Shown piece after piece: positions 1 to 64,000 of a DNA stretch of 64,000 nucleotides; position 1 is the stretch's first letter, and every line of letters begins with the position of its first letter. The translations under genes were made by a program, and so were the position numbers. The DNA lies in contig CAXXTH010000017.1 of assembly GCA_963668025.2 (NCBI GenBank), positions 480,001 through 544,000 of the forward strand, written 5' to 3'. The notes beneath the pieces were generated by a model. The model was given only the letters and a program-made list of their open reading frames with translations. It had not been told where the DNA came from and searched no databases. The stretch is from Candidatus Hydrogenedentota bacterium (lineage in GTDB: Bacteria > Hydrogenedentota > Hydrogenedentia > Hydrogenedentales > SLHB01).

Positions 1-1
1 A

Positions 2-154
2 CTTCCACGGAGCGTAGGCGAATAGATTGTCGCCAGGCACGATGCGCTCCCCGCGCAAGAATACGCCAGGAAACAGCACAACCAACAGCGCGGCAAGCAG
101 GAGGGCCTGCGCAAGCCATTCGCGCCGCGTGATTTGGGGGACGGGCATGCTCAT
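2..154 (-). CDS. N-terminus of a YfhO-like (GT-C type) membrane protein, runs off window edge
   Basis: Own translation MSMPVPQITRREWLAQALLLAALLVVLFPGVFLRGERIVPGDNLFAYAPWK: a TM helix followed by the G-x-x-x-x-P-x-D pattern typical of YfhO-like starts; same strand as the upstream TPR genes. Confidence 0.55.
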   Translation of the reverse strand, partial: MSMPVPQITRREWLAQALLLAALLVVLFPGVFLRGERIVPGDNLFAYAPWK

Positions 155-204
155 ACGGCGAGTGTAGCCCCCTACCTTTCCGTGAAGCAATAGGTGAAAA
201 ATTC

Positions 205-424
205 GTAATCCTGTAGCCGACTGAAGAAGCATCTGATATTTTTAGGCCTTGTGCATCGCAACGAGGTTGATGCATTACATTCCATATAACGGCGCAACTA
301 GATTTTCGATTACCCTTGCGTTCTTGGCGGCTTTGCGTGCGTATAAATTGGATTAACGCAAAATGCTAATTAAGTTAATCATTTAAATCATTATATTTCA
401 CAAGAAGGCGCGAAGCCGCAAAGA
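205..424. repeat. Degenerate end of the GTAACACTTTAG MITE family plus GCAAAG-type periodic inverted arms
   Basis: 205-241 gtaatcctgtagccgactgaagaagcatctgatattt matches the reverse complement of 20461-20497; arms 313-339 and 401-424 are mutually inverted. Confidence 0.55.
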
Positions 425-445
425 CTCAATAAGCCGGATTGCCAT

Positions 446-2368
446 TCAATCATTCGTCTGTATGCTCGTGAGCGTTTCAAGTTGCTGGTTTGCATGGATA
501 TTGCCGGGCTCGATGGCGAGGGCGCTATTAAATGCGACGCAGGCGTCTTTCGTCCGGCCTTGCGCGCGCAGCGCCATGCCAAGGCCAATGAATCCCTGGG
601 CGTCCATTGGATTCACTTCTGTTTGGCGGGCAAACAGGCGCTCCGCTCCAACGTAATCATTCTTTTTCAGCAACGTCTGGCCCAAGTTATAGAGTGCGTC
701 CACGGAATCCGGCTCTGATTCGAGCGCTTCCCGGAGCAGCCGCTCGGCTTCATCGAGCCGGTTCTGCATGGCGCATACGATACCCAAGTTCAGCTTGGCC
801 TGCGCCGATTGTGGGGCCGCTTTTATAAGCTCTCTAAATATCGCATCAGCATCCGCCAGGCGTCCTTGCCGCATATAAGCGATGCCCAGGTTCGTATACG
901 CCCGGCTGTCATCTCGATTGCGTAAAATGGCCAAACGGAACCGCCGGGCCGCGCCATCCCAGTCGCCTTTGGCCAGCAGCGCCGTACCCAGGTTGTAGTC
1001 GGCGTCACGCGATTTCGGCGCGATCTCGAGCACGCGCTTGTAATGGGCGATGGCGTCATCACAGCGGCCTTCGGCCAGCAGCGCGCCTGCCAGATTTTTA
1101 TGGGCGACAAAGTTGCGCTCCTCAACAATCAAGGCGTTCTCGAACAGCGCGATGCTGTCACGCCAAAAGCCAATTTGATGCCACGTGAGCGCAGCCAGAA
1201 CGGCCAGCGCCCCCAGCGCCGCAGGCGCGAGCAGTCCGTTTCGCCGGGGAAGGTGGCGCGTGAGGTTTTCCGCGCTCCACGCCAGCAATATGAACAGGCC
1301 CACGAGCGGCACGTAGGTGTAACGGTCCGCCATGGCCTGCGCGCCGACTTGCACGATGCCAATGACCGGCGCGAGCGTGCCGAGAAACCAGAACCAGCCC
1401 ACGGCTGCCCAAGGCGCGCGCCGCCATAGTCCAATCACGAGCGCTGAAACCAAGACGAGTCCCGCAGCCGAAAGCACAATATAGATAATGGGCGGCATGC
1501 TTTCCGGGAAGGGATAATAGGCGGAGAGCGGACGTGGCAGGAGCGTTTTGCCGATATACGCCCAGCAGGAAACCAATGCGTTGGCGATGCGTAAATCCAT
1601 GGGAGCGGCATCGAGCGTCCGCAATGCGCCGCCTTGTTGCTGCATAGATAGGGTGATCCACGAAGCGCCCGCGCTCAATAAGAAAAGCGGCGCTTTTTCG
1701 AGGATGAGCTTTCCCGCGCCCCGCAGCCATGCCCGTGCGCCCTTTGCCTCCCGCAACCGCCCGAAGGGCCAATAATCCAGCAGCAGGAGGGTGCAAGGCA
1801 ACGTCACAAGCATGGGCTTAGACATCAACCCCAACGCAAACCATAGAGCAACCAAGCCATATCGCCAGATAGAAGGTTTCTTCACATATTGCAGGTAGGC
1901 CAGCAACGCGAGGAACCAGAACAAGGTGCTGAGGACATCTTTCCGTTCCGCCACCCACGCCACGGATTCCACATGCAGCGGATGCAGCAGAAACAGCGCC
2001 GCCGTGAACGCGCTGGGCCATCGCGCCCCCGTGGCGCGAAGCAGAAACAGAAAAAGGAGCAGCCCATTGAGCGCGTGCAACGCGATGCTTGTGGCGTGGT
2101 GCCCTCGAGGCTCAAGCCCCCAAAGCTGGCAATCCAGCATATGGGAAAGCCAGGTAAGGGGGTGCCAATTCGAGGCATGGCCGGTGGTGAACGCCCATGA
2201 CACACCGCTCCAAGAAAGCCCGGCTTGTGTTTCGACGTTCTCAGTGACATACAGCCCGTCGTCCAGATTGACAAATCCGTTCTGGATGGCGGGCGCATAG
2301 GCCAGCATGGCCGCGGCCAGCAGGACAAGCCCGATCAGCGTATCTGTTCGTGAGAACCGAAACGGCAT
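446..2368 (-). CDS. TMTC-like GT-C glycosyltransferase with C-terminal TPR repeats
   Basis: 640 aa; FVNLDD, NWHPLTWLS, HPLHVESVAWVAERKD, MADRYTYVP motifs, many TM helices, multiple TPRs. Confidence 0.85.
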   Translation of the reverse strand: MPFRFSRTDTLIGLVLLAAAMLAYAPAIQNGFVNLDDGLYVTENVETQAGLSWSGVSWAFTTGHASNWHPLTWLSHMLDCQLWGLEPRGHHATSIALHALNGLLLFLFLLRATGARWPSAFTAALFLLHPLHVESVAWVAERKDVLSTLFWFLALLAYLQYVKKPSIWRYGLVALWFALGLMSKPMLVTLPCTLLLLDYWPFGRLREAKGARAWLRGAGKLILEKAPLFLLSAGASWITLSMQQQGGALRTLDAAPMDLRIANALVSCWAYIGKTLLPRPLSAYYPFPESMPPIIYIVLSAAGLVLVSALVIGLWRRAPWAAVGWFWFLGTLAPVIGIVQVGAQAMADRYTYVPLVGLFILLAWSAENLTRHLPRRNGLLAPAALGALAVLAALTWHQIGFWRDSIALFENALIVEERNFVAHKNLAGALLAEGRCDDAIAHYKRVLEIAPKSRDADYNLGTALLAKGDWDGAARRFRLAILRNRDDSRAYTNLGIAYMRQGRLADADAIFRELIKAAPQSAQAKLNLGIVCAMQNRLDEAERLLREALESEPDSVDALYNLGQTLLKKNDYVGAERLFARQTEVNPMDAQGFIGLGMALRAQGRTKDACVAFNSALAIEPGNIHANQQLETLTSIQTND

Positions 2369-2455
2369 GGAATCTACGCCTCCCGAAAAACCAACATTTA
2401 ATATAGGCGAATCAATACATTAAATGATAAAAATACGGTCCTCATAATCGTGTGG

Positions 2456-2712
2456 CATGGAATGCGCAGGCTCATCTTCTTGGTAAAGTCGAGTTATTTT
2501 CAACGCGGAGGCGCGGAGAACACAAAGTATCGCAGAGGTCCACTCTTCTCTATTCTCGAATGTGCGAATAAACAGTTCGAGCGTATTTTTTCTACTTTGC
2601 GGATCTCTGCGTTCTCTGCGTTGAAAATAACCGTCCATATCGAGTTGTACAAATAGGGTGTTCCGTATCATAACAATCTTGTCCAGCATGTAAAGTAAAT
2701 CATGTCTAAAAA
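2456..2712. repeat. Intergenic repeat with ACGC(A/G)GAG periodic-arm hairpin (2493-2631), homologous to 44296-44508
   Basis: Shared catggaatgcgcaggctca start, identical ccactcttctctattctcgaatgtgcgaataaa loop, stem gttattttcaacgc...gcgttgaaaataac; ends in an aatcatgtctaaaa arm. Confidence 0.85.
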
Positions 2713-4616
2713 GAAGCGCTGATGGCCTTCACGCCGTTTTGGGCGTCCGTGTTTTTCGGGTCAAGCCGCAGGGCCGCCTGATACCGTGCGAGCGCTTCTT
2801 CCTGCTGGCCCAGCGCTTGCAGCGCCATGGCGGAATTCACCAGCGCGCTCACGCTGTTAGGCTCCTGCGCCAGATAGCGGTCCAAGTATTCGAGGGCCTC
2901 CTGGTGACGCCCCATCGCACGCAGCGCCACGCCTAGGTTGAGCCAGCCGCCCGGCGTATCTGGGGCCAGCGCGCTGGCCTGTTGGAAATAGGGAAACGCC
3001 TCGCTGATACGGCCTTGAGCGGCCAGCGCCGTCCCGAGGCAGGTGAGCGCTTCGGCGGAATCTGGGTCGAGCGCATGGGCTTTCCGCGCGGCCGCCGCCG
3101 CTTCTTCCATCCGCCCGGTGCGAAAATAGGCAAGGCTGAGATTGATATGCGGCTGGCTTTCCGTGGGGCCTAGCAATATGGCCTGTTCGAGCCAGGACAC
3201 GGCGTCCGTGGGCGCGCCGTGTTTGAGAAGCACCGTGCCCACATCATAGAACCCCTCCCATTTGTTGGGGGCAAGTTCGGTGACGCGCACCAAATGGCGC
3301 AACGCTTCGTCGATGCGGCCCGCGTCTTCCAACCCGCTCGCCAGGCTTTTATGGGCCGAGGGATTCTCTTCCGTCACGGCAACGGCCCGCTCGAACATGG
3401 CGATGCGGTCCTTCCAGAATCCCACTTGCCGGCAGGTGAGGCCCGCCAGGATGGCCAAGATAAACAAGGATATGGCCCAAGGCAGCGCCCGTGGCATTCG
3501 GAGGCGGCGCGGCAGCGCATCGAAGCTCCACGCCAGCGCGATGAACAGGCCAATGAGGGGAATGTAGGTATATCGTTCCGAGATGATTTGATCGCCTACC
3601 TGCACGATGCCGATGACTGGCGCGAGCGTGCCGAGATACCAAAACCATCCCACGATACCCCAGGGAGCGCGGCGGCGCGCCATCCAGCAGGCAGCCGTGA
3701 CGCCCGCCATCCCCAGCAGAATAGCCGCGATGGAAGCGATACTGGGGGCGTACACCGCATAGATGGGATGCATGATGGTGAGGCCGCGCGGGATGAACAT
3801 GAGTTTGACGTAGAGAAAATACGCCAGCACGATCTTGAAGAACCGTTCATCCAGGGGCAGGTTCTCGAGGCTCCGCACCGCGCCGCCATGATTTTGCACC
3901 ATATAGGTGATGATGCTCGATGCGATGGTCAGCGCGAACAAAGGGATTTTCTCGAATATGAGCCACGCGCCCCGGCGCACGAAACCAGATGCCCCTTCGA
4001 ACCGCCCCAACGGCCAATAATCGAGCAGGAGCAGGACGCACGGAAGCGTCACCAGCATGGGCTTGGCCATCAGCCCGAGGGCGAAGAACACCGCGGTGAG
4101 GGCATACGCCCCGAATGTGCGACGGCGCACGAAGCGCAGGTAGGCCAGCAGCGCCAGCATGGCGAAAAACGTGCTGAGCACGTCCTTGCGCTCCGCCACC
4201 CACGCCACGGACTCGACATGGAGCGGATGCAGCGCAAACAAAGCCGCCACCAGCAAGCTAGGCCCGATACGGCCCGTGGCCTTGCGCAAGAAAAGGTAAA
4301 GCAAGAGGGTGCTGGCCAGGTGCAGCATCAGGTTGGTGAGCAAGTGCATGCCCGCGTTCAGGCCATATAACGTGCAATCGAGCTGGTGCGAGAGCCAGGT
4401 GATGGGGTGCCAATTGGCGACCTCGCCGGAGCGGAAGGCCCAAACGGCGTTTTCGAGAGACAGGCCCGTGCGTACGTGGGGATTATCCATGATATACAAC
4501 GGGTCGTCGTAATTGGTGAACGAATGGCCCACGACTTGGGCGTATACGGCAATCGTGGCCGCCGCCAGGGCCGCCACCCACAACGCCTCCGCCCGGCGGC
4601 TCATCAGGACAGTCAC
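2706..4616 (-). CDS. TMTC-like GT-C glycosyltransferase with TPR repeats (tandem paralog)
   Basis: 636 aa; FTNYDD, NWHPITWLS, HPLHVESVAWVAERKD, SERYTYIP, TPRs; GTG start. Confidence 0.85.
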   Translation of the reverse strand: MTVLMSRRAEALWVAALAAATIAVYAQVVGHSFTNYDDPLYIMDNPHVRTGLSLENAVWAFRSGEVANWHPITWLSHQLDCTLYGLNAGMHLLTNLMLHLASTLLLYLFLRKATGRIGPSLLVAALFALHPLHVESVAWVAERKDVLSTFFAMLALLAYLRFVRRRTFGAYALTAVFFALGLMAKPMLVTLPCVLLLLDYWPLGRFEGASGFVRRGAWLIFEKIPLFALTIASSIITYMVQNHGGAVRSLENLPLDERFFKIVLAYFLYVKLMFIPRGLTIMHPIYAVYAPSIASIAAILLGMAGVTAACWMARRRAPWGIVGWFWYLGTLAPVIGIVQVGDQIISERYTYIPLIGLFIALAWSFDALPRRLRMPRALPWAISLFILAILAGLTCRQVGFWKDRIAMFERAVAVTEENPSAHKSLASGLEDAGRIDEALRHLVRVTELAPNKWEGFYDVGTVLLKHGAPTDAVSWLEQAILLGPTESQPHINLSLAYFRTGRMEEAAAAARKAHALDPDSAEALTCLGTALAAQGRISEAFPYFQQASALAPDTPGGWLNLGVALRAMGRHQEALEYLDRYLAQEPNSVSALVNSAMALQALGQQEEALARYQAALRLDPKNTDAQNGVKAISASF

Positions 4617-4637
4617 GAGAAGAATCCCTTTCCCTGG

Positions 4638-5054
4638 CTACCGAAGCTGTTTGCCCGTCGAGCTCATGGAGACCGTGGCGTGGAGCACGCCCTTTTGCTG
4701 GCGGAGCTGTTCGGCCAGTTCTTGGATGATGCTGGGCTTTCCCTTGGCCATGATCATCTCGGCGCACATGTCATGGTCCAGATGCACATGCGTGGTAGCC
4801 AGAATGGCATGATGGTGTTCATGCTGGAGCGAGGTGAGCTTATCCGAGAGCCGCCGGGTTTCGTGGTTATACACCAGCGTGATGGTGCCCACCGCTTCTT
4901 CGCCTTCTTTCCATTCCTCTTCGACCAGCCGCCCGCGGATCAGATCCCGAATGAATTCGGAACGATTCCGGTACTCGGTTCCTTGCATGAGCTGGTCCAT
5001 GCGCTCAAAAAGCGAACTCTCGATGGTGAAACTCAAACGGATTAAGTCGCTCAT
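4638..5054 (-). CDS. nikR: Nickel-responsive regulator NikR
   Basis: RHH N-terminus (RLSFTI...NRSEFIRDLIR) and Ni-site HEHH...THVHLDHDMC; start trimmed to MSDLIR. Confidence 0.9.
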   Translation of the reverse strand: MSDLIRLSFTIESSLFERMDQLMQGTEYRNRSEFIRDLIRGRLVEEEWKEGEEAVGTITLVYNHETRRLSDKLTSLQHEHHHAILATTHVHLDHDMCAEMIMAKGKPSIIQELAEQLRQQKGVLHATVSMSSTGKQLR

Positions 5055-5272
5055 ATATGGCATCCTCGCGGCTATTCGCCGGCATGCCGCACGGAAAACA
5101 CCCTCGCGCAGCGGCCCCACGTGATTCCCTCCTTGGAGTATAACAAAGCAGGGGCGCGCCTCCAAGTGAACGACTTCGCTATGCCCATGGGGCAGCTTGG
5201 TTGACACTCTTGCGGCATGGAGATAGAATTGCGTCGATCAAGTGGGGCGAATGGCCTAAATAGGTGGCGCAC

Positions 5273-7417
5273 ATGAAACGGTACAGTTTCAGCAGCTTTC
5301 TGGTGGATGATTCAAATCGGAAGGCATATCAGATCTGCCAGGATTTCGCTGAGTTGCGTCCGGTGGAGCCGCAGCCCGTGCTGCTTCTGGGCGATGAATC
5401 CAGCGGCAAGACGCATCTGCTCTATTCCATTGTCAACCGGGTCCGGGCAAGCTCCGCCCGGGCGGGCATCGCGTATATGAGCGGCCGCGTCTCGGAAGAG
5501 GTGCGTGCGCTGTTGGATGATCCCCGGCCCGTGCAGGAAGCCGAACACGCCATTCTGCTGGTCGATCAACTCGAACAGTTCAGCGAATTGATGAACGAAC
5601 TCGAGCAAATCGCCCGGCTCTTTCTCGAACAAGGCCATTACATCATGCTGGCCAGCAATATCCATCCCAGCCGCTTAACCAATATCCCCGCCGGATTGCG
5701 CCAGTTGGTGTTATCGGGCCAAGTCGTGGTGATTGATCCCCATGGCGCGGAGACGCAGCTCGAGGTGGTGCGGCGGCAAGTACTGGCCGATAACGAAGGG
5801 GAGCTGTCGCGGCAGCGCGAGGAGATCGAGAACCTCCGCCAGCTTCTCGAGAACACGCAGCAAGCGGTGCAAAGCAACAGCCAGCCGGAAACGCCCCGGC
5901 TGCGTTCGGAACTCGAGACGGCGCACGCGGAGCTCGAAAATCTGCGGACGGAAAAACTCCGCCTGGCCATGCAGCTCGAATCGAAGCCGCAAGATGACGG
6001 CCTTGCCAAGCGCCTTGACGAAGCCCAGGCGGAACTCGCGCGATTACGCGCCGAAAACCAGCGCATTCAGGAAGAGCTGCAAGCCGAAAAGGCCATGCCG
6101 CGTGCGCCGGAGACGGAAGTAGAGGGCCTCGCACAGCGCCTTGCGGAAGCGGAACGGGAACAGGTGAAAGCCCAGCAGAAGCTGGCGGAGTTCCAGGCCG
6201 CATGGGAGTCCTTAGAAGCGGGCCGGACCAGCTTGCAAGAAGATCGTGCGCTCCTGGATAACGAAAAAACGGCGGTTGCCGCCGCGCGCGCCGCATGTGA
6301 CCGGCAGCGGGCCGAATTGGAGCGTGAACGGGCGGGTTTAGCCGCTGTACAAGCGGAGCTCGAACATGAGCGCGCCGCCGTAGGGCCTGTTCAGGAAGAA
6401 TTCGAAACCGTGCAAGCCGCCGTCAATCAGGAAAAAGCCCTGCTCGAGTCGCTGCGAAAAGAAGCTGAAACCGCACGCGCCGAATTGACGCATCATCAGG
6501 CGGAGCTTGCCCATGCGTCGGATATGCATGCGACGGGCCGCGAGATGCTGGATTCCTTGCGCGCCCAGCTTTCCACGGAACAGGCCGCATTTGACACGGA
6601 ACGGGCGGAATTCGAACAACGGCAGCACGTATTCACTCAAGAATCCCGCGCACTATTGCAGCGTTACGAGAATCTCGAGCACGCCAGCACGGAATTAGAG
6701 GAACGCGCCAGCAGCATTTTAGAAGGCGCACGGCAGGCAGTGGCGCAATTGGACGAAGGCGGCGGCCGCTTGGCGCGTTTCGAGGCCGAACGGGAGGCGC
6801 AGGCCGCCGAATTGAGGTCTATGTTCGAGTCAGCCCGCGCCATGGCGGATGCGCGGCCGATAGCGGATCAAGCTTCCATGGATGCGCTTCACACGGAATT
6901 AGCGAATGTGAAGGCCCAACTCGAGGAAGCACATGCACAGCTTAATCAGCGTATGTCGGCTATCGAGGATATCCGTGTCCAGCTCGAACAAGAGCGGGCG
7001 GCCCGGCTCGAAAGCGAAGAGCAATGGGCGTTGCGCATGCACGAGCAGGGAAACACCCTCAAAGAGGCGCAAAGCGGCGAGCAGGCGGCGCTTAGCCGGT
7101 TCGAGCAGTCCCAATCCGATTTAGCGGCGCTTCGCGCCGAGCTTTCAGAATTGCGCAAAGAAGCGGCCGGCCAGGTAGCCGAGGCGCAAGCCTATTCGGG
7201 CGAACTCGAGGGACGTTTGGCGCGCCTTCATACGGAAACCGTTGAAGCGCGGGAAAGCCGGGCGAATGCCGAAGCGCGGCTGCGTATGATGCAAGAGCGC
7301 GTATCCGCCGCGAAGAAGCTTTTACACGAGATCTCCGCACCCGTGCGGCAAGAAAATGACATTCTGCTCGATGAATTGGGCGCTCAGGATGCGCCTGCCG
7401 CATCTCATGAAGCCTAA
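5273..7417 (+). CDS. DnaA/Hda-like AAA+ domain fused to a long coiled coil
   Basis: YSFSSFLVDDSNRKAY...PVLLLGDESSGKTHLL resembles DnaA domain III; remaining ~550 aa E/Q/A/L-rich heptads; AGGTGG RBS before ATG 5273. Confidence 0.75.
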   Translation: MKRYSFSSFLVDDSNRKAYQICQDFAELRPVEPQPVLLLGDESSGKTHLLYSIVNRVRASSARAGIAYMSGRVSEEVRALLDDPRPVQEAEHAILLVDQLEQFSELMNELEQIARLFLEQGHYIMLASNIHPSRLTNIPAGLRQLVLSGQVVVIDPHGAETQLEVVRRQVLADNEGELSRQREEIENLRQLLENTQQAVQSNSQPETPRLRSELETAHAELENLRTEKLRLAMQLESKPQDDGLAKRLDEAQAELARLRAENQRIQEELQAEKAMPRAPETEVEGLAQRLAEAEREQVKAQQKLAEFQAAWESLEAGRTSLQEDRALLDNEKTAVAAARAACDRQRAELERERAGLAAVQAELEHERAAVGPVQEEFETVQAAVNQEKALLESLRKEAETARAELTHHQAELAHASDMHATGREMLDSLRAQLSTEQAAFDTERAEFEQRQHVFTQESRALLQRYENLEHASTELEERASSILEGARQAVAQLDEGGGRLARFEAEREAQAAELRSMFESARAMADARPIADQASMDALHTELANVKAQLEEAHAQLNQRMSAIEDIRVQLEQERAARLESEEQWALRMHEQGNTLKEAQSGEQAALSRFEQSQSDLAALRAELSELRKEAAGQVAEAQAYSGELEGRLARLHTETVEARESRANAEARLRMMQERVSAAKKLLHEISAPVRQENDILLDELGAQDAPAASHEA

Positions 7418-7460
7418 GCTCTTCGCTGCGCCCTAGTGTTAATCCCCTTCTGAACAAACA

Positions 7461-7495
7461 GAACCGGCCCCAGAACACCTATCTGAAGCCGGTTC
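7461..7495. terminator. Possible hairpin terminator between convergent genes
   Basis: gaaccggc...gccggttc inverted repeat between 7417(+) and 7522(-) gene ends; long loop, weak U tract. Confidence 0.3.
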
Positions 7496-7521
7496 AACTT
7501 CGTGGTTCGCCTGGCGCGACG

Positions 7522-7827
7522 TTATTTTTTTACCGCGGCAGGGGTGATGGCGTCTTTCGCGGCCTTGGCGATGCGGAACTTGAGCACCTTCTTGGCCGGG
7601 ATTTTGATCGTTTCACCCGTGGCGGGGTTGCGGCCTTTGCGCGCTTTACGGCTGACTACGACCAGCTTGCCAACGCCCGGAAGCGTGAATCCCGTTTTGG
7701 CTTCTTTGTAGGCCATTTCGGTCAATCCCGCGAGTACATCCGTAACCTGTTTTTTCGACAGGCCCGTCTGCTCCGCTAAATTGGCTACGATCTGCGCTTT
7801 TGTCAAGGGTTTCTTCGGTGCTGCCAT
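7522..7827 (-). CDS. hup: HU family DNA-binding protein
   Basis: 101 aa basic protein with LPGVGKL and ARKGRNPATGETIKIPAK motif; AGGAG RBS. Confidence 0.9.
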   Translation of the reverse strand: MAAPKKPLTKAQIVANLAEQTGLSKKQVTDVLAGLTEMAYKEAKTGFTLPGVGKLVVVSRKARKGRNPATGETIKIPAKKVLKFRIAKAAKDAITPAAVKK

Positions 7828-8218
7828 GCTTCAGTCTCCTTGGTTAGGGCCCGGCTCCCCGTTCACAATACCCTTCGCGCCCACAGTAAATCGCACGAAA
7901 AGCGTACTACCGCCAGAATATTCACCGGCCCCTGTCATGCTTTTTTCACCACTACTGTATTCCTTAGCGTGTAAATATCCTTTTGTCAAGCCCTTTTTTC
8001 AGGGTGAAAATGAAATTGAACGCCGAATCGCCCCGTCATTAGGGGCCAAAATGCGTTTTGCCTACTAACATACTACGGATGAACAAAAATAAGCCCAATC
8101 GCAGCAAGCACTTATGGCTTAATTGATCTATCCCGCCTTCTGGGCTATATTTATCAGAACAAAGCGTTTGAATCTGGCGCCCAGTAGTGCAATCGCAGCT
8201 AAAAGGAATGGTGGAAGT

Positions 8219-8899
8219 ATGTGGCTGGCTATAATCGGAGATATACATGGAAATTTGCCGGCCCTGGAGGCTGCCGTACAATATATTGACAGCCGGGGAA
8301 TTCAAAACATTATTTGCACGGGGAATCTCGTTGGCAGGGAGCCTTTCACGGATAGTGTCATTCAGTTAGTTGGCGCGTACCGCATCGAGAGCGTGCAGGG
8401 GGAATACGATAAATGCGTAGCCAATTATAAACGGAAATACGATTCTCTCCAGCGCCATTTTAGCCCTGAAGAGTTGGAAATCATGCGCTGCGCGTATCGA
8501 AACACGCGCAGTGAGAACATCGAATACTTGCGCAATTTGAATAAGCGCCTCGTCACCTCAATTGAGGGGCTAAGCATTTGTGTGTGCCATGGCTGCCCTT
8601 CAAGCCCCGCCGAACCGTTGCACGAAGAGGATGCCGAGCATATTTTCCGGCGGCAGCGGGAATATGCGAATGTCCATATCATCGCCTGCGGCAAACCAGC
8701 CAAACCTTGGAGCCGCATGGTCGATACGACCTTATTCATCAATCCCGGCAGCATTGGCATTCCATCCGGCAAAGAGCCTGAAGCCACTTTCGCCATCATT
8801 AACACCGAGGCGCATCCTTGGGTGGTGGATTTCGAGCATATACCCTATTGCCGCCAACGCATTTCTGAAGAGCGCAAACGGCTGAAATGGGGCACATGA
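8219..8899 (+). CDS. YfcE/Metallophos_2-like phosphoesterase with degenerate active site
   Basis: GDIHGN, HGCP and INPGSIG motifs present; GD, GNHD and GHTH motifs replaced by GN, GEYD and GKPA. Confidence 0.75.
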   Translation: MWLAIIGDIHGNLPALEAAVQYIDSRGIQNIICTGNLVGREPFTDSVIQLVGAYRIESVQGEYDKCVANYKRKYDSLQRHFSPEELEIMRCAYRNTRSENIEYLRNLNKRLVTSIEGLSICVCHGCPSSPAEPLHEEDAEHIFRRQREYANVHIIACGKPAKPWSRMVDTTLFINPGSIGIPSGKEPEATFAIINTEAHPWVVDFEHIPYCRQRISEERKRLKWGT

Positions 8900-9120
8900 C
8901 CGTTGCTGTATGGCGTCTTCTGTTTTTGGGCCTATAGTTACGTCAAATTATGATTAAGTTGGGGTGCAGCTCTGGCATTACCGCTCCATTCGCCTTGCCG
9001 AGGGATAGCCGCAATTTATTTGGAGCCGTTCTTGAGCGCGCGTATGAACCAAAATACATGGTGGATTTGCCCCACCGACTAATAGCCTTTGTTGTATAAA
9101 ACCCTGTAAACTACCTTATT

Positions 9121-9366
9121 GTCATTCCCGCGAAAGCGGGAACCCAGTGCAAATTCTCTGGATCCCCGCGTTCGCGGTCTTCCAAAAACTCCACACGAGC
9201 GAGTTTATACCGCCTTGGCGTCGAAATTGCACATTCAAGCGAGAACCGCACGCCCAAAGCGGTAGCTTGCTACCGCTTTCTTGTTCTCTTTTACATCCTT
9301 TTGCCGCTATTTTCATGCTCGGGCTTGCCAGCTCCTTTTTTGGAAATCCCCGTTCGCGGGGATGAC
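9121..9366. repeat. GTCATTCCCGCG-type palindromic repeat interrupted by a MITE
   Basis: gtcattcccgcgaaagcgggaacccag...ctggatccccgcgttcgcgg[insert]ggatgac reconstitutes the classic double-hairpin element when the insert and one TSD copy are removed. Confidence 0.8.
9178..9350. mobile_element. MITE with TTCCAAAAA/TTTTTGGAAATCCC ends, copy 1
   Basis: Flanked by direct repeat cgttcgcgg (9169-9177, 9351-9359); homologous to 20612-20846. Confidence 0.85.
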
Positions 9367-9505
9367 AGGTAGGTGGTTTTACGTTATTTCTTCAATACGT
9401 ACACATGATATATTCTTCCGGGAGCGGTAATAACAGAGCTGCACCCTTAAATTGAAAGTCGTTGTGTCGGCAAATTGGAACTTCTGAAGAGGTTACACGG
9501 AGGCG

Positions 9506-9973
9506 GTGGCCATGTATGTTATCGCGGCGGCAGCCCCTTTTATGGGCTTTGTCGTGAGCTGGGGACTCACGATCGGTGTCCTAGTTGCGGGTATTGTGCT
9601 GCTCAGGCGAGTTTTTAATCATAAGCGACTGAAGGTCAAAAAGGGCGCTTCTTGGCATATAGGGTTTTGGTATGTCTTGGCGGCGCTTTTCCCGCCGCTC
9701 TTTGTTGGCCTACTCGTGTATGATTTATCGCGCATCTCTGGGCGCAATTCAAGGTCCGCAGGTTGTGTGGCTGCAGCACTATGTGCAATGGGTGTGTGGT
9801 TCTATATCATGGATTCTCTGGCTTTCCTGAAACTGAAGATGAGACTAGGGGAACCGTGTAATGGATGTGATTACGTTGGATTTGCGATAACCTTACTGGA
9901 GCCGCTTATCGTAGTGAGCGTAGCGCTAATAACCTTGGCAATAGAGAAGCGACAGAGGAAAGATGACGGTTGA
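9506..9973 (+). CDS. Hypothetical membrane protein
   Basis: 155 aa ORF with ~4 hydrophobic segments, GGAGG RBS; no recognisable family. Confidence 0.55.
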   Translation: MAMYVIAAAAPFMGFVVSWGLTIGVLVAGIVLLRRVFNHKRLKVKKGASWHIGFWYVLAALFPPLFVGLLVYDLSRISGRNSRSAGCVAAALCAMGVWFYIMDSLAFLKLKMRLGEPCNGCDYVGFAITLLEPLIVVSVALITLAIEKRQRKDDG

Positions 9974-10208
9974 AGTAGATGCCCCGTGGGCTTGGACCGA
10001 TGCAAGCCCCGGTCCTACACCGTCTGCATCCTATCAAGGGCAGCACCCATTATATATCGCATTGCACCGGCAGTGATACGCTCTATTTCATAACAATCGC
10101 CCTCGCCGGTTATTCATCGCATTGGCCTGGCTATTACGAGTTTATCGGAGCAAGCGCCGCCTAAACCCCATCTTGATGAACCCCTATGCGGTATAATTAC
10201 ACCAGAGC

Positions 10209-10236
10209 TAAAGAATTGCGCCGCTAATGCCGATAT
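10209..10236 (+). promoter_or_regulatory. Sigma-28 (FliA) promoter for fliD-fliS
   Basis: TAAA-N16-GCCGATAT upstream of fliD. Confidence 0.7.
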
Positions 10237-10464
10237 ATCGATTAGCGCGATAGGCTGGGCGGCGGCAAAAAGGCTATATGGCGCACAAAGGCCGCAGGCA
10301 TTATGATAATTTAGAATAGACGCGGCATCTTAGGTGTTTGGCCTATATAGAGTTAGCCAGTCCGCGAATGAAAAATCCCCTATCTGGGGAACGGTTCACG
10401 CAACCACGTGATGGCATAAGTTTGCTGGGCTGATGCTTGGCGCGAAGGCACAGGAGGTTTGGAC

Positions 10465-12210
10465 ATGTCCGGTTCGATTTCGTCAAGCGGCCTTATCAGC
10501 GGTATGGATTGGGAAACATTGATTTCCCAGCTTATGTCCATCGAGCGCCAGCCGGAAACGCGGCTGCAAGCGAAAATCACCGCGCTCGAGACAGAACAAA
10601 CGGCCCTCCAAAGCCTGCGCACTTCTCTCACCAGTTTGCGTGACATCGCCCAAGATTTCCGGCTGACTAGCCAATTCGAAGAATACGCCACGACAACTAG
10701 CGATGAAGATGTGGCTACGGCGGAAGTGACCGGCTCCGCTCCTGCGACGGGTTCCTATTCGATAGAAGTGATTCGTATGGCGACGGCTTCGGTGGCGAAG
10801 AGTAGCAACTCGATCAGTTCCTCGATCAATCTAGATGCAGCGCTCAACAGCAGCGGAAGCATCACTGCCTCCATTTCCGAAGGCGTCTTCACGATTAATG
10901 GCCAGGAATTCACGATTTCCGAAGGCCAAAGCCTAAATGACGTGTTAAGCGCCATTAACTCCAATGCCTCCGTCAATGTGACGGCCACGTATAATGCTGA
11001 TTCGGATAGGATCGTCTTCACGAACCGGACCGCGGGTGACACGAGCGTCGTTGTTTTCGGCGGAGCCGATGACGAAAGCAACTTCTTATCCGCGATAGGC
11101 GTCACTACCGCCACGCAAGGCGATAATAGTGCTGGCACGACGCAGGTGACGGGCACCAAGAACCTTGGAGCGGTGGACACGCTGGATTCGCTGTCTGGGG
11201 TTAACTTCGTTAATGGCGCGGTTACATCGGGCTCATTTTACATAAACGGCGTCGCCATCACCATTGACGCCTCCACGGATAGCATGTCCGACGTGATCCA
11301 GCAGATAAATGAATCCGACGCAGGAGTCACCGCAAGTTACGATTCCTCCACGGATGGCATTCGGGTCGTTTCTGACACGTTGGGAAGCCGTACGGTTAGC
11401 TTTGCCAGCGGCTCGAGCAATTTTCTCGATATCGTAAATCTGGGGGCAATCGGCTCGACCAATGCCGCCACGCAAACCGCTGGACAGGATTCCCAAATTT
11501 CGGTCAACGGCGGCGATACGATCACCAGCAATAGCAATGAAGTGACAGACGCCATTAGCGGTGTGACTGTAGACTTGATCAGCATCGGCACAACCACAGT
11601 GACGATCTCGGCGGACCAAGATGCGATTGTTGAGAATGTGCAAAACTTTATTACGGAAGTCAATACCATTTTCTCCTCGCTTGACGAGCTGACGGGAGAA
11701 GATGGCGACCTGGAAAACGACTCCTCGATCAAAGCCATCAAGAGCCAGCTCCAGTCCATCTTGCTCAGCGCCGTGGGCGGATTATCCGAAAACTACAATA
11801 GCCTCATCAGCATAGGCCTAAGCACCGGCGACTCATTTGACGCCGAATCCACGATTCAATACGAACTCGACACGGACGCCTTTGCGGACGCCCTTAGCGA
11901 GCACGCTTCCACGATTGCATCGCTCTTTTCCAATGATGACGACACGGGCATCGCCAATTTGATCGAAGACTACCTCACCAGCATCGCTGACACCGATGGA
12001 TTTATCTACCAGCGCGCGAAGAGCAACGGAACCATCGATACGCAAATCGAGCGGTATAATGATCAGATTGACGCCATCGAAGAGCGTGTTTCCATGAAAG
12101 AAACACGGCTTCGGACGCAATTCACGAAAATGGAGCAAGTTCTAGCGACCTACCAAACGCAAAGCTCATCGCTTTCGTCCATCAGTTCGTCGCTTTCATC
12201 GTTAATATAA
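10465..12210 (+). CDS. fliD: Flagellar filament cap protein FliD
   Basis: GLISGMDWETLISQLMSIERQP N-terminus, C-terminal LRTQFTKME coiled coil, AGGAGG RBS, followed by fliS. Confidence 0.92.
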   Translation: MSGSISSSGLISGMDWETLISQLMSIERQPETRLQAKITALETEQTALQSLRTSLTSLRDIAQDFRLTSQFEEYATTTSDEDVATAEVTGSAPATGSYSIEVIRMATASVAKSSNSISSSINLDAALNSSGSITASISEGVFTINGQEFTISEGQSLNDVLSAINSNASVNVTATYNADSDRIVFTNRTAGDTSVVVFGGADDESNFLSAIGVTTATQGDNSAGTTQVTGTKNLGAVDTLDSLSGVNFVNGAVTSGSFYINGVAITIDASTDSMSDVIQQINESDAGVTASYDSSTDGIRVVSDTLGSRTVSFASGSSNFLDIVNLGAIGSTNAATQTAGQDSQISVNGGDTITSNSNEVTDAISGVTVDLISIGTTTVTISADQDAIVENVQNFITEVNTIFSSLDELTGEDGDLENDSSIKAIKSQLQSILLSAVGGLSENYNSLISIGLSTGDSFDAESTIQYELDTDAFADALSEHASTIASLFSNDDDTGIANLIEDYLTSIADTDGFIYQRAKSNGTIDTQIERYNDQIDAIEERVSMKETRLRTQFTKMEQVLATYQTQSSSLSSISSSLSSLI

Positions 12211-12243
12211 TGCAGAATTCTCATGCGATAAAGGAGTGCGGCC

Positions 12244-12687
12244 ATGGCGTTCAATAGTTATGGGGCATATAAAAAGGTCAATGTGGAGACCGCTTCGCAG
12301 GGAAAGCTGGTGGTGTTGTTGTTCAACGGCGCCATTCAGCGCGCATCCCAAGCGAAAGCGAAGATCCAATCTGGCCGCCTGCCGGACGCCCACAACGACC
12401 TGATCCGCGCGCAAGATATCATTAATGAACTGCGCAAATCCCTAGATCTGAAAACGGGGCCGCTTGCCTGCCAGATTGACCGCATCTATGAATACTTCCA
12501 TCATTTGCTGGTCCAGGCGAATCTGCATAAAGACACGTCCTATATTGATGAATGCGTCGCGCTCCTCTCGGATATGCGCGATACCTGGCAAGAAGCTTTT
12601 GGCATTTATGAAAGCGAGCAGGCTTCGTTAAGCCCCGCGCCTATCGCTAGTTTCAATGGCTCGATGGCCGTAAATATAAAAGGCTGA
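12244..12687 (+). CDS. fliS: Flagellin export chaperone FliS
   Basis: AYKKVNVETASQGKLVVLLFNGAI, IYEY, MRDTW motifs. Confidence 0.93.
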   Translation: MAFNSYGAYKKVNVETASQGKLVVLLFNGAIQRASQAKAKIQSGRLPDAHNDLIRAQDIINELRKSLDLKTGPLACQIDRIYEYFHHLLVQANLHKDTSYIDECVALLSDMRDTWQEAFGIYESEQASLSPAPIASFNGSMAVNIKG

Positions 12688-12746
12688 CCCGATGCATCGG
12701 CGCGCCCCACAATCATGGCGGATAAGACACAAACCATGGGGCGCAT

Positions 12747-13256
12747 ATGCATACGAATGAAACAATCCCTCCAGCGGCATTCACCATCTGCCTAGCTTGT
12801 TCCCATGGCGGCCATCTCAATGAAATGCTGGCCCTGCGTGAAGCATTCGAAGGGCATGATACCTTTTATTTCTGTTATGACGCCGATACGACGCGCCGGC
12901 TGCCTCGGGCGTATCTCGTGCCGAACATGGCGGCGAATCCCATCGAATTGCTGAAGAATCTGGTGCGGGTGTTTCGCATATTCCGCCGGGAACGGCCTGG
13001 ATTGGCCATATCCACAGGTGCGGAGATCGCCCTTCCCGTCTTGGCAATCAGCAAGGCGTATCGCATCCCTTTCTTTTATATCGAATGCGGCGCTCAGGCG
13101 CTTCACCCTTCGTTCACGGGACGGATCATGTATTGGCTTGCAGACCGGTTCTATGTCCAATGGCCGGAGCTGCAAGCCGTTTACGGTTCCCGGGCGTTAT
13201 ACCGGGGTAGTTTGATTGATGAAGCGCCGCAACCGTCTTTTCCTGTTTCGGGATAA
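12747..13256 (+). CDS. Alg14/PssD-like glycosyltransferase subunit
   Basis: LACSHGGHLNEM, ISTGAEIA, YIE, PSFTGR, FYVQWPEL motifs. Confidence 0.85.
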   Translation: MHTNETIPPAAFTICLACSHGGHLNEMLALREAFEGHDTFYFCYDADTTRRLPRAYLVPNMAANPIELLKNLVRVFRIFRRERPGLAISTGAEIALPVLAISKAYRIPFFYIECGAQALHPSFTGRIMYWLADRFYVQWPELQAVYGSRALYRGSLIDEAPQPSFPVSG

Positions 13257-13274
13257 CACCGCCCCCTGGGCAGG

Positions 13275-13877
13275 TCAGAAGGCGTTCGTTATCACCACTT
13301 CATCCAAAGGAAGCTGTCCCGGGCGGGGCCAGGCCTCTTTGACGCCTTTTCCGATGGCCACGAACATGGCGATTACATGGTCGTGAGGCAGGTTAATGAG
13401 CTTGCCCACGGCATCGAAATCGAATCCGTCCATGGGGCAGGAATCATAACCCATGTCTTTGGCGGCGAGCATAAGGGTCTGGGCGGCGATGCCGCACGAA
13501 CGCATGGCTTCGTCATGCTGCACTTGCTCGCGCCCGTTATAATAATTGTGTATCGCGGGCAAGAGATATTCCTTGACGGGCTGGGGCGCATTTTGCCAAT
13601 ACCGCTGAGGTTCTTTTTCCCAAGATTTCGTGTCCGCGCACAGAATAATCAGAAGCGAGGCCTCGGTTACTTGCGCTTGATCCCACGCGGCTACACGGAC
13701 GCGCTTGCGCAACTCCGGATCTCGAACCAGCACAAAACGCCAATTCTGGATGTTGTACGCCGTCGGCGCGAGAAGCGCCAGCGACATGAGTTGCTTAATT
13801 TCGTCCTCGGTCATTTGATGATTCGGGTCAAAGTGCTTGATGGCGCGCCGCGATTCAATGGCCTGTCTCGTTTCCAT
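13275..13877 (-). CDS. Nitroreductase family protein
   Basis: RRAIKHF, APTAYNIQNWRF, LAAKDMGYDSCPMDGFD. Confidence 0.92.
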   Translation of the reverse strand: METRQAIESRRAIKHFDPNHQMTEDEIKQLMSLALLAPTAYNIQNWRFVLVRDPELRKRVRVAAWDQAQVTEASLLIILCADTKSWEKEPQRYWQNAPQPVKEYLLPAIHNYYNGREQVQHDEAMRSCGIAAQTLMLAAKDMGYDSCPMDGFDFDAVGKLINLPHDHVIAMFVAIGKGVKEAWPRPGQLPLDEVVITNAF

Positions 13878-13973
13878 GTGTATGAACTCCTCCTATGGTT
13901 TCCCTTACTGCTCCCCTAAAAACCGGTTTTACAACCTGCCTGTTTAAGGGTACATACCAGTGAGTGAACACAT

Positions 13974-15890
13974 TTAACTGCCAGAATCTTTCACCCGAAA
14001 TAAAATGGCTTTGCCCTCCTGGGCTATTATTTCGAGTTCCGGCATGCCACGCAAGGCCTCTACCGTTGCAGAATCCAAGGCGGGAAAATGCGGGCAATAG
14101 ACATACTGGACGCCCCAGCGGCGCAATAAGGCGGAACGCTGGGCGGTATCGGTATTGGGAGCATAAAAGGTATTGACTTCCTCCCGCCGCTCGGCATACC
14201 GGGCGTAGGAGATCACCGTGGTTCCGACGCCATACACCGCGCGGACGCCTGGCCGGAGTGCGGCGAAATCCGCGAACGTGGGGAGCGAAGCGGGGGCAAG
14301 AAAAACGCCCGGCTCCACCAGGGCCAGGCAATGGGCGTCCTCGATGCTGATCACGGAATAATGGGTGTGGGCGGTTTTGCCGGGGCCAATCCCGAGCGGG
14401 CCTTGATAAAACAACGCCCCTGCCGCTATCGAGCAGAGCCCACAAGCGATCATGGCGGTTTGCAGGCCGGTGGAAATCCGAGGCATGTGCGGGCCGATGG
14501 TTTCGAGGGCGCGGGCGGATAAGATGGAAAGGGGCAGCCCGAGTAGGAGCATGGTGCGCTGGGGGGCTTGATGGGCGAATACGCCACCCCCCCATGCGGA
14601 CAGGCCCACGGCCAGGAAACACAGCACCCATAACACGACCCACGCCTCCGGAGCAGGCTGCGCCTGTTTGCGCTTGCGCAGGCTAAGCCCGCCAACAAGA
14701 AGCCCCGCGAACCCGCCCGCTAAAGCATAGTCCGAAATATGCACCGCAACGAATTGATCGCGAAACGCGAATATCGAACCATAATAGAGCCGATGCCCCA
14801 CAAAGAGCAGCACATAGGCCATGAGATATCCAATGCCCGCCCAGGCCAATAGCCAAGCCGCACCGGGCATGCCGCGCATATTGCGGCCGATGGCGATAGG
14901 CGCAAGCATACAATGAAAAAAAGCGGCGCTGATAAAGGCGGTCAGCCATATTACGGAGTACATGACGGGATTGGCGTTGATTGGCATGTAGTTCGGCTGC
15001 AACTGCATGAGCCAATAGCCCGCCAGCGCCGCAATCACCATGGGCGCGCCAAACGCCATGCCCGCCCCTATCCGGAAACGCAAAGGCAGGTTTGTTTTAC
15101 ATAGCAGGAATGCGCCCATGATGGCCATCATGAGCGGCCCGAGCCGCATATTGAGCAGCACGCCCAAAAACGCCAATAGGGACGCCCCCAGCCAGGCGCG
15201 GGTTCTCGAGGCCCGCAGGCCCCAAGCCCACCACGTGAATGCGCCCAGGCAAAACGCCAGAGGCACTGTATAGTACAAGCGCAAGGCGTGGCGGACGGGC
15301 ATGAGCTGTGCCCCTTCATATAATTCGTGCAACGAGAAACGCAGCAAGGCGTCGCCATACGCGGGCTCGGCATCCCAGCCGCCCGCCCGCAACACAAAAT
15401 AGCCTGCGCCGCCTAATCCTCCTGCAAGGCAGAAGAGGATAAATGCGCGCGGTGCAAGCCGGGGTGATACTTCGCGCAAAAACAGCCATGCCGCCAGTAA
15501 ATAAGCGGCCATGGCCGCGCCGTTGGCGCAATCGAGCCATGCGAGCGGGCTGATGGGAAACAGCCGGCCCAATTCCCCCACCACGCCATACAGCCAATAA
15601 AACGGGGTGCTGAACCAGCGGATATCGCAAGCAGGCTCCCCATCGGAAGGCAGCACGTACGGGATATAGAAACCGGTTTCGAACATGCGCATGTAATGAT
15701 AAAAGACGATATCATCGCAGGTGCGCACACCCGTGGCCGCCATGCCGGACGGCGGGAAACAACTGATCCAGGCATGCGATATGGGTTCGATGCTGGCCAG
15801 AACGAACACCAAGGCCAGCACCCATTTGGGGAAACGGGGGCGTTTCGCGCGCGGCGGAGATTCTTCGATAACAAGCTCCACGGAATTCAT
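13974..15890 (-). CDS. Polytopic membrane protein, possibly GT-C glycosyltransferase-like
   Basis: 638 aa, >10 hydrophobic segments, DD after first TM, C-terminal LLRRWGVQYVY motif. Confidence 0.6.
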   Translation of the reverse strand: MNSVELVIEESPPRAKRPRFPKWVLALVFVLASIEPISHAWISCFPPSGMAATGVRTCDDIVFYHYMRMFETGFYIPYVLPSDGEPACDIRWFSTPFYWLYGVVGELGRLFPISPLAWLDCANGAAMAAYLLAAWLFLREVSPRLAPRAFILFCLAGGLGGAGYFVLRAGGWDAEPAYGDALLRFSLHELYEGAQLMPVRHALRLYYTVPLAFCLGAFTWWAWGLRASRTRAWLGASLLAFLGVLLNMRLGPLMMAIMGAFLLCKTNLPLRFRIGAGMAFGAPMVIAALAGYWLMQLQPNYMPINANPVMYSVIWLTAFISAAFFHCMLAPIAIGRNMRGMPGAAWLLAWAGIGYLMAYVLLFVGHRLYYGSIFAFRDQFVAVHISDYALAGGFAGLLVGGLSLRKRKQAQPAPEAWVVLWVLCFLAVGLSAWGGGVFAHQAPQRTMLLLGLPLSILSARALETIGPHMPRISTGLQTAMIACGLCSIAAGALFYQGPLGIGPGKTAHTHYSVISIEDAHCLALVEPGVFLAPASLPTFADFAALRPGVRAVYGVGTTVISYARYAERREEVNTFYAPNTDTAQRSALLRRWGVQYVYCPHFPALDSATVEALRGMPELEIIAQEGKAILFRVKDSGS

Positions 15891-15942
15891 GCGGCTGCTT
15901 CCGCCATAATTAAGCTAGGTTATTCGCATCAGTAAGAGAAAC

Positions 15943-16298
15943 GGCCTCAAAAGGCGCACGAGGCACAAAATGAGTAACACTTTAGCGGACTGAAGCAAGA
16001 TCTGCTTTTTTTAGACATGATTAACAAGATTAACAAGATTGGACAAGATCACCAGGATTATTTACAGATTTGAAAATTAATCTATGAAGCGTCCGGGCGC
16101 GTTCTTTTATGTAGTAAATTGCCATTAAAAAAATCTTGTCTCATCATGTAAATCATGTCTAAAAATAAACGCCTCCATCATAGGCGGTTTATTATGTATT
16201 CTCAGTTCAAAAACCGTCCCGATGCTTTTACTTCTGTCTGCTAAAGTGTTACCAAAATGAATATCATTTCATTGCGCGTTCTTGCGCCTTCTGGGGCC
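15943..16298. repeat. GCACAAAA-type periodic-arm hairpin interrupted by a MITE
   Basis: Left arm ggcctcaaaaggcgcacgaggcacaaaa is inverted to right arm ttgcgcgttcttgcgccttctggggcc. Confidence 0.65.
15974..16252. mobile_element. GTAACACTTTAG MITE (IS66-like ends) carrying a GACATGATT hairpin
   Basis: TIR gtaacactttagc / gctaaagtgttac; perfect 8-bp TSD caaaatga (15966-15973, 16253-16260). Confidence 0.88.
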
Positions 16299-16326
16299 AA
16301 TCACCATTCTATTCAAACGGGAAGTA

Positions 16327-17499
16327 TTACTTTGCTAAAGGCAATTGTTCCATTTGCTGGATAATCAGTTGGGCGAGCGGCGAATCAGGCTCGATATGGC
16401 AAATCTCCCGGAACACGCCTTCCACACCTTTTTCCTTGATCAACGCCTGCACGCGTTGCGCCGCTGGATCATCCGGATAATCAAAGCGGAGGGCCGCCGC
16501 CGCGCCCATCGCCACATGGACGGGCTGAATGCCTTGTTCGAGGCACATCAGGGCGGAACCAATAAGCCGGTCCTTCGGTCCTAATTTACGTATGGGGTCT
16601 TTCGAGATCCGCGCCACTTGGTCGCCCAACGCCTTATTTTGATACCGATGGATCAAGTCCCTGGCATGTTCTTGCAGCGCCGCGAGGTCCAGCCCATGCT
16701 TTGCGCTCATGCCGGCGCAAGTTTCTTCGAGCGCCGCCTCGGCGATGCCGCGCACCACGGGGTCTTGAATGGCTTGCCAGATGTACTCATGCCCGCGCAG
16801 GTAGCCTATATAAGACGCGACGGCGTGGCTCATATTATGTACAAAGAGCTTGCGCTCGACATACGCCCCGAACTTGTCCATGGGCTTCATGTTTTTAAGC
16901 TCGGGAATAGGCCCCTTGAAGCCATGCGCATCCACCGGAAGCTGGCAATACGGCTCCACGCAAACGAGGAGGATATCTTCGTTCTTTTCTTTTTCGGTCA
17001 TGATGGGCACCATGCGCCCGATGCTCGCTTCGACAAAGCCCACTTTCTCGTCCAATGCGGCATGAAATTTGGGGTCCAAATGCTTGCGCACTTCTTCCCG
17101 CAGATAGGGGCCCGCATCGATCATGTTCTCACACACGATGAAATTCAGCGGAGCCGCATCGGGATTTTCAAAACGCTTCGCTATGCCTGCGGCGAGCGTG
17201 GGGGCGATTCTCGGCAATATGGGCACGCCAACCGCCGTAGCGGCGAAATCGGCCTCGGCGATGGCTTGGGCCACAGCCGGAACGTTCATCGAGTTCAGCG
17301 CGGAAGCGTTGCCGATGGTGAGGGTATAGGCCTCCTCGCCCACGATGCGCAAGGGATACTCATGGCGCTCGTTGAGCGCCTTTATCGTTTCTTCCACGAC
17401 ATCGACAAAGGTGGTTTCATAGCCTGTCTCGAAGAAAAGCTGCCCTAGAAATCCGCGGCCGATATTGCCCGCACCGAATTGCACTGCCTTTTTACTCAC
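16327..17499 (-). CDS. mtlD: Mannitol-1-phosphate 5-dehydrogenase family protein
   Basis: AVQFGAGNIGRGF, TAVG, VCEN, RMVP, YVERKLFVHN, DPIRKLG; GTG start with AAGGAG RBS. Confidence 0.85.
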   Translation of the reverse strand: MSKKAVQFGAGNIGRGFLGQLFFETGYETTFVDVVEETIKALNERHEYPLRIVGEEAYTLTIGNASALNSMNVPAVAQAIAEADFAATAVGVPILPRIAPTLAAGIAKRFENPDAAPLNFIVCENMIDAGPYLREEVRKHLDPKFHAALDEKVGFVEASIGRMVPIMTEKEKNEDILLVCVEPYCQLPVDAHGFKGPIPELKNMKPMDKFGAYVERKLFVHNMSHAVASYIGYLRGHEYIWQAIQDPVVRGIAEAALEETCAGMSAKHGLDLAALQEHARDLIHRYQNKALGDQVARISKDPIRKLGPKDRLIGSALMCLEQGIQPVHVAMGAAAALRFDYPDDPAAQRVQALIKEKGVEGVFREICHIEPDSPLAQLIIQQMEQLPLAK

Positions 17500-17708
17500 C
17501 GTACCGTTTCTCCTTCTTCGCATAAACGAACCGTGCCGTACAGGCCGGTTTCAACAAAAGGCCCTGGCGATGTGCTGGGCGCTCCAAAACATTTTTCTCC
17601 CTTGGACAGGTTTTATGAAAGCATAAGAATACCATGCTGATTGCCGGAATGAAATGATCGCGGCTTACATCCAGAATTACCGGGTAAGAAGAAAGAGATA
17701 TGCATTCG

Positions 17709-17823
17709 CGTGGCATGGCCGTCCCGGCCATGCACATGGGCGGGACGCCCATGCCACGGGATCTCACCAAACATGAATAGATGGGGTGTTTGTATGCACA
17801 CGTTGTAAACATCCCATTTATTC
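17709..17823. repeat. GTGGCATGG-type REP doublet plus adjacent hairpin
   Basis: cgtggcatggccgtcccggccatg-ca-catgggcgggacgcccatgccacg (17709-17758); second stem gaatagatggggtgttt...aaacatcccatttattc. Confidence 0.75.
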
Positions 17824-17841
17824 GGTGTTCAGGGGCTTACA

Positions 17842-19270
17842 TCATTCCAGCGCGTCGCGCAAGGAATCATCACGCCGGGAGAGGAATTCATCAAGCATCG
17901 CCTCTGCGATTTCTGGGTCGATTTTGAGCATCGCGAGGCTGTCTTCGAGGCCAGCGAATGTATTCCGGTTCTCTTCCAGGTTCGCGCCCATGGCGTGCGC
18001 CATGGCGTCGGCTAATGCGATGACGGCGACGGTCTCGCGCGCGTGCGTGGCATCTGCGGGCCGGTGATGGAAACGGATGGATTCCGCGATTTCTGGCGGC
18101 AGGCTCCAATGCAGTGCAAGCTCATAACCGGCTTCCGCGTGTGAAATGCCGATGATGCTCTCTTCCAGTGCGGCGAGTTCGTTTGTCTTGTATGTGGTTG
18201 GAATTTTCCGGCATAACCCTGGCGCTACTTCCGCCAAAACCAGACGTCCGATATCATGCAGCAAACCCGCCGCGAAAACACCCGTCAAACTGCGCCGCCC
18301 GCTGGCTTTGAGCACAAAACGGGTTGCCGCGGCGCAGCACATGGATTCGACCCAAAAGCGTTTGTAATCAAAGTGCTTCGTCTTTTCGAATACATTGAGC
18401 ACGGCGGCGGATAATATGATCGAATAGGTCTCACGCAAACCCAGCAAGGTCATGGCGAGGGTCAGATCTTCGATCTGGCGCGGAAACCCATAGGCGGCAG
18501 AATTGGCCACGCTAAGCACTTTTCCGGCAATGGGCGGGTCCATCACGACAATCTTGCTCACATCGGAAATCGAGCTGAGTGGATTGGTCATGGCTTCCCG
18601 GGCCCGGTGGACCGTCTCGGGCAAGGCAGGGAAGGTATCGATTTCGCCCACTAACCGGGCTACCAGTTTGAGCCGGATAGGTATTTCAAGGCCCCGCAAC
18701 CGGATTTCATCGCATGTGGGCGGCCCTGCGGTTTCCGCCTGAATATAATACCGATCAATCGCCGCGCGGACATCATCCGCATTGCATAGCACTGCCCGGA
18801 CAGGCAGGCCAATACGCGCTTCAATCTCATGAACCGAATCCGGGCTTAATGGATGGGCGGCGCCGATGCGCAAAAGGCCATTGGCCCGGTCAATGGGAAA
18901 CAACTGGTGCCGTTCCGCCAATGCGCGCGGCACAAGTTGGACAATTTCCGGTTCGATCTCGAATTGGGGAAAGGGCGGCGGTGTGGACGCCGGGCAGGCG
19001 GGCAAGAAAGGAAATAAAATCCTCCACATCAACATAGCCCAGCGCGATGAGTGCGCGAACGGCGTCGCCCCCATATTGGTCTTGGATTTTGACGGCATGC
19101 TCAAGCTGGGCGAAGGTGATCATGCCTTCACCACACAAAAGCTCGCCAAAACGCCCGTTGGCTAATTGCTCCATGCGGTCTAAATGCTGTTTCCCGGCGT
19201 CCGCCGGAGCATCTCGCCCCTCATATCGGCCACGAAGACGCCCATCTGTACAATTGTCTTCGGGGGACAT
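17842..19270 (-). pseudogene. MshEN/T2SSE_N + HDOD signalling protein split by a single-base frameshift near 18966-18969
   Basis: Frame 1 gives RFGELLCGEGMITFAQLEHAVKIQ (MshEN); frame 2 continues QFEIEPEIVQLVPRALAERHQLFP and HDOD (ANSAAYG, GLLHDIG, HAEAG...WSLP); removing one C from CTTTCCCCAA fuses them. Confidence 0.75.
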
Positions 19271-19366
19271 GAAACTACCCCTTTCATTGTTCCGGCGGCT
19301 CCATTTGTATACCGGAATCCCAAACCATTCCCCATTCGCCCAGTGTAGGCATGCACGCTGAGATAG

Positions 19367-20251
19367 TCAAGCCTTATCCCTGTTGGCGCAAACTACGCCG
19401 TGTTCTTTCGAACGGGCCAGCGTTACATCGTATTCATCGAACGCGGATGCCGCAAGCTGGGCCTGCGCTTCCGAATGGCATACGCCGAACATGGTAGGCC
19501 CGCTTCCGCTCATGGCCGCGGCGCTGCATCCGGCTTCCAGCAGGCGCTCTTTAATGGCTTGTAAAGGCGGATAGTGGCGGAATGCCGCTGTTTCCATCCG
19601 ATTGAATACGGCGCCCGCTATGTCGCCCGCCTCGAGGCGTTCGAGCGCCCGCCGGAACGAAGGCGTCCGCCCATCGAGCGCGGGCTCCAGGTTTCGAACC
19701 AAATAGGGGCTTGTGTAGATGCTGCGGGTGCTCACGGCAATTGGCGGATGCACCAGCACAAACCACATCGGCGGCGGAAGGGGCAAGGCTTCGAGGCATT
19801 CGCCCCGCCCTGTGGCGGCTTTGGCTCCGCCTTGCAGGCAATAGGGAACGTCTGAACCCAATTCGAGAGCCAGCTCCGCCAGCTTGGCCTCGGGCAAATC
19901 CATGCGCCACAGCGCATTTAGTGCGATAAGCGCCGCAGCGGCATTTCCCGAACCGCCCGCCAGCCCCGCCGCTACGGGGATATGCTTTTCCAGCCGCATG
20001 CGGACGCCTTGCCGCACGCCTGCATGGTTACGCAGCAGCAACGCGGCGCGATACACGAGATTCGTAGAATCACAAGGCAGCTCCGCGCCAACGCATTCCA
20101 GTGATATCTCGCAGGGAGCTTCTTCGAAGGACAGTGCATCCCATAGATCCACGGTTTGGAAGACGGTCTCGATATTGTGATATCCATCGGGCCGTTTATC
20201 GAGCACATCCAAATAGAGGTTAATTTTCGCATACGAGCGATACTGCAGCAT
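19367..20251 (-). CDS. ispE: 4-diphosphocytidyl-2-C-methyl-D-erythritol kinase
   Basis: AKINLYLDV, RPDGYH, IPVAAGLAGGSGNAA, GSDVP, MSGSGPT. Confidence 0.95.
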   Translation of the reverse strand: MLQYRSYAKINLYLDVLDKRPDGYHNIETVFQTVDLWDALSFEEAPCEISLECVGAELPCDSTNLVYRAALLLRNHAGVRQGVRMRLEKHIPVAAGLAGGSGNAAAALIALNALWRMDLPEAKLAELALELGSDVPYCLQGGAKAATGRGECLEALPLPPPMWFVLVHPPIAVSTRSIYTSPYLVRNLEPALDGRTPSFRRALERLEAGDIAGAVFNRMETAAFRHYPPLQAIKERLLEAGCSAAAMSGSGPTMFGVCHSEAQAQLAASAFDEYDVTLARSKEHGVVCANRDKA

Positions 20252-20309
20252 GCCTAGTCTCCGGTATTTCCTGTTATCATTCCAGCCGTATGAAGCAAAG
20301 ACGTTTTTT

Positions 20310-20497
20310 GTAACACTTTAGCCAAGGGGTGAAGAATGACCGGCGAGGGCGCCGGTCCCACAATTTGATTGCATTAAAAAGTGTGGGACCGACGCCCTCG
20401 TCGGTCTTCAGATGCAAAATAATGTATCAATACCAGCGCAAGGCAATAAACAAGGCTGCCAAATATCAGATGCTACTTCAGTCGGCTAAAGTGTTAC
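20310..20497. mobile_element. GTAACACTTTAG MITE carrying a GTGGGACCG REP doublet
   Basis: TIR gtaacactttagcc / ggctaaagtgttac; internal inverted REPs 20338-20406; no TSD seen. Confidence 0.8.
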
Positions 20498-20611
20498 CCG
20501 CTTTCATATCCTCTTTTATTGTAACAGTCGCCATATCCGTTTTCTGGCGTACCCGTTCTGATTACCGATATCTTGTCCCCTTTCGTCACAAAAACTGTCC
20601 TGCTTTTGGCG

Positions 20612-20846
20612 CCTTCCAAAAACTCGCTGCGTGCGATTTTGTATCGCCGCAACGTCGAAAAAGTGCATTCAAGCGAGATCCGTACGCCCAAAGCGGCAGC
20701 AAGCTGCCGCACTCCAAATCGTTTCAAAAGAAATACTTAGACTGTATATGGATTGCGGTAGCTTGCTACCACTTTTTTGTTCTCTTTTGCTTATCTCGCC
20801 AGTATTTCCTCGCTATTGGCTTGTCCACACAGTTTTTGGAAATCCC
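20612..20846. mobile_element. MITE with TTCCAAAAA/TTTTTGGAAATCCC ends, copy 2, carrying a GGAGTGCGG-type REP doublet
   Basis: Direct repeat cttttggcg at 20603-20611 and 20847-20855; REPs at 20690-20716 and 20749-20776. Confidence 0.85.
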
Positions 20847-20872
20847 CTTTTGGCGGCGGCTATATTTGCCAC

Positions 20873-22546
20873 TTAGTAATTTTTCGAGCGGAGGATCGAG
20901 ATCACGAGGGCAAGGCCGAGCACGCCCGCCATGAGATAGCCCGCCATGCCAATATGGCGCACCGCCGAGCCGGTCGAAATGAGCAAGCTCGAACCGATGA
21001 TGATAGACCCGGTGATCACGCCGACCGTCAAGCGGTTGCTGGCCCGGTCAAGCACCGCCGCCACATAATTCAGCTTCTCGTGCTGCAGATGGATTTGGAA
21101 CTTGCCGCGCCGCAGCATGCGCAGCAAATGGCGCACATCGCCTGGAAACTGCCTGGCGAGGTGCAGCAGCGAGGTGAATTCTTGACGCACATCACCGAGG
21201 ATGGCCATGGGCGAGAAACGCTCGGCGATGATTTGCTCGACGTACGGGCGTATGACCGGGATCATATCCATATCAGGATCAAGCTGCCGGCCTGTCGATT
21301 CGATGGTCGCCAGGGCCTTGAGGAGCAGGCTGAAGCGCGGGGCGAGCCGAAGCTTGTGCCGCCGCAGCACCACGATCACCTGTTCAATGGCCTTGCCCAC
21401 CATCCCCCCCGCCACGACCGCTTTGGCTTGGAAGGCGATATACTCCGCGATATCGTGTTCGAGGGCCTCCGGGTCGTCCACTTCGCCATCCGAGGTGAAC
21501 ATGAGCACGGCTTGGGTACAGCCTTCAGGATTCTCATCGAACACCGCCCGCAGCAGGTCCGCCATGGCCTGCACATCGCTGCGTTCGAGATGCCCCACCA
21601 TGCCGTAATCGAGAAACGCAAGCTGGTTATTCTTCGTCACGAGAATATTGCCGGGATGCGGATCCGCATGGAACAAGTGATCCCGGAAAACTTGCTTGCA
21701 CAGCACATCGCAGCCGCGGAAGGCGACGATTTTCGGGTCGCTGTGGCGTTCGGGGAAACGTTCGACGGCGTCCACGCGCACGCCATCGATCCAGTCCATG
21801 GTCAAAATCGTGTTCGCGCAGCAATCGGGATAAGTTCGCGGTACAAAGACAAAAGCGTTGTTCTCGAAGTTCGCACGGAACCGGTCTATGACACGCGCTT
21901 CGAGCATGAAATCCAGCTCGCGGCTAATCGCGCGCTCGAATTCCTCCACCATGCCCTTGGGGTCCATGAGCCCAAGATCCACGGAGTGTTCGGCGGCCCA
22001 ATCCGCTGCGCCGCGCAACAAGCTTAGATCCGCCTGGATCGTCCCAGGCGCTTTCGGCCGCTGCACCTTGACCGCCACGGTTTGCCCGGTCTTGAGCCGC
22101 GCCCGATAGACCTGGCTCAGCGATGCGGCGGCCACGGGTTCTTCCGGGAATTCGCTGAACATCTCGCTAATCGGCCCGCCAAGCGCCTTTTCAATGGCGG
22201 GCTTCATGATATCAAACGGTTCCGGAGCGACCTGGTCTTGCAGCCTGCACAATTCCTTGGCCATATCATGGCCGACAAGATCGGGCCGCGTGCTGAGGAG
22301 TTGCCCGAGCTTGATGAAAGTCGGGCCCAATTCAGTAAGGGCCGCGCGCAACCGATAGCCCACATCGTGCCGCTCTGGGCTTGGCGCTTCGATCACGCGA
22401 ATGCCGCGCAATATCTTGGCGGGAATACCTTCATACACGCCGATGCGCCGGAGGAGGTCAGCAAAGCCATGGCGCAGGAGCACCCGCACGACATCCGCAA
22501 GCCGCAGACCGTTGCCTACGCGTTTCTTTAAGGTGTTATACGGCAT
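20873..22546 (-). CDS. ubiB: AarF/ABC1/UbiB family kinase
   Basis: ELGPTFIKLGQLLSTRPDL, AAASLSQVY, VAVKVQRP, FHADPHPGN, LDYGMVG, C-terminal TMs. Confidence 0.88.
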   Translation of the reverse strand: MPYNTLKKRVGNGLRLADVVRVLLRHGFADLLRRIGVYEGIPAKILRGIRVIEAPSPERHDVGYRLRAALTELGPTFIKLGQLLSTRPDLVGHDMAKELCRLQDQVAPEPFDIMKPAIEKALGGPISEMFSEFPEEPVAAASLSQVYRARLKTGQTVAVKVQRPKAPGTIQADLSLLRGAADWAAEHSVDLGLMDPKGMVEEFERAISRELDFMLEARVIDRFRANFENNAFVFVPRTYPDCCANTILTMDWIDGVRVDAVERFPERHSDPKIVAFRGCDVLCKQVFRDHLFHADPHPGNILVTKNNQLAFLDYGMVGHLERSDVQAMADLLRAVFDENPEGCTQAVLMFTSDGEVDDPEALEHDIAEYIAFQAKAVVAGGMVGKAIEQVIVVLRRHKLRLAPRFSLLLKALATIESTGRQLDPDMDMIPVIRPYVEQIIAERFSPMAILGDVRQEFTSLLHLARQFPGDVRHLLRMLRRGKFQIHLQHEKLNYVAAVLDRASNRLTVGVITGSIIIGSSLLISTGSAVRHIGMAGYLMAGVLGLALVISILRSKNY

Positions 22547-22779
22547 TCGTCCTCATCCCGCCGTGGCGGCAATACATAATGAATAAAGCTCATTATATTT
22601 ATAAAACATATCATAAAGCACTCGAAATCGGCATCTTGCATCCTTTGAATCAAACGCAATCCTGTGTATACTACAGTTTTAATAGACCTTTTCCATTTGA
22701 TGGTTTCATATTGAGCATAAACGGGTTGAACAAAACCAATCTGTTCCATCTAGAAGATGTTTGGCCGGAGGCAGATACA

Positions 22780-24204
22780 ATGCTGAAGCAATTAAGAATA
22801 TATAATTTTAAAGGGTGGCAAGACACCGGCTTGATTCGCATGGCTCCCATTACGTTATTCTTCGGGGTGAATAGTTCTGGTAAGTCGAGCATTGGCCATT
22901 TTTTAATGATGCTGAAACAAACAGTCGAATCGCCGGATCGAAAGGCGGTGCTTTACCCAGGGGGCAGAAATTCCGCTATCCAACTTGGTTCTTATCGGGA
23001 TATGGTATTCAAGCATGACGAAGAAAAGAAAATTACTTTTGAATATGAATGGGTGCTTCCAAAGGATTTAGATTTTGATGATCCTTTGACTAAAGAAAGG
23101 TACTCGGGAAACTCGATGTCTTTTGAGGCCCAAGTCGGTATCGATAAAAAAGCAGGTGATAAAAAAGACGATGAAAAGAAAGAAGAAAAGCCTTTAGTCG
23201 CTGATTATTTAAAGTATCAGCTTCACAAAGACAATGATTCCACGATTTCTTTCACAATGACACGCAAGAATGGCGGAAAAACTGAATTTGACGTGCAAGC
23301 AGATAAATATAAGTTGGTTAGACAGTTAGGCCGCGCTTGGTCTATCAAAGCCCCCTATCGCTTCTATGGAATACCCGATGAAGTGGTGGCGTATCATCAA
23401 AATGCAGGATTCGTGCAACTACTCAATCTATGCCAAGAGAATCTATACCGGTCTGTTTTTTATCTAGGGCCTCTCCGCACAAAACCGGAGCGGTTATACG
23501 CTTGGAGTGGAAATGAACCTGAAAGTGTTGGATTCTCGGGTGAAAATGCTATTGCCGCCATTTTGGCTGCCCGGAAGCGCAAGATCAATTTTGGTGCAAA
23601 CAGACATACAAAGCCATTTGAAGCGCTTCTAGCATCGGAACTCAAGGAGATGGAGCTGATAGAAGAATTTAAAGTCAATCCTATTTCGATCCATCGACAG
23701 GAATATGAAGTAAAGATACGGACAATAGGATCAAGTGAATGGGTGGATTTGCCTGATGTCGGTTTTGGTATTTCCCAAGTGCTTCCAGTGTTGGTGCAGT
23801 GTTTTTATGCGCCACATAATTCTATTATCTTAATGGAACAGCCAGAGATTCATTTGCATCCGAAAGCACAAGCCGCATTAGCGGATGTGATGATTGATGT
23901 AATCAACTCTAGAGAAAATGGCAAAGATCGCAACATCCAGCTTATTATCGAAACACACTCTGAACATTTTCTGCGAAGATTGCAGAGGCGAATCGCAGAG
24001 AATTCCGATCTTTATGAAAAAGTATCTGCATATTTTGCCAATATGACAACGCCCCCCCCCTGTTTGGAGCCGCTTCAAATAGATTTATACGGAAACATTC
24101 TAAACTGGCCTGAGAATTTCTTCGGCGACGAAATGGGCGATATTACCGCACAAGCCAAAGCAGCTCTGCAAAAACGGAAACAACTACAGAAACAACAGGC
24201 TTGA
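22780..24204 (+). CDS. ABC/AAA_21-type ATPase with DUF3696-like C-terminus
   Basis: IYNFKG, Walker A GVNSSGKS, DVGFGISQVLP signature, MEQPEIHLHP, ETHSEH, WPENFF; GGAGG RBS; AT-rich. Confidence 0.88.
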   Translation: MLKQLRIYNFKGWQDTGLIRMAPITLFFGVNSSGKSSIGHFLMMLKQTVESPDRKAVLYPGGRNSAIQLGSYRDMVFKHDEEKKITFEYEWVLPKDLDFDDPLTKERYSGNSMSFEAQVGIDKKAGDKKDDEKKEEKPLVADYLKYQLHKDNDSTISFTMTRKNGGKTEFDVQADKYKLVRQLGRAWSIKAPYRFYGIPDEVVAYHQNAGFVQLLNLCQENLYRSVFYLGPLRTKPERLYAWSGNEPESVGFSGENAIAAILAARKRKINFGANRHTKPFEALLASELKEMELIEEFKVNPISIHRQEYEVKIRTIGSSEWVDLPDVGFGISQVLPVLVQCFYAPHNSIILMEQPEIHLHPKAQAALADVMIDVINSRENGKDRNIQLIIETHSEHFLRRLQRRIAENSDLYEKVSAYFANMTTPPPCLEPLQIDLYGNILNWPENFFGDEMGDITAQAKAALQKRKQLQKQQA

Positions 24205-24223
24205 ACAAGATGGGAAATCATGG

Positions 24224-24757
24224 ATGAGACGCTTGCCTGCTATATGTGTGGTTGATACAAATGTGCCTAAAACGGCCAATCGTTCTATAAATCCCGCAAA
24301 CATACCCGATGATTTAGTTGATTGCGTGGATGCATGCGTGGATGCAATTGAACATGTTATCAATAGCAGGGGCTTAGTTCTTGATGATGGGGATGAGATA
24401 TTTGAGGAGTATCGGCGGCAACTAAAGATGAAAGGCCAGCCTGGGGTTGGAGACCGGTTTATGAAATGGGTCCACGACAATCGATGGAGGCTTCCTGCTG
24501 CAAATCGGGTGAAAATAACAAAAACCGCCAATTCATACCTCGAATTTCCAGCTCATGTTGGATTATCCAGATTTGATCCTTCTGACCACAAGTTCCTCGC
24601 CGTCGCGAATGCTCATCCTGAGAAACCTGCTATTCTGCAAGCTGTTGACAGTAAATGGTGGGGATTCAAAGATGCTCTCACTGACGCTGGAATCACGGTT
24701 CACTTTCTATGCGAGAGCTACACAGAAAAGAAATACACGAAGAAGATGAAGCAATAA
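24224..24757 (+). CDS. PIN-like domain protein
   Basis: VVDTNV, IFEEY, DPSDHKFLAVA, AVDSKW provide the spaced acidic residues of a PIN fold; 19 bp after ATPase stop. Confidence 0.7.
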   Translation: MRRLPAICVVDTNVPKTANRSINPANIPDDLVDCVDACVDAIEHVINSRGLVLDDGDEIFEEYRRQLKMKGQPGVGDRFMKWVHDNRWRLPAANRVKITKTANSYLEFPAHVGLSRFDPSDHKFLAVANAHPEKPAILQAVDSKWWGFKDALTDAGITVHFLCESYTEKKYTKKMKQ

Positions 24758-24785
24758 GGCTACAACGGCTTCATGAAACTTGCCT

Positions 24786-25349
24786 CTATTGCGCTCTTCT
24801 TCCTGTTTGTTTGATGTAATGTTCCGCCCGCAAGAGGGCGATGATGCTCATGGCGTCGGTAATGGCTCCCTCATGAACCATGTCGATGGCGGTTTGAAAG
24901 GGAACTCTGCGCACTTCGAGCACTTCCGTGCCTTCGGGGTCAGGTTCATTCTCTTCCAGTTCTTCCGCTAGATATGCGTAGGCGATCTCGTTTGAAAAGC
25001 AATTGCTCAAGTGAATCGGCCCGCCTAAAGACGTCCATTTTCTTGCGGTAATGCCCGCTTCCTCCCGTAATTCGCGCTGGATCGCCTCGATAGGTTCTTC
25101 GCCGGGATCGGCCCCGCCCTCGGGAACCTCCCAGGAGTAGGCATCGAGCGGATAACGGTATTGCCCCACCAAATACACCTGCATATCTTCGGTGAGCGCC
25201 ACCACGCCCGTGGCGATGCGGGTCTCGACGACGCCATAGATGCCTGGTTTGCCATCTGGCCGGATCACCTTGTCTTCGCGCACGGTGATCCAGGGATTCG
25301 AATAGACCATGCGCTGTTCGAGTGTTTTCCATGGATTATGGGAGGACAT
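24786..25349 (-). CDS. NUDIX hydrolase (ADP-ribose pyrophosphatase-like)
   Basis: QYRYP and Nudix box GGADPGEEPIEAIQRELREEAG; start trimmed to MSSHNPW. Confidence 0.9.
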   Translation of the reverse strand: MSSHNPWKTLEQRMVYSNPWITVREDKVIRPDGKPGIYGVVETRIATGVVALTEDMQVYLVGQYRYPLDAYSWEVPEGGADPGEEPIEAIQRELREEAGITARKWTSLGGPIHLSNCFSNEIAYAYLAEELEENEPDPEGTEVLEVRRVPFQTAIDMVHEGAITDAMSIIALLRAEHYIKQTGRRAQ

Positions 25350-25430
25350 GCCATTACTTCCTTTCTTCTGCCGCAAGCCAAAGCCCCAGCATAACAGAAC
25401 TTGGCGCTCATTTCCGCACGAGGCGTATTC

Positions 25431-27253
25431 GAGGCATTTGCGAAATAAAGAAAATCCGTATTGACAAGGGTTTACAAAGCGGCGGAATTGGCGCCTACCC
25501 CGGAGAATGCGGGGAAAGGGGCTTGGCGGGGGCATGAATAAGGATTTTTTGTGAAAAATCACCCCAAATGCCCTCGGCGAGCGGGAAAAGGCGTAACGTC
25601 TCCCGTGTGTGATTGTAGTATAGTTGACCACATAACCACGCACACACCAAGGAGACGTTTGCGATGGCCATTATACACCAAATGGGGTTGTTCTCGTGGA
25701 ACCAGGTCGACGCGGCGTCGGATCTGGATCGGCTGAACCTGTTGCTGGCGGCGCTGCCGGATGAAGATTTGATGCGGGCGATGGAAGCCGAACGCAAGGG
25801 GCGGCGCGACGATTATCCTATCCGCGCGATGTGGAACAGCATACTGGCGGGGATCGTCTTCCAGCACGACGGCGTCGAAAGCCTGCGCCGCGAACTAGCC
25901 CGAAACGGGCAATTGCGCCAGTTGTGCGGATTCGACGTGTTGCGGGGCGCCAAGGCGGTCCCGCCCCGAATGGGTGTACACGCGGTTCTTCGCCAGATTA
26001 CTGCGCCACTGGAAAGAAGTGGACCGGATGTTCGACGCGCTCATCGTCCGGCTGATGGAACGCTTGCCGGATCTCGGGGTGCGTCTGGCCGTAGACTCGA
26101 AAGCCATCCAAACCCACGCCAAGCCTCCGCGCAAAGACGCGGTCCTGGAAAACGAAGAGCCGGACGGGCGGCGCGACCGCGACGCAGACTGGGGCACGAA
26201 AACCTACAAGGGCGTTCACAAGGACGGCACGCCCTGGGAGAAGGTCAAACGGTGGTTCGGCTACAAGCTGCACCTCATCGTGGACACGAAATATGAATTG
26301 CCGCTGGGCTACGCGGTCACGAAAGCCAGCGCCAACGACTCGCCCTTTCTGCTGCCCCTCGTGGCGGCTCTCGACGCGCGCCACCCCGAACTCGTCCAAC
26401 GCGCCGAGTACCTCAGCGCCGACAAGGGCTATGATTCCGAAGCCAACAACAAGGGCCTCTTCGAGGAACATGAAATCCGGCCCATCGTGGACATCCGGGC
26501 GACCTGGAAAGAAGAACCGGAACGGCCCCGCCCTTTATATCCCGAACGGGTAGACACGATCTTCCATACCGAACGAGGTGAAGTCCTCTGCCGGTGTCGT
26601 AACGGCGCCCCAAACGAACGCGACAACTATGATTCCATGGCCTACCAAGGATTCGAGCAAGATCGGGGAACCTTGAAATACCGTTGCCCAGCCAAGGCGC
26701 GCGGGAGCGCCTGTACCCAGCAAGACCTCTGCAACCAAGGATGCCAGCCCGAACACGGACGGATTGTCCGCGTGCCCATCGCTATCGACCGGCGCATCTT
26801 TACCCCCCTGCCCCGCAGCGCCAAATCCTGGCGCCGCGAATACAAACACCGCACCGCCATCGAGCGAGTCAACAGCCGACTCGACGGCGCATACGGATTC
26901 GAGCGCCACTACATCCGCGGTATGAAAAAGATGCGCGCCCGCACCGGATTAGCCCTCCTCGTCATGCTCGGCATGGCCCTGGGATGGCTCGAAGCCGGCC
27001 AGGCAGAACGCATGCGCTCGCTCCTCGGACAGCCCCGCGCCGCATAGATCACATCGAATCCGCACAAGCAATGATGGCCCGAATCAAGGGCAAACCATGC
27101 CCATTCGGGCCGCAAGGGTCCTACACGCGAACCTCCTGCATGATTTATTGCACCCGTAGCGGAGGCGTAATCCCATTGCCACAGGCGAAAACCGCTCCGC
27201 GTGTGCCCGCACCGTCCGCGCGTTCGCAAACCACGCTATTTCGCAAATGCCTC
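25431..27253 (+). mobile_element. Complete insertion sequence (IS1182/IS5-like DDE), 1823 bp
   Basis: Perfect 17-bp TIRs GAGGCATTTGCGAAATA / TATTTCGCAAATGCCTC and 5-bp TSD tattc on both sides. Confidence 0.9.
25664..27047 (+). pseudogene. DDE transposase with one-base frameshift near 25964-25967
   Basis: N-terminal DUF772-like part in one frame, VDSK / FGYKLHL / ADKGYD / RTAIERVNSRL in next; deleting one C of ccgccccgaa restores VPPEWVYTRF. Confidence 0.8.
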
Positions 27254-27364
27254 TATTCCTGGCTTGCGCGCAAGGCGGTGGCAGGCCCTTCCCCCAGTCG
27301 GCATTCTTTTCCTAGCATGCGGGGCCATACATGTCCTTTTTGGCATGTTTGGCCCTGTTTTTTC

Positions 27365-27381
27365 TTGGCATACTCTTTGCT
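27365..27381 (+). promoter_or_regulatory. Sigma-54 -24/-12 promoter for the flgF operon
   Basis: TTGGCAT-N5-TTGCT (GG-N10-GC) ~165 bp upstream of flgF. Confidence 0.6.
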
Positions 27382-27544
27382 CTTCATTCTACATGCCTGA
27401 TTACAACCAGGTCATTTGAATTGGCTGGCCCGGACCCGTTAAGTGGCGTCCCCATCGCTGCTTCGCGGCCGCTGTTGTCCAGACTGCAACCGGGCCACCG
27501 CATATAAGCGCCTTCGGGCGAAACGATAGATGAGGTAGAGGGCG

Positions 27545-28303
27545 ATGATTTCGGGATTGTACGCGGCGGGCCTCGGCATGATGGCCCTGGAGCAGCGGCA
27601 GGACACGGTGGCGAATAACATCGCCAATGCGTCCACGCCGGGCTACAAGCGTCAATACGCCGTGGACAAGGGCTTCTACCAGCTTTTGTATCAAAGGTCG
27701 CGCGACCCCTTTTGGGCCAATCGCGTCACGGCTCCGGGCGGCGGCCTCCAGCTCAACGAGACCTACACGGATTTTGCATCGGGCCCCATCACGACTACAG
27801 AGAATCCGCTCGATGTGGCGCTGCGCGGGAATGGCTATCTTGCGGTCAACACGCCGGAGGGTGAGCGTTACACGCGGGACGGCGCGATGCGCCTCGATAC
27901 TACCGGGCAGATTGTGAATTCAGATGGGTATCCTGTGTTGGATGAAGTCGGCCAGCCCATCGTCGCAGATGGGAGCAAAGTCGAGATCAACGCCGATGGC
28001 ACGGTCATCGTGGATGGCCAAGCTACGAGCAAGTTGCGCATCACCGAATTTCAAAATCCCGGCTTGTTGCAGCGTGCGGGCAAAAACCTGTTATCTGCTT
28101 CTCCCGAGGCCCTTCAACAATCCGCGCCTGCAACGGAAACAACGCTTATCTCGGGGGCCATCGAGCAGTCAAATGTGCAGCTTCCCACTGAAATGATCAG
28201 CATGATTCTGGGTGTGCGCCATTATGAGGCCAACCAGAAAGTGATTAATACGATTGATGAAACCATGAACCGGTTGATCGATCAAGTGGGTATGCCGGGT
28301 TAA
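27545..28303 (+). CDS. flgF: Flagellar basal-body rod protein FlgF
   Basis: ANNIANASTPGYK, YTRDG, IEQSNV; precedes flgG. Confidence 0.85.
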   Translation: MISGLYAAGLGMMALEQRQDTVANNIANASTPGYKRQYAVDKGFYQLLYQRSRDPFWANRVTAPGGGLQLNETYTDFASGPITTTENPLDVALRGNGYLAVNTPEGERYTRDGAMRLDTTGQIVNSDGYPVLDEVGQPIVADGSKVEINADGTVIVDGQATSKLRITEFQNPGLLQRAGKNLLSASPEALQQSAPATETTLISGAIEQSNVQLPTEMISMILGVRHYEANQKVINTIDETMNRLIDQVGMPG

Positions 28304-28362
28304 GCGGATAAACGCGTGAGCCCATCCACTTTATCTCGGCGGCCAATCAAGGAGGGTAGCCA

Positions 28363-29151
28363 ATGATCCGCGCGCTGTTTACCGCGGCCACCGGCATGAT
28401 CGGCCAGCAACTCAATGTGGACACTATCGCGAACAATCTCGCGAATGTGAACACCACCGGCTTCAAGAAGAGCCACGTCCATTTTCAAGATCTTATTTAC
28501 GAGACGCTTAAGCCCGCCGGCACGGAAACGACGAATGGGCAGATTATCCCCCAAGGCATTCAAGTGGGCCATGGCGTCCGGCCTTCCTCGATTGCAAAAA
28601 TATACACGACAGGCAGCTTTGTCCAAACAGGAAATTCTCTAGATATCGCCATCGAGGGCGATGGTTTTTTTCAAGTGCTGCTGCCGGATGGCACCCGCGC
28701 CTACACTCGGGATGGTTCGTTTCAAATTGACGCCAATGGCACCCTTGTCACGGCGGATGGGTATTACCTTGATCCGCAGATCACCATCCCCACGGATTAC
28801 CAGCAAATCGATATCGGTTCCGACGGGGTCGTTTCGGCGACGGTATCAGGCCAGGATCCGCAAAATGTGGGCCAGATTCAGCTTGCCCGCTTTGTGAACA
28901 ACGCTGGACTCGATGCGAGCCGGGGCCGGAATTTGTTGCTTGAGACCGTTGCCTCGGGAACCGCCACGGAAGGAGTCCCCTCCGATCCCGGTTTTGGCAC
29001 CATCGAGCAAGGCTTCCTCGAAAACTCGAATGTGCAAGTCGTGGAGGAAATCCTCAACCTGATTATCGCCCAGCGGGCTTACGAAGCTAATTCCAAAGTG
29101 ATCACGTCCTCCGATGAGATGCTCCAGACCGCGAACCAATTGAAGCGGTAA
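28363..29151 (+). CDS. flgG: Flagellar basal-body rod protein FlgG
   Basis: MIRALFTAATGM, ANNLANVNTTGFK, LENSNV, AQRAYEANSK. Confidence 0.95.
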   Translation: MIRALFTAATGMIGQQLNVDTIANNLANVNTTGFKKSHVHFQDLIYETLKPAGTETTNGQIIPQGIQVGHGVRPSSIAKIYTTGSFVQTGNSLDIAIEGDGFFQVLLPDGTRAYTRDGSFQIDANGTLVTADGYYLDPQITIPTDYQQIDIGSDGVVSATVSGQDPQNVGQIQLARFVNNAGLDASRGRNLLLETVASGTATEGVPSDPGFGTIEQGFLENSNVQVVEEILNLIIAQRAYEANSKVITSSDEMLQTANQLKR

Positions 29152-29196
29152 AACGGGCCTGGACTCCTCGCGGATAAAGTAGAAGAGTAACCGCCT

Positions 29197-30165
29197 GTGC
29201 ATGGTATGAATAGGAACGCCGCCATGAACAAGATACTAACAGCCATCCTCTGCGCGTCGCTGGCATTGCCAGCTATCGCTGCGGATCGGATCGAGGTGAA
29301 ACCCGACGCCAGCGTCGCCGGTCCGGTGTTGCGGCTGGGCGATGTGGCCACGATCTCGGGCGAAGACATCGATCTCCTCAAGGATATCGAAATCGGCCCC
29401 GCCGCGTTGCCCGGGCAGACCCGCGTGGTGCAAGCCTCGCTGATCAAATCAAGCATCGAGCGGCAGGGATTTGACCTCTCGAGCCTCGAAATCAACGGCG
29501 CGGAGAATGTCCGCGCTACCACGTCGCATCTTGCCCTTGACAAGGCCGGCCTTGAAAAAGACCTCCGGCATTTTATCGAACTGGAAATGCCTTGGGAAGC
29601 CGCCAATACGACTGTCGATGTTGTTGCCCCCAATTTCGAAGTCGTGTTGCCAGAAGGCCAAGTGACGATTGACTGGCGGTGCAGCCCCACTTACCGGTAT
29701 CTAGGAACAGGCTCCTTTCGAGGGGATGTGAAAGTGAACGGCGAGGTCCAGCGCTCTGTGCTATGCCGGGCTGATATCGAAGCGTATGGCGAAGTGGTGG
29801 TCGCCGCCACGGACATTCCCCGGGGCGCGATTTTCTCCGAGAAAAATCTCACCATCGAGCCGCGCGCCCTTTCGACCGTGCCTCGAAACACCATCGAAGA
29901 TCCGGGCGAGCTGCTGGGGCAGGCCGCGAAACGCACTCTATTTCTGGGACAGATTCTCACCACTTCGCATGCCTGTTCGCGCACCCTCATCAAACGCAAC
30001 CAAATCGTATCCGTCGAAGCGCAGACAGACGCTTTGCGCGTGCATATGCAAGCGAAAGCCCTCGCGGATGGCGGAGAAGGGGATGCGATTCCTTGCCAGA
30101 ATACCTCGTCGAAACAAGAATTCGTCGGAATCATCCAGCCGGGCGGAACCGTCCAGGTGAAATAG
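29197..30165 (+). CDS. flgA: P-ring assembly chaperone FlgA
   Basis: Signal peptide, RLGDVA, SAF domain and KALADG...CQNTSSK C-terminus; synteny; true start may be 29224. Confidence 0.85.
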   Translation: MHGMNRNAAMNKILTAILCASLALPAIAADRIEVKPDASVAGPVLRLGDVATISGEDIDLLKDIEIGPAALPGQTRVVQASLIKSSIERQGFDLSSLEINGAENVRATTSHLALDKAGLEKDLRHFIELEMPWEAANTTVDVVAPNFEVVLPEGQVTIDWRCSPTYRYLGTGSFRGDVKVNGEVQRSVLCRADIEAYGEVVVAATDIPRGAIFSEKNLTIEPRALSTVPRNTIEDPGELLGQAAKRTLFLGQILTTSHACSRTLIKRNQIVSVEAQTDALRVHMQAKALADGGEGDAIPCQNTSSKQEFVGIIQPGGTVQVK

Positions 30166-30177
30166 GAGCGTAATCAA

Positions 30178-30831
30178 ATGAATACGCCGATCTTGAAGAT
30201 ATCCATAAACATGGCGGCAGCGTATTTCGTGGTTTTTGGCATGCCAAACGCCTACGCAGACAGCCTGTTCAATGCCCATTCCGAGAAAAAAGGCTCGCTT
30301 GTCTCGAATAATGTCAAAGAATTCCAGGAAGGCGACATTATTAACGTGCTGGTTCGCGAGACGATCGATGCGTCGACCCAAGCGAACACCAACACCACGA
30401 AGAAGTCGAATATCGAGTCCCAGGCCGATGCGGCGGATAATGGATTTCTAGTGGCGGAAAAACCAGGCTTGAACCTGCTGCCTCAAGAAATGCTCCCGAA
30501 TTGGAAGATAGAGTCAGATAAAGAACAGAGCACTAAAGGTAATACCGCTCGTAAAAATACGCTGGTCATGACCCTCGCCTGCCAGGTGAAAAAGGTGTAT
30601 GACAACGGCAATATTGATATCGAAGGCGAAAAAACAGTCACGGTGAACCGGGAAGACTGCAAAATGTTCGTATCGGGGCGGGTGCGGTCCAAGGATGTAA
30701 CGCCTGCAAACACGGTGGACTCAACATTAATCTTGAACGCCCAGGTGAAGCTCGACGGGAAAGGCCCCCTCTGGAATAACCAGCGGCGCGGATGGATCAC
30801 CAAATTCCTGGATTGGTTTTCGCCTTACTGA
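30178..30831 (+). CDS. flgH: Flagellar L-ring protein FlgH
   Basis: GDIINVLVRE, NGNIDIEGEK, GRVRSKDV...NTVDS, GWITKFLD. Confidence 0.9.
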   Translation: MNTPILKISINMAAAYFVVFGMPNAYADSLFNAHSEKKGSLVSNNVKEFQEGDIINVLVRETIDASTQANTNTTKKSNIESQADAADNGFLVAEKPGLNLLPQEMLPNWKIESDKEQSTKGNTARKNTLVMTLACQVKKVYDNGNIDIEGEKTVTVNREDCKMFVSGRVRSKDVTPANTVDSTLILNAQVKLDGKGPLWNNQRRGWITKFLDWFSPY

Positions 30832-30836
30832 AAAAT

Positions 30837-30984
30837 GGAACCGCGAATGGACGCAAATGAACGCGGATACGTGGAGAGTACATCGGATGGTTCGCCCAAA
30901 TAGACATAGCAGGCCTCTTGAGAACGGAATGCCGCTGGCTATTCATTCGGCAGTATTCGCGTCCATTTGCGTCCATTCGCGGTC
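30837..30984. repeat. Hairpin repeat copy 1 upstream of GxxExxY gene
   Basis: ~31-bp arms of 10-nt units (ccgcgaatgg acgcaaatga acgcggatac) inverted around an ~80-nt spacer. Confidence 0.9.
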
Positions 30985-31039
30985 AAAAATCGTTAAGCCA
31001 AGCATTTTGAATGGCGCCCAGTTTGAGGGATGATCTCAA

Positions 31040-31432
31040 ATGGACGCAGATAAAATAGAGAGCCAACTCGTATATCAAGTTGTCGGATGCGCCATGGAAG
31101 TGCTGAATGGCCTTGGGCATGGCTTACGTGAGAAAACATATGAACGGGCCTTATGCATAGAACTTGAGCTTGCAGGAATTCCGTTTTCCCAGCAACAAAT
31201 GCACAAAGTGTTATATAAAGGTAGGCATATCGATGATTATATTCCCGATTTGGAAGTGCCAGAGCGGCTCATCATCGAGACAAAAACCATAGATAAAATA
31301 ACTAATGAAGAAATTGGCCAGGTATTAAACTATCTTAAGGTCACAGGAATACAAGCTGGACTGATATTAAATTTCGCTCATCCCAAACTTGAATGGAAAA
31401 AGATGGTTCATACCCATTTGAGCAGTAATTGA
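31040..31432 (+). CDS. GxxExxY protein (PD-(D/E)XK-like, function unknown)
   Basis: 130 aa; LGHGLREKTYERAL, YIPDL, IIETK, QVLNYLKVTG...GLILNF. Confidence 0.92.
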   Translation: MDADKIESQLVYQVVGCAMEVLNGLGHGLREKTYERALCIELELAGIPFSQQQMHKVLYKGRHIDDYIPDLEVPERLIIETKTIDKITNEEIGQVLNYLKVTGIQAGLILNFAHPKLEWKKMVHTHLSSN

Positions 31433-31440
31433 TGGATAAA

Positions 31441-31578
31441 GACCGCAAATGAACGCGGATACGTGGAGAGTACATAGGATGGTTCGCCCAAATAGACATA
31501 ACAGGCCTCTTGAGAACCGAATGCCGCAGGCTATTCATTCAGAATTATTCGCGTCCATTCGCGTCTATTCGCGGTTCC
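31441..31578. repeat. Hairpin repeat copy 2 downstream of GxxExxY gene
   Basis: Direct repeat of 30837-30984 with near-identical spacer gtggagagtacat...ggctattcattc. Confidence 0.9.
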
Positions 31579-31603
31579 CAAAAGCATATAAGGATGCAGT
31601 CAT

Positions 31604-32722
31604 ATGAAACAGATTCAGCAGAACGGAATTGCCCGCCGCGTGGCGCTCGGGAGCTTGGCGTTCTTGCTGGCGCTGGCGCTGTCGGAAAATGCGTGCGCGG
31701 CGCGCATCATGGATTTATGCGATGTCCAGGGCGCGCGGGGCAATGACCTCAAAGGCATAGGCCTCGTGGTGGGCCTTTCGGCCACGGGCGACAAAAGCGC
31801 GGAAGCGGTCCGCGCGCAACAGCGCTTGTTAAGCCGTCTGGATGTGGAAGTGGCCAGCTATGACAATCTCAAATCGGATAATTGCGCCGTAGTCCTGGTG
31901 ACCGGCACATTTCCCGCCTTTGCAAAAGAAGGCACACAGATAGACGTGCAAATTAGCTCCTTGTTTGATTGCAAGAGCCTCGAGGGAGGCATCTTGCTCG
32001 AGACCCAGCTCACGGGCGCGGACGATGAAGTATATGCGGTGGCGCAAGGCGCGGTTTCCGTGGGCGGGCTGAACGCCACAGGCGGCGGCGCAAAGGTGCG
32101 TAAAAATTATGTGACCGTGGGCCGAATCCCTATGGGGGCCTATATCGAACGGGAGATCCCTTCGACCATCACGGACGGCGAGCGCATGAGCTTTCTCCTC
32201 AAGAATCCCGATTTTGGCACCGCATCAAAAATCGTCACCGTCATTAATGCCGCCCTGGGTTCGGAACAAGCCAGAGCATTGGGCGCGGGCACGGTGAATG
32301 TGGTCATCCCGAAAGAAAATCAAGGCGATTTGATTACATTCATCGCCCAGTTGCAGTCGTTATCCGTGGAGCCCGTTGCGCTTTCGCGCGTAGTGATCAA
32401 TGAACGCACCGGTACGATTGTAGTGGGCGGCGAGGTGGCGATCCGGCCATGCCAGGTGGCCCATGGCGATTTAGTCATCGAAGTGGCCACGACGCCGGTC
32501 TTCCCGGAAAGCGGCGCATTACTGCCAGACGAACGCAAAGGCGAAGTGACGGATGTGAAGGTGAAAGAGCAGCCCGCGCATTTCTTGCCGATAAGCGGCG
32601 CTTCAGCAAGCGAAGTGGCCGTGGCGCTAAACAAGCTGAAAGTGACGCCGCGCGATATGATCGCCATTTTCCAAGCATTGCGCGAGGCCGGCGCTCTCGA
32701 TGCAGACCTGGATATCATGTGA
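31604..32722 (+). CDS. flgI: Flagellar P-ring protein FlgI
   Basis: GIGLVVGLSATGD, KSLEGG, YAVAQG, VVINERTGTIVVG, IFQALREAGAL. Confidence 0.95.
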   Translation: MKQIQQNGIARRVALGSLAFLLALALSENACAARIMDLCDVQGARGNDLKGIGLVVGLSATGDKSAEAVRAQQRLLSRLDVEVASYDNLKSDNCAVVLVTGTFPAFAKEGTQIDVQISSLFDCKSLEGGILLETQLTGADDEVYAVAQGAVSVGGLNATGGGAKVRKNYVTVGRIPMGAYIEREIPSTITDGERMSFLLKNPDFGTASKIVTVINAALGSEQARALGAGTVNVVIPKENQGDLITFIAQLQSLSVEPVALSRVVINERTGTIVVGGEVAIRPCQVAHGDLVIEVATTPVFPESGALLPDERKGEVTDVKVKEQPAHFLPISGASASEVAVALNKLKVTPRDMIAIFQALREAGALDADLDIM

Positions 32723-33084
32723 TGCTATACGTCAATCCCATGGCTGAATCCTATACGCCCCAAGCGGGATTATCTTCTGTCGATACCCAAAAACGCCAGG
32801 TGGCGGTGCGCGAGCTCGAGCAGTATTTCATTTATACCATGCTGCAAGAGATGCGCAAATCCTTGGATTCGGAAACGCTACTAGATGGCGGGCGGGAAAA
32901 ACAGATGTTCGAGGGCATGCTGGATGACGCATTGAGCAAACAGATGGCGGAAACCGGCCAGCTTGGCATCGGCAAGATGATCGAGGAACAACTCAGGATC
33001 AATGAAATACAGTCAAAGCTGCAAGCAGGGAAAACAAGCGCGCAGGATGCGCGCGTGCCTGGCGGATTCAAGCTGGCTTCCTGA
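32722..33084 (+). CDS. flgJ: Single-domain rod-binding FlgJ
   Basis: ELEQYFIYTMLQEMRKS...MFEGMLDD...GQLGIGKMI; ATG overlaps flgI TGA; no muramidase domain. Confidence 0.8.
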   Translation: MLYVNPMAESYTPQAGLSSVDTQKRQVAVRELEQYFIYTMLQEMRKSLDSETLLDGGREKQMFEGMLDDALSKQMAETGQLGIGKMIEEQLRINEIQSKLQAGKTSAQDARVPGGFKLAS

Positions 33085-33095
33085 TCTGCCGATAA
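33068..33095 (+). promoter_or_regulatory. Sigma-28 promoter for flgN-flgL
   Basis: TCAA-N16-GCCGATAA upstream of flgN. Confidence 0.7.
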
Positions 33096-33157
33096 TACGT
33101 ATGGCGCGGACAAGAACCGTTCCATACATGCAGAGCGAAGAATGAGGATACATCCGC

Positions 33158-33655
33158 ATGTCGGAGATGTTAGAACATTTATGCACGTTGCTCGAGGCGG
33201 AGCTGGCCCGGCAGGGGGAAGTGTATCAAGCATGCCTTGCCCAGCGGGCGGCGGTGGCCCGGCAGGATATCGCCCAGGTGGAGCAAAGCGCCAAGGCCAT
33301 TAACGCGCTTATACGCGCAGCCAAAGCCGCGGAACGGGAACGCCTTCACGTGGTGGGCGAAATTGTACAAACTTTTCAATTGCCGCTCGAGCAGCAGACA
33401 TTGACCGGGTTAATCCAGGCGGTTCCTGAGCCGTGGAGACACCGCCTGGCGGTGTTCCAGGCGGAGTTGCGCCGGATAGTGGCCGCCACACGGGCCCAAG
33501 CGCATGAACTGAGCCGCAGCATCCAATATGCGTTACGCGCCGCGAACGAAGCGATGGGCGCCCTTACGCCACGCATGGAACGTCCATATGACGCACGGGG
33601 CGTAAAATCGGCTCCATTGGGCTTAGCGCCCGCGCTTATCGATCAGAGAGGATAG
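33158..33655 (+). CDS. flgN: Flagellar export chaperone FlgN
   Basis: Helical 165 aa, TLTGLI segment, YDARG...LIDQRG C-terminus; synteny. Confidence 0.75.
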   Translation: MSEMLEHLCTLLEAELARQGEVYQACLAQRAAVARQDIAQVEQSAKAINALIRAAKAAERERLHVVGEIVQTFQLPLEQQTLTGLIQAVPEPWRHRLAVFQAELRRIVAATRAQAHELSRSIQYALRAANEAMGALTPRMERPYDARGVKSAPLGLAPALIDQRG

Positions 33656-33657
33656 AG

Positions 33658-34572
33658 ATGAGTTACACGCGCGTATCACAAAGCATGCTGGTTAGCCAGG
33701 TCATGAGCAACCTCAACTCCCAGACCCGTAAATTGATGGATCTGCAAAACCAGCTTTCCACCGGCCAGTGCATCAATGCGCCTTCAGATGATCCAATTGG
33801 CGCACGCACCGCCCTCAACTCGCGCAAGACTATCCAAAAAAATGAACAGTATGTGAAAAACATCGCGCTTGCCGATCCGATACTAAACGATACCTCGTCC
33901 ACCCTGGATACGGTGATTAACATTTTACAACGCGCGGAAGAACTGACCGTCCAAGGCAGTACGGGCACAAACAGCCAGGATGACCTAGATTATATCGCCC
34001 TGGAGGTCAATGAGCTTGTCGAGATGATGGTGGACAGCGGCAACCATGTCACCAACGGGCGGTATATATTCGGCGGAACATGTTCGCTGGACGAGGCGTT
34101 CACGGCCACCACGGATGCTACAACAGGCGAAATCACCGCGGTCACGTACAATGGAAATAGCGAAAAAATCGAGATGCAAGTATCCGACCGCACCAGTGTG
34201 GCTATAAATGAAACAGGCGACGCCGTATTTCAAGATTCCGAAGATATCTTTCAAGTGCTCATAAACATCCGCGATAACCTGCGCTCGGGCGATCAAACGG
34301 CACTAGGTTCCAATCTCACTGATCTGGAAAATGCGCAATCGCAAGTGCTGAGCGCAACAGCCCGCGTGGGCGCCACTCAAAACCGCCTAGAAACAATGAC
34401 TAGCCAGTTGGAAGATTACATCTCCAATAGCGAAGAATTGCTGTCTCTCACCATCGATATCGACTATGCGGATGTATATGTCGATTTGAGCGCCCAAGAG
34501 AACGCCTACCAAGCCGCTCTATCCGCCGCAAGCCAAGTTCTTCAGCCCAGCCTGCTGGATTTCCTAAGCTAA
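33658..34572 (+). CDS. flgL: Hook-associated protein 3 FlgL
   Basis: QLSTGQCINAPSDDP, GRYIFGG, YNGN, YQAAL...QPSLLDFL. Confidence 0.92.
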   Translation: MSYTRVSQSMLVSQVMSNLNSQTRKLMDLQNQLSTGQCINAPSDDPIGARTALNSRKTIQKNEQYVKNIALADPILNDTSSTLDTVINILQRAEELTVQGSTGTNSQDDLDYIALEVNELVEMMVDSGNHVTNGRYIFGGTCSLDEAFTATTDATTGEITAVTYNGNSEKIEMQVSDRTSVAINETGDAVFQDSEDIFQVLINIRDNLRSGDQTALGSNLTDLENAQSQVLSATARVGATQNRLETMTSQLEDYISNSEELLSLTIDIDYADVYVDLSAQENAYQAALSAASQVLQPSLLDFLS

Positions 34573-34624
34573 ACCGTGTTCTTTATTTAGCAATTACCAA
34601 AAGAACTCGTGGCATAAGGATAGT

Positions 34625-36030
34625 TCAATTGTTTACCTCTGCTTCTTCGGACATCTCGCTCAGAAGGCCATTAACATCCTCTAGCTCAAGCTGGCGCTTT
34701 ATCCAAGCCTCCTTGAGTGAAGGATCCTTTGCAAATGCTTTTTCGATGGCAAGTGTTTCATAATATTCTCTAGCTTTGGCGGTCATGGTCCATTCTGCTT
34801 CCAACCCAAGATCTTCAACTTCTTGGCGTATGTGAGTGATATCCGCTCTAAAAAATTCCTTTCTGTGATTCACTTTATTCATTTGCATAAATAAGAAATG
34901 CTTATGCAGTTGACTCTCTAGCGACGGTGCGTCCTCGCTAAAAATCAGGGCATGAACATCGAACTCAAATGGAACACTAGAATCTCCAAGTTCTCGTATG
35001 CGATCTATGGGATCGAGACGGCGGGTTAGGCCAATTTTATATATATTTTCTCCAAATGAGCCGACATTCGAAATTATATATACATGGCCTCTTTTGGTTT
35101 GCTGCGCCATCGAAAGGGCGCGCTTATTTCTTTCTTCCGCTTCCTTTAATCTCTCGCTTAATTCCTGCAATTGCATTTCATATTTGACCCGTTGTTCATC
35201 TGTGGCCTTTTCCATTTGCTGCTTGGCCTTCTCCATTGCTTTTCGCAGCATGTCCTCTTGCTTGGCGGCTTCCTTTATAGCGCGTTCGTAATCCCGGCGC
35301 GCCTTTTCTTCTTCACGTAGCTGCTCTTTGATGCGCCGTTGCTCTTCCCGCTCTTCTAGCCTTAACTGATGGACCACAGACGCCCACCTAAGCTCATTTA
35401 ACCGTGCCTGCAAATAAGCTTCTGTTATGCGTGCATCACGAAATGCTTTTCCATTGTAATTCACCAACGTAAAAGCATCGTTGACTTCTTGCATCAAGGT
35501 GCCTGCATTGTCGCTTTTCACTCTTGAAAGTATGGTATCGACTTTTCCATTAAAAGCGTCTATAACGAAATTCACGGCCGTTTCACGCCTGTTTGTTTCA
35601 ACATAATCGCAGGTGGCGGCAGTATTATTTCGGATCATGGCTTTTGTGAGTTCTCTTGCTGTTCTTAGTTCCCGACCGGCGTTGGTGTGACCGAATTCCA
35701 CGGCCAATTCATCCAGCAGGCTATAACTCGGCATAAGGTATTGGTCACCATATCCCTCTATGACGTTTTTCATTGCTTTGGCAGTACGCTCATGTAGTGC
35801 CATGTTTTTCAAAGCGTCATATGCGCTTCCTGCTATTTCTTTCGCTTTCTTTTCGGATTTCTCAAGGATCGAAGCAGTTTGCATAGCGGCTGAATCCAAA
35901 ACAGCTTGAGCCTCGCTTCTTAGGTTATTCGCTTTTTCTTTGGCTTCTGATGCGGTTGAAATAGCTTGAGCGTTTGCCTCGGCAACTAATGCTTCTGCCT
36001 GTTTTGTCGCATTGGCGATTAACTGTGAAG
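34625..36030 (-). pseudogene. DUF4041 + T5orf172 (GIY-YIG-like) protein, 5' end removed by ISKra4
   Basis: AFNG, YLQARLNEL, REEQRRIKEQLREEEKA, GHVYIISNVGSFGENIYKIGLTRRLDP...RKEFF; upstream ORF part is IS sequence; AT-rich. Confidence 0.82.
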
Positions 36031-37400
36031 GGGTGTTCCCGCAGAATGCTAAAGAAATCCTCGTGTCGGGTCGATAAGTATGCCGGACCCTTAACGGAGG
36101 AAGACCGATGGCAGCGATGGTGACAAGGCGCGACGGCGACACGTTCGAGGTGAGTTTCTCGCTGAGGCTGCGTGGTTCGATGCTCGATATGGAGGAGGCG
36201 GTCCAGGAGGCCCTGAACGGGGTGGGGCGCGCAGTCATGGCCGAGGCCCTGGCCCGTTTCGACACAGACGGCTCGCCCATCCGCGTCGGCGCCACCACCT
36301 TCAAAACCAAGGGGCGCTTCGGCCAGACCTACGAGACGCCCCACGGCCCGGTCCGCGTCGAGCGGCACGTCTACCAGAACACCGCCACGGGCGGGCGCAC
36401 CTTCTGCCCGCTGGAGCGGGACGCGCGAATGGTCATGAACGCCACGCCGCGCTACGCCCGGATCGTCAGCGGAAAATACTCCCGCATGGGCGCCGATGTC
36501 ATGCGCCGCGACCTGCTCGAGTCGACAGGCCGCGCAATCTCGCGCGACTATGTGAAGAAGATCGGCGATTTTGTGGGCGCCCTGGCGCAGGCCAGGGAGG
36601 AGACGTGGGAGTACGAGCTGCCGGAATTGGACAGGCCGGTCGCGTCGGTGGCCGTGGGCCTGGACGGCACCTGCATGCTGCTCAGGGAGGACGGCTGGCG
36701 TCAGGCGATGTGCGGGTCCATCAGCCTGTACGACAAGGACGGGGAGCGGCTGCACACGATCTACGCGGGCGCATCGCCCGAGTACGGCAAGCAGACTTTC
36801 CTCGAGCGCTTCGGCCGCGAGGTGGAGCGCGTGAGGGCGAGGCACCCGGCGGCGCTGTATATCGGCCTGGCCGACGGCGCGCCGGACAACTGGAAGTTTT
36901 TGACGCCGCGCACGGACCGGCAGATGCTGGATTTCTATCACGCGCGGGAATACGTGGGGAAGGCGGCGGAGGCGATTCACGGTCATGGCGCGCGCCGCCG
37001 GGAGTGGGAGGCGGACTGGAGTCACCGGCTGAAGCACACGAGGGGCGCAGCCGGACGCTTGCTGGAGGAGATGAAGGCGAGCTTGCCAAGCGTGCGCGCC
37101 CAGGCTTGCCGCGAGGAACTCGGCAAGGCGATCACCTACTTCGGCAATCACCGCTCGAAGATGCAATACTGGCGGCACACGGCGGAGCGCCTTCCCATCG
37201 GCAGCGGAGTGACGGAGGCGGCGTGCAAGACGCTGATCAAGCAACGCCTGGCATGCTCCGGGATGCGGTGGAAGGAAGCGGGCGCGAGCGCGGTGATCGC
37301 GCTCAGGTCGCTGGAGATGACCGAGGGCCGTTGGGACCAGTTCTGGCAACACGTGGCCCGCCACGGGGTCAATTGAGGTTATCATATTGAGGGAGCACCC
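36031..37400 (+). mobile_element. ISKra4-family insertion sequence, 1370 bp
   Basis: Imperfect 22-bp TIRs GGGTGTTCCCGCAGAATGCTAA / GGGTGCTCCCTCAATATGATAA; higher GC than flanks; no TSD. Confidence 0.85.
36108..37376 (+). CDS. ISKra4-family transposase
   Basis: LDGT, ADGA, LDFYHA, PIGSGVTEAACKTLIKQRL...GMRW. Confidence 0.92.
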   Translation: MAAMVTRRDGDTFEVSFSLRLRGSMLDMEEAVQEALNGVGRAVMAEALARFDTDGSPIRVGATTFKTKGRFGQTYETPHGPVRVERHVYQNTATGGRTFCPLERDARMVMNATPRYARIVSGKYSRMGADVMRRDLLESTGRAISRDYVKKIGDFVGALAQAREETWEYELPELDRPVASVAVGLDGTCMLLREDGWRQAMCGSISLYDKDGERLHTIYAGASPEYGKQTFLERFGREVERVRARHPAALYIGLADGAPDNWKFLTPRTDRQMLDFYHAREYVGKAAEAIHGHGARRREWEADWSHRLKHTRGAAGRLLEEMKASLPSVRAQACREELGKAITYFGNHRSKMQYWRHTAERLPIGSGVTEAACKTLIKQRLACSGMRWKEAGASAVIALRSLEMTEGRWDQFWQHVARHGVN

Positions 37401-37407
37401 GTTGGGA

Positions 37408-37566
37408 GTTAGGGTGGGATTTGCCCAAGCGCTCATGGATACGCCTATATAGTCCAGAACTTAACTATTTGATATGAAATGGTTTATCAGGGAAATCCCT
37501 GCAAGAAAACAATGTTTTGCCAGATAGTACGAAAATCTTGTCCATCATGTAAATCATGTCCAAAAA
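37408..37566. repeat. Composite repeat shared with 57101-57302
   Basis: Degenerate GTAG REP + cgctca.gga.tacgcctatatagtcc...taactatttgatatg + atcttgtccatcatgtaaatcatgtc arm. Confidence 0.7.
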
Positions 37567-37822
37567 AGCTACCCCTGTTTGAGGCGGATGGATGGTCATT
37601 TGATGCTACTATCTTCTCCAGAAGTGCGATGATCTTTTCCTGGTTTTCCAGGCTCTTGCGGCTGATGGCCAAGCTTTCATCCACTGTTTGCATGGCTTGT
37701 TGCTGCCGTTGTATCGATTCTTGTTGCATCTGGAGATATTTTCTCTGCCGAGCCGCTGAAAGTATCAAGATTGCGATGCCAACAGTACACATAGTCACAA
37801 CAAAGAGGGTGCGGTAATCCAT
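37487..37822 (-). CDS. Small hypothetical membrane-anchored protein with repeat-derived C-terminus
   Basis: N-terminal TM, Q-rich coiled coil, AAAGGGA RBS; tail FFGHDLHDGQDF translates the repeat arm. Confidence 0.55.
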   Translation of the reverse strand: MDYRTLFVVTMCTVGIAILILSAARQRKYLQMQQESIQRQQQAMQTVDESLAISRKSLENQEKIIALLEKIVASNDHPSASNRGSFFGHDLHDGQDFRTIWQNIVFLQGFP

Positions 37823-37834
37823 TTTTTATCCCTT

Positions 37835-38722
37835 TCAAGTTACTGCCAGATGACTATCCGCTGATTCGCATTCCCACTTGGCGCGTTTCACGTGGCGGGT
37901 GATGGCGAACCGTTGCGGGAACACCTCGATCCGGCTGAATTCCCCGTGCGTGCCCGCTGATGGGCGTTTATATAAAAACGCCCCCGTGGTCAAATGACTG
38001 ATGTTCGGATAAACAGGGTCTTGCATGTAGCTAAAGCGATGGACATGGCCGGCCAAGTAGAGGATGTGTTTGCTGCTGTCTCCTAGTACGGTGCGCAATG
38101 CGTCCGCGCCCGCCAAGCGGCGCGTCCAGGCGCTATGATAGCTGGCGGTGTCATGCAAGGCGGGATAATGGCCGGCAACGAGCACGGCCGGGCCACAATC
38201 TTGCAGCAAGGAGCCAAGCTGTTCAAGAGCCATTTCTTGTATGCGGCCCCGCGAGGTGAGCCAATTGGGGGTTACGGTGGGGATGAACAGCAGCGGCGTG
38301 CCGCCGGGCAGCGTGATGCGCGCGGGCAGCGCCGTCGCAGGTGAAAAGGAACCGAGATACGCCTCGAATCGGTGCCTCCGGCAGGATTCAAAGGTGTATG
38401 CATCATGGTTGCCGGACAGAATGTGGATATCCAGGCCGAGCCCTTGCAACCGTTCGAGAAAGGCGCGCGCCAAGGCGAATTCCTCGTCCGTGGCGGTGCA
38501 GGTGAAGTCGCCGGTAATGAGGATGGTGCGCACGCCCGTGGCCGCCAAGACTTCGGTATATGGTTCCGCCTGCTCCATGAGGATATGCCTACCGCGCCGC
38601 AGCACGGCGTTGAGGTTGCCTAAGAACCGTTTGTTAAGCAGCCGCAAGGGATTCCATACCGCCCGCCAGAAATGGATATCCGTTATATGGAGCGCGGCGT
38701 CTATCAGCAGGGAGTGCTCCAT
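37835..38722 (-). CDS. Metallophosphoesterase (CpdA-like)
   Basis: HITDIH, ITGDF, SGNHD, GHYP, GHVH. Confidence 0.88.
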   Translation of the reverse strand: MEHSLLIDAALHITDIHFWRAVWNPLRLLNKRFLGNLNAVLRRGRHILMEQAEPYTEVLAATGVRTILITGDFTCTATDEEFALARAFLERLQGLGLDIHILSGNHDAYTFESCRRHRFEAYLGSFSPATALPARITLPGGTPLLFIPTVTPNWLTSRGRIQEMALEQLGSLLQDCGPAVLVAGHYPALHDTASYHSAWTRRLAGADALRTVLGDSSKHILYLAGHVHRFSYMQDPVYPNISHLTTGAFLYKRPSAGTHGEFSRIEVFPQRFAITRHVKRAKWECESADSHLAVT

Positions 38723-38725
38723 GGC

Positions 38726-41700
38726 TTATTCACCCAGCACTTCACGTAATTTATTAATAAGCTGGGCGGTCTGATACGGTTTTTGAATAAACCCGGCAAG
38801 GCCTTTTCCGGCAAAGCGATCGGAGATTTCCTGTTCATTGTAGCCGCTGGTGAGAATCACCGGGATGCCCTCCTGGCGGTGGCGAAGCTCGCGGAACGTC
38901 TCTTCGCCATCCATGTGCGGCATGGTGAGATCCAGTAATACGCACGAGATCTCGGGACCTCGCTGCTGGCACAGGACAAGGGCTTCCCGCCCGTCCGAAG
39001 CCGTAAGCACTTCAAATCCGATGCGCTCCAACATGCGTTTGCCCACGGCCCGCACGCTTTCCTCGTCGTCCACCAAGAGCACAACGCCGTTGCCCCTCCA
39101 GGTGCGGGCGTTTGCCTGTTCACGCCGGGACATGTCGATGGGCTTGTCGGCGGCGGGCAAGAGCACCTTGATGGTAGTGCCTTTGCCAGGCTCGCTATAG
39201 ACCTTGATGGCCCCACGATGGCCCCGCACGATGCCAAGCACCGCCGCGAGGCCAAGGCCGCGCCCGGTGAATTTGGTGGTGAAAAAGGGATCAAAGATCC
39301 GCTGCCGCGTCTCCGCGTCCATGCCGCATCCGCTGTCGGCCACTTCGAAATACACGTAGAACGCTGGCGGCAATTGTTCGTCGAGAAAAGTCTCGCGCAA
39401 ATAGGTTTCATCACATTCGATGGCCCCGGTATTAACGGAGATCACCCCGCTTTTATCTCCCACGGCGTCGGAGGCGTTTGTAATCAGATTCATGATGATC
39501 TGGCGGATTTGGGTCGGGTCCGCCTCGATAGGCGGGAGGTTGTCCGCGAAGTAGTATTTCAACACCGCCTTCTTCGATATGGATACTTCGAGCAGATGAG
39601 CCATTTCTTCTACGAGTTCATTGATATGGAGCACTTGGACTTCAAAGCGCCCTTTGCCCGAATAAGCGAGCATCTGTTTGCATAACTCCGCCGCCCGCCG
39701 CGCCGCCCGTTCGATATCCCGCACATTATCCCGGGCGGGAGACACCGGCGACAGATCGAGCAAGGCCAGATCGGCATTGCCCAAGATGCTCATCAGCAGA
39801 TTATTAAAATCGTGCGCAATGCCTCCCGCGAGCACGCCCAAACTCTCCAGCTTTTGCGCATTGAGTATTTGAGCCTCGAGGCGGCGCTGTTCTTCCTCGG
39901 CGCGAACCCGGTCTGTAATGACTTCGACAAATAGGATGATCCCATCTATGTGGCCAGTCACGCACCGCCACGGATGAATTTCCCATTTGAGCCAATCCGC
40001 CGCGCCGCTGGCGCGTGTGTACATGCTCCGTTCCGAGCGTTCCGGAATCCCCGACAGGCCGCGGGCGCACGCCTCAATCCAATTCTCGGGCAAGAATCCG
40101 CCGAAGACTTCATGGAAACAACGCCCGATAATGGAATCCGCGCCGGAATGAAAATATTGGACCCATCGCTGGCTGGTGACGAGATAATTCATTTCACGGT
40201 CAAGCATGGCTACGGCAAGCGGCGCATGTTCGATAATGAGGCGGAGTTTTTCTTCGCTTTCCCGCAATGCTTCTTCGGCTCGTTTGGCTTGGGTGACCTC
40301 GAGGTCAATGCCCACCAAGCCGGTAATCGCGCCGCCGTTTTCCCGTAACGCGACGCGCGACGCGAGGTACCAGCGTTCATTGCCCCCATTTGTTTGGACA
40401 CATATAGGCTGGTCCAATATGTTGCGGCCGCTCCGGAGCACATCGGCATCGCTCACCAATGGATGGGCAAGCCGGCGCCGGACCGGCAAATCGTCTTCCC
40501 GATTGCCGAAAAGGCGCTGAGGTTCCACCCCAAGCTCTTGGATGAGGCACTCATTTGCGGTGACGAAGCGCTGCTGCAAGTCTTTTGCGAAGATGGGGCA
40601 CGGGATGCTGTCAATAATCGTCCGCAGTAGATTGCGTTCATGGGCTATGGCCTCTTCCGCCCGTTTGCGCTCTTCGATTTCGTGGGCGAGGGAGGCGTTG
40701 GCGAGGGATAATTCCGCCGTGCGGACCAAGACATTGCGCTCTAATTCTTCACGAACCGAGCTCAAAGTGTTCTCGGCTTCTTTGCGCGCCGTGATATCGT
40801 TACCCACCGAGAAAACCTCGGAAACGTTGCCCTCTTGATCAAAGAGCGGCTTATTGGTCCACGCCACCCATACCCGTTCGCCGCCACGGCGGATATTTTC
40901 ATTCTCATTATTGGCGTATTGTTCCGGGTGGCAGGGTATGTCGCCGATATGAGCTTTCAGATCTCGGCCGCTGGACTCCGTCTCGGGGACAATGGTTCCC
41001 ACGAGGGGGCGCCCTATGATTTCGTGTTCTTCATAGCCAAAGAATTCGAGGGCGAACCGGTTCAGGAATGTGATGCGCCCGTCCGCCGTCCATCGCAGAA
41101 TGATGCTATTGGTGCATTGCACCAGATCCCGGTATCGGGCCTCACTTTCGGCGAGAACATCTTTCGCATGGGCGCGCTCTTCGGTCATGGAAGCCAGCAC
41201 CAAAAACGAAGCGCCTGATATGGCCAGAAAGATCTGGAGGGCATGCATATTTTGGCTGATGTCGGCGGCCATATAGAAGCCCTGGCCCGACAAAGCTTCC
41301 CGGGTGGTGATCAGCGCAAGGACCGCCGTGGCCGTGGCCGCGCCCCGAGGCCCGAAGCGGATGGCCGCCCAGAGCATCATCGGGAGAGGCGCATATAAAA
41401 GAGAAGGATACCGGCTGGAATCCTCATCGGATTTGCAAAACACCAACACTCCCACTAGCGCCAGTGATGCCGCCAGGATAAGCGCTTCCATGTATCGAGG
41501 ATGCTTCAGGCGAGGCACGGGCAGCCGCATCCAGGCCAGAATGCACGGCGTGAGCGCCAGATGGGCTAGGGAGTCTCCCATAAACCAGGCCGTCCAGGCT
41601 TCCCAATATCCGGCCCTTGCGTTGCATGCCGCTACAGCGCCGGGAAAAGCTGCAAGCATCGGGGCCGCAAGCGCCGCAACTAGAATATACCAGGTGGTTT

Positions 41701-42145
41701 CGCGCACCGTGGTGAAGCATTGGGATGGGCCTATCACTCGGCGAAGGATTCCCGCCGCCGCCAGCGTTTCGGCCGCCCGCGAAGCGAAGATGCCCGCCGA
41801 AACGCCCCACGAAACGTTTCCCCCGCTGTCGCCAGCAAATTGGCCCACGGCTGCCGCCAGCAGATACACCCCCCATTGCCGGGGAGGCGACAGCATCAGC
41901 GCCGCTAGGAGCACGGCGCTTGAGGGCCATATAGGAGCGCCGCCGCCGGGCTCGAGGGCCGCCCATGCGCCCAATCGCACGCCAAAGGCATAAGCTATGC
42001 CCACCGCTAGTCCTGCCGCACAAATCCAGCAAGCGGTGTTTATCGAAATGCTCGCGCCTTTTTTGTGCAATGGATTAAGGCTCCTATGGGCAGAGGCTGC
42101 CAGCGGAATGGCCATGCGCCAGCAAGCCAGATTATTCCCCCACAC
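38726..42145 (-). CDS. MASE1/PAS hybrid sensor histidine kinase with receiver domain
   Basis: MASE1 TMs, three PAS, LAGGIAHDFNN, NLITNA, FTTKFTGRGLGL, VLLVDDE...LDLTMP; start uncertain. Confidence 0.9.
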   Translation of the reverse strand: MWGNNLACWRMAIPLAASAHRSLNPLHKKGASISINTACWICAAGLAVGIAYAFGVRLGAWAALEPGGGAPIWPSSAVLLAALMLSPPRQWGVYLLAAAVGQFAGDSGGNVSWGVSAGIFASRAAETLAAAGILRRVIGPSQCFTTVRETTWYILVAALAAPMLAAFPGAVAACNARAGYWEAWTAWFMGDSLAHLALTPCILAWMRLPVPRLKHPRYMEALILAASLALVGVLVFCKSDEDSSRYPSLLYAPLPMMLWAAIRFGPRGAATATAVLALITTREALSGQGFYMAADISQNMHALQIFLAISGASFLVLASMTEERAHAKDVLAESEARYRDLVQCTNSIILRWTADGRITFLNRFALEFFGYEEHEIIGRPLVGTIVPETESSGRDLKAHIGDIPCHPEQYANNENENIRRGGERVWVAWTNKPLFDQEGNVSEVFSVGNDITARKEAENTLSSVREELERNVLVRTAELSLANASLAHEIEERKRAEEAIAHERNLLRTIIDSIPCPIFAKDLQQRFVTANECLIQELGVEPQRLFGNREDDLPVRRRLAHPLVSDADVLRSGRNILDQPICVQTNGGNERWYLASRVALRENGGAITGLVGIDLEVTQAKRAEEALRESEEKLRLIIEHAPLAVAMLDREMNYLVTSQRWVQYFHSGADSIIGRCFHEVFGGFLPENWIEACARGLSGIPERSERSMYTRASGAADWLKWEIHPWRCVTGHIDGIILFVEVITDRVRAEEEQRRLEAQILNAQKLESLGVLAGGIAHDFNNLLMSILGNADLALLDLSPVSPARDNVRDIERAARRAAELCKQMLAYSGKGRFEVQVLHINELVEEMAHLLEVSISKKAVLKYYFADNLPPIEADPTQIRQIIMNLITNASDAVGDKSGVISVNTGAIECDETYLRETFLDEQLPPAFYVYFEVADSGCGMDAETRQRIFDPFFTTKFTGRGLGLAAVLGIVRGHRGAIKVYSEPGKGTTIKVLLPAADKPIDMSRREQANARTWRGNGVVLLVDDEESVRAVGKRMLERIGFEVLTASDGREALVLCQQRGPEISCVLLDLTMPHMDGEETFRELRHRQEGIPVILTSGYNEQEISDRFAGKGLAGFIQKPYQTAQLINKLREVLGE

Positions 42146-42473
42146 ATTCTCTTTATCTCAGAAGACGGTTTTTCGCCGTGCAAACTCCCCCGAGGCGCGC
42201 GAACGTTATAACATCATATACCATACCTGTTTGAATCGTATCCGCGCCACTTTTTGATAGGCTTGGAGTATTCCGCAACCTAATATCCGTTGAGTTATCA
42301 ATGGCGGCGGTTTTTAATTTAACCGTATTATAATGATGCGTTCCATGTGATATCATGGAACTCCCCCTGCACATGGCTGAATACAAGTTCCATTGGCTTG
42401 CCAAAGGAGCGAAGCTTTTATAAAAGCTATAATTGCAGCTTATTTTGAAAAAGAGTATAACGCAACGCTAAGC

Positions 42474-42502
42474 TTGCCCGCCAGTAAAAAAATTGCTAAG
42501 AT
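42474..42502 (+). promoter_or_regulatory. Possible sigma-70 promoter
   Basis: TTGCCC-N17-TAAGAT with extended TG, ~30 bp before the GT9 gene. Confidence 0.4.
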
Positions 42503-42531
42503 GCTGTTTTTAAACAAGATAAGGTCTTTTG

Positions 42532-43590
42532 ATGAAACAAGGAAGCCCACGTATTCTCATTATTCGATTAAGCGCCATAGGCGATGTCGTGCGCGCGCTG
42601 CCCATACTGCATGTGTTGCGTGAGGCCCTTCCGAACGCGCGGATCGATTGGATTGTCGAACGCCGCTCGGCGGCGGTTGTTGAAGGCCACCCCTACCTGG
42701 ACACGTTGCATATTTTCGAACGCCAGAAACAATTCTGGCCATCTCTTCAGGCCTTCCGTGAACTGTGCCGCACGATTCGCGCGGAACAGTACGATATCGT
42801 TTTGGACGCCCATGGCATTCTTAAGAGCGGGGTGCTCATGGCGTGCTCAGGGGCCCGGCGGCGTATAGGATTCGCCCCGCCGCGCGCACAAGAACTGAGC
42901 TATCTCTTTAGCAACCGGCGCGTACGGCTGGGCAAGGCTCCCTTGAACCGGGTCGAAGAAAACCTTCAGTTATGCCACTGCGTCACGCCGCGGGTCACCT
43001 ACCCTTCCGTGACGATTTACGTGCCGACCGACGTACAGGAACATGTGGACCGGTTTTTCGATGAAACGTTTGATGGCGGCAAGTATGTGCTGGCGGTGCA
43101 TGCCCCGGTTGAACGTCCGGAAAAACAATGGCCGCTCGATTATTTTGCCGCGTTATGTGATTTGTTGCTAGCCGACGGCCGTTATGACGTGCTTCTTACT
43201 TGGGGGCCAGGGCAATTCGAGATCGCGGAACAGGTGATGCATGCTTGCCGCCGCAAGCCGGTCATGGCTCCGGAAACGCCCGATTTAAAGCATTACGCCT
43301 GGCTTATTCACCGGGCGAATCTGTATTTCGGAGGCGATACGGGGCCTATGCACATCGCTTCCGCCATGGGAACTCCCGTGGTGGCCGTATTCGGCGGTAC
43401 GGACCCCGTCCGACATGCGCCTTACCGTCCTCCGCGCAAAGTGCTCTATACGCAAGATGAGCCGGGCTGGCGGCGCATGCCCGCAAAAGAACGCTTGCGG
43501 CGCATTACCCCGGAAATGGCCTACGACGCCTGCGTCCGCTTGCTGGCCGAAACCCATTCGCCCGCATCGAGTGGCTCGAGCTTCGATTAA
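42532..43590 (+). CDS. GT9 ADP-heptose:LPS heptosyltransferase family
   Basis: ILIIRLSAIGDVV, KQWP, GGDTGPMHIASAMGTPVVAVFG. Confidence 0.9.
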   Translation: MKQGSPRILIIRLSAIGDVVRALPILHVLREALPNARIDWIVERRSAAVVEGHPYLDTLHIFERQKQFWPSLQAFRELCRTIRAEQYDIVLDAHGILKSGVLMACSGARRRIGFAPPRAQELSYLFSNRRVRLGKAPLNRVEENLQLCHCVTPRVTYPSVTIYVPTDVQEHVDRFFDETFDGGKYVLAVHAPVERPEKQWPLDYFAALCDLLLADGRYDVLLTWGPGQFEIAEQVMHACRRKPVMAPETPDLKHYAWLIHRANLYFGGDTGPMHIASAMGTPVVAVFGGTDPVRHAPYRPPRKVLYTQDEPGWRRMPAKERLRRITPEMAYDACVRLLAETHSPASSGSSFD

Positions 43591-43820
43591 GCCTGCGCAA
43601 GTTGTTCGTCCGCCAAAAAAAAAGGATCCAGCGGCCATTGATGTGCAAGCTAAATCCGTTCTAGCGTTTCACTCCGTTTGTGTACACATGCGGCATACAA
43701 AAATGGCGTTTTGAGAAAGAGATTTAGACCACGGTGGAAAAATGGATTTGAATACCGCAAAATAGAAGTCAGGAATTGAGCAGCGCCTATTCGAAAGGAA
43801 GGAAGGAAGGCAGAATACTC

Positions 43821-44234
43821 ATGTGTGCCGAAAACGAATCGTCCTACCACGGCTCGGAAGGCTCCACCCAATGGGATGCCCTGCCTATTCTGGATATAAA
43901 CCGGTTGCTTGTCGCTTCGCAAGGCGATACGAGCCTTATTGAGATGATCATAGACTTGTTTCTGGACAAAGCGCCTGAGCAGATCACCGCATTACAGAAC
44001 TTTCTTCATGCCGAACAGATCAACCACGCGGCATTGTCGGCGCATACGCTTAAAGGTTCAGCGGCTGAAGTGGGCGGAAGCCGCTTGCGGGGATTGGCGG
44101 AGTCCATCGAATATGCGGCCAGGGACGGGAAAATGCCTTTACAACTCGATTGCGAGGAGCTCTTGCAGCACGAATTTTTAGCCCTGTGTGAAGCATTACG
44201 CACAACGGATTGGAGCGCAGCAGAAGACGAATAG
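43821..44234 (+). CDS. Hpt domain protein
   Basis: AHTLKGSAAEVG phosphoacceptor motif. Confidence 0.88.
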   Translation: MCAENESSYHGSEGSTQWDALPILDINRLLVASQGDTSLIEMIIDLFLDKAPEQITALQNFLHAEQINHAALSAHTLKGSAAEVGGSRLRGLAESIEYAARDGKMPLQLDCEELLQHEFLALCEALRTTDWSAAEDE

Positions 44235-44295
44235 GCTTCATCTTACTCTTGCCGCTTGCATAAAACCTCGACAATAGGTTTCCCTAATCGCTTAA

Positions 44296-44508
44296 CATGG
44301 AATGCGCAGGCTCACCTTCTTGGGGAAGCCAAGTCATTTTCAACGCGTGGAGAACGCAAAGCATCGCAGAGAATCCACTCTTCTCTATTCTCGAATGTGC
44401 GAATAAATTGTTCGAGAGTAATCTTTTCTACTTTGCAGATCTCCGCGTTGAAAATGACTGTCTATATCGAGTAGTAAAAATATCAAGTATTATAAAACAA
44501 TCTTATCC
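44296..44508. repeat. Second copy of the 2456-2684 repeat (hairpin 44333-44458)
   Basis: Colinear similarity over ~210 bp; stem gtcattttcaacgc...gcgttgaaaatgac. Confidence 0.85.
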
Positions 44509-44559
44509 GGCGATTTTTGAAGTTTCTCTATATCGAGCCCTTGCCAGCCTGATGAATGT

Positions 44560-44940
44560 TCATGTATCGGAGTATTGCTCAGGCCGAAGCCCGATGTTGA
44601 CAATACTGCACGCGTGTATCGCCTCAAGGCCCTTCGCCTGGGCGGCGGCAAGCACTTCATCGTCCGCTGCGCCTGGATTAAAAAAAACTTCTTTCGGGTG
44701 TTTGGCGGCAATGGCGCCAAGAAGTGTCATTCCCACGCGGGGGGGCACGTATAGCGAAACCCGGTCAAGCGGTTCGGGCACATCCGAGATGGACGCATAA
44801 CAGGGAATGCCCTCGATGGCGGTCTCCTTAGGATTCACGGGATATACCGTCCAGCCGCCGTCACGAAATGCGCGGACAGCTTTGTTCCCATATTTGCTTC
44901 GATCCGCTGAAGCGCCGATAATCGCAATGGACTGGCCCAT
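44560..44940 (-). CDS. CoA-binding protein (YccU-like)
   Basis: IAIIGASADRSKYG, VYPVNP, FFNPGA; AGGAGG RBS. Confidence 0.9.
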   Translation of the reverse strand: MGQSIAIIGASADRSKYGNKAVRAFRDGGWTVYPVNPKETAIEGIPCYASISDVPEPLDRVSLYVPPRVGMTLLGAIAAKHPKEVFFNPGAADDEVLAAAQAKGLEAIHACSIVNIGLRPEQYSDT

Positions 44941-44954
44941 GGCGGCCTCCTTTC

Positions 44955-46178
44955 TCATGTGTTGTAATGGGAATTGACATATTCGTCGATAATCCGGCAA
45001 AACTCCGTGGCGAGATGTTCTGGTTCGCCCTCAAGTGACAAGCGTTTCTCGCCGTCGATGAAGACCGGGCATCGCGGGGCTTCGCCCGCACCCGGCAGGC
45101 TGATGCCGATATTCGCGGACTTGGATTCGCCGGGGCCGTTCACCACGCACCCCATGACGGCCAGCTTTAACGTCTCAACGCCTTTACGCGATTTGCGCCA
45201 TTGGGGCATCTGGAGGCGGATATGGGCCTGCACCCGTTCCGCAAGCTGCTGGAACGTGGCGCTCGTCGTGCGGCCGCAACCAGGGCAGGAAGTAATACTG
45301 GGGGCGAATTGCCGTAACCCGAGCGATTGCAACACTTCGCAGGCGGCATACACCTCCTCGCGCCGGTCGCCTCCCGGGCGTGGAGTGATCGACACCCGGA
45401 TAGTGTCGCCTATGCCTTCCGCGAGCAGAATGGCTAAGGCGGTCGAAGACCACACAAGGCCTTTCATACCCATGCCGGCTTCCGTAAGCCCTAGATGAAG
45501 GGGCTGATTTGTACGCGCGGACAGCTCGCGGTAAATCTGCACCAAGTGCAGCGGGGTGGAGGTCTTGCACGAAATAATGATCTGGTCTGGCCGCATGCCG
45601 CTTTCGAGAGCCCGCTCCGTCGATTCAAGCGCGGAAAGCACCATGCACTCGCTCAGCACCTCCTCCGAGGTCCGGCCAAGGGCGTTTTTCGTGTTTTCCT
45701 CCATCTTGCGCGCCACGAGTTCTTGGTTCAGCGAGCCCGCGTTCACTCCAATACGGACCGGCTTGCCATGCTCAGCGGCGATGCGGCAGATGGCGCTAAA
45801 GCGTTCGTCTCGCGATTTGCCATGGCCGACGTTGCCAGGATTAATACGATACTTGGATAACGCCTGGGCGCACTCGGGATGCTCCGCCAGGAGTTTATGT
45901 CCGTTATAATGGAAATCGCCGATGATGGGCACGGAACAGCCTGCGTCCCGCACGCGGGCATGAATCGCCCCTACCGCCGCCGCCGCTTCAGCCGTGTTCA
46001 CGGTGATGCGGACCAACTCCGACCCCGCATCCGCCAGCGCCACAATCTGTTCCGCCGTGGCCGCCGCGTCGGCGGTTTCGGTATTGGTCATGCATTGGAC
46101 CACCACCGGAGCGCCGCCGCCCACGGCGACACTGTCTATCATTACGCGTATAGTTTCACGCCGGTTCGCAAGTATCAT
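44955..46178 (-). CDS. ispG: HMBPP synthase IspG
   Basis: GDFHYNGH, RINPGN, RIGVNAGS, LHLGLTEAG, CPGCGRT, MGCVVNGPGES. Confidence 0.95.
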   Translation of the reverse strand: MILANRRETIRVMIDSVAVGGGAPVVVQCMTNTETADAAATAEQIVALADAGSELVRITVNTAEAAAAVGAIHARVRDAGCSVPIIGDFHYNGHKLLAEHPECAQALSKYRINPGNVGHGKSRDERFSAICRIAAEHGKPVRIGVNAGSLNQELVARKMEENTKNALGRTSEEVLSECMVLSALESTERALESGMRPDQIIISCKTSTPLHLVQIYRELSARTNQPLHLGLTEAGMGMKGLVWSSTALAILLAEGIGDTIRVSITPRPGGDRREEVYAACEVLQSLGLRQFAPSITSCPGCGRTTSATFQQLAERVQAHIRLQMPQWRKSRKGVETLKLAVMGCVVNGPGESKSANIGISLPGAGEAPRCPVFIDGEKRLSLEGEPEHLATEFCRIIDEYVNSHYNT

Positions 46179-46342
46179 TTTCTTTAGCAACTCCTGCTTT
46201 TTCGTAACAATGAACGCTCGATAAATCCTACCCTGAGAGATGCAAGCGAGGCAATCAATGCCTATTTCTTGACATGTTCCCCTCTGTATAAGGCATGATA
46301 CCATTTTACTGGGAAGTTCTCCGAGAAAGGCAACCGCACCGC

Positions 46343-47776
46343 ATGGCATCTCTTGAAAAACCGTTACGCGTGCTGCTCGTTACACCATTGAGCAGCAATT
46401 CGACGCTATGTATTGCGGATCTCGGGCTTGGTTTTTTGGCTACCGCCGCACGGGATGCCGGCGCGGTCGTGGATATGCTGGATTGTACGCGCGACGGGCT
46501 GGACATGGCGGGATTCGAAGCGCGGGTGCGGGAATTTAACCCGGATGTGCTCGGTATAAAAGCATTCTCCATTAATGTGAGTTCCGTCAATGCCATGTCT
46601 CAAACCGTCCGGCGCATTTTGCCGGATGTCCAGATAATTGTAGGCGGCCCTCATCCTTCGGCCAGTCCAGATACGGTGCTTGATGAGCTTCCGCAAGTGG
46701 ATTTCGCCTTTCGAGGAGAAGGGGAACGGGCGTTTGTACAGTGGCTGTCGTGTGTCGCGGACAACCGTTTAGAGCCAGACGACTTGAAAGATATTCCTGG
46801 CCTCATTTATCGCCTCCAGGATTCATCCGCCGCCAACGAACCGGACATCGATGTGGATATTTCCAAAATTGGGATGCCCGCATGGGATTTACTCCAGCCT
46901 GAAAAATACATGCGATTCGAGCCTATGTGGTCATTCCCAAAGACTCAAGGCCCCGCCGCGCCGATCAATCTAGTTCGAGGATGCCCGTTCAAATGCCGCT
47001 ATTGCGCCATGCATATCATCACGCACCATAATGTGCGCATGCGCAACATCGATTCCGTTATTCAGGAATTATTGCTTCTGCGTGACCGGCATGACGTGAC
47101 CGAATTTCATATCGTGGATGATTTTTTCACGCAAAAACGCGACTATGCCTTGGCGTTTTGCCGTGCGCTAAAACAAGCCCGCGTGAATCTGCCGTGGTGT
47201 ATGCCCATAGGCGCGAGAATAGATTCATTTGACGCGGAATTGCTCCATGCGCTCGAGGATGCGGGCTGTTATGGAGTGGCCTTGGGACTCGAGTCTGGTT
47301 CTGATCGGGTGTTGGACTTCATGCGCAAGCGGCTCACCGCCGAAGAAATCGAGACTTCCATGGCCCTGCTGCGCCGGGAAACCTCTTGGTGGGTCCATGG
47401 CTTTTTTTTGATGGGCATTCCCACGGAAACCCGCGAAGAAATGATACAGACCATTGAATTCGCACGAAAACTGCCGCTGCACTCCGCGACGTTTTCAACA
47501 TTCCGGCTATATAAAGGCACCTGGTTTTATAACTATGTCATGGAGCATGAAGCCCATTTGATTGATCCGGTGTATGGCATTGAGAAAGGCTATGCCCCGG
47601 AAGGAATGACAGTCCGAGACATGCAGCGTATGCGCCTTTATGCATACTGGCGGTTTTTCTCCACACCGGGGCGTATTTTTAAAGCATTATCTTGTATACA
47701 TTCGTGGCGTTCATTATGTTTTACTTGTACAAAGATCCGCCAGCGCATGCTCCCAGCCAAAGAGCTTACTTTTTGA
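46343..47776 (+). CDS. B12-binding radical SAM protein
   Basis: VGGPHPS, GEGE, RGCPFKCRYC (CxxxCxxC), LESGS. Confidence 0.9.
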   Translation: MASLEKPLRVLLVTPLSSNSTLCIADLGLGFLATAARDAGAVVDMLDCTRDGLDMAGFEARVREFNPDVLGIKAFSINVSSVNAMSQTVRRILPDVQIIVGGPHPSASPDTVLDELPQVDFAFRGEGERAFVQWLSCVADNRLEPDDLKDIPGLIYRLQDSSAANEPDIDVDISKIGMPAWDLLQPEKYMRFEPMWSFPKTQGPAAPINLVRGCPFKCRYCAMHIITHHNVRMRNIDSVIQELLLLRDRHDVTEFHIVDDFFTQKRDYALAFCRALKQARVNLPWCMPIGARIDSFDAELLHALEDAGCYGVALGLESGSDRVLDFMRKRLTAEEIETSMALLRRETSWWVHGFFLMGIPTETREEMIQTIEFARKLPLHSATFSTFRLYKGTWFYNYVMEHEAHLIDPVYGIEKGYAPEGMTVRDMQRMRLYAYWRFFSTPGRIFKALSCIHSWRSLCFTCTKIRQRMLPAKELTF

Positions 47777-47952
47777 CATGCCGCTCGATCGTTAGGAAAT
47801 AGGTGTGTGTGCAGTTGTCGGCAATCGCCAGGCCCATTGAACCTCAGATGAGCCGATACGCCTGAAATCGGGTGTTTAACATGGGCTTGGGGATAGTTTT
47901 GGAGTTTGGTTGCAGCCCACGGGGAAAGCCTTTTATGATATGCCCCTTATGG

Positions 47953-47968
47953 CGGCATGAAATTTGCT
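47953..47968 (+). promoter_or_regulatory. Possible sigma-54 promoter of moxR-bat operon
   Basis: CGGCAT-N5-TTGCT (GG-N10-GC) ~47 bp upstream of moxR. Confidence 0.4.
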
Positions 47969-48014
47969 CTCTACCCATATGGTAAAGGAACATCAGCAAT
48001 AGGAGTTCAAGGAT

Positions 48015-49004
48015 ATGGCGGTGGATGTGAAACAAATTGGCGAACGGGTTGAACGCGAAAGCGGGCTCATCGGGCGGGTCCGTGAGGAAGTGCGTAAAGT
48101 CATCATCGGCCAGGAATACCTGATCGACCGTTTGCTATTGGCGTTATTATGCAACAACCATGTGCTGATCGAGGGCGTTCCCGGCTTGGCCAAGACCTTG
48201 AGCGTCACCACGCTCGCCCGGGCCGTGCAATGCACGTTCCACCGTATCCAATTCACGCCCGACCTGCTCCCCGCCGATGTCATCGGGACGCTGATTTATG
48301 ACCCAAAGAACGGCGGTTTTGTTGTGAAGAAAGGCCCCGTGTTTGCCCAGATCATCCTGGCCGACGAAATCAACCGCGCCCCCGCTAAAGTGCAAAGCGC
48401 GCTGCTCGAGGCCATGCAGGAACGCCAAGTCACCATCGGCGATGAAACGCATCCCCTGCAAGAGCCTTTCTTGGTGCTCGCCACTCAAAATCCCATCGAG
48501 CAAGAAGGCACATATCCCCTGCCGGAAGCGCAGGTCGACCGTTTTATGCTCAAACTAAAGGTGACATATCCCTCGAAGGAGGAGGAACACCGCATTTTGA
48601 AGCGCATGGCGCGCTCGAAAATGGATGTTTCCGTATCGCCTGTAATCGAGCCAGGCGATATTTTGCGGCTGCGCGAGCTGGCCGACGAGATTTACATGGA
48701 TGACAAGATCGAGGAGTACATCGTGAATCTCGTCGAGTGTACGCGCAATACCAGCGCATACCAGCTCAACATCGGCAATTTGATCCGGTATGGGGCTTCA
48801 CCGCGCGCCACCATTTATCTTGCCATGGCTTCCCGCGCCCATGCCTTGCTGCAAGGCCGGGGGTATGTGACGCCTCAAGATGTGAAATCCATCGCCATGG
48901 ATGTGCTGCGCCATCGTGTCATCCTCAGCTACGAAGCCGAGGCTGAAGAGAAAACGCCGGAAGACCTCGTCAAGCAAATCCTCGATCGGGTGGAGGTGCC
49001 ATGA
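48015..49004 (+). CDS. moxR: MoxR AAA+ ATPase
   Basis: EGVPGLAKT, RIQFTPDLLPAD, DEINRAPAKVQSALL, ATQNPIEQEGTYPLPEAQVDRF. Confidence 0.95.
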   Translation: MAVDVKQIGERVERESGLIGRVREEVRKVIIGQEYLIDRLLLALLCNNHVLIEGVPGLAKTLSVTTLARAVQCTFHRIQFTPDLLPADVIGTLIYDPKNGGFVVKKGPVFAQIILADEINRAPAKVQSALLEAMQERQVTIGDETHPLQEPFLVLATQNPIEQEGTYPLPEAQVDRFMLKLKVTYPSKEEEHRILKRMARSKMDVSVSPVIEPGDILRLRELADEIYMDDKIEEYIVNLVECTRNTSAYQLNIGNLIRYGASPRATIYLAMASRAHALLQGRGYVTPQDVKSIAMDVLRHRVILSYEAEAEEKTPEDLVKQILDRVEVP

Positions 49005-49876
49005 CGCCCGAGGAGCTGGCAAAAAAAGTCCGCTTCATCCAAATCCACTCGAAGAAGACGGTAAACGATGTCCTTTCTGGCGAATACCATAGCGTCTTCA
49101 AAGGGCAGGGCATGGAATTCGAGGAGGTGCGGGAATACCTTCCGGGCGATGAAGTGCGCAGCATCGATTGGAATGTCACGGCCCGCATGGGCAAGCCCTT
49201 TGTGAAACGCTTCCGCGAGGAGCGCGAGCTGACCATTCTGTTTCTGGTGGATTTGTCCGCCTCGGGCGCATTCGGCTCCGCCAGCCAAATGAAGAATGAA
49301 ATCGCCACCGAGTTATGCGCTCTTATCGCGTTTTCTGCCGTCAAAAACAACGACAAAGTAGGGCTCATCCTCTTTACGGACCAAGTCGAGCTGTTTATCC
49401 CACCCGCCAAGGGCGTGGCCCATGTGCTGCGGCTTATTCGAGAGTTGCTGGCTTTTACGCCCCGCCACAAACGCACCAATATCACCGCTGGGCTCGATTA
49501 CTTGGGCCGTGTCACCACTAAGCGCTGCATCGTATTTCTCGTATCGGATTTCTGGGGTGAAGGCTTCGAGCGCTCCATGCGCATCGCCAGCAAGCGCCAC
49601 GACCTGGTGTCTGTGGCGGTGTCGGACCCGCGTGAAACCTGTATGCCCGATGTGGGCCTCGTGGAGCTTGAAGACGCGGAGACGGGCGAGGCGTACCTGC
49701 TCGATACCAGCAGCGCCGCCGTACGCAAACGCTATGAGCAGCTCGGCGTGGAACGCGTTGCCCGGTTGCGGAACCTGTTCGCCTCCATGGATGTGGACCA
49801 TGTCGCGGTAAGCACGGATAAAGATTACACCCGCGAACTGGTGCGCTTCTTCCGCCAGCGGGAGCGGAGGCGGTAG
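49001..49876 (+). CDS. DUF58 family protein
   Basis: GMEFEEVREYLPGDEVRSIDWNVTAR. Confidence 0.93.
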   Translation: MTPEELAKKVRFIQIHSKKTVNDVLSGEYHSVFKGQGMEFEEVREYLPGDEVRSIDWNVTARMGKPFVKRFREERELTILFLVDLSASGAFGSASQMKNEIATELCALIAFSAVKNNDKVGLILFTDQVELFIPPAKGVAHVLRLIRELLAFTPRHKRTNITAGLDYLGRVTTKRCIVFLVSDFWGEGFERSMRIASKRHDLVSVAVSDPRETCMPDVGLVELEDAETGEAYLLDTSSAAVRKRYEQLGVERVARLRNLFASMDVDHVAVSTDKDYTRELVRFFRQRERRR

Positions 49877-50932
49877 ATGGGCTCCATGATGCCAAACAGA
49901 AGTATGAAAACACGCATCCGCCTCGGCGGCGCATGCATGGCCGCATGGGCCATGCTGCTTCTTTCGGGCTGCCACCAACCGCCCCAGGAAACCGCCCCAG
50001 CATTCGCATATGAGAAAGAGTTCCCGCGTGACGCCATCACGGTGGCGGAACGCATTAATCTCGACCACATCACCACCGCACAAGCGTTCGAGCTCACGCT
50101 GGCGGCCCGCCACACGGAAGCCATCGAGTGCGCCTTTCCGCTGTTGAAAGACGGTGAGAAATTGGGCGAATTCGCCGTGCAATCTTCCCGGCAGTCTGAA
50201 CCGGCGTTGAATCCGGATGGCCAAATCGCCGTCACGAAAACGTATGTCCTTGAACCGTTCTTGCCCGGCGAATACGAACTCCCTTCGATGTCCATCGAGT
50301 ACTGGGACAAGACCCAGCCGGACGCCGCACACCAAACCGTGCAGACGGACGCCGTGAAAATCACCGTGGCGTCCGTGCTCGCCCCGGGCCAAGAAGCATC
50401 GGAGATCAAAGAGATCACGCCGCCCATGGAATTGCCGCCTTCCGTGTGGCGCTGGCTGGCCCCTCTTCTCGCTGCCTTGGCGCTGCTGGCGTTGGGAGCC
50501 GGATATTGGGCATGGCGCGGGCGGAAGCGTGCAACGGCGGCCATCGCCGCTGAACCGCCGCATATTACGGCCTTGCGCCGCCTCGACGCCCTCCGCGCGG
50601 AACGGCTCCTCGAACAAGGCGAGTACAAGCTGTTCTATTTCCAGGTATCCAATATTATACGCCATTATCTCGAAGATGGTTTTGGCATGCGCGCCCCCGA
50701 ACGGACCACCGAGGAATTCCTGGCGGAACTCGACGCCAGCCGGACGCTGGCCGCCAGCCATCAGATGTTGCTGCGCAGTTTTCTTAAGCATTGCGACCTC
50801 GTGAAATTCGCCGAACACCATCCCTCCGAGACAGAAGCGGAAGAGGTGTTTACGACATGCAGGCGCTTTGTCGAGGAAATGCACGCCGCGCAGGCGCAAG
50901 CCGCGTCCGAAGCCTCGGCGGGGAGGAGTTAG
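49877..50932 (+). CDS. Bat-operon lipoprotein/membrane protein
   Basis: LSGC lipobox, single TM, IRHYLE...APERTTEE...DLVKFA C-terminus. Confidence 0.75.
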   Translation: MGSMMPNRSMKTRIRLGGACMAAWAMLLLSGCHQPPQETAPAFAYEKEFPRDAITVAERINLDHITTAQAFELTLAARHTEAIECAFPLLKDGEKLGEFAVQSSRQSEPALNPDGQIAVTKTYVLEPFLPGEYELPSMSIEYWDKTQPDAAHQTVQTDAVKITVASVLAPGQEASEIKEITPPMELPPSVWRWLAPLLAALALLALGAGYWAWRGRKRATAAIAAEPPHITALRRLDALRAERLLEQGEYKLFYFQVSNIIRHYLEDGFGMRAPERTTEEFLAELDASRTLAASHQMLLRSFLKHCDLVKFAEHHPSETEAEEVFTTCRRFVEEMHAAQAQAASEASAGRS

Positions 50933-50935
50933 CGC

Positions 50936-51988
50936 ATGCGGTTCGAGTCGCCATACGCCTTCCTGCTGCTTCTACTGATTCCGGCGCTGCTCTATTGGAA
51001 CCTGCGCCAGCGTGGCCCTACCCTGCGCTTATCGAGCCTCATGCATGCGCGCGCGGCGGGTTATTCGTTACGCCAGCATTTCGCGCGCATGCCGCTGCTG
51101 GTGCGCGTCCTTGCGCTTGTGTTGTTCATCATCGCCCTCGCCCGCCCGCAAGAAGGCCGCGAACGCGTACAAGATGTGAGCGAAGGCATCGCCATCATGA
51201 TGGTGGCGGATCGCTCGGGCAGCATGGGTGAGGAGATGGATTACCACGGCCAGGCCATGACTAAAATTGATGTGGTGAAGAAGGTCTTCGCGCAATTCCT
51301 GTTTGGCGGCCAAGACGGGCTCGAAGGCCGCCCAAACGACCTGGTGGGCCTCGTGTCTTTCGCGCGCTACGCGGACACCAACTGCCCGCTGACCTTAGGC
51401 CATAGCGTGCTGGCGCATCTGCTCGAACGCGTTGAGCTTCCCCAAACGCGTGAAGAAGACGGCACGGCCATCGGCGACGCCATGGCCCTTGCGGCGGCGC
51501 GCTTGAAAACCGCCGAAGATGAAATGAAAGAAGAGCGCAAGCTCAAAGGCGACGCCTACCGCATTAAAAGCAAAATCATGATTCTACTGACGGACGGCCA
51601 GAATAACCGGGGCGAGCGCCAGCCCATGGAGGCCGCCGCATTGGCCGCTGAATGGGGCATCAAAGTGTACGCCATCGGCGTGGGCGGCGGAGGCGGCGTC
51701 GTCATGAATACGCCCCTCGGGCCGATCCGAATGGGCGGCGGCGCGGGATTTGACGAAGACACTTTAAAAGCCATCGCCACCAAGACGGGCGGCCAATACT
51801 TCCGCGCCAATGACGGCGAAGCCTTGAGCCAGGTATACGAAACCATCGGCCAGCTCGAAAAGAGCGAAATCCATGCGGAACGCTATCTCGATTACCGTGA
51901 ATGGTTCGCCCCATTCGCCGTAGCGGGGCTGCTTTTACTCGCCTTCGAGATATTCCTGAGTTGCACCGTGTTCCGGAGGGTTCCGTGA
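50936..51988 (+). CDS. batA: VWA domain protein BatA
   Basis: ALARPQ, DRSGSM MIDAS, GTAIGDA, LLTDGQNN. Confidence 0.85.
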   Translation: MRFESPYAFLLLLLIPALLYWNLRQRGPTLRLSSLMHARAAGYSLRQHFARMPLLVRVLALVLFIIALARPQEGRERVQDVSEGIAIMMVADRSGSMGEEMDYHGQAMTKIDVVKKVFAQFLFGGQDGLEGRPNDLVGLVSFARYADTNCPLTLGHSVLAHLLERVELPQTREEDGTAIGDAMALAAARLKTAEDEMKEERKLKGDAYRIKSKIMILLTDGQNNRGERQPMEAAALAAEWGIKVYAIGVGGGGGVVMNTPLGPIRMGGGAGFDEDTLKAIATKTGGQYFRANDGEALSQVYETIGQLEKSEIHAERYLDYREWFAPFAVAGLLLLAFEIFLSCTVFRRVP

Positions 51989-53007
51989 TGGACGCGCGGT
52001 TATACCATGTCGAAATGCTCTTTCACCTTTGGGCGCTCCCCATATTGGCGGGATTTTTTATTTATGCCGCCCATCGACGCCACATCCATACGCGCCGCTT
52101 CGCCGAGGCAGGCCTGCTGCCCCAATTGAATCCCGCGTCAAGCCGCGCGCGCCGCGCATGGAAGGCAGTGCTGATTCTGGCCGCTGCGGCGCTCACGGTG
52201 CTGGCGCTGGCGCGGCCCGCGTGGAATCCCAAGCCGAAGGATGTACAGAGTTCGGGGCGCGATGTGGTTTTCGTGGTGGATGTATCGCGCAGCATGCTCG
52301 CCGAAGACTTGGCCCCGAGCCGGCTGGGACGGGCGAAAATGGCTATCTTGGACTGCCTGGATAAACTCAACGGGGACCGCGTGGGCCTGGTGGCCTTTGC
52401 GGGGACCGCCGTGGCCGAGTGCCCGCTGACCCTCGATTACGGTTTCCTGCGCGGGGCCGTCGAACGCATGTCGCCCAATGACGTGCCGCGCGGCGGCACG
52501 CTGCTCGGCGACGCCGTGCGCATGGCGTTGAAAGAAGTATTCGATGGCCAGCAAAAGGCGTATAAAGACCTTGTCTTGATTACCGACGGCGAAGACCATG
52601 AGAGCCTGCCTGTCGAAGCGGCGCAAAAAGCCGCCGAGGAGGGAGTCCGCATTATCGCGATTGGCTTGGGCGATGAAAACCAGGGAAAACGTATCCCCAT
52701 CACCGACGAGTCTGGACAGCAGAAATTCCTGACGTACAACGGCCAGGAAGTGTGGTCGAAGCTCGACGCGGACACCTTGCGCAAAATGGCCGAAGCCACG
52801 CCGGGCGGGAAATACCTGAATGTAGCCACCGGCGCATTTGACCTTGGCGCCATTTACGAGTCGCTCATCGCCTCGGCGGAAAAGACTCAATTTGAAGCAA
52901 AGACCATGACCGTGTATGAAGAGAAGTTCCAGGTCTTCCTGGGCATGGCGTTTGCCCTTGTATGCATCGAGATGCTGGTGAGCGATAGAAGGCGCTTGAG
53001 AACATGA
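51988..53007 (+). CDS. batB: VWA domain protein BatB
   Basis: DVSRSMLAEDLAPSRL, PLTLD, ITDGEDH. Confidence 0.85.
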   Translation: MDARLYHVEMLFHLWALPILAGFFIYAAHRRHIHTRRFAEAGLLPQLNPASSRARRAWKAVLILAAAALTVLALARPAWNPKPKDVQSSGRDVVFVVDVSRSMLAEDLAPSRLGRAKMAILDCLDKLNGDRVGLVAFAGTAVAECPLTLDYGFLRGAVERMSPNDVPRGGTLLGDAVRMALKEVFDGQQKAYKDLVLITDGEDHESLPVEAAQKAAEEGVRIIAIGLGDENQGKRIPITDESGQQKFLTYNGQEVWSKLDADTLRKMAEATPGGKYLNVATGAFDLGAIYESLIASAEKTQFEAKTMTVYEEKFQVFLGMAFALVCIEMLVSDRRRLRT

Positions 53008-54203
53008 TGAAGCGTTTCATATATGGAGCCGCTTTAGGGCTTATACTGGCCGCCGCGAGTGCGCATGCCGATTCGGTGCGCGCCCTCGTATCGCAGGGAA
53101 ACCGCGATATCGCGGAAGGGAAATTTAGCGAAGCCCTCGAAGCGTATAACCAGGCCGCCGCATCCACCCCTGAAGCGCCGGAGGCCCCTTTCAACCAAGG
53201 TGTCGCGTATTACCATCTCGGACAATTCGACAAAGCCAAGGACGCTTTCGAGCAAGCCGCCATCCGGGCGAAAGACCCGTCGCTGCAAGCCCGCTGTGAA
53301 TATAATCTCGGCAACACGGCCTACCGCGCGTCGCAAGCGCAAAAAGACCCGAAAGAAGCCCTCGGCCAGCTTGGCCAAGGCGTCCGGCATTTTCAGAATG
53401 CCCTGGCGGCGGATCCGTCTCTCGCGGACGCGGCGCACAACATTGAAGTGTCGCGCATGGCCATGCAAGCTATCCTCGAAGAAATGAAAAAACAACAGGA
53501 ACAACAGCAGAAGCAGCAAGAGCAACAGCAGCAAATGCAGGATAAGCTGGATAACCTCATTAACCAGCAGCAGCAGAATAACCAAAATACGCAACAGGCC
53601 GCCCAGGAACAGCAACCTCAAGAACAGCCTCAAAACGGGCAGAACAACGAACAGCAAAATCCCGAACAACAACAGGCGCAGGGACAGCAGCAACAACAGG
53701 CGCAGGAACTTGCGAACCAGCAGCAGCAAACACGCCAGCAAACCGAAGAGTTGTCCAAGGAAATGAGCCAGCAACAACAGCCTTCTCCCGCGGAACAGGC
53801 GAAAGAGCATGTGGATAACGCCGCGCAACAGCAGCAAACAGCCGAAGAGCAGTTGCGCAACCAACAGCTTGACGCCGCACAGCAGGCCCAGCAAAAAGCT
53901 TTGGATGAGTTGCAGGAAGCTAAGAAAGCCATGGGCCAGAATCAAGAACAGCAGAAACAGGATGAACAACAAGACGGCCAGAAGCAGCAGCAAGGCCAGC
54001 AAGAACAACAGCAATCATCGCAGCAAAGCCAGCAGGAACAAGATGCGCAACAGGCCCAGCAAGGCAGTGCTGAGCCTGATATGAATGCACAGCCGCCCGA
54101 TGAAACGGCGCAGGAAATCCTGCGGGAAGAACAGCAAAACCAACAGCAGCGCAATCAAATGAATGTACAAGGCGGGAATCAACCCGTGGATAAGGACTGG
54201 TAA
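53004..54203 (+). CDS. batC: TPR protein BatC with Q-rich tail
   Basis: TPRs (YNLGN), long Q/E low-complexity region, terminal KDW. Confidence 0.82.
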   Translation: MMKRFIYGAALGLILAAASAHADSVRALVSQGNRDIAEGKFSEALEAYNQAAASTPEAPEAPFNQGVAYYHLGQFDKAKDAFEQAAIRAKDPSLQARCEYNLGNTAYRASQAQKDPKEALGQLGQGVRHFQNALAADPSLADAAHNIEVSRMAMQAILEEMKKQQEQQQKQQEQQQQMQDKLDNLINQQQQNNQNTQQAAQEQQPQEQPQNGQNNEQQNPEQQQAQGQQQQQAQELANQQQQTRQQTEELSKEMSQQQQPSPAEQAKEHVDNAAQQQQTAEEQLRNQQLDAAQQAQQKALDELQEAKKAMGQNQEQQKQDEQQDGQKQQQGQQEQQQSSQQSQQEQDAQQAQQGSAEPDMNAQPPDETAQEILREEQQNQQQRNQMNVQGGNQPVDKDW

Positions 54204-54209
54204 AACGCC

Positions 54210-56066
54210 ATGTGGGTGTGGAATAAAACGATATGGACGCTTGCCGCCGCCATGGCGATATGCGCGGCGGCCATAAGCGCCCACGCCCAGCAAGCAGGCG
54301 TCACCGCACAGGTGGACAAAAACGAGGTGGCGCTGGGCGAACCGTTGCTCTTGACGCTCGATGTCGAGGGCGCGGACGCCATCCAGCCGCCGGATCTATC
54401 GCGTTTGGAGGGTTTCGCTGTTCAATATAATGGCGGCCAGCGGAACAGCGGCACATCGGTGACCATCGTCAATGGCCAGATGAGCCGAGTGGTCCGGCGT
54501 GGCTATGTGATGCAGTACCGCCTCACGCCCCAACGAAAAGGCGAGCTGTCCATACCGTCCATCTCCGTGGAAATAGACGGCGCGGCCTTCTCGACGGAGC
54601 CCATTAGCATCCATGTGGGCGAGCCGCAGCAAACCAACGAATCGAAATTCGATGTCACACTCTCCAAAACGCAATGCTATGCGGGCGAGCCGGTCGTCCT
54701 CACCGCCACCTGGTATTTCGCATCCAGCGCGCGCAATGTGACCTTCTCGATGCCGGTTCTGGAAGATAAACGGCTCCTTCAAGAAGACATGCCGCTCGAT
54801 CCCCATGCCAAACATCCGATTGAGGTGGAGATCGGTTCGGTGCGCGTTGTCGGCGAGCAAGGCCAAGTGCAAATCAATGGCCGTGTGTACGGCGCATTGC
54901 GTTTTCAACGCGTTATTATTCCTCCCGAGCCCGGCGAATACCGGTTCTCGCCTGCGACGGCGGCCGCGGAATTGCTCACCAATGAGCGGCGTCCGCGCAG
55001 CCCTTTCGATGATTTTTTTAATGACGCGTTTTCTGAAGGAGGCACATACCGCACGTATGTCGCCACTTCAGAACCATTGGCGCTCACGGTGCTGCCGCTG
55101 CCCGCTGAAGGCCGCCCCGATAATTTCACGGGGTTGGTGGGGGAATATGCGATTAGCGCGAGCGCCCGGCCCACGGAAGCCAACGTGGGCGACCCTATCA
55201 CGCTGTCCGTGCATCTGAGCGGACCGGAATTTCTCGGCAGGGCGGAGCTGCCTTCCCTGGAAAAACAGCCCGAGTTCACCGCTCAATTTCAAATCCCTAA
55301 AGACCATTCGCCCGGCGTTATCGAGAATGGCGTGAAAACCTTCACCCAAACCATCCGGCCTATGAACGCGGAGATTACGGCAATACCGCCGATACGCATT
55401 AGCTTTTTCGATACCAAGACGGGAACCTACCAAACAGCCGAGACCGCACCGATTCCCATCACCGTGCATCCCGCAAAAGTATTGACGGCGGAGGACGTGG
55501 AAGGCCATGACGGAGGGCGCATCCGCAACGAATTAACCGCCTCGCGCGAAGGCATCGCCCACAATTACGAAGGCCCTTCGGTGCTGGCCAATCAGGCCTA
55601 TGGCATGGAGCTCTGGCTTCGTTCCCCCCTATGGATGGCATTGGCGGGCGGGCCGCCGCTGGCTTGGCTCATACTTGCCTTGGGCGCATTTCTGGCGCGC
55701 AGGCGCTGGGCCAGTCCAGAACGCCTTCGCGAACGCCGCGCCTACGGCGATTTCGCGGCGGCCATGCGCAAACTCAAAAAAGCGCCGGGCGGCGCATCGC
55801 CGTACGCGGGCCTGCATGAGGCATTGCGCGCCTACTTGGGCGCGAAGCTGAGAGCCGCCGCTGCTGCGCTGACGTATAACGATGTCCGTGAGCCGTTGCG
55901 GGCTAAAGGCGCAAGCGACGCCGCGCTCGATGCCTTGAAGGCCATCCTTGCGGAATGTGAGGCCCATCAATACGCGGGCGGACATACGGCGGAGTCAAGC
56001 GCCGGCTCCGTGCTGACGCGGGCGCTGGATGTGGTGAAAGCCATCGAAAAGGAGGCAGGCCGATGA
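54210..56066 (+). CDS. batD: BatD family protein
   Basis: Signal peptide, SVTIVNG, VLPLP...FTGLVG, C-terminal TM; synteny. Confidence 0.85.
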   Translation: MWVWNKTIWTLAAAMAICAAAISAHAQQAGVTAQVDKNEVALGEPLLLTLDVEGADAIQPPDLSRLEGFAVQYNGGQRNSGTSVTIVNGQMSRVVRRGYVMQYRLTPQRKGELSIPSISVEIDGAAFSTEPISIHVGEPQQTNESKFDVTLSKTQCYAGEPVVLTATWYFASSARNVTFSMPVLEDKRLLQEDMPLDPHAKHPIEVEIGSVRVVGEQGQVQINGRVYGALRFQRVIIPPEPGEYRFSPATAAAELLTNERRPRSPFDDFFNDAFSEGGTYRTYVATSEPLALTVLPLPAEGRPDNFTGLVGEYAISASARPTEANVGDPITLSVHLSGPEFLGRAELPSLEKQPEFTAQFQIPKDHSPGVIENGVKTFTQTIRPMNAEITAIPPIRISFFDTKTGTYQTAETAPIPITVHPAKVLTAEDVEGHDGGRIRNELTASREGIAHNYEGPSVLANQAYGMELWLRSPLWMALAGGPPLAWLILALGAFLARRRWASPERLRERRAYGDFAAAMRKLKKAPGGASPYAGLHEALRAYLGAKLRAAAAALTYNDVREPLRAKGASDAALDALKAILAECEAHQYAGGHTAESSAGSVLTRALDVVKAIEKEAGR

Positions 56067-56920
56067 ATGCGATGCGCCTATTCATCCTGCTGGCCTTAGC
56101 CGGTTTATCCACGCTAAGCGGCGCCGCTTATGCAGCCATGCCGCCCGACCCAGCGGAGCTTGACGCCACGCTGTCGGAAGCCAACAGCCTATTCGAACAA
56201 GCCAACGCCCAGGTGTCTGCCGCGCCTGACGCGGCAAAAGAGCTATATAAAAAAGCGATATTGAGATACGAGCGCCTGGCCCAGGAAGGCGGCGTGCGCA
56301 ATGGGAAACTGTATTATAACTTAGGCAACGCCTATTTCCTCTCGGGCGATATCGGCCGGGCCATGCTCAATTATCTTCGGGCGCGGCAATACATTCCCAA
56401 TGACTCGAATCTTCTCCAAAACCTGGCCTATGTGCGCAACCAGCGGGCCGATGCCATCCAGGAACCCGAACGCGCGCGCGTATTGCAAACGATTTTCTTC
56501 TGGCATTACGACTTGTCCGCCAAAACCCGCATGTGTACGTTCATCGTGTTTTTCATGTTGTTGTGGACCGCCGCCGCATTGCGCCTCTTCATCCGGCGAA
56601 CGGCGTTGCACTACGCCATCGGCATCACCGCCGTATTCAGCTTGCTGTTCTTTTGTTCTCTCGCCGCCGAGGCCGTATCCCAATTGAAAGACGCCACGGG
56701 CGTGATTATGCCCGATGAAACCGTGGCGCGGATGGGCAATGGCGAATCCTACCAGCCGGCGTTCAAAGAGCCCCTCCACGCGGGTACGGAATTTCAACTC
56801 GAGGAAGTGCGCGGCGATTGGCATCGCATCGAGCTTCGGGACGGGCGTTCCTGCTGGATACCCGCCTCCGCGGCGGAATTGGTGCGGCCCGAAAAACGCG
56901 GTGCGAAAACCGTCGAGTAA
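56063..56920 (+). CDS. batE: BatE-like TPR/SH3 protein
   Basis: LYYNLGNAY...AMLNYLRA, two TMs, LHAGTE...W...DGRSCWI SH3b. Confidence 0.82.
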   Translation: MNAMRLFILLALAGLSTLSGAAYAAMPPDPAELDATLSEANSLFEQANAQVSAAPDAAKELYKKAILRYERLAQEGGVRNGKLYYNLGNAYFLSGDIGRAMLNYLRARQYIPNDSNLLQNLAYVRNQRADAIQEPERARVLQTIFFWHYDLSAKTRMCTFIVFFMLLWTAAALRLFIRRTALHYAIGITAVFSLLFFCSLAAEAVSQLKDATGVIMPDETVARMGNGESYQPAFKEPLHAGTEFQLEEVRGDWHRIELRDGRSCWIPASAAELVRPEKRGAKTVE

Positions 56921-56929
56921 GATAACACG

Positions 56930-57333
56930 GAACACTTTAGCTATCAGAAGCAAAATAACCGTTGTGGTTTAGTTTTATATTACTATATGCTACCTTTCGC
57001 AAAATATTCGAAGATTTTGGAACGAGCGATAATGCAGACGGACACAGCGCAGCTTTTCCGCAACCAAAGCGGCTGAAATTTGTAGGATGGGGCTGGCCCC
57101 ACCGCTCAAGGAATACGCCTATATAGTCCCGACATAACTATTTGATATGCATAGAACTGAAATCATATCAAATAGTTACGGTATTCATTTTCTCGTGTGC
57201 CGTTGTAGGGGCGCACCGCCCTGATCTGTGGGGCAAGCCCCACCCTACAATTTTTAGTGTATTAAGTGGTTCATGAATTCGGATCTTGTGAATCTTGTCC
57301 ATACGCATTGCCCTTGCTTCAGGCGGCGATATC
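56930..57333. repeat. Degenerate MITE ends enclosing GTAG REP pair and 15-bp hairpin
   Basis: gaacactttagc at 56930; tgtaggatggggctggccccacc / gtggggcaagccccaccctaca; perfect stem taactatttgatatg / catatcaaatagtta (57135-57178). Confidence 0.65.
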
Positions 57334-57389
57334 AAACTCCCGCATTGATTCTTTGTGAAGCCCAAGGCATCATAAACAGGGAGTTTTTT

Positions 57390-58190
57390 ATGAAAATGAG
57401 ATTTTCTACAAACGAGATGTTGCGTGGCTTCGAGCGCTGCATACTTGGTGCGAAGCAGGCCTGCGTGCGCTCTGATTATGCGCCGCTTATACGAGCGGCG
57501 CTATTTGATGGCGTGGGCTGTGAAGCGTGGAGTCCCGGTGGAGGGCGTGGGGCGTTATCGAGGTTTCCCCTTGGCGATGGCTGGGGTGTCGTGCGCCGGT
57601 ATAAGCGCGGCGGCGCGATGCGCTTGTTATCGCGTGACGCTTATCTATTCGGCAACCGCCCGCTGCACGAATTGGACATCCTCATCCGGCTGCATGCGTC
57701 CGGTTTGTTGGTCCCCGAACCGCTGGGCGCATGCTGGGAACGGCGGAACGGCCTCCTGCGCGGCGCACTGGCCACCCGCTGGGTGGACGCGGGTGATTTG
57801 GCCCATTTTGCCGCAAACCAGCCCGCCGGGACTGTTGAAGCCGCCGCACGCGAAGCCGGGCGCGCCATCCGGCGCTTGCATGATTTGGGCGTATTCCATG
57901 CCGATCTCAACATCCGCAACATCCTGGTGGGCGATGCGGGTGTGTACTTGATCGATTTCGACAAAGCCCGCGCATCGGCAGGTTTATCGCCATTGCAGCG
58001 CGCGCGAAATCTCTTGCGCCTGCGGCGCTCCATCGAAAAGCTGGGAATAGCATCTTCTGTTTTTATGGCTATATGCGGAGGATATGGCGCGGCTGATTTT
58101 CCGCCACTCCTGGAATGGGCATACCGCGCTAAAGGCAGATTAGCGGATACATTATCCCGGCGGAAGACTGTGAAAAACGTAATACTTTAG
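57390..58190 (+). CDS. LPS/Kdo kinase family protein (KdkA-like)
   Basis: GGGRG, RRYKRGG, LHDLGVFHADLNIRNIL, LIDFDK, NLLRLRRSIEK. Confidence 0.82.
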   Translation: MKMRFSTNEMLRGFERCILGAKQACVRSDYAPLIRAALFDGVGCEAWSPGGGRGALSRFPLGDGWGVVRRYKRGGAMRLLSRDAYLFGNRPLHELDILIRLHASGLLVPEPLGACWERRNGLLRGALATRWVDAGDLAHFAANQPAGTVEAAAREAGRAIRRLHDLGVFHADLNIRNILVGDAGVYLIDFDKARASAGLSPLQRARNLLRLRRSIEKLGIASSVFMAICGGYGAADFPPLLEWAYRAKGRLADTLSRRKTVKNVIL

Positions 58191-58516
58191 CGGACTGAAG
58201 CAAGAGCTGTTTTTTTAGACATGATTTACATGATGAACAAGATTGGACATGCTCGCAAAAGTAATCAAAGGATGTGAAAGCTAATCGATGAAGCGCCCGA
58301 ACGCGTTTTTAGGGCAGCGAAATCACCATCAAAAAAATCTTGTCTCATCTTGTTAAATCATGTCTAAAAAAAACTAGCCCACCCATTGGGTGATAAAAAC
58401 TTTTCTGCGTTACGCCAAGTGTTCAATAGGCTAATTGTATAGGAACTGGCCTCAACGGTTTAATTTAGGCTTAAAAATCATCCCGATGCTTTTACCTCAG
58501 ATGGCTAAAGTGTTAC
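58179..58516. mobile_element. GTAACACTTTAG MITE carrying a GACATGATT hairpin
   Basis: gtaatactttagcggactgaagcaag ... gctaaagtgttac; colinear with 15974-16252 plus extra ~60 bp; no TSD seen. Confidence 0.82.
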
Positions 58517-58719
58517 ATTCTTACAAAGATCACCCAGTTCCCTTATCTATTACTGTCACATTTATGCTCCCTAGCGTTAGCGCCTATCGCATCGGACGCT
58601 TACACTCATTGCCCGGCAATTTTTGTTCCCTTTAAAGAACATATGGTTGACGGCGGCTCTTTTTTAGCGGATACTACGCGAAGGTATATCCCTGTGTCGG
58701 GCTGGGAAAAGGTGTCTTC

Positions 58720-61700
58720 ATGTCTATAGAACGCCAAAAGACCAAGGCGGAATTAATAAAAGAGCTGGAAGCTCTTCGGCTGGAAAATGCCGAGTTGCGC
58801 GAGGCAGTGGCTCGTCCCACTCCCGCGGCGGAGGCATGGCGTAAAAGCGAAAGCCGGTTACGTGCGGTTTTCGACAACACTCCCATCTTTTTAGTGGTGG
58901 CGGACACAGCCGGCCATTTGGTTTATGCGAATCGTTATACGGTGCATTCGCTAGGATATCCTCTGGAAGAATTACTCGGCCTGGGCATCACGGACATTAT
59001 CCACGAAGAAGATCGGGAAGCAGTCCAAGACGCATTCCAGCGCGCCTTGCGGGGTGAAATCGCGGATTACCGCCTTGAGGAGCGGTTTGTCCGAAAAGAT
59101 GGCAGCTATTTCTGGGGCCTTCTTACCGGAACCTCGATATGCAATGAAGCCGGTGAAACCGTGTTGATAGCCGGATATGTGGCGGACATCACCGAACACC
59201 GCCGCATGGAATGGGCGCATCGCGACGCGGAGGGGCGGTTCCGCGCCTTATTCATGAACGCGCCGGTTTGTTTGCTCGAAGAAGATTTTAGCGCCGTACT
59301 GGACTGGTTCGCCACGCTTCGCGCCGATGGAGTGGATGCGTTGGAAGATTATCTGGGAGAGCATCCCGAAGCGGTGCGCCTTGCCGCTTCCATGGTGCGC
59401 ATCACCGACGCCAATGAAGCCACCAGGCGGCTATTCGAAGCAGATAGCCGCGAAGAGATACTCGGCCTGCTCGGTGATCATATGGAAGACGGATTTGATG
59501 CGTGTTTTGTAAATGAACTGCAAGCATTATGGGATGGGCGCATCCAGATCAACACCTCCTTTCACGGTAAAACCCGTAAAGGCGCTCCTATAGACTATGT
59601 GGTCATTTGGACGGCATTGACCAGTGAAGGCCGTCCGGATTTTTCACGTGTCATAGTGGCGATTCTAGACATATCCCAGCAACAGCGCATGGAGAACGCG
59701 TTGCGGGCAAGCCAGGAACGCTACCAGCACCTGCTGGAATCCATCAATGGCGTCATTTGGGAAATAGACCTGAACACGATGAAGGCCACTTATGTAAGCC
59801 CAAAAATCAAGGAAATCCTGGGCTTCACATGGGAAGAGTGCCAGGCGCTTGCTCATGAGCCGAAAAACGGCCTGTTCCCTGATGGACCTGAAACCGTGCT
59901 CGAAGCCATGAAACAAGCGTGCGAAAAAGGGCGTTCTTCCGAGATTGACTACCGCATGAGGACAGCCGATGGGCGTATCGTTTGGATACGCAACCACATA
60001 AGCCAGATAGATTGCACCCAGACTCCCCCCCTCGCCCATGGCATAATGACCGATGTCACTGATCGCAAATATATTGAAGACGCCTTACTGGAAAGTGAAG
60101 CGCAATATCGCAGCCTATTCGAGACTATGAGCCAGGGCGTCCTGTACCGTTCCGCCACGGGAGAACTCATTACGGCCAATCCCGCCGCCGTCGAATTCTT
60201 TGGCTTGACGAAAACGGAATTGTGTGAACATGCGTCCCTGGACCCCAAATGGATTTCCATCCATGAAGACGGTTCCGCGTTTTCACCCAATGAAATTCCG
60301 GGTATTGCCGCGCTCGAAACCGGCCAGCCCGTGCGCCATGTCGTCATCGGAATGTATAATCCCCGCGAACAACGCCATCACTGGGCGCTCGCCAGCGCAT
60401 TTCCCCAGTTCCGCCCAGGAGAAGACGCGCCATACCAAGCGTTCACGGTCTTCACCGATATTACCAAACTCAAACAAACGGAAGACGCCTTGCACGAAAG
60501 CCGTCGTAAACTCGAAACGCTGCTGGCGAATCTGCCCGGCCTCGCATACCGATGCCGGATCGACACGGAATGGACCATGGAGTTCGTGAGTGAGGGATGC
60601 CGGGCGCTGACGGGATATGAAGTGTCTGATTTATTAGGCAATCATACGGTGGCGTACAACGATATCATCCACCCAGATGATCGCGAATTCGTCCGGAATG
60701 AAACATTGCGGGCCGTGCAAGCCCAGGAGCCTTTCCTCTTGATGTATCGAATTCGCACGGCTCAAGGCGAAATCAAACAGGTATTTGAACGCGGCATCGC
60801 GGTCGGCGATGTCCCGAACAGGCCGGACGCGCTCGAAGGCTTTATTTCGGACATCAGCGAGCGCATGCAAGCGGAAGAAGACCGGCTCCAGCGGGAAAAG
60901 GAAGCGCACCAGTTCAGCGAACTGCTCAAGGCGCTGCTCGATGTAGGCAATACGCTCACCCGGGCCGCCTCCATGGATGACTTATGCCGGCAAGCCGTTG
61001 AATTGGGCCGGGAACGCCTCGGGTTCGACCGGCTGGCGATTTGGTTCTGGAATCCGCGAAGCCAGCGCTTGTCCGGCTCGTACGGCACGGATGCATACGG
61101 CCAGACGCGCGATGAACGTATGTGCTGGATAGCCGCCGATGGAAACGGCGTGCTGCAAAACCAAGACGGCAAAACGCTCCGAAGCCCCGGCCCCACTTCC
61201 ATTATCGAGCATCTGCGCTCACATACGGTGTACCGGTATCCCTTCTCCACGGATCTCCACCTCATTGAAGATGGCGGCGGCTTAGCCAAGCCTTGCTATG
61301 CCGGGCTTTGGAACGGCGAAGACATCATTGGCCTGCTTGCCATGGATAATGCCCTCTCCGGCGAGCCCATCACGAAAAATAACCTCCAGATTCTCGCCTT
61401 ATTCGCCTCCACTATTGGCCATCTATGCGCCCGCAAGCAAATCGAAGAGGAGCGCGAGAACCTCGAGGCGCAAGTGCGCCATGCCCAAAAACTCGAGAGC
61501 CTGGGCGTGTTAGCGGGCGGCATTGCCCATGATTTCAATAACTTGCTCATGGCGGTCTTGGGATATTCCGACCTTGCGCTCCAAGATATCCCCGCCGGTT
61601 CGGCAATCCGCCCGTATCTTGAAGAAATCGAGAAAGGCGCCAAGCGGGGCGCCGAACTCTCGACCTCGATGCTGGCTTATTCCGGGAAAGGCGCGGTCTC

Positions 61701-62658
61701 GAAAGACTGGTTGGATTTGAATGCGCTTATTATCGAAATGGGACACCTTCTCGAACACTCGGTATCCAAAAAAGCCCGCTTGCACTACCGGCTCGCCAGC
61801 ACGCTGCCGCAAATCCTGGCCGACCCATCGCAAATCCGCCAAGTGGTCATGAACCTCATCATCAACGCCTCCGAAGCCATCGGCGAAGCAGAAGGCTTCA
61901 TCAACATCGCCACGGGGGCCATGCCATGCAAACCGGAAGACCTCGCTTCCATATACGCCACGGACCCGCTGCCTGCGGGAATGTATGCCTATCTGGATGT
62001 ATCCGACACGGGATGCGGCATGGCGAAAGAAGCACAAGACCGCTTGTTTGATCCCTTTTACACCACTAAATTCACCGGGCGCGGCCTAGGGCTTTCCGCT
62101 GTGCTCGGCATTGTCCGGGGCCATGGCGGCGCTATCCACCTGCGTAGCGCCGTAGGCGCAGGCACGACATTCCGGATCTATTTCCCCGCTTCACAGCCAG
62201 CCCGGATAAACACCTGGGAACACCTAACGGCTCAAGAGACGCCTTGGAGATGCGAGGGCCTCGTGCTGCTGGTGGACGATGATGAAACCGTGCGGAATAT
62301 CGGGAAACGCATGCTCGAACGGACGGGGCTAACGGTCCTTACCGCCGCGGATGGAATAGAGGCCATCCAGATCTTCCGCGAGCACGCCCGTGAAATCCGC
62401 TGCGTCATTCTTGATCTGTCCATGCCCCGCATGGACGGCGAGGAAACCCTTCATGCACTAATGACTATTCACCCCGGAGTGCCCGTGATCATGTCAAGCG
62501 GATATGGAGAAGAAGAGATTTTCCAGCGCTTGAAGGGCCGCCATGTGGCCGAAATCATCAATAAACCCTACACCAGCGATATGCTATATCAAAAAATCCG
62601 CATGCTCCTGGAGCCCGAGTCATTCCAGGGCATCCCGCCTCATTCCTTTACGGAATAA
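58720..62658 (+). CDS. Multi-PAS/GAF hybrid histidine kinase with receiver domain
   Basis: About five PAS, GAF-like segment, LAGGIAHDFNN, YTTKFTGRGLGL, LLVDDD...LDLSMP. Confidence 0.92.
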   Translation: MSIERQKTKAELIKELEALRLENAELREAVARPTPAAEAWRKSESRLRAVFDNTPIFLVVADTAGHLVYANRYTVHSLGYPLEELLGLGITDIIHEEDREAVQDAFQRALRGEIADYRLEERFVRKDGSYFWGLLTGTSICNEAGETVLIAGYVADITEHRRMEWAHRDAEGRFRALFMNAPVCLLEEDFSAVLDWFATLRADGVDALEDYLGEHPEAVRLAASMVRITDANEATRRLFEADSREEILGLLGDHMEDGFDACFVNELQALWDGRIQINTSFHGKTRKGAPIDYVVIWTALTSEGRPDFSRVIVAILDISQQQRMENALRASQERYQHLLESINGVIWEIDLNTMKATYVSPKIKEILGFTWEECQALAHEPKNGLFPDGPETVLEAMKQACEKGRSSEIDYRMRTADGRIVWIRNHISQIDCTQTPPLAHGIMTDVTDRKYIEDALLESEAQYRSLFETMSQGVLYRSATGELITANPAAVEFFGLTKTELCEHASLDPKWISIHEDGSAFSPNEIPGIAALETGQPVRHVVIGMYNPREQRHHWALASAFPQFRPGEDAPYQAFTVFTDITKLKQTEDALHESRRKLETLLANLPGLAYRCRIDTEWTMEFVSEGCRALTGYEVSDLLGNHTVAYNDIIHPDDREFVRNETLRAVQAQEPFLLMYRIRTAQGEIKQVFERGIAVGDVPNRPDALEGFISDISERMQAEEDRLQREKEAHQFSELLKALLDVGNTLTRAASMDDLCRQAVELGRERLGFDRLAIWFWNPRSQRLSGSYGTDAYGQTRDERMCWIAADGNGVLQNQDGKTLRSPGPTSIIEHLRSHTVYRYPFSTDLHLIEDGGGLAKPCYAGLWNGEDIIGLLAMDNALSGEPITKNNLQILALFASTIGHLCARKQIEEERENLEAQVRHAQKLESLGVLAGGIAHDFNNLLMAVLGYSDLALQDIPAGSAIRPYLEEIEKGAKRGAELSTSMLAYSGKGAVSKDWLDLNALIIEMGHLLEHSVSKKARLHYRLASTLPQILADPSQIRQVVMNLIINASEAIGEAEGFINIATGAMPCKPEDLASIYATDPLPAGMYAYLDVSDTGCGMAKEAQDRLFDPFYTTKFTGRGLGLSAVLGIVRGHGGAIHLRSAVGAGTTFRIYFPASQPARINTWEHLTAQETPWRCEGLVLLVDDDETVRNIGKRMLERTGLTVLTAADGIEAIQIFREHAREIRCVILDLSMPRMDGEETLHALMTIHPGVPVIMSSGYGEEEIFQRLKGRHVAEIINKPYTSDMLYQKIRMLLEPESFQGIPPHSFTE

Positions 62659-62726
62659 ACTTGAATATAGGGCTCCTCTCGTGTTGAATGCCTATGTCGA
62701 GCAGAACTAGATGGAGTGTTTATCTT

Positions 62727-63674
62727 ATGCGTGCGCTCGTATTTGACAATACGCCGGAGATTCGAGACATTCCCATTCCGCAGCCTGCTGAAGGCGAGGC
62801 GCTGATACGAGTCCTTCTGGCGGGAGTATGCAACACCGACCTCGAAATCCTAAAAGGCTACATGGATTTTCACGGCGTGCCTGGGCACGAATTCGTGGGC
62901 ATTGTCGAGAAGGCTTCCAATGCAAGCCTTCTTGGACAGCGGGTGGTGGGAGAGATTAACTGCGTGTGTGGACATTGCCGCTTCTGCCAAATGGAAATAC
63001 CCCACCATTGCGCGGAACGCACGACACTTGGCATTTTCCGGCGCGACGGCGCTTTCGCGGAATACCTGGCCTTGCCGGAAGCGAACCTCCATATCATCCC
63101 AGAAGGGCTCTCAGACGAACAGGCCGTTTTCGCGGAACCCCTCGCCGCCGCCTTTCGCATCCCAGAACAAATTGACATATCCGCCCATGACCGCGCCATT
63201 GTCCTTGGCGATGGCAAGCTGGGCTTGCTCGCCTCCCAAGTGGTATGGCTATCCACAAAAAATCTGGTGTGCGTGGGCAAGCACAGTTGGAAGCTGCAAA
63301 TGCTAAAGGAGCAAGGCATCCCCATCGCTCATACGGGCGACGCCATCGAGCCCGGCGCGGATATTGTCGTGGAAGCCACGGGAGCGCCTTCTGGGCTGAA
63401 TCAAGCGGTGGCGTTGGTGCGCCCGGAGGGAACAGTTGTCCTAAAGACAACCGTTGCAAGCGCATCGAATGTAAATTTGAGCTTGCCTGTCGTGAATGAA
63501 GTGCGCATTATCGGTTCGCGCTGCGGCCCATTCCGCCCCGCGCTGCAAGCGCTGGCCCAGGGCGCGATTGAAGTCCGCCCCATGATTTCCGCCGAATATC
63601 CTCTGGAAGACGCGGTGGCCGCGCTGCACCGCGCCGCTGAACACAGCGTGCTTAAAGTGTTGATACGCATGTAA
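62727..63674 (+). CDS. Zinc-dependent alcohol dehydrogenase (MDR family)
   Basis: GVCNTD, GHEFVG, CGHCRFC...C, GDGKLG, GSRCG. Confidence 0.9.
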   Translation: MRALVFDNTPEIRDIPIPQPAEGEALIRVLLAGVCNTDLEILKGYMDFHGVPGHEFVGIVEKASNASLLGQRVVGEINCVCGHCRFCQMEIPHHCAERTTLGIFRRDGAFAEYLALPEANLHIIPEGLSDEQAVFAEPLAAAFRIPEQIDISAHDRAIVLGDGKLGLLASQVVWLSTKNLVCVGKHSWKLQMLKEQGIPIAHTGDAIEPGADIVVEATGAPSGLNQAVALVRPEGTVVLKTTVASASNVNLSLPVVNEVRIIGSRCGPFRPALQALAQGAIEVRPMISAEYPLEDAVAALHRAAEHSVLKVLIRM

Positions 63675-63738
63675 CCGCCATGCGCCGCACGCCAGGCGCT
63701 GGGCTTGGCTGCGGGCAGGGGCATTGGGAGGTTTCGCC

Positions 63739-64000
63739 ATGAAGGTAGGTATGCTGACCGTTCCATTCCAAGACACGCCGCTTGAAGAAGTGCTCGATTT
63801 CGCGGAGGAGGCGGCCATCCCATGCCTCGAAATATACGCGAATCCGGGAAGCAATCATATCGACCCCGCCACCGCATCAGCCGCCACCCTTAAGGCCATG
63901 CGCAAGGCCGTCGAAGAACGCCAGCTTACGATCACCAGCCTCGCCTACTACACCATGAGCCTGGCGGAGCCGAAAGAAACGAAGAATGTGCAAGCCCACG
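63739..64000 (+). CDS. Sugar phosphate isomerase/epimerase (TIM barrel), partial at window edge
   Basis: Own translation MKVGMLTVPFQDTPLEEVLDFAEEAAIPCLEI...; GGGAGG RBS. Confidence 0.7.
   Translation, partial: MKVGMLTVPFQDTPLEEVLDFAEEAAIPCLEIYANPGSNHIDPATASAATLKAMRKAVEERQLTITSLAYYTMSLAEPKETKNVQAH

What the first reader, a model, noticed from the sequence alone, without database searches (positions are those of the whole stretch)
30837..31578. GxxExxY nuclease-like gene in a hairpin-bounded cassette with attL/attR-like swapped ends, inside the flgH-flgI junction
Seen: a lone AT-richer GxxExxY gene separates normally adjacent flgH and flgI. It is flanked by two direct copies of a ~140-bp hairpin (10-nt periodic arms, spacers differing at only a handful of positions). 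The outer ends match each other (GGAACCGC...GCGGTTCC) and the inner ends match each other (GCGGTC...GACCGC). That is the product expected if a circle carrying gene + GACCGC-hairpin recombined with a chromosomal GGAACCGC-hairpin; recombination between the copies would excise the gene and leave one hairpin. The gene start (aaATGGACGCAGAT) is itself a repeat unit. No TSD, transposase or integrase is present. Known: GxxExxY proteins are ~130-aa PD-(D/E)XK-like proteins without an established function that I know of. Inference: a minimal selfish element in which the nuclease recognises its hairpin and propagates cassette and solo hairpins, a non-RAYT analogue of RAYT/REPIN systems.
Basis: partly seen in the sequence, partly recalled or inferred. 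Interest (0 to 1): 0.85.

Follow-up and report, generated by a model that had tools for sequence, protein, structure and literature searches.

The report
Nuclease gene in repeat-armed mobile cassette
A small nuclease gene wrapped in repeat-built inverted arms has been inserted between two flagellar genes, and it belongs to a widespread, apparently undescribed class of tiny mobile-looking elements found in many bacterial phyla.

Summary
Window 30837-31578 is a 742-bp insertion between flgH and flgI. It carries one intact 130-aa GxxExxY/PF13366 PD-(D/E)XK gene. Two direct copies (132 nt, 93% identical) of an arm-spacer-arm segment flank it. Each arm is made of 10-nt units of the CCGCGAATGG type.

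This is not a local oddity. Inverted periodic arms bracket the gene in 84 of 93 GxxExxY loci examined (own genome, own phylum, other phyla). Slid controls gave 1 of 83. The nearest protein relatives, in at least five phyla, carry the same CGC[GA]AAT arms, often with the start codon inside the left arm.

Arms far outnumber genes: 51 arms to 1 cognate gene in this genome. Gene-less arm pairs exist. In one related genome a 577-bp GxxExxY element has at least 22 copies, terminal inverted repeats and 7-bp target duplications.

The attL/attR "swapped ends" argument rests on 2-4 nt and does not generalise.

Three results argue against it:
- An unrelated four-helix-bundle gene family has the same architecture.
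- Orphan arms occur without a cognate gene.
- No circle or excised form was seen.

The mechanism is inferred, not shown. I found no description in print.

The parts
30178..30831 (+). flgH (L-ring protein), the upstream host gene
   Evidence: PF02107 E 4.5e-40
30837..30870 (+). Outer left arm L1: GGAA followed by three 10-nt units (CCGCGAATGG ACGCAAATGA ACGCGGATAC)
   Evidence: (I1, I2)
30871..30952 (+). Spacer 1 (82 nt). It occurs only in this cassette
30953..30986 (+). Inner right arm R1', the reverse complement of L1 (94% over 31 nt), followed by an A-run
   Evidence: I2; fold dG -69.8, z -7.1
30852..30983 (+). Direct repeat, copy 1 (arm-spacer-arm)
   Evidence: (D1)
31039..31054 (+). Degenerate arm unit that contains the start codon (AATGGACGCAGATAAA). 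In relatives the start codon lies inside the left arm
   Evidence: D2, 88%
31040..31432 (+). GxxExxY / PDDEXK_3 gene, 130 aa, with motif residues G28-E31-Y34 and D70, E80, K82 intact
   Evidence: AF2 model pLDDT 89.5 with a PD-(D/E)XK fold
31438..31462 (+). Inner left arm L2, with only two units
   Evidence: (I3)
31463..31544 (+). Spacer 2, a copy of spacer 1
31545..31578 (+). Outer right arm R2'. It ends GCGGTTCC and pairs with L1 (33 nt, 88%)
   Evidence: I1
31444..31575 (+). Direct repeat, copy 2 (93% identical to copy 1)
   Evidence: (D1)
31604..32722 (+). flgI (P-ring protein), the downstream host gene
   Evidence: PF02119 E 3e-106

Best explanation
Window 30837-31578 is one copy of a class of very small mobile-looking elements. 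The core of each is a ~125-aa GxxExxY PD-(D/E)XK nuclease gene. It is bracketed by inverted arms, each built from about three tandem 8-10-nt units with the core C-R-C-N-R-A-D. Here the unit is CGCGAATGGA and the termini are GGAACCGC...GCGGTTCC.

Shown:
- The element is an insertion into the short flgH-flgI spacer.
- Arms and gene travel together across phyla.
- Arms also exist as many gene-less pairs and single modules.
- A related family has multiplied with terminal inverted repeats and 7-bp target duplications.

Inferred:
- The encoded nuclease binds the repeated units of its own arm family and makes the DNA breaks that let the gene-bearing element move or be copied. Gene-less arm pairs would be moved in trans. 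This would be a transposase/TIR or RAYT/REPIN-like relationship that uses a different enzyme fold.
- In this copy the arm-spacer-arm segment was duplicated on both sides of the gene. That could have happened by recombination of a gene-plus-hairpin unit with a resident hairpin, or by tandem duplication plus deletion. The sequence cannot tell these apart.
For: 1. Insertion. The flgH-flgI gap is 772 nt here and -19 to 77 nt in 27 of 28 relatives that hold both genes.

2. Bracketing inverted arms, scored as IR >= 16:
- phylum set: 27 of 29 loci, slid controls 0 of 23
- GTDB relatives: 48 of 52 scored (56 given), controls 1 of 48
- own genome: 9 of 12, controls 0 of 12

3. Protein-arm linkage across phyla. 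Of 24 loci of the window's subfamily, 20 have CGC[N]AAT units and 22 have IR >= 17. These come from Desulfobacterota, Verrucomicrobiota, Kiritimatiellia, Acidobacteriota, WOR-3 and Marinimicrobia records and from own-phylum genomes. Each own-genome paralogue has its own arm family.

4. Concerted change of both arms at one orthologous site. G039 and G094 have CGCGAATGA arms. G093 has CGCAAATTT at both ends.

5. The arm class is specific to the protein family. At least two CRCNRAD motifs occur in 27 of 27 GxxExxY arms and 1 of 26 four-helix arms. At least three GGGH motifs occur in 0 of 27 and 18 of 26. The motif was chosen after seeing the data.

6. Arms outnumber genes. This genome has 51 CCGC-type arms and 1 cognate gene. 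Across 135 genomes, arm pattern and cognate protein occur together in 13, arms only in 10, protein only in 9 and neither in 103. Related genomes are not independent.

7. Gene-less derivatives. G098 has the same arms at the orthologous site with the gene replaced. L107 and L103 hold units with remnants of the gene's 5' and 3' ends. G039 has arm pairs with 86-256-nt spacers.

8. Transposon-like burst in G003. There are 42 PF13366 matches and 22 left ends, 16 of which I could place beside a gene match. Ten ~577-bp copies sit in different contexts. The flanking 7-mers are identical at >= 6 of 7 positions in 5 of 10 copies, against 0 of 90 cross-copy controls.

9. Catalytic residues E31, D70, E80 and K82 are invariant in 7 paralogues. 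The fold is PD-(D/E)XK.
Against: - Four-helix-bundle (PF05635) genes, unrelated and non-catalytic, have the same periodic-arm architecture in 24 of 28 loci, with controls at 0 of 21. The architecture therefore does not need a nuclease.
- G116 has 17 CGCGAATGA-type arm matches and G115 has 6. None of the 7 of their 9 resident PF13366 matches that could be scored is flanked by those arms; 2 had flanks too short.
- Many cognate genes are pseudogenes.
- In this genome periodic hairpins also flank ordinary genes, and most CGCGAAT arms are single modules inside mosaic repeats.
- This copy has no TSD, and I saw none in the canonical elements of its subfamily (by eye).
- Gene-less arm pairs have unrelated spacers, unlike classical MITE copies.
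- A 125-aa minimal nuclease has no obvious strand-transfer activity.
- No binding, cleavage, excision or circle was observed.
Confidence: 0.5

Rival explanations
1. RNA-level element, like a 23S rRNA intervening sequence. The two arms pair in the transcript to form a long stem around the small ORF. A double-strand RNase such as RNase III cuts the stem, releasing or stabilising the ORF's mRNA and making insertion into operons harmless. The encoded protein would be cargo or act on RNA. DNA mobility would come from elsewhere.
For: - The same architecture surrounds four-helix-bundle genes, the family known from 23S rRNA intervening sequences by its Pfam name 23S_rRNA_IVP.
- The elements sit in short intra-operon spacers.
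- No sigma-70-like promoter was found in 30500-31900, so the gene is probably read from the flagellar transcript.
- In many relatives the ribosome-binding site and start codon lie inside the left arm. That would let the stem control translation.
- The full 772-nt gap folds with the outer arms paired.
Against: - Arm mismatches show no excess of G:U-compatible pairs on the sense strand. The counts are 98 against 106 (p 0.62, 77 loci) for GxxExxY and 52 against 35 (p 0.086, 23 loci) for the four-helix genes.
- The arm sequence class is specific to the protein family, which a generic RNase III stem does not require.
- Many arms are solitary.
- An RNA role does not explain multiplication with target duplications in G003.
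Confidence: 0.2
2. Passive cargo. Periodic-arm hairpins are host intergenic repeats (REP/BIME-like), spread or maintained by some other factor or by recombination. Small genes such as GxxExxY are duplicated and shuffled between hairpins by homologous or replication-slippage recombination. The nuclease would have an unrelated cellular or defence role.
For: - Hairpins of the same kind flank ordinary genes and tandem paralogues in this genome.
- Arrays of hairpin-gene-hairpin-gene-hairpin, and arrays with gene fragments, occur.
- Orphan arms occur without a cognate gene.
- Mosaic modules combine arms of different families.
- 132-nt repeats at 93% identity are enough for homologous recombination (established knowledge).
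Against: - Arms follow the gene across phyla rather than following the host.
- 84 of 93 GxxExxY loci are bracketed, against 1 of 83 controls.
- In G003 the only open reading frame inside a 577-bp TIR/TSD element is the GxxExxY gene, and the terminal repeat was not found beside any other gene.
Confidence: 0.2
3. A one-off local duplication of a pre-existing hairpin around a gene acquired by chance, with no wider meaning.
For: The spacer is unique to the two copies, and they are 93% identical.
Against: The same gene-plus-arms pattern recurs in 84 of 93 loci across genomes and phyla.
Confidence: 0.03

Closest known systems
RAYT / REP-REPIN systems (IS200/IS605-like Y1 transposase with its REP hairpins)
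   Same: A single small gene is flanked by its own family of short palindromic repeats. One repeat family goes with each gene paralogue. Repeats far outnumber genes, and hairpin doublets lack a gene.
   Different: The enzyme has a PD-(D/E)XK fold, not an HUH/Y1 fold (only PF13366 matched). The arms are 3 or more tandem 8-10-nt units, not a GTAG-headed REP (REP features recalled). One related family makes 7-bp target duplications. A RAYT-like gene with its own REPs sits at a different element's site in G096 and G097 (read by eye).
Insertion sequences and their MITE derivatives
   Same: Terminal inverted repeats, a single ORF, gene-less derivatives, multi-copy bursts and target-site duplication in G003.
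   Different: No known transposase family is present. The ORF is about 125 aa. The window copy has no TSD. Gene-less arm pairs have unrelated spacers.
Integron gene cassettes (ORF plus attC hairpin)
   Same: Arrays of hairpin-gene-hairpin.
   Different: The hairpins flanking one gene match each other and match the gene's subfamily. No GTTRRRY core is visible at the arm ends (read; core recalled). No integrase was examined or found beside the cassette.
23S rRNA intervening sequences carrying a four-helix-bundle ORF (PF05635)
   Same: A small ORF is enclosed by complementary ends. Four-helix-bundle genes in this phylum have periodic inverted arms too.
   Different: This element lies between protein genes, not in rRNA. 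The protein family and the arm motif class both differ.
Minimal PD-(D/E)XK nucleases: Cas4 SSO0001, Hjc resolvases, lambda exonuclease, I-Bth0305I homing endonuclease
   Same: The fold and the catalytic D...ExK motif.
   Different: Structural matches are weak (best Foldseek E 1.7e-3, TM 0.57; Hjc E ~0.02). There is no sequence match to any solved structure at E <= 1.

Membership tests
GxxExxY protein (TIGR04256) / PDDEXK_3 (PF13366) | Profile match above the curated cut-off | tested here: met
   PF13366 at 116.3 bits (cut-off 22). TIGR04256 at 126.3 bits (cut-off 35).
GxxExxY protein (TIGR04256) / PDDEXK_3 (PF13366) | GxxExxY motif and PD-(D/E)XK catalytic residues | tested here: met
   G28, E31, Y34, D70, E80 and K82 are invariant in 7 own-genome paralogues. 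The model has a PD-(D/E)XK fold.
RAYT/REPIN system | Y1 (HUH) transposase of the IS200/IS605 type | tested here: not met
   The only Pfam match of the encoded protein is PF13366.
RAYT/REPIN system | The gene is flanked by its own repeat family, which is dispersed genome-wide in excess of the gene | tested here: met
   51 arms against 1 cognate gene.
Insertion sequence / MITE | Terminal inverted repeats | tested here: met
   30837-30869 pairs with 31546-31578, 33 nt, 88%. 84 of 93 loci overall.
Insertion sequence / MITE | Target-site duplication | tested here: not met
   In the window copy the flanking 7-mers agree at 4 of 7 positions. The feature is met only in the related G003 family: 5 of 10 copies at >= 6 of 7, control 0 of 90.
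Insertion sequence / MITE | Transposase of a known family | tested here: not met
Integron cassette | attC site with a conserved recombination core, and a nearby IntI integrase | tested here: inconclusive
   No GTTRRRY-like core is visible at the arm ends by eye (core recalled). The genome was not searched for IntI.
rRNA intervening sequence | Located inside a 23S rRNA helix | tested here: not met
   It lies between flgH and flgI. Rfam found nothing relevant in this locus (L001) or three other arm-bearing own-genome loci.

The most novel reading that the evidence does not exclude
GxxExxY proteins are the mobility nucleases of a new, phylum-spanning class of minimal (~0.5 kb) bacterial transposable elements. 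Their ends are arrays of short protein-binding units. Gene-less arm pairs are their REPIN/MITE-like dependants. Four-helix-bundle 'IVS proteins' head a parallel class with G-rich arms, which would also explain where ORF-bearing 23S rRNA intervening sequences come from.
Probability: 0.3. Interest if true: 0.9.

Novelty: new variant of a known kind. Interest (0 to 1): 0.8.

Why it matters
PF13366/TIGR04256 is a large family with many paralogues per genome. It was present in 115 of 135 genomes of this phylum.

Its function is listed as unknown in the one survey passage I read (PMC3424549). Full-text searches for 'GxxExxY', 'PDDEXK_3' and 'PF13366' returned 5 papers. None of the three I opened deals with its function or flanks.

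If the nuclease works on its own repeat arms, three things would follow:
- The family would gain a function.
- A source would be named for abundant intergenic periodic repeats in Verrucomicrobiota-like, Desulfobacterota and other genomes.
- An enzyme fold would be added to the short list that drives bacterial mobile DNA.

The idea is directly testable with one small protein and a 30-bp DNA. The shared architecture with four-helix-bundle genes also bears on the old question of how ORF-bearing rRNA intervening sequences arise.

Tried and rejected
- Excised or circular forms. Four runs were laid on 29800-32800. All are assembled contigs that break at the repeated hairpins. No joint skips the cassette. 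The one joint at 30869/30954 comes from 30-nt arm matches and is uninformative. No RNA holder is listed. Contigs cannot show rare forms, so this says nothing either way.
- Spacer as a conserved RNA or gene remnant. The spacer has no match in 134 other genomes. It has none beyond 14 nt to related elements or elsewhere in the genome. Rfam gave nothing relevant.
- Terminator role. 41 of 51 arms are preceded by a T-run, and hence followed by an A-run on the other strand. That is the wrong order for an intrinsic terminator. The four terminator-like hits are small sub-stems on the minus strand.
- Swapped-ends generality. This was not seen in 4 other cassettes. My hairpin-boundary routine there misregistered some ends, so I read those by eye.
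- RNA-specific pairing signal: none.
- Empty orthologous site. None was found to fix exact ends or a TSD for the window's subfamily. No same-genus genome is held, and the genus g39 sites are all occupied by some element.
- Solved-structure relatives by sequence: none at E <= 1.
- Supplements of papers were not consulted.
Full report
**What is in the window**

The stretch 30837-31578 lies between flgH (30178-30831, PF02107 E 4.5e-40) and flgI (31604-32722, PF02119 E 3e-106). It holds one real gene, 31040-31432(+), of 130 aa. This gene matches PF13366 PDDEXK_3 (E 1.3e-33) and TIGR04256 'GxxExxY protein' (E 7.4e-37). Its GC content is 0.405, against 0.554 for the genome.

Two direct copies of a 132-nt segment lie on either side of the gene (30852-30983 and 31444-31575, 93% identical). 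Each copy is arm-spacer-arm. The arms are tandem 10-nt units (CCGCGAATGG ACGCAAATGA ACGCGGATAC) and their reverse complement.

The left copy is a strong hairpin (dG -69.8 kcal/mol, z -7.1). The right copy is not (dG -40.7, z -1.2), because its left arm has only two units.

The outermost arms are also complementary to each other (33 nt, 88%). The whole 742 bp can therefore be read as a gene between terminal inverted repeats, with an internal direct duplication.

The gene's start codon sits in a degenerate arm unit (31039-31054, 88% to a unit). I saw no target duplication: the flanking 7-mers agree at 4 of 7 positions. No sigma-70-like promoter was found.

**It is an insertion**

No genome of the same genus is held. 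In relatives from other genera, the locus held both genes in 28 genomes. The gap from the flgH stop to the flgI start was -19 to 77 nt in 27 of them. In G039 it was 332 nt, filled by an unrelated long hairpin. Here the gap is 772 nt. The gap values depend on my start-codon rule.

**The arms are a genome-wide repeat, but the spacer is not**

I searched the own genome with the 149-nt hairpin. Only the two local copies matched at full length. The other 54 matches are 25-37-nt arm matches.

A unit regex found 56 arm-like sites, of which 51 start CCGC. 41 of those 51 are preceded by a T-run. Most are single arms inside mosaic repeat modules of about 250 nt.

The 82-nt spacer occurs nowhere else in 135 genomes of the phylum. 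It has no recognisable similarity to related elements.

**The general pattern**

The own genome has 15 PF13366 matches at about 12 loci. Nearly all are flanked by hairpins or arms of periodic units. A different unit family goes with each paralogue: GACCACGAAATACAC, CACCACAGAGGCCACAGAG, AGACATGATTTACAAGATG, CACAAAGACACCAAGACACAAGG, CACGCAAAGGCGCAAAGG and CGCGAAGGCACGAAGG.

PF13366 occurs in 115 of 135 genomes of the phylum.

I scored inverted repeats bracketing the gene (local alignment score >= 16), with controls slid 500 nt outward:

| Set | Loci with bracketing arms | Slid controls |
|---|---|---|
| Phylum set | 27 of 29 | 0 of 23 |
| Relatives from the species-genome collection (GTDB) | 48 of 52 scored (56 given) | 1 of 48 |
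| Own genome | 9 of 12 | 0 of 12 |

**The canonical form**

The window protein's nearest relatives are 52-68% identical. They come from records titled Syntrophobacteraceae, delta proteobacterium, Desulfonatronum, Verrucomicrobiota, Kiritimatiellia, Acidobacteria, Neomarinimicrobiota and WOR-3.

In these loci the gene lies inside one pair of arms. The left arm reads (G)GAACCGCGAATGAACGCGAATGGACGCGAAT and often contains the ribosome-binding site and start codon, giving MNANERE... The reverse-complement arm lies 30-50 nt after the stop. The inner distance is 348-487 nt.

Of 24 loci of this subfamily, 20 have CGC[N]AAT units and 22 score >= 17. More distant subfamilies have other units: CACTGAG, CACGGAG, CACAGAG, CGCGAAG, CGCCAAG, ACAAAGG. 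In each, both arms carry the same unit, and the termini mostly read (A)ACC[GA]C.

At one orthologous site in genus g39, G039 and G094 carry CGCGAATGA arms. G093 carries CGCAAATTT at both ends. G098 has the arms but about 290 nt of non-coding sequence instead of the gene.

Tandem units and gene-less units that keep remnants of the gene's ends occur in L105, L107 and L103. G039 has gene-less arm pairs with unrelated spacers of 86-256 nt.

**Evidence for mobility**

G003 has 42 PF13366 matches and 22 copies of a left-end motif. I could place 16 of these about 120 nt upstream of a gene match. The rest lie at contig ends or were not matched.

Ten copies of about 577 bp sit in unrelated contexts. 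They have terminal inverted repeats (CCCCAATCGCCGG.../...CCGGCGATTTGG), and the periodic arms are subterminal.

At the called junctions, the 7 nt on the two sides agree at >= 6 of 7 positions in 5 of 10 copies, with 3 perfect. Cross-copy controls gave 0 of 90. Several copies share one frameshift, so defective copies also multiplied.

G106 has three copies at 85-90% identity in different places. G051 has an array of hairpin-gene-hairpin-gene-hairpin.

**Arms and cognate gene across genomes**

The arm pattern CGCRAATGRACGCRAATRRA occurs in 23 of 135 genomes. The reversed control pattern occurs in none. A protein matching the window's at E <= 1e-25 occurs in 22 of 135.

| | Cognate protein present | Cognate protein absent |
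|---|---|---|
| Arm pattern present | 13 | 10 |
| Arm pattern absent | 9 | 103 |

Related genomes are not independent, and each gene brings two arms of its own, so this association is only indicative.

Against the main reading, G116 has 17 arm matches and G115 has 6. None of the 7 of their 9 PF13366 matches that could be scored is flanked by those arms. Two had flanks too short to score.

**The protein**

G28, E31, Y34, D70, E80 and K82 are invariant in seven own-genome paralogues.

The AlphaFold2 model (pLDDT 89.5, pTM 0.83) has a PD-(D/E)XK fold. The best Foldseek matches are weak:
- Cas4 SSO0001: E 1.7e-3, TM 0.57
- a restriction-endonuclease-like protein (3ijm)
- lambda exonuclease
- Hjc resolvases: E about 0.02

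None reached E <= 1e-3. No solved structure matches by sequence at E <= 1.

**What complicates the nuclease-centred reading**

- Four-helix-bundle genes (PF05635, '23S_rRNA_IVP') are present in 80 of 135 genomes at E <= 1e-15. They have periodic inverted arms in 24 of 28 loci, against 0 of 21 controls. The own genome's frameshifted copy has them too. Their units are G-rich and 7-8 nt long (AGGGTTT, GGGTCTA, CGGTGGC).
- The two protein families have cleanly different arm classes. At least two CRCNRAD motifs occur in 27 of 27 arms against 1 of 26. At least three GGGH motifs occur in 0 of 27 against 18 of 26. I chose the motif after seeing the arms. That difference argues that the arms are matched to the encoded protein rather than to a generic host factor. 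It also shows that a nuclease is not needed for the architecture.
- Periodic hairpins in this genome also flank ordinary genes, for example three tandem 442-aa paralogues on contig C23. Tandem Repeats Finder (TRF) finds at least ten unit families.
- Mismatches between arms show no G:U bias on the sense strand. The counts are 98 against 106, p 0.62, and 25 against 14 in the smaller set. There is thus no sign of RNA-specific pairing, although the test is weak.

**The attL/attR argument**

The literal observation is right: the outer ends read GGAACCGC/GCGGTTCC and the inner ends GCGGTC/GACCGC. The evidence behind the argument is thin, for four reasons:
- The difference is 2-4 nt at a position that varies among genome-wide arms (gaCCGCG, gaaCCGCG, taCCGCG).
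- Internally, the left outer arm matches its local partner better (94%) than the far outer arm (88%).
- The inner left arm lacks one unit.
- The pattern was not seen in 4 other own-genome cassettes whose four arm ends could be read (partly by eye).

A Campbell-type integration of a gene-plus-hairpin circle remains possible. Arrays such as L280 fit it. So does tandem duplication with deletion, or an insertion that duplicated the whole loop. No excised form could be looked for properly, because only contigs were available and they break at the repeats.

**Literature**

- 'GxxExxY' occurs in 3 library papers, of which 2 were listed. I read the one passage of the first (bioRxiv 10.1101/2021.01.26.428298). 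It only names a domain next to a reverse transcriptase.
- 'PDDEXK_3'/'PF13366' occurs in 2 papers. I read one table passage of PMC3424549, which lists the function as 'Unknown'.
- A search on four-helix-bundle and IVS protein terms listed 22 papers. I read passages of one (PMC8700078), which were not relevant.
- A search combining PDDEXK with TIR and TSD terms gave nothing relevant among the 15 listed (listing only).

Within these searches, I found no description of the arm architecture. Supplements were not seen.

**Verdict**

The cassette is a rearranged member of a widespread, apparently undescribed class of repeat-armed GxxExxY elements. These behave like mobile DNA.

That the nuclease itself recognises the arms and drives the spread is the best-supported mechanism (about 0.5), but it is unproven. 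An RNA-processing (IVS-like) role of the arms and a passive-cargo model remain live rivals.

Noticed in passing
L042 (G000:C18:377721-380912); arms at G000:C18:379027-379060 and 379439-379472: A frameshifted four-helix-bundle (PF05635) gene in the own genome is enclosed by inverted arms of 7-8-nt TAGGGTCT-type units. The same architecture holds for 24 of 28 such genes in the phylum.
   Followed up: yes
L070 (G039), flgH-flgI gap: In G039 the same flgH-flgI junction holds a 332-nt near-perfect long hairpin (dG -188.6 kcal/mol) of an unrelated repeat family. This junction therefore tolerates hairpin insertions.
   Followed up: partly
L175 and L177 (G097, G096), downstream of the matched flank: Where G039 has a GxxExxY element, these genomes have a reverse-strand ORF that looks like an IS200/RAYT-type transposase, flanked by ~100-nt repeats. 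I identified it by eye and recall. It was not run against Pfam.
   Followed up: no
L016, L018, L005 and G000 sites listed: A mosaic intergenic module of about 250 nt recurs at least 10 times in the own genome. It runs: T-run, CGCGAAT arm, a short CATGGGCG...CGCCCATG stem-loop, then a conserved tail. Arms of two different families can sit in one module. Rfam has no match.
   Followed up: partly
G000:C23:323126-328085: Three tandem paralogues of a 442-aa secreted-looking protein are separated by periodic-arm hairpins (TTCACCACAAAG... units). Hairpin-bounded repeats of ordinary genes therefore exist too.
   Followed up: no
L223/L235, L224/L232, L226/L230, L233/L236 (G003): Several G003 element copies share the same frameshift, which splits the Pfam match at position 69/70. 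Defective copies were therefore multiplied.
   Followed up: partly
L104, L115, L116, L118: Elements of the window's subfamily sit at the same place between the same two conserved genes in records from different phyla (Desulfobacterota-like and Acidobacteria). The downstream protein starts MSSWRDQILKEF. This suggests the element rides along with a horizontally transferred operon. The operon's identity was not tested.
   Followed up: no
window 30857-31033 and 31449-31607: Each hairpin copy carries a 52-58-aa ORF starting MNADTWRV... from the ATG inside the arm unit. This mirrors how the real gene starts in relatives. The ORFs are probably not genes.
   Followed up: no
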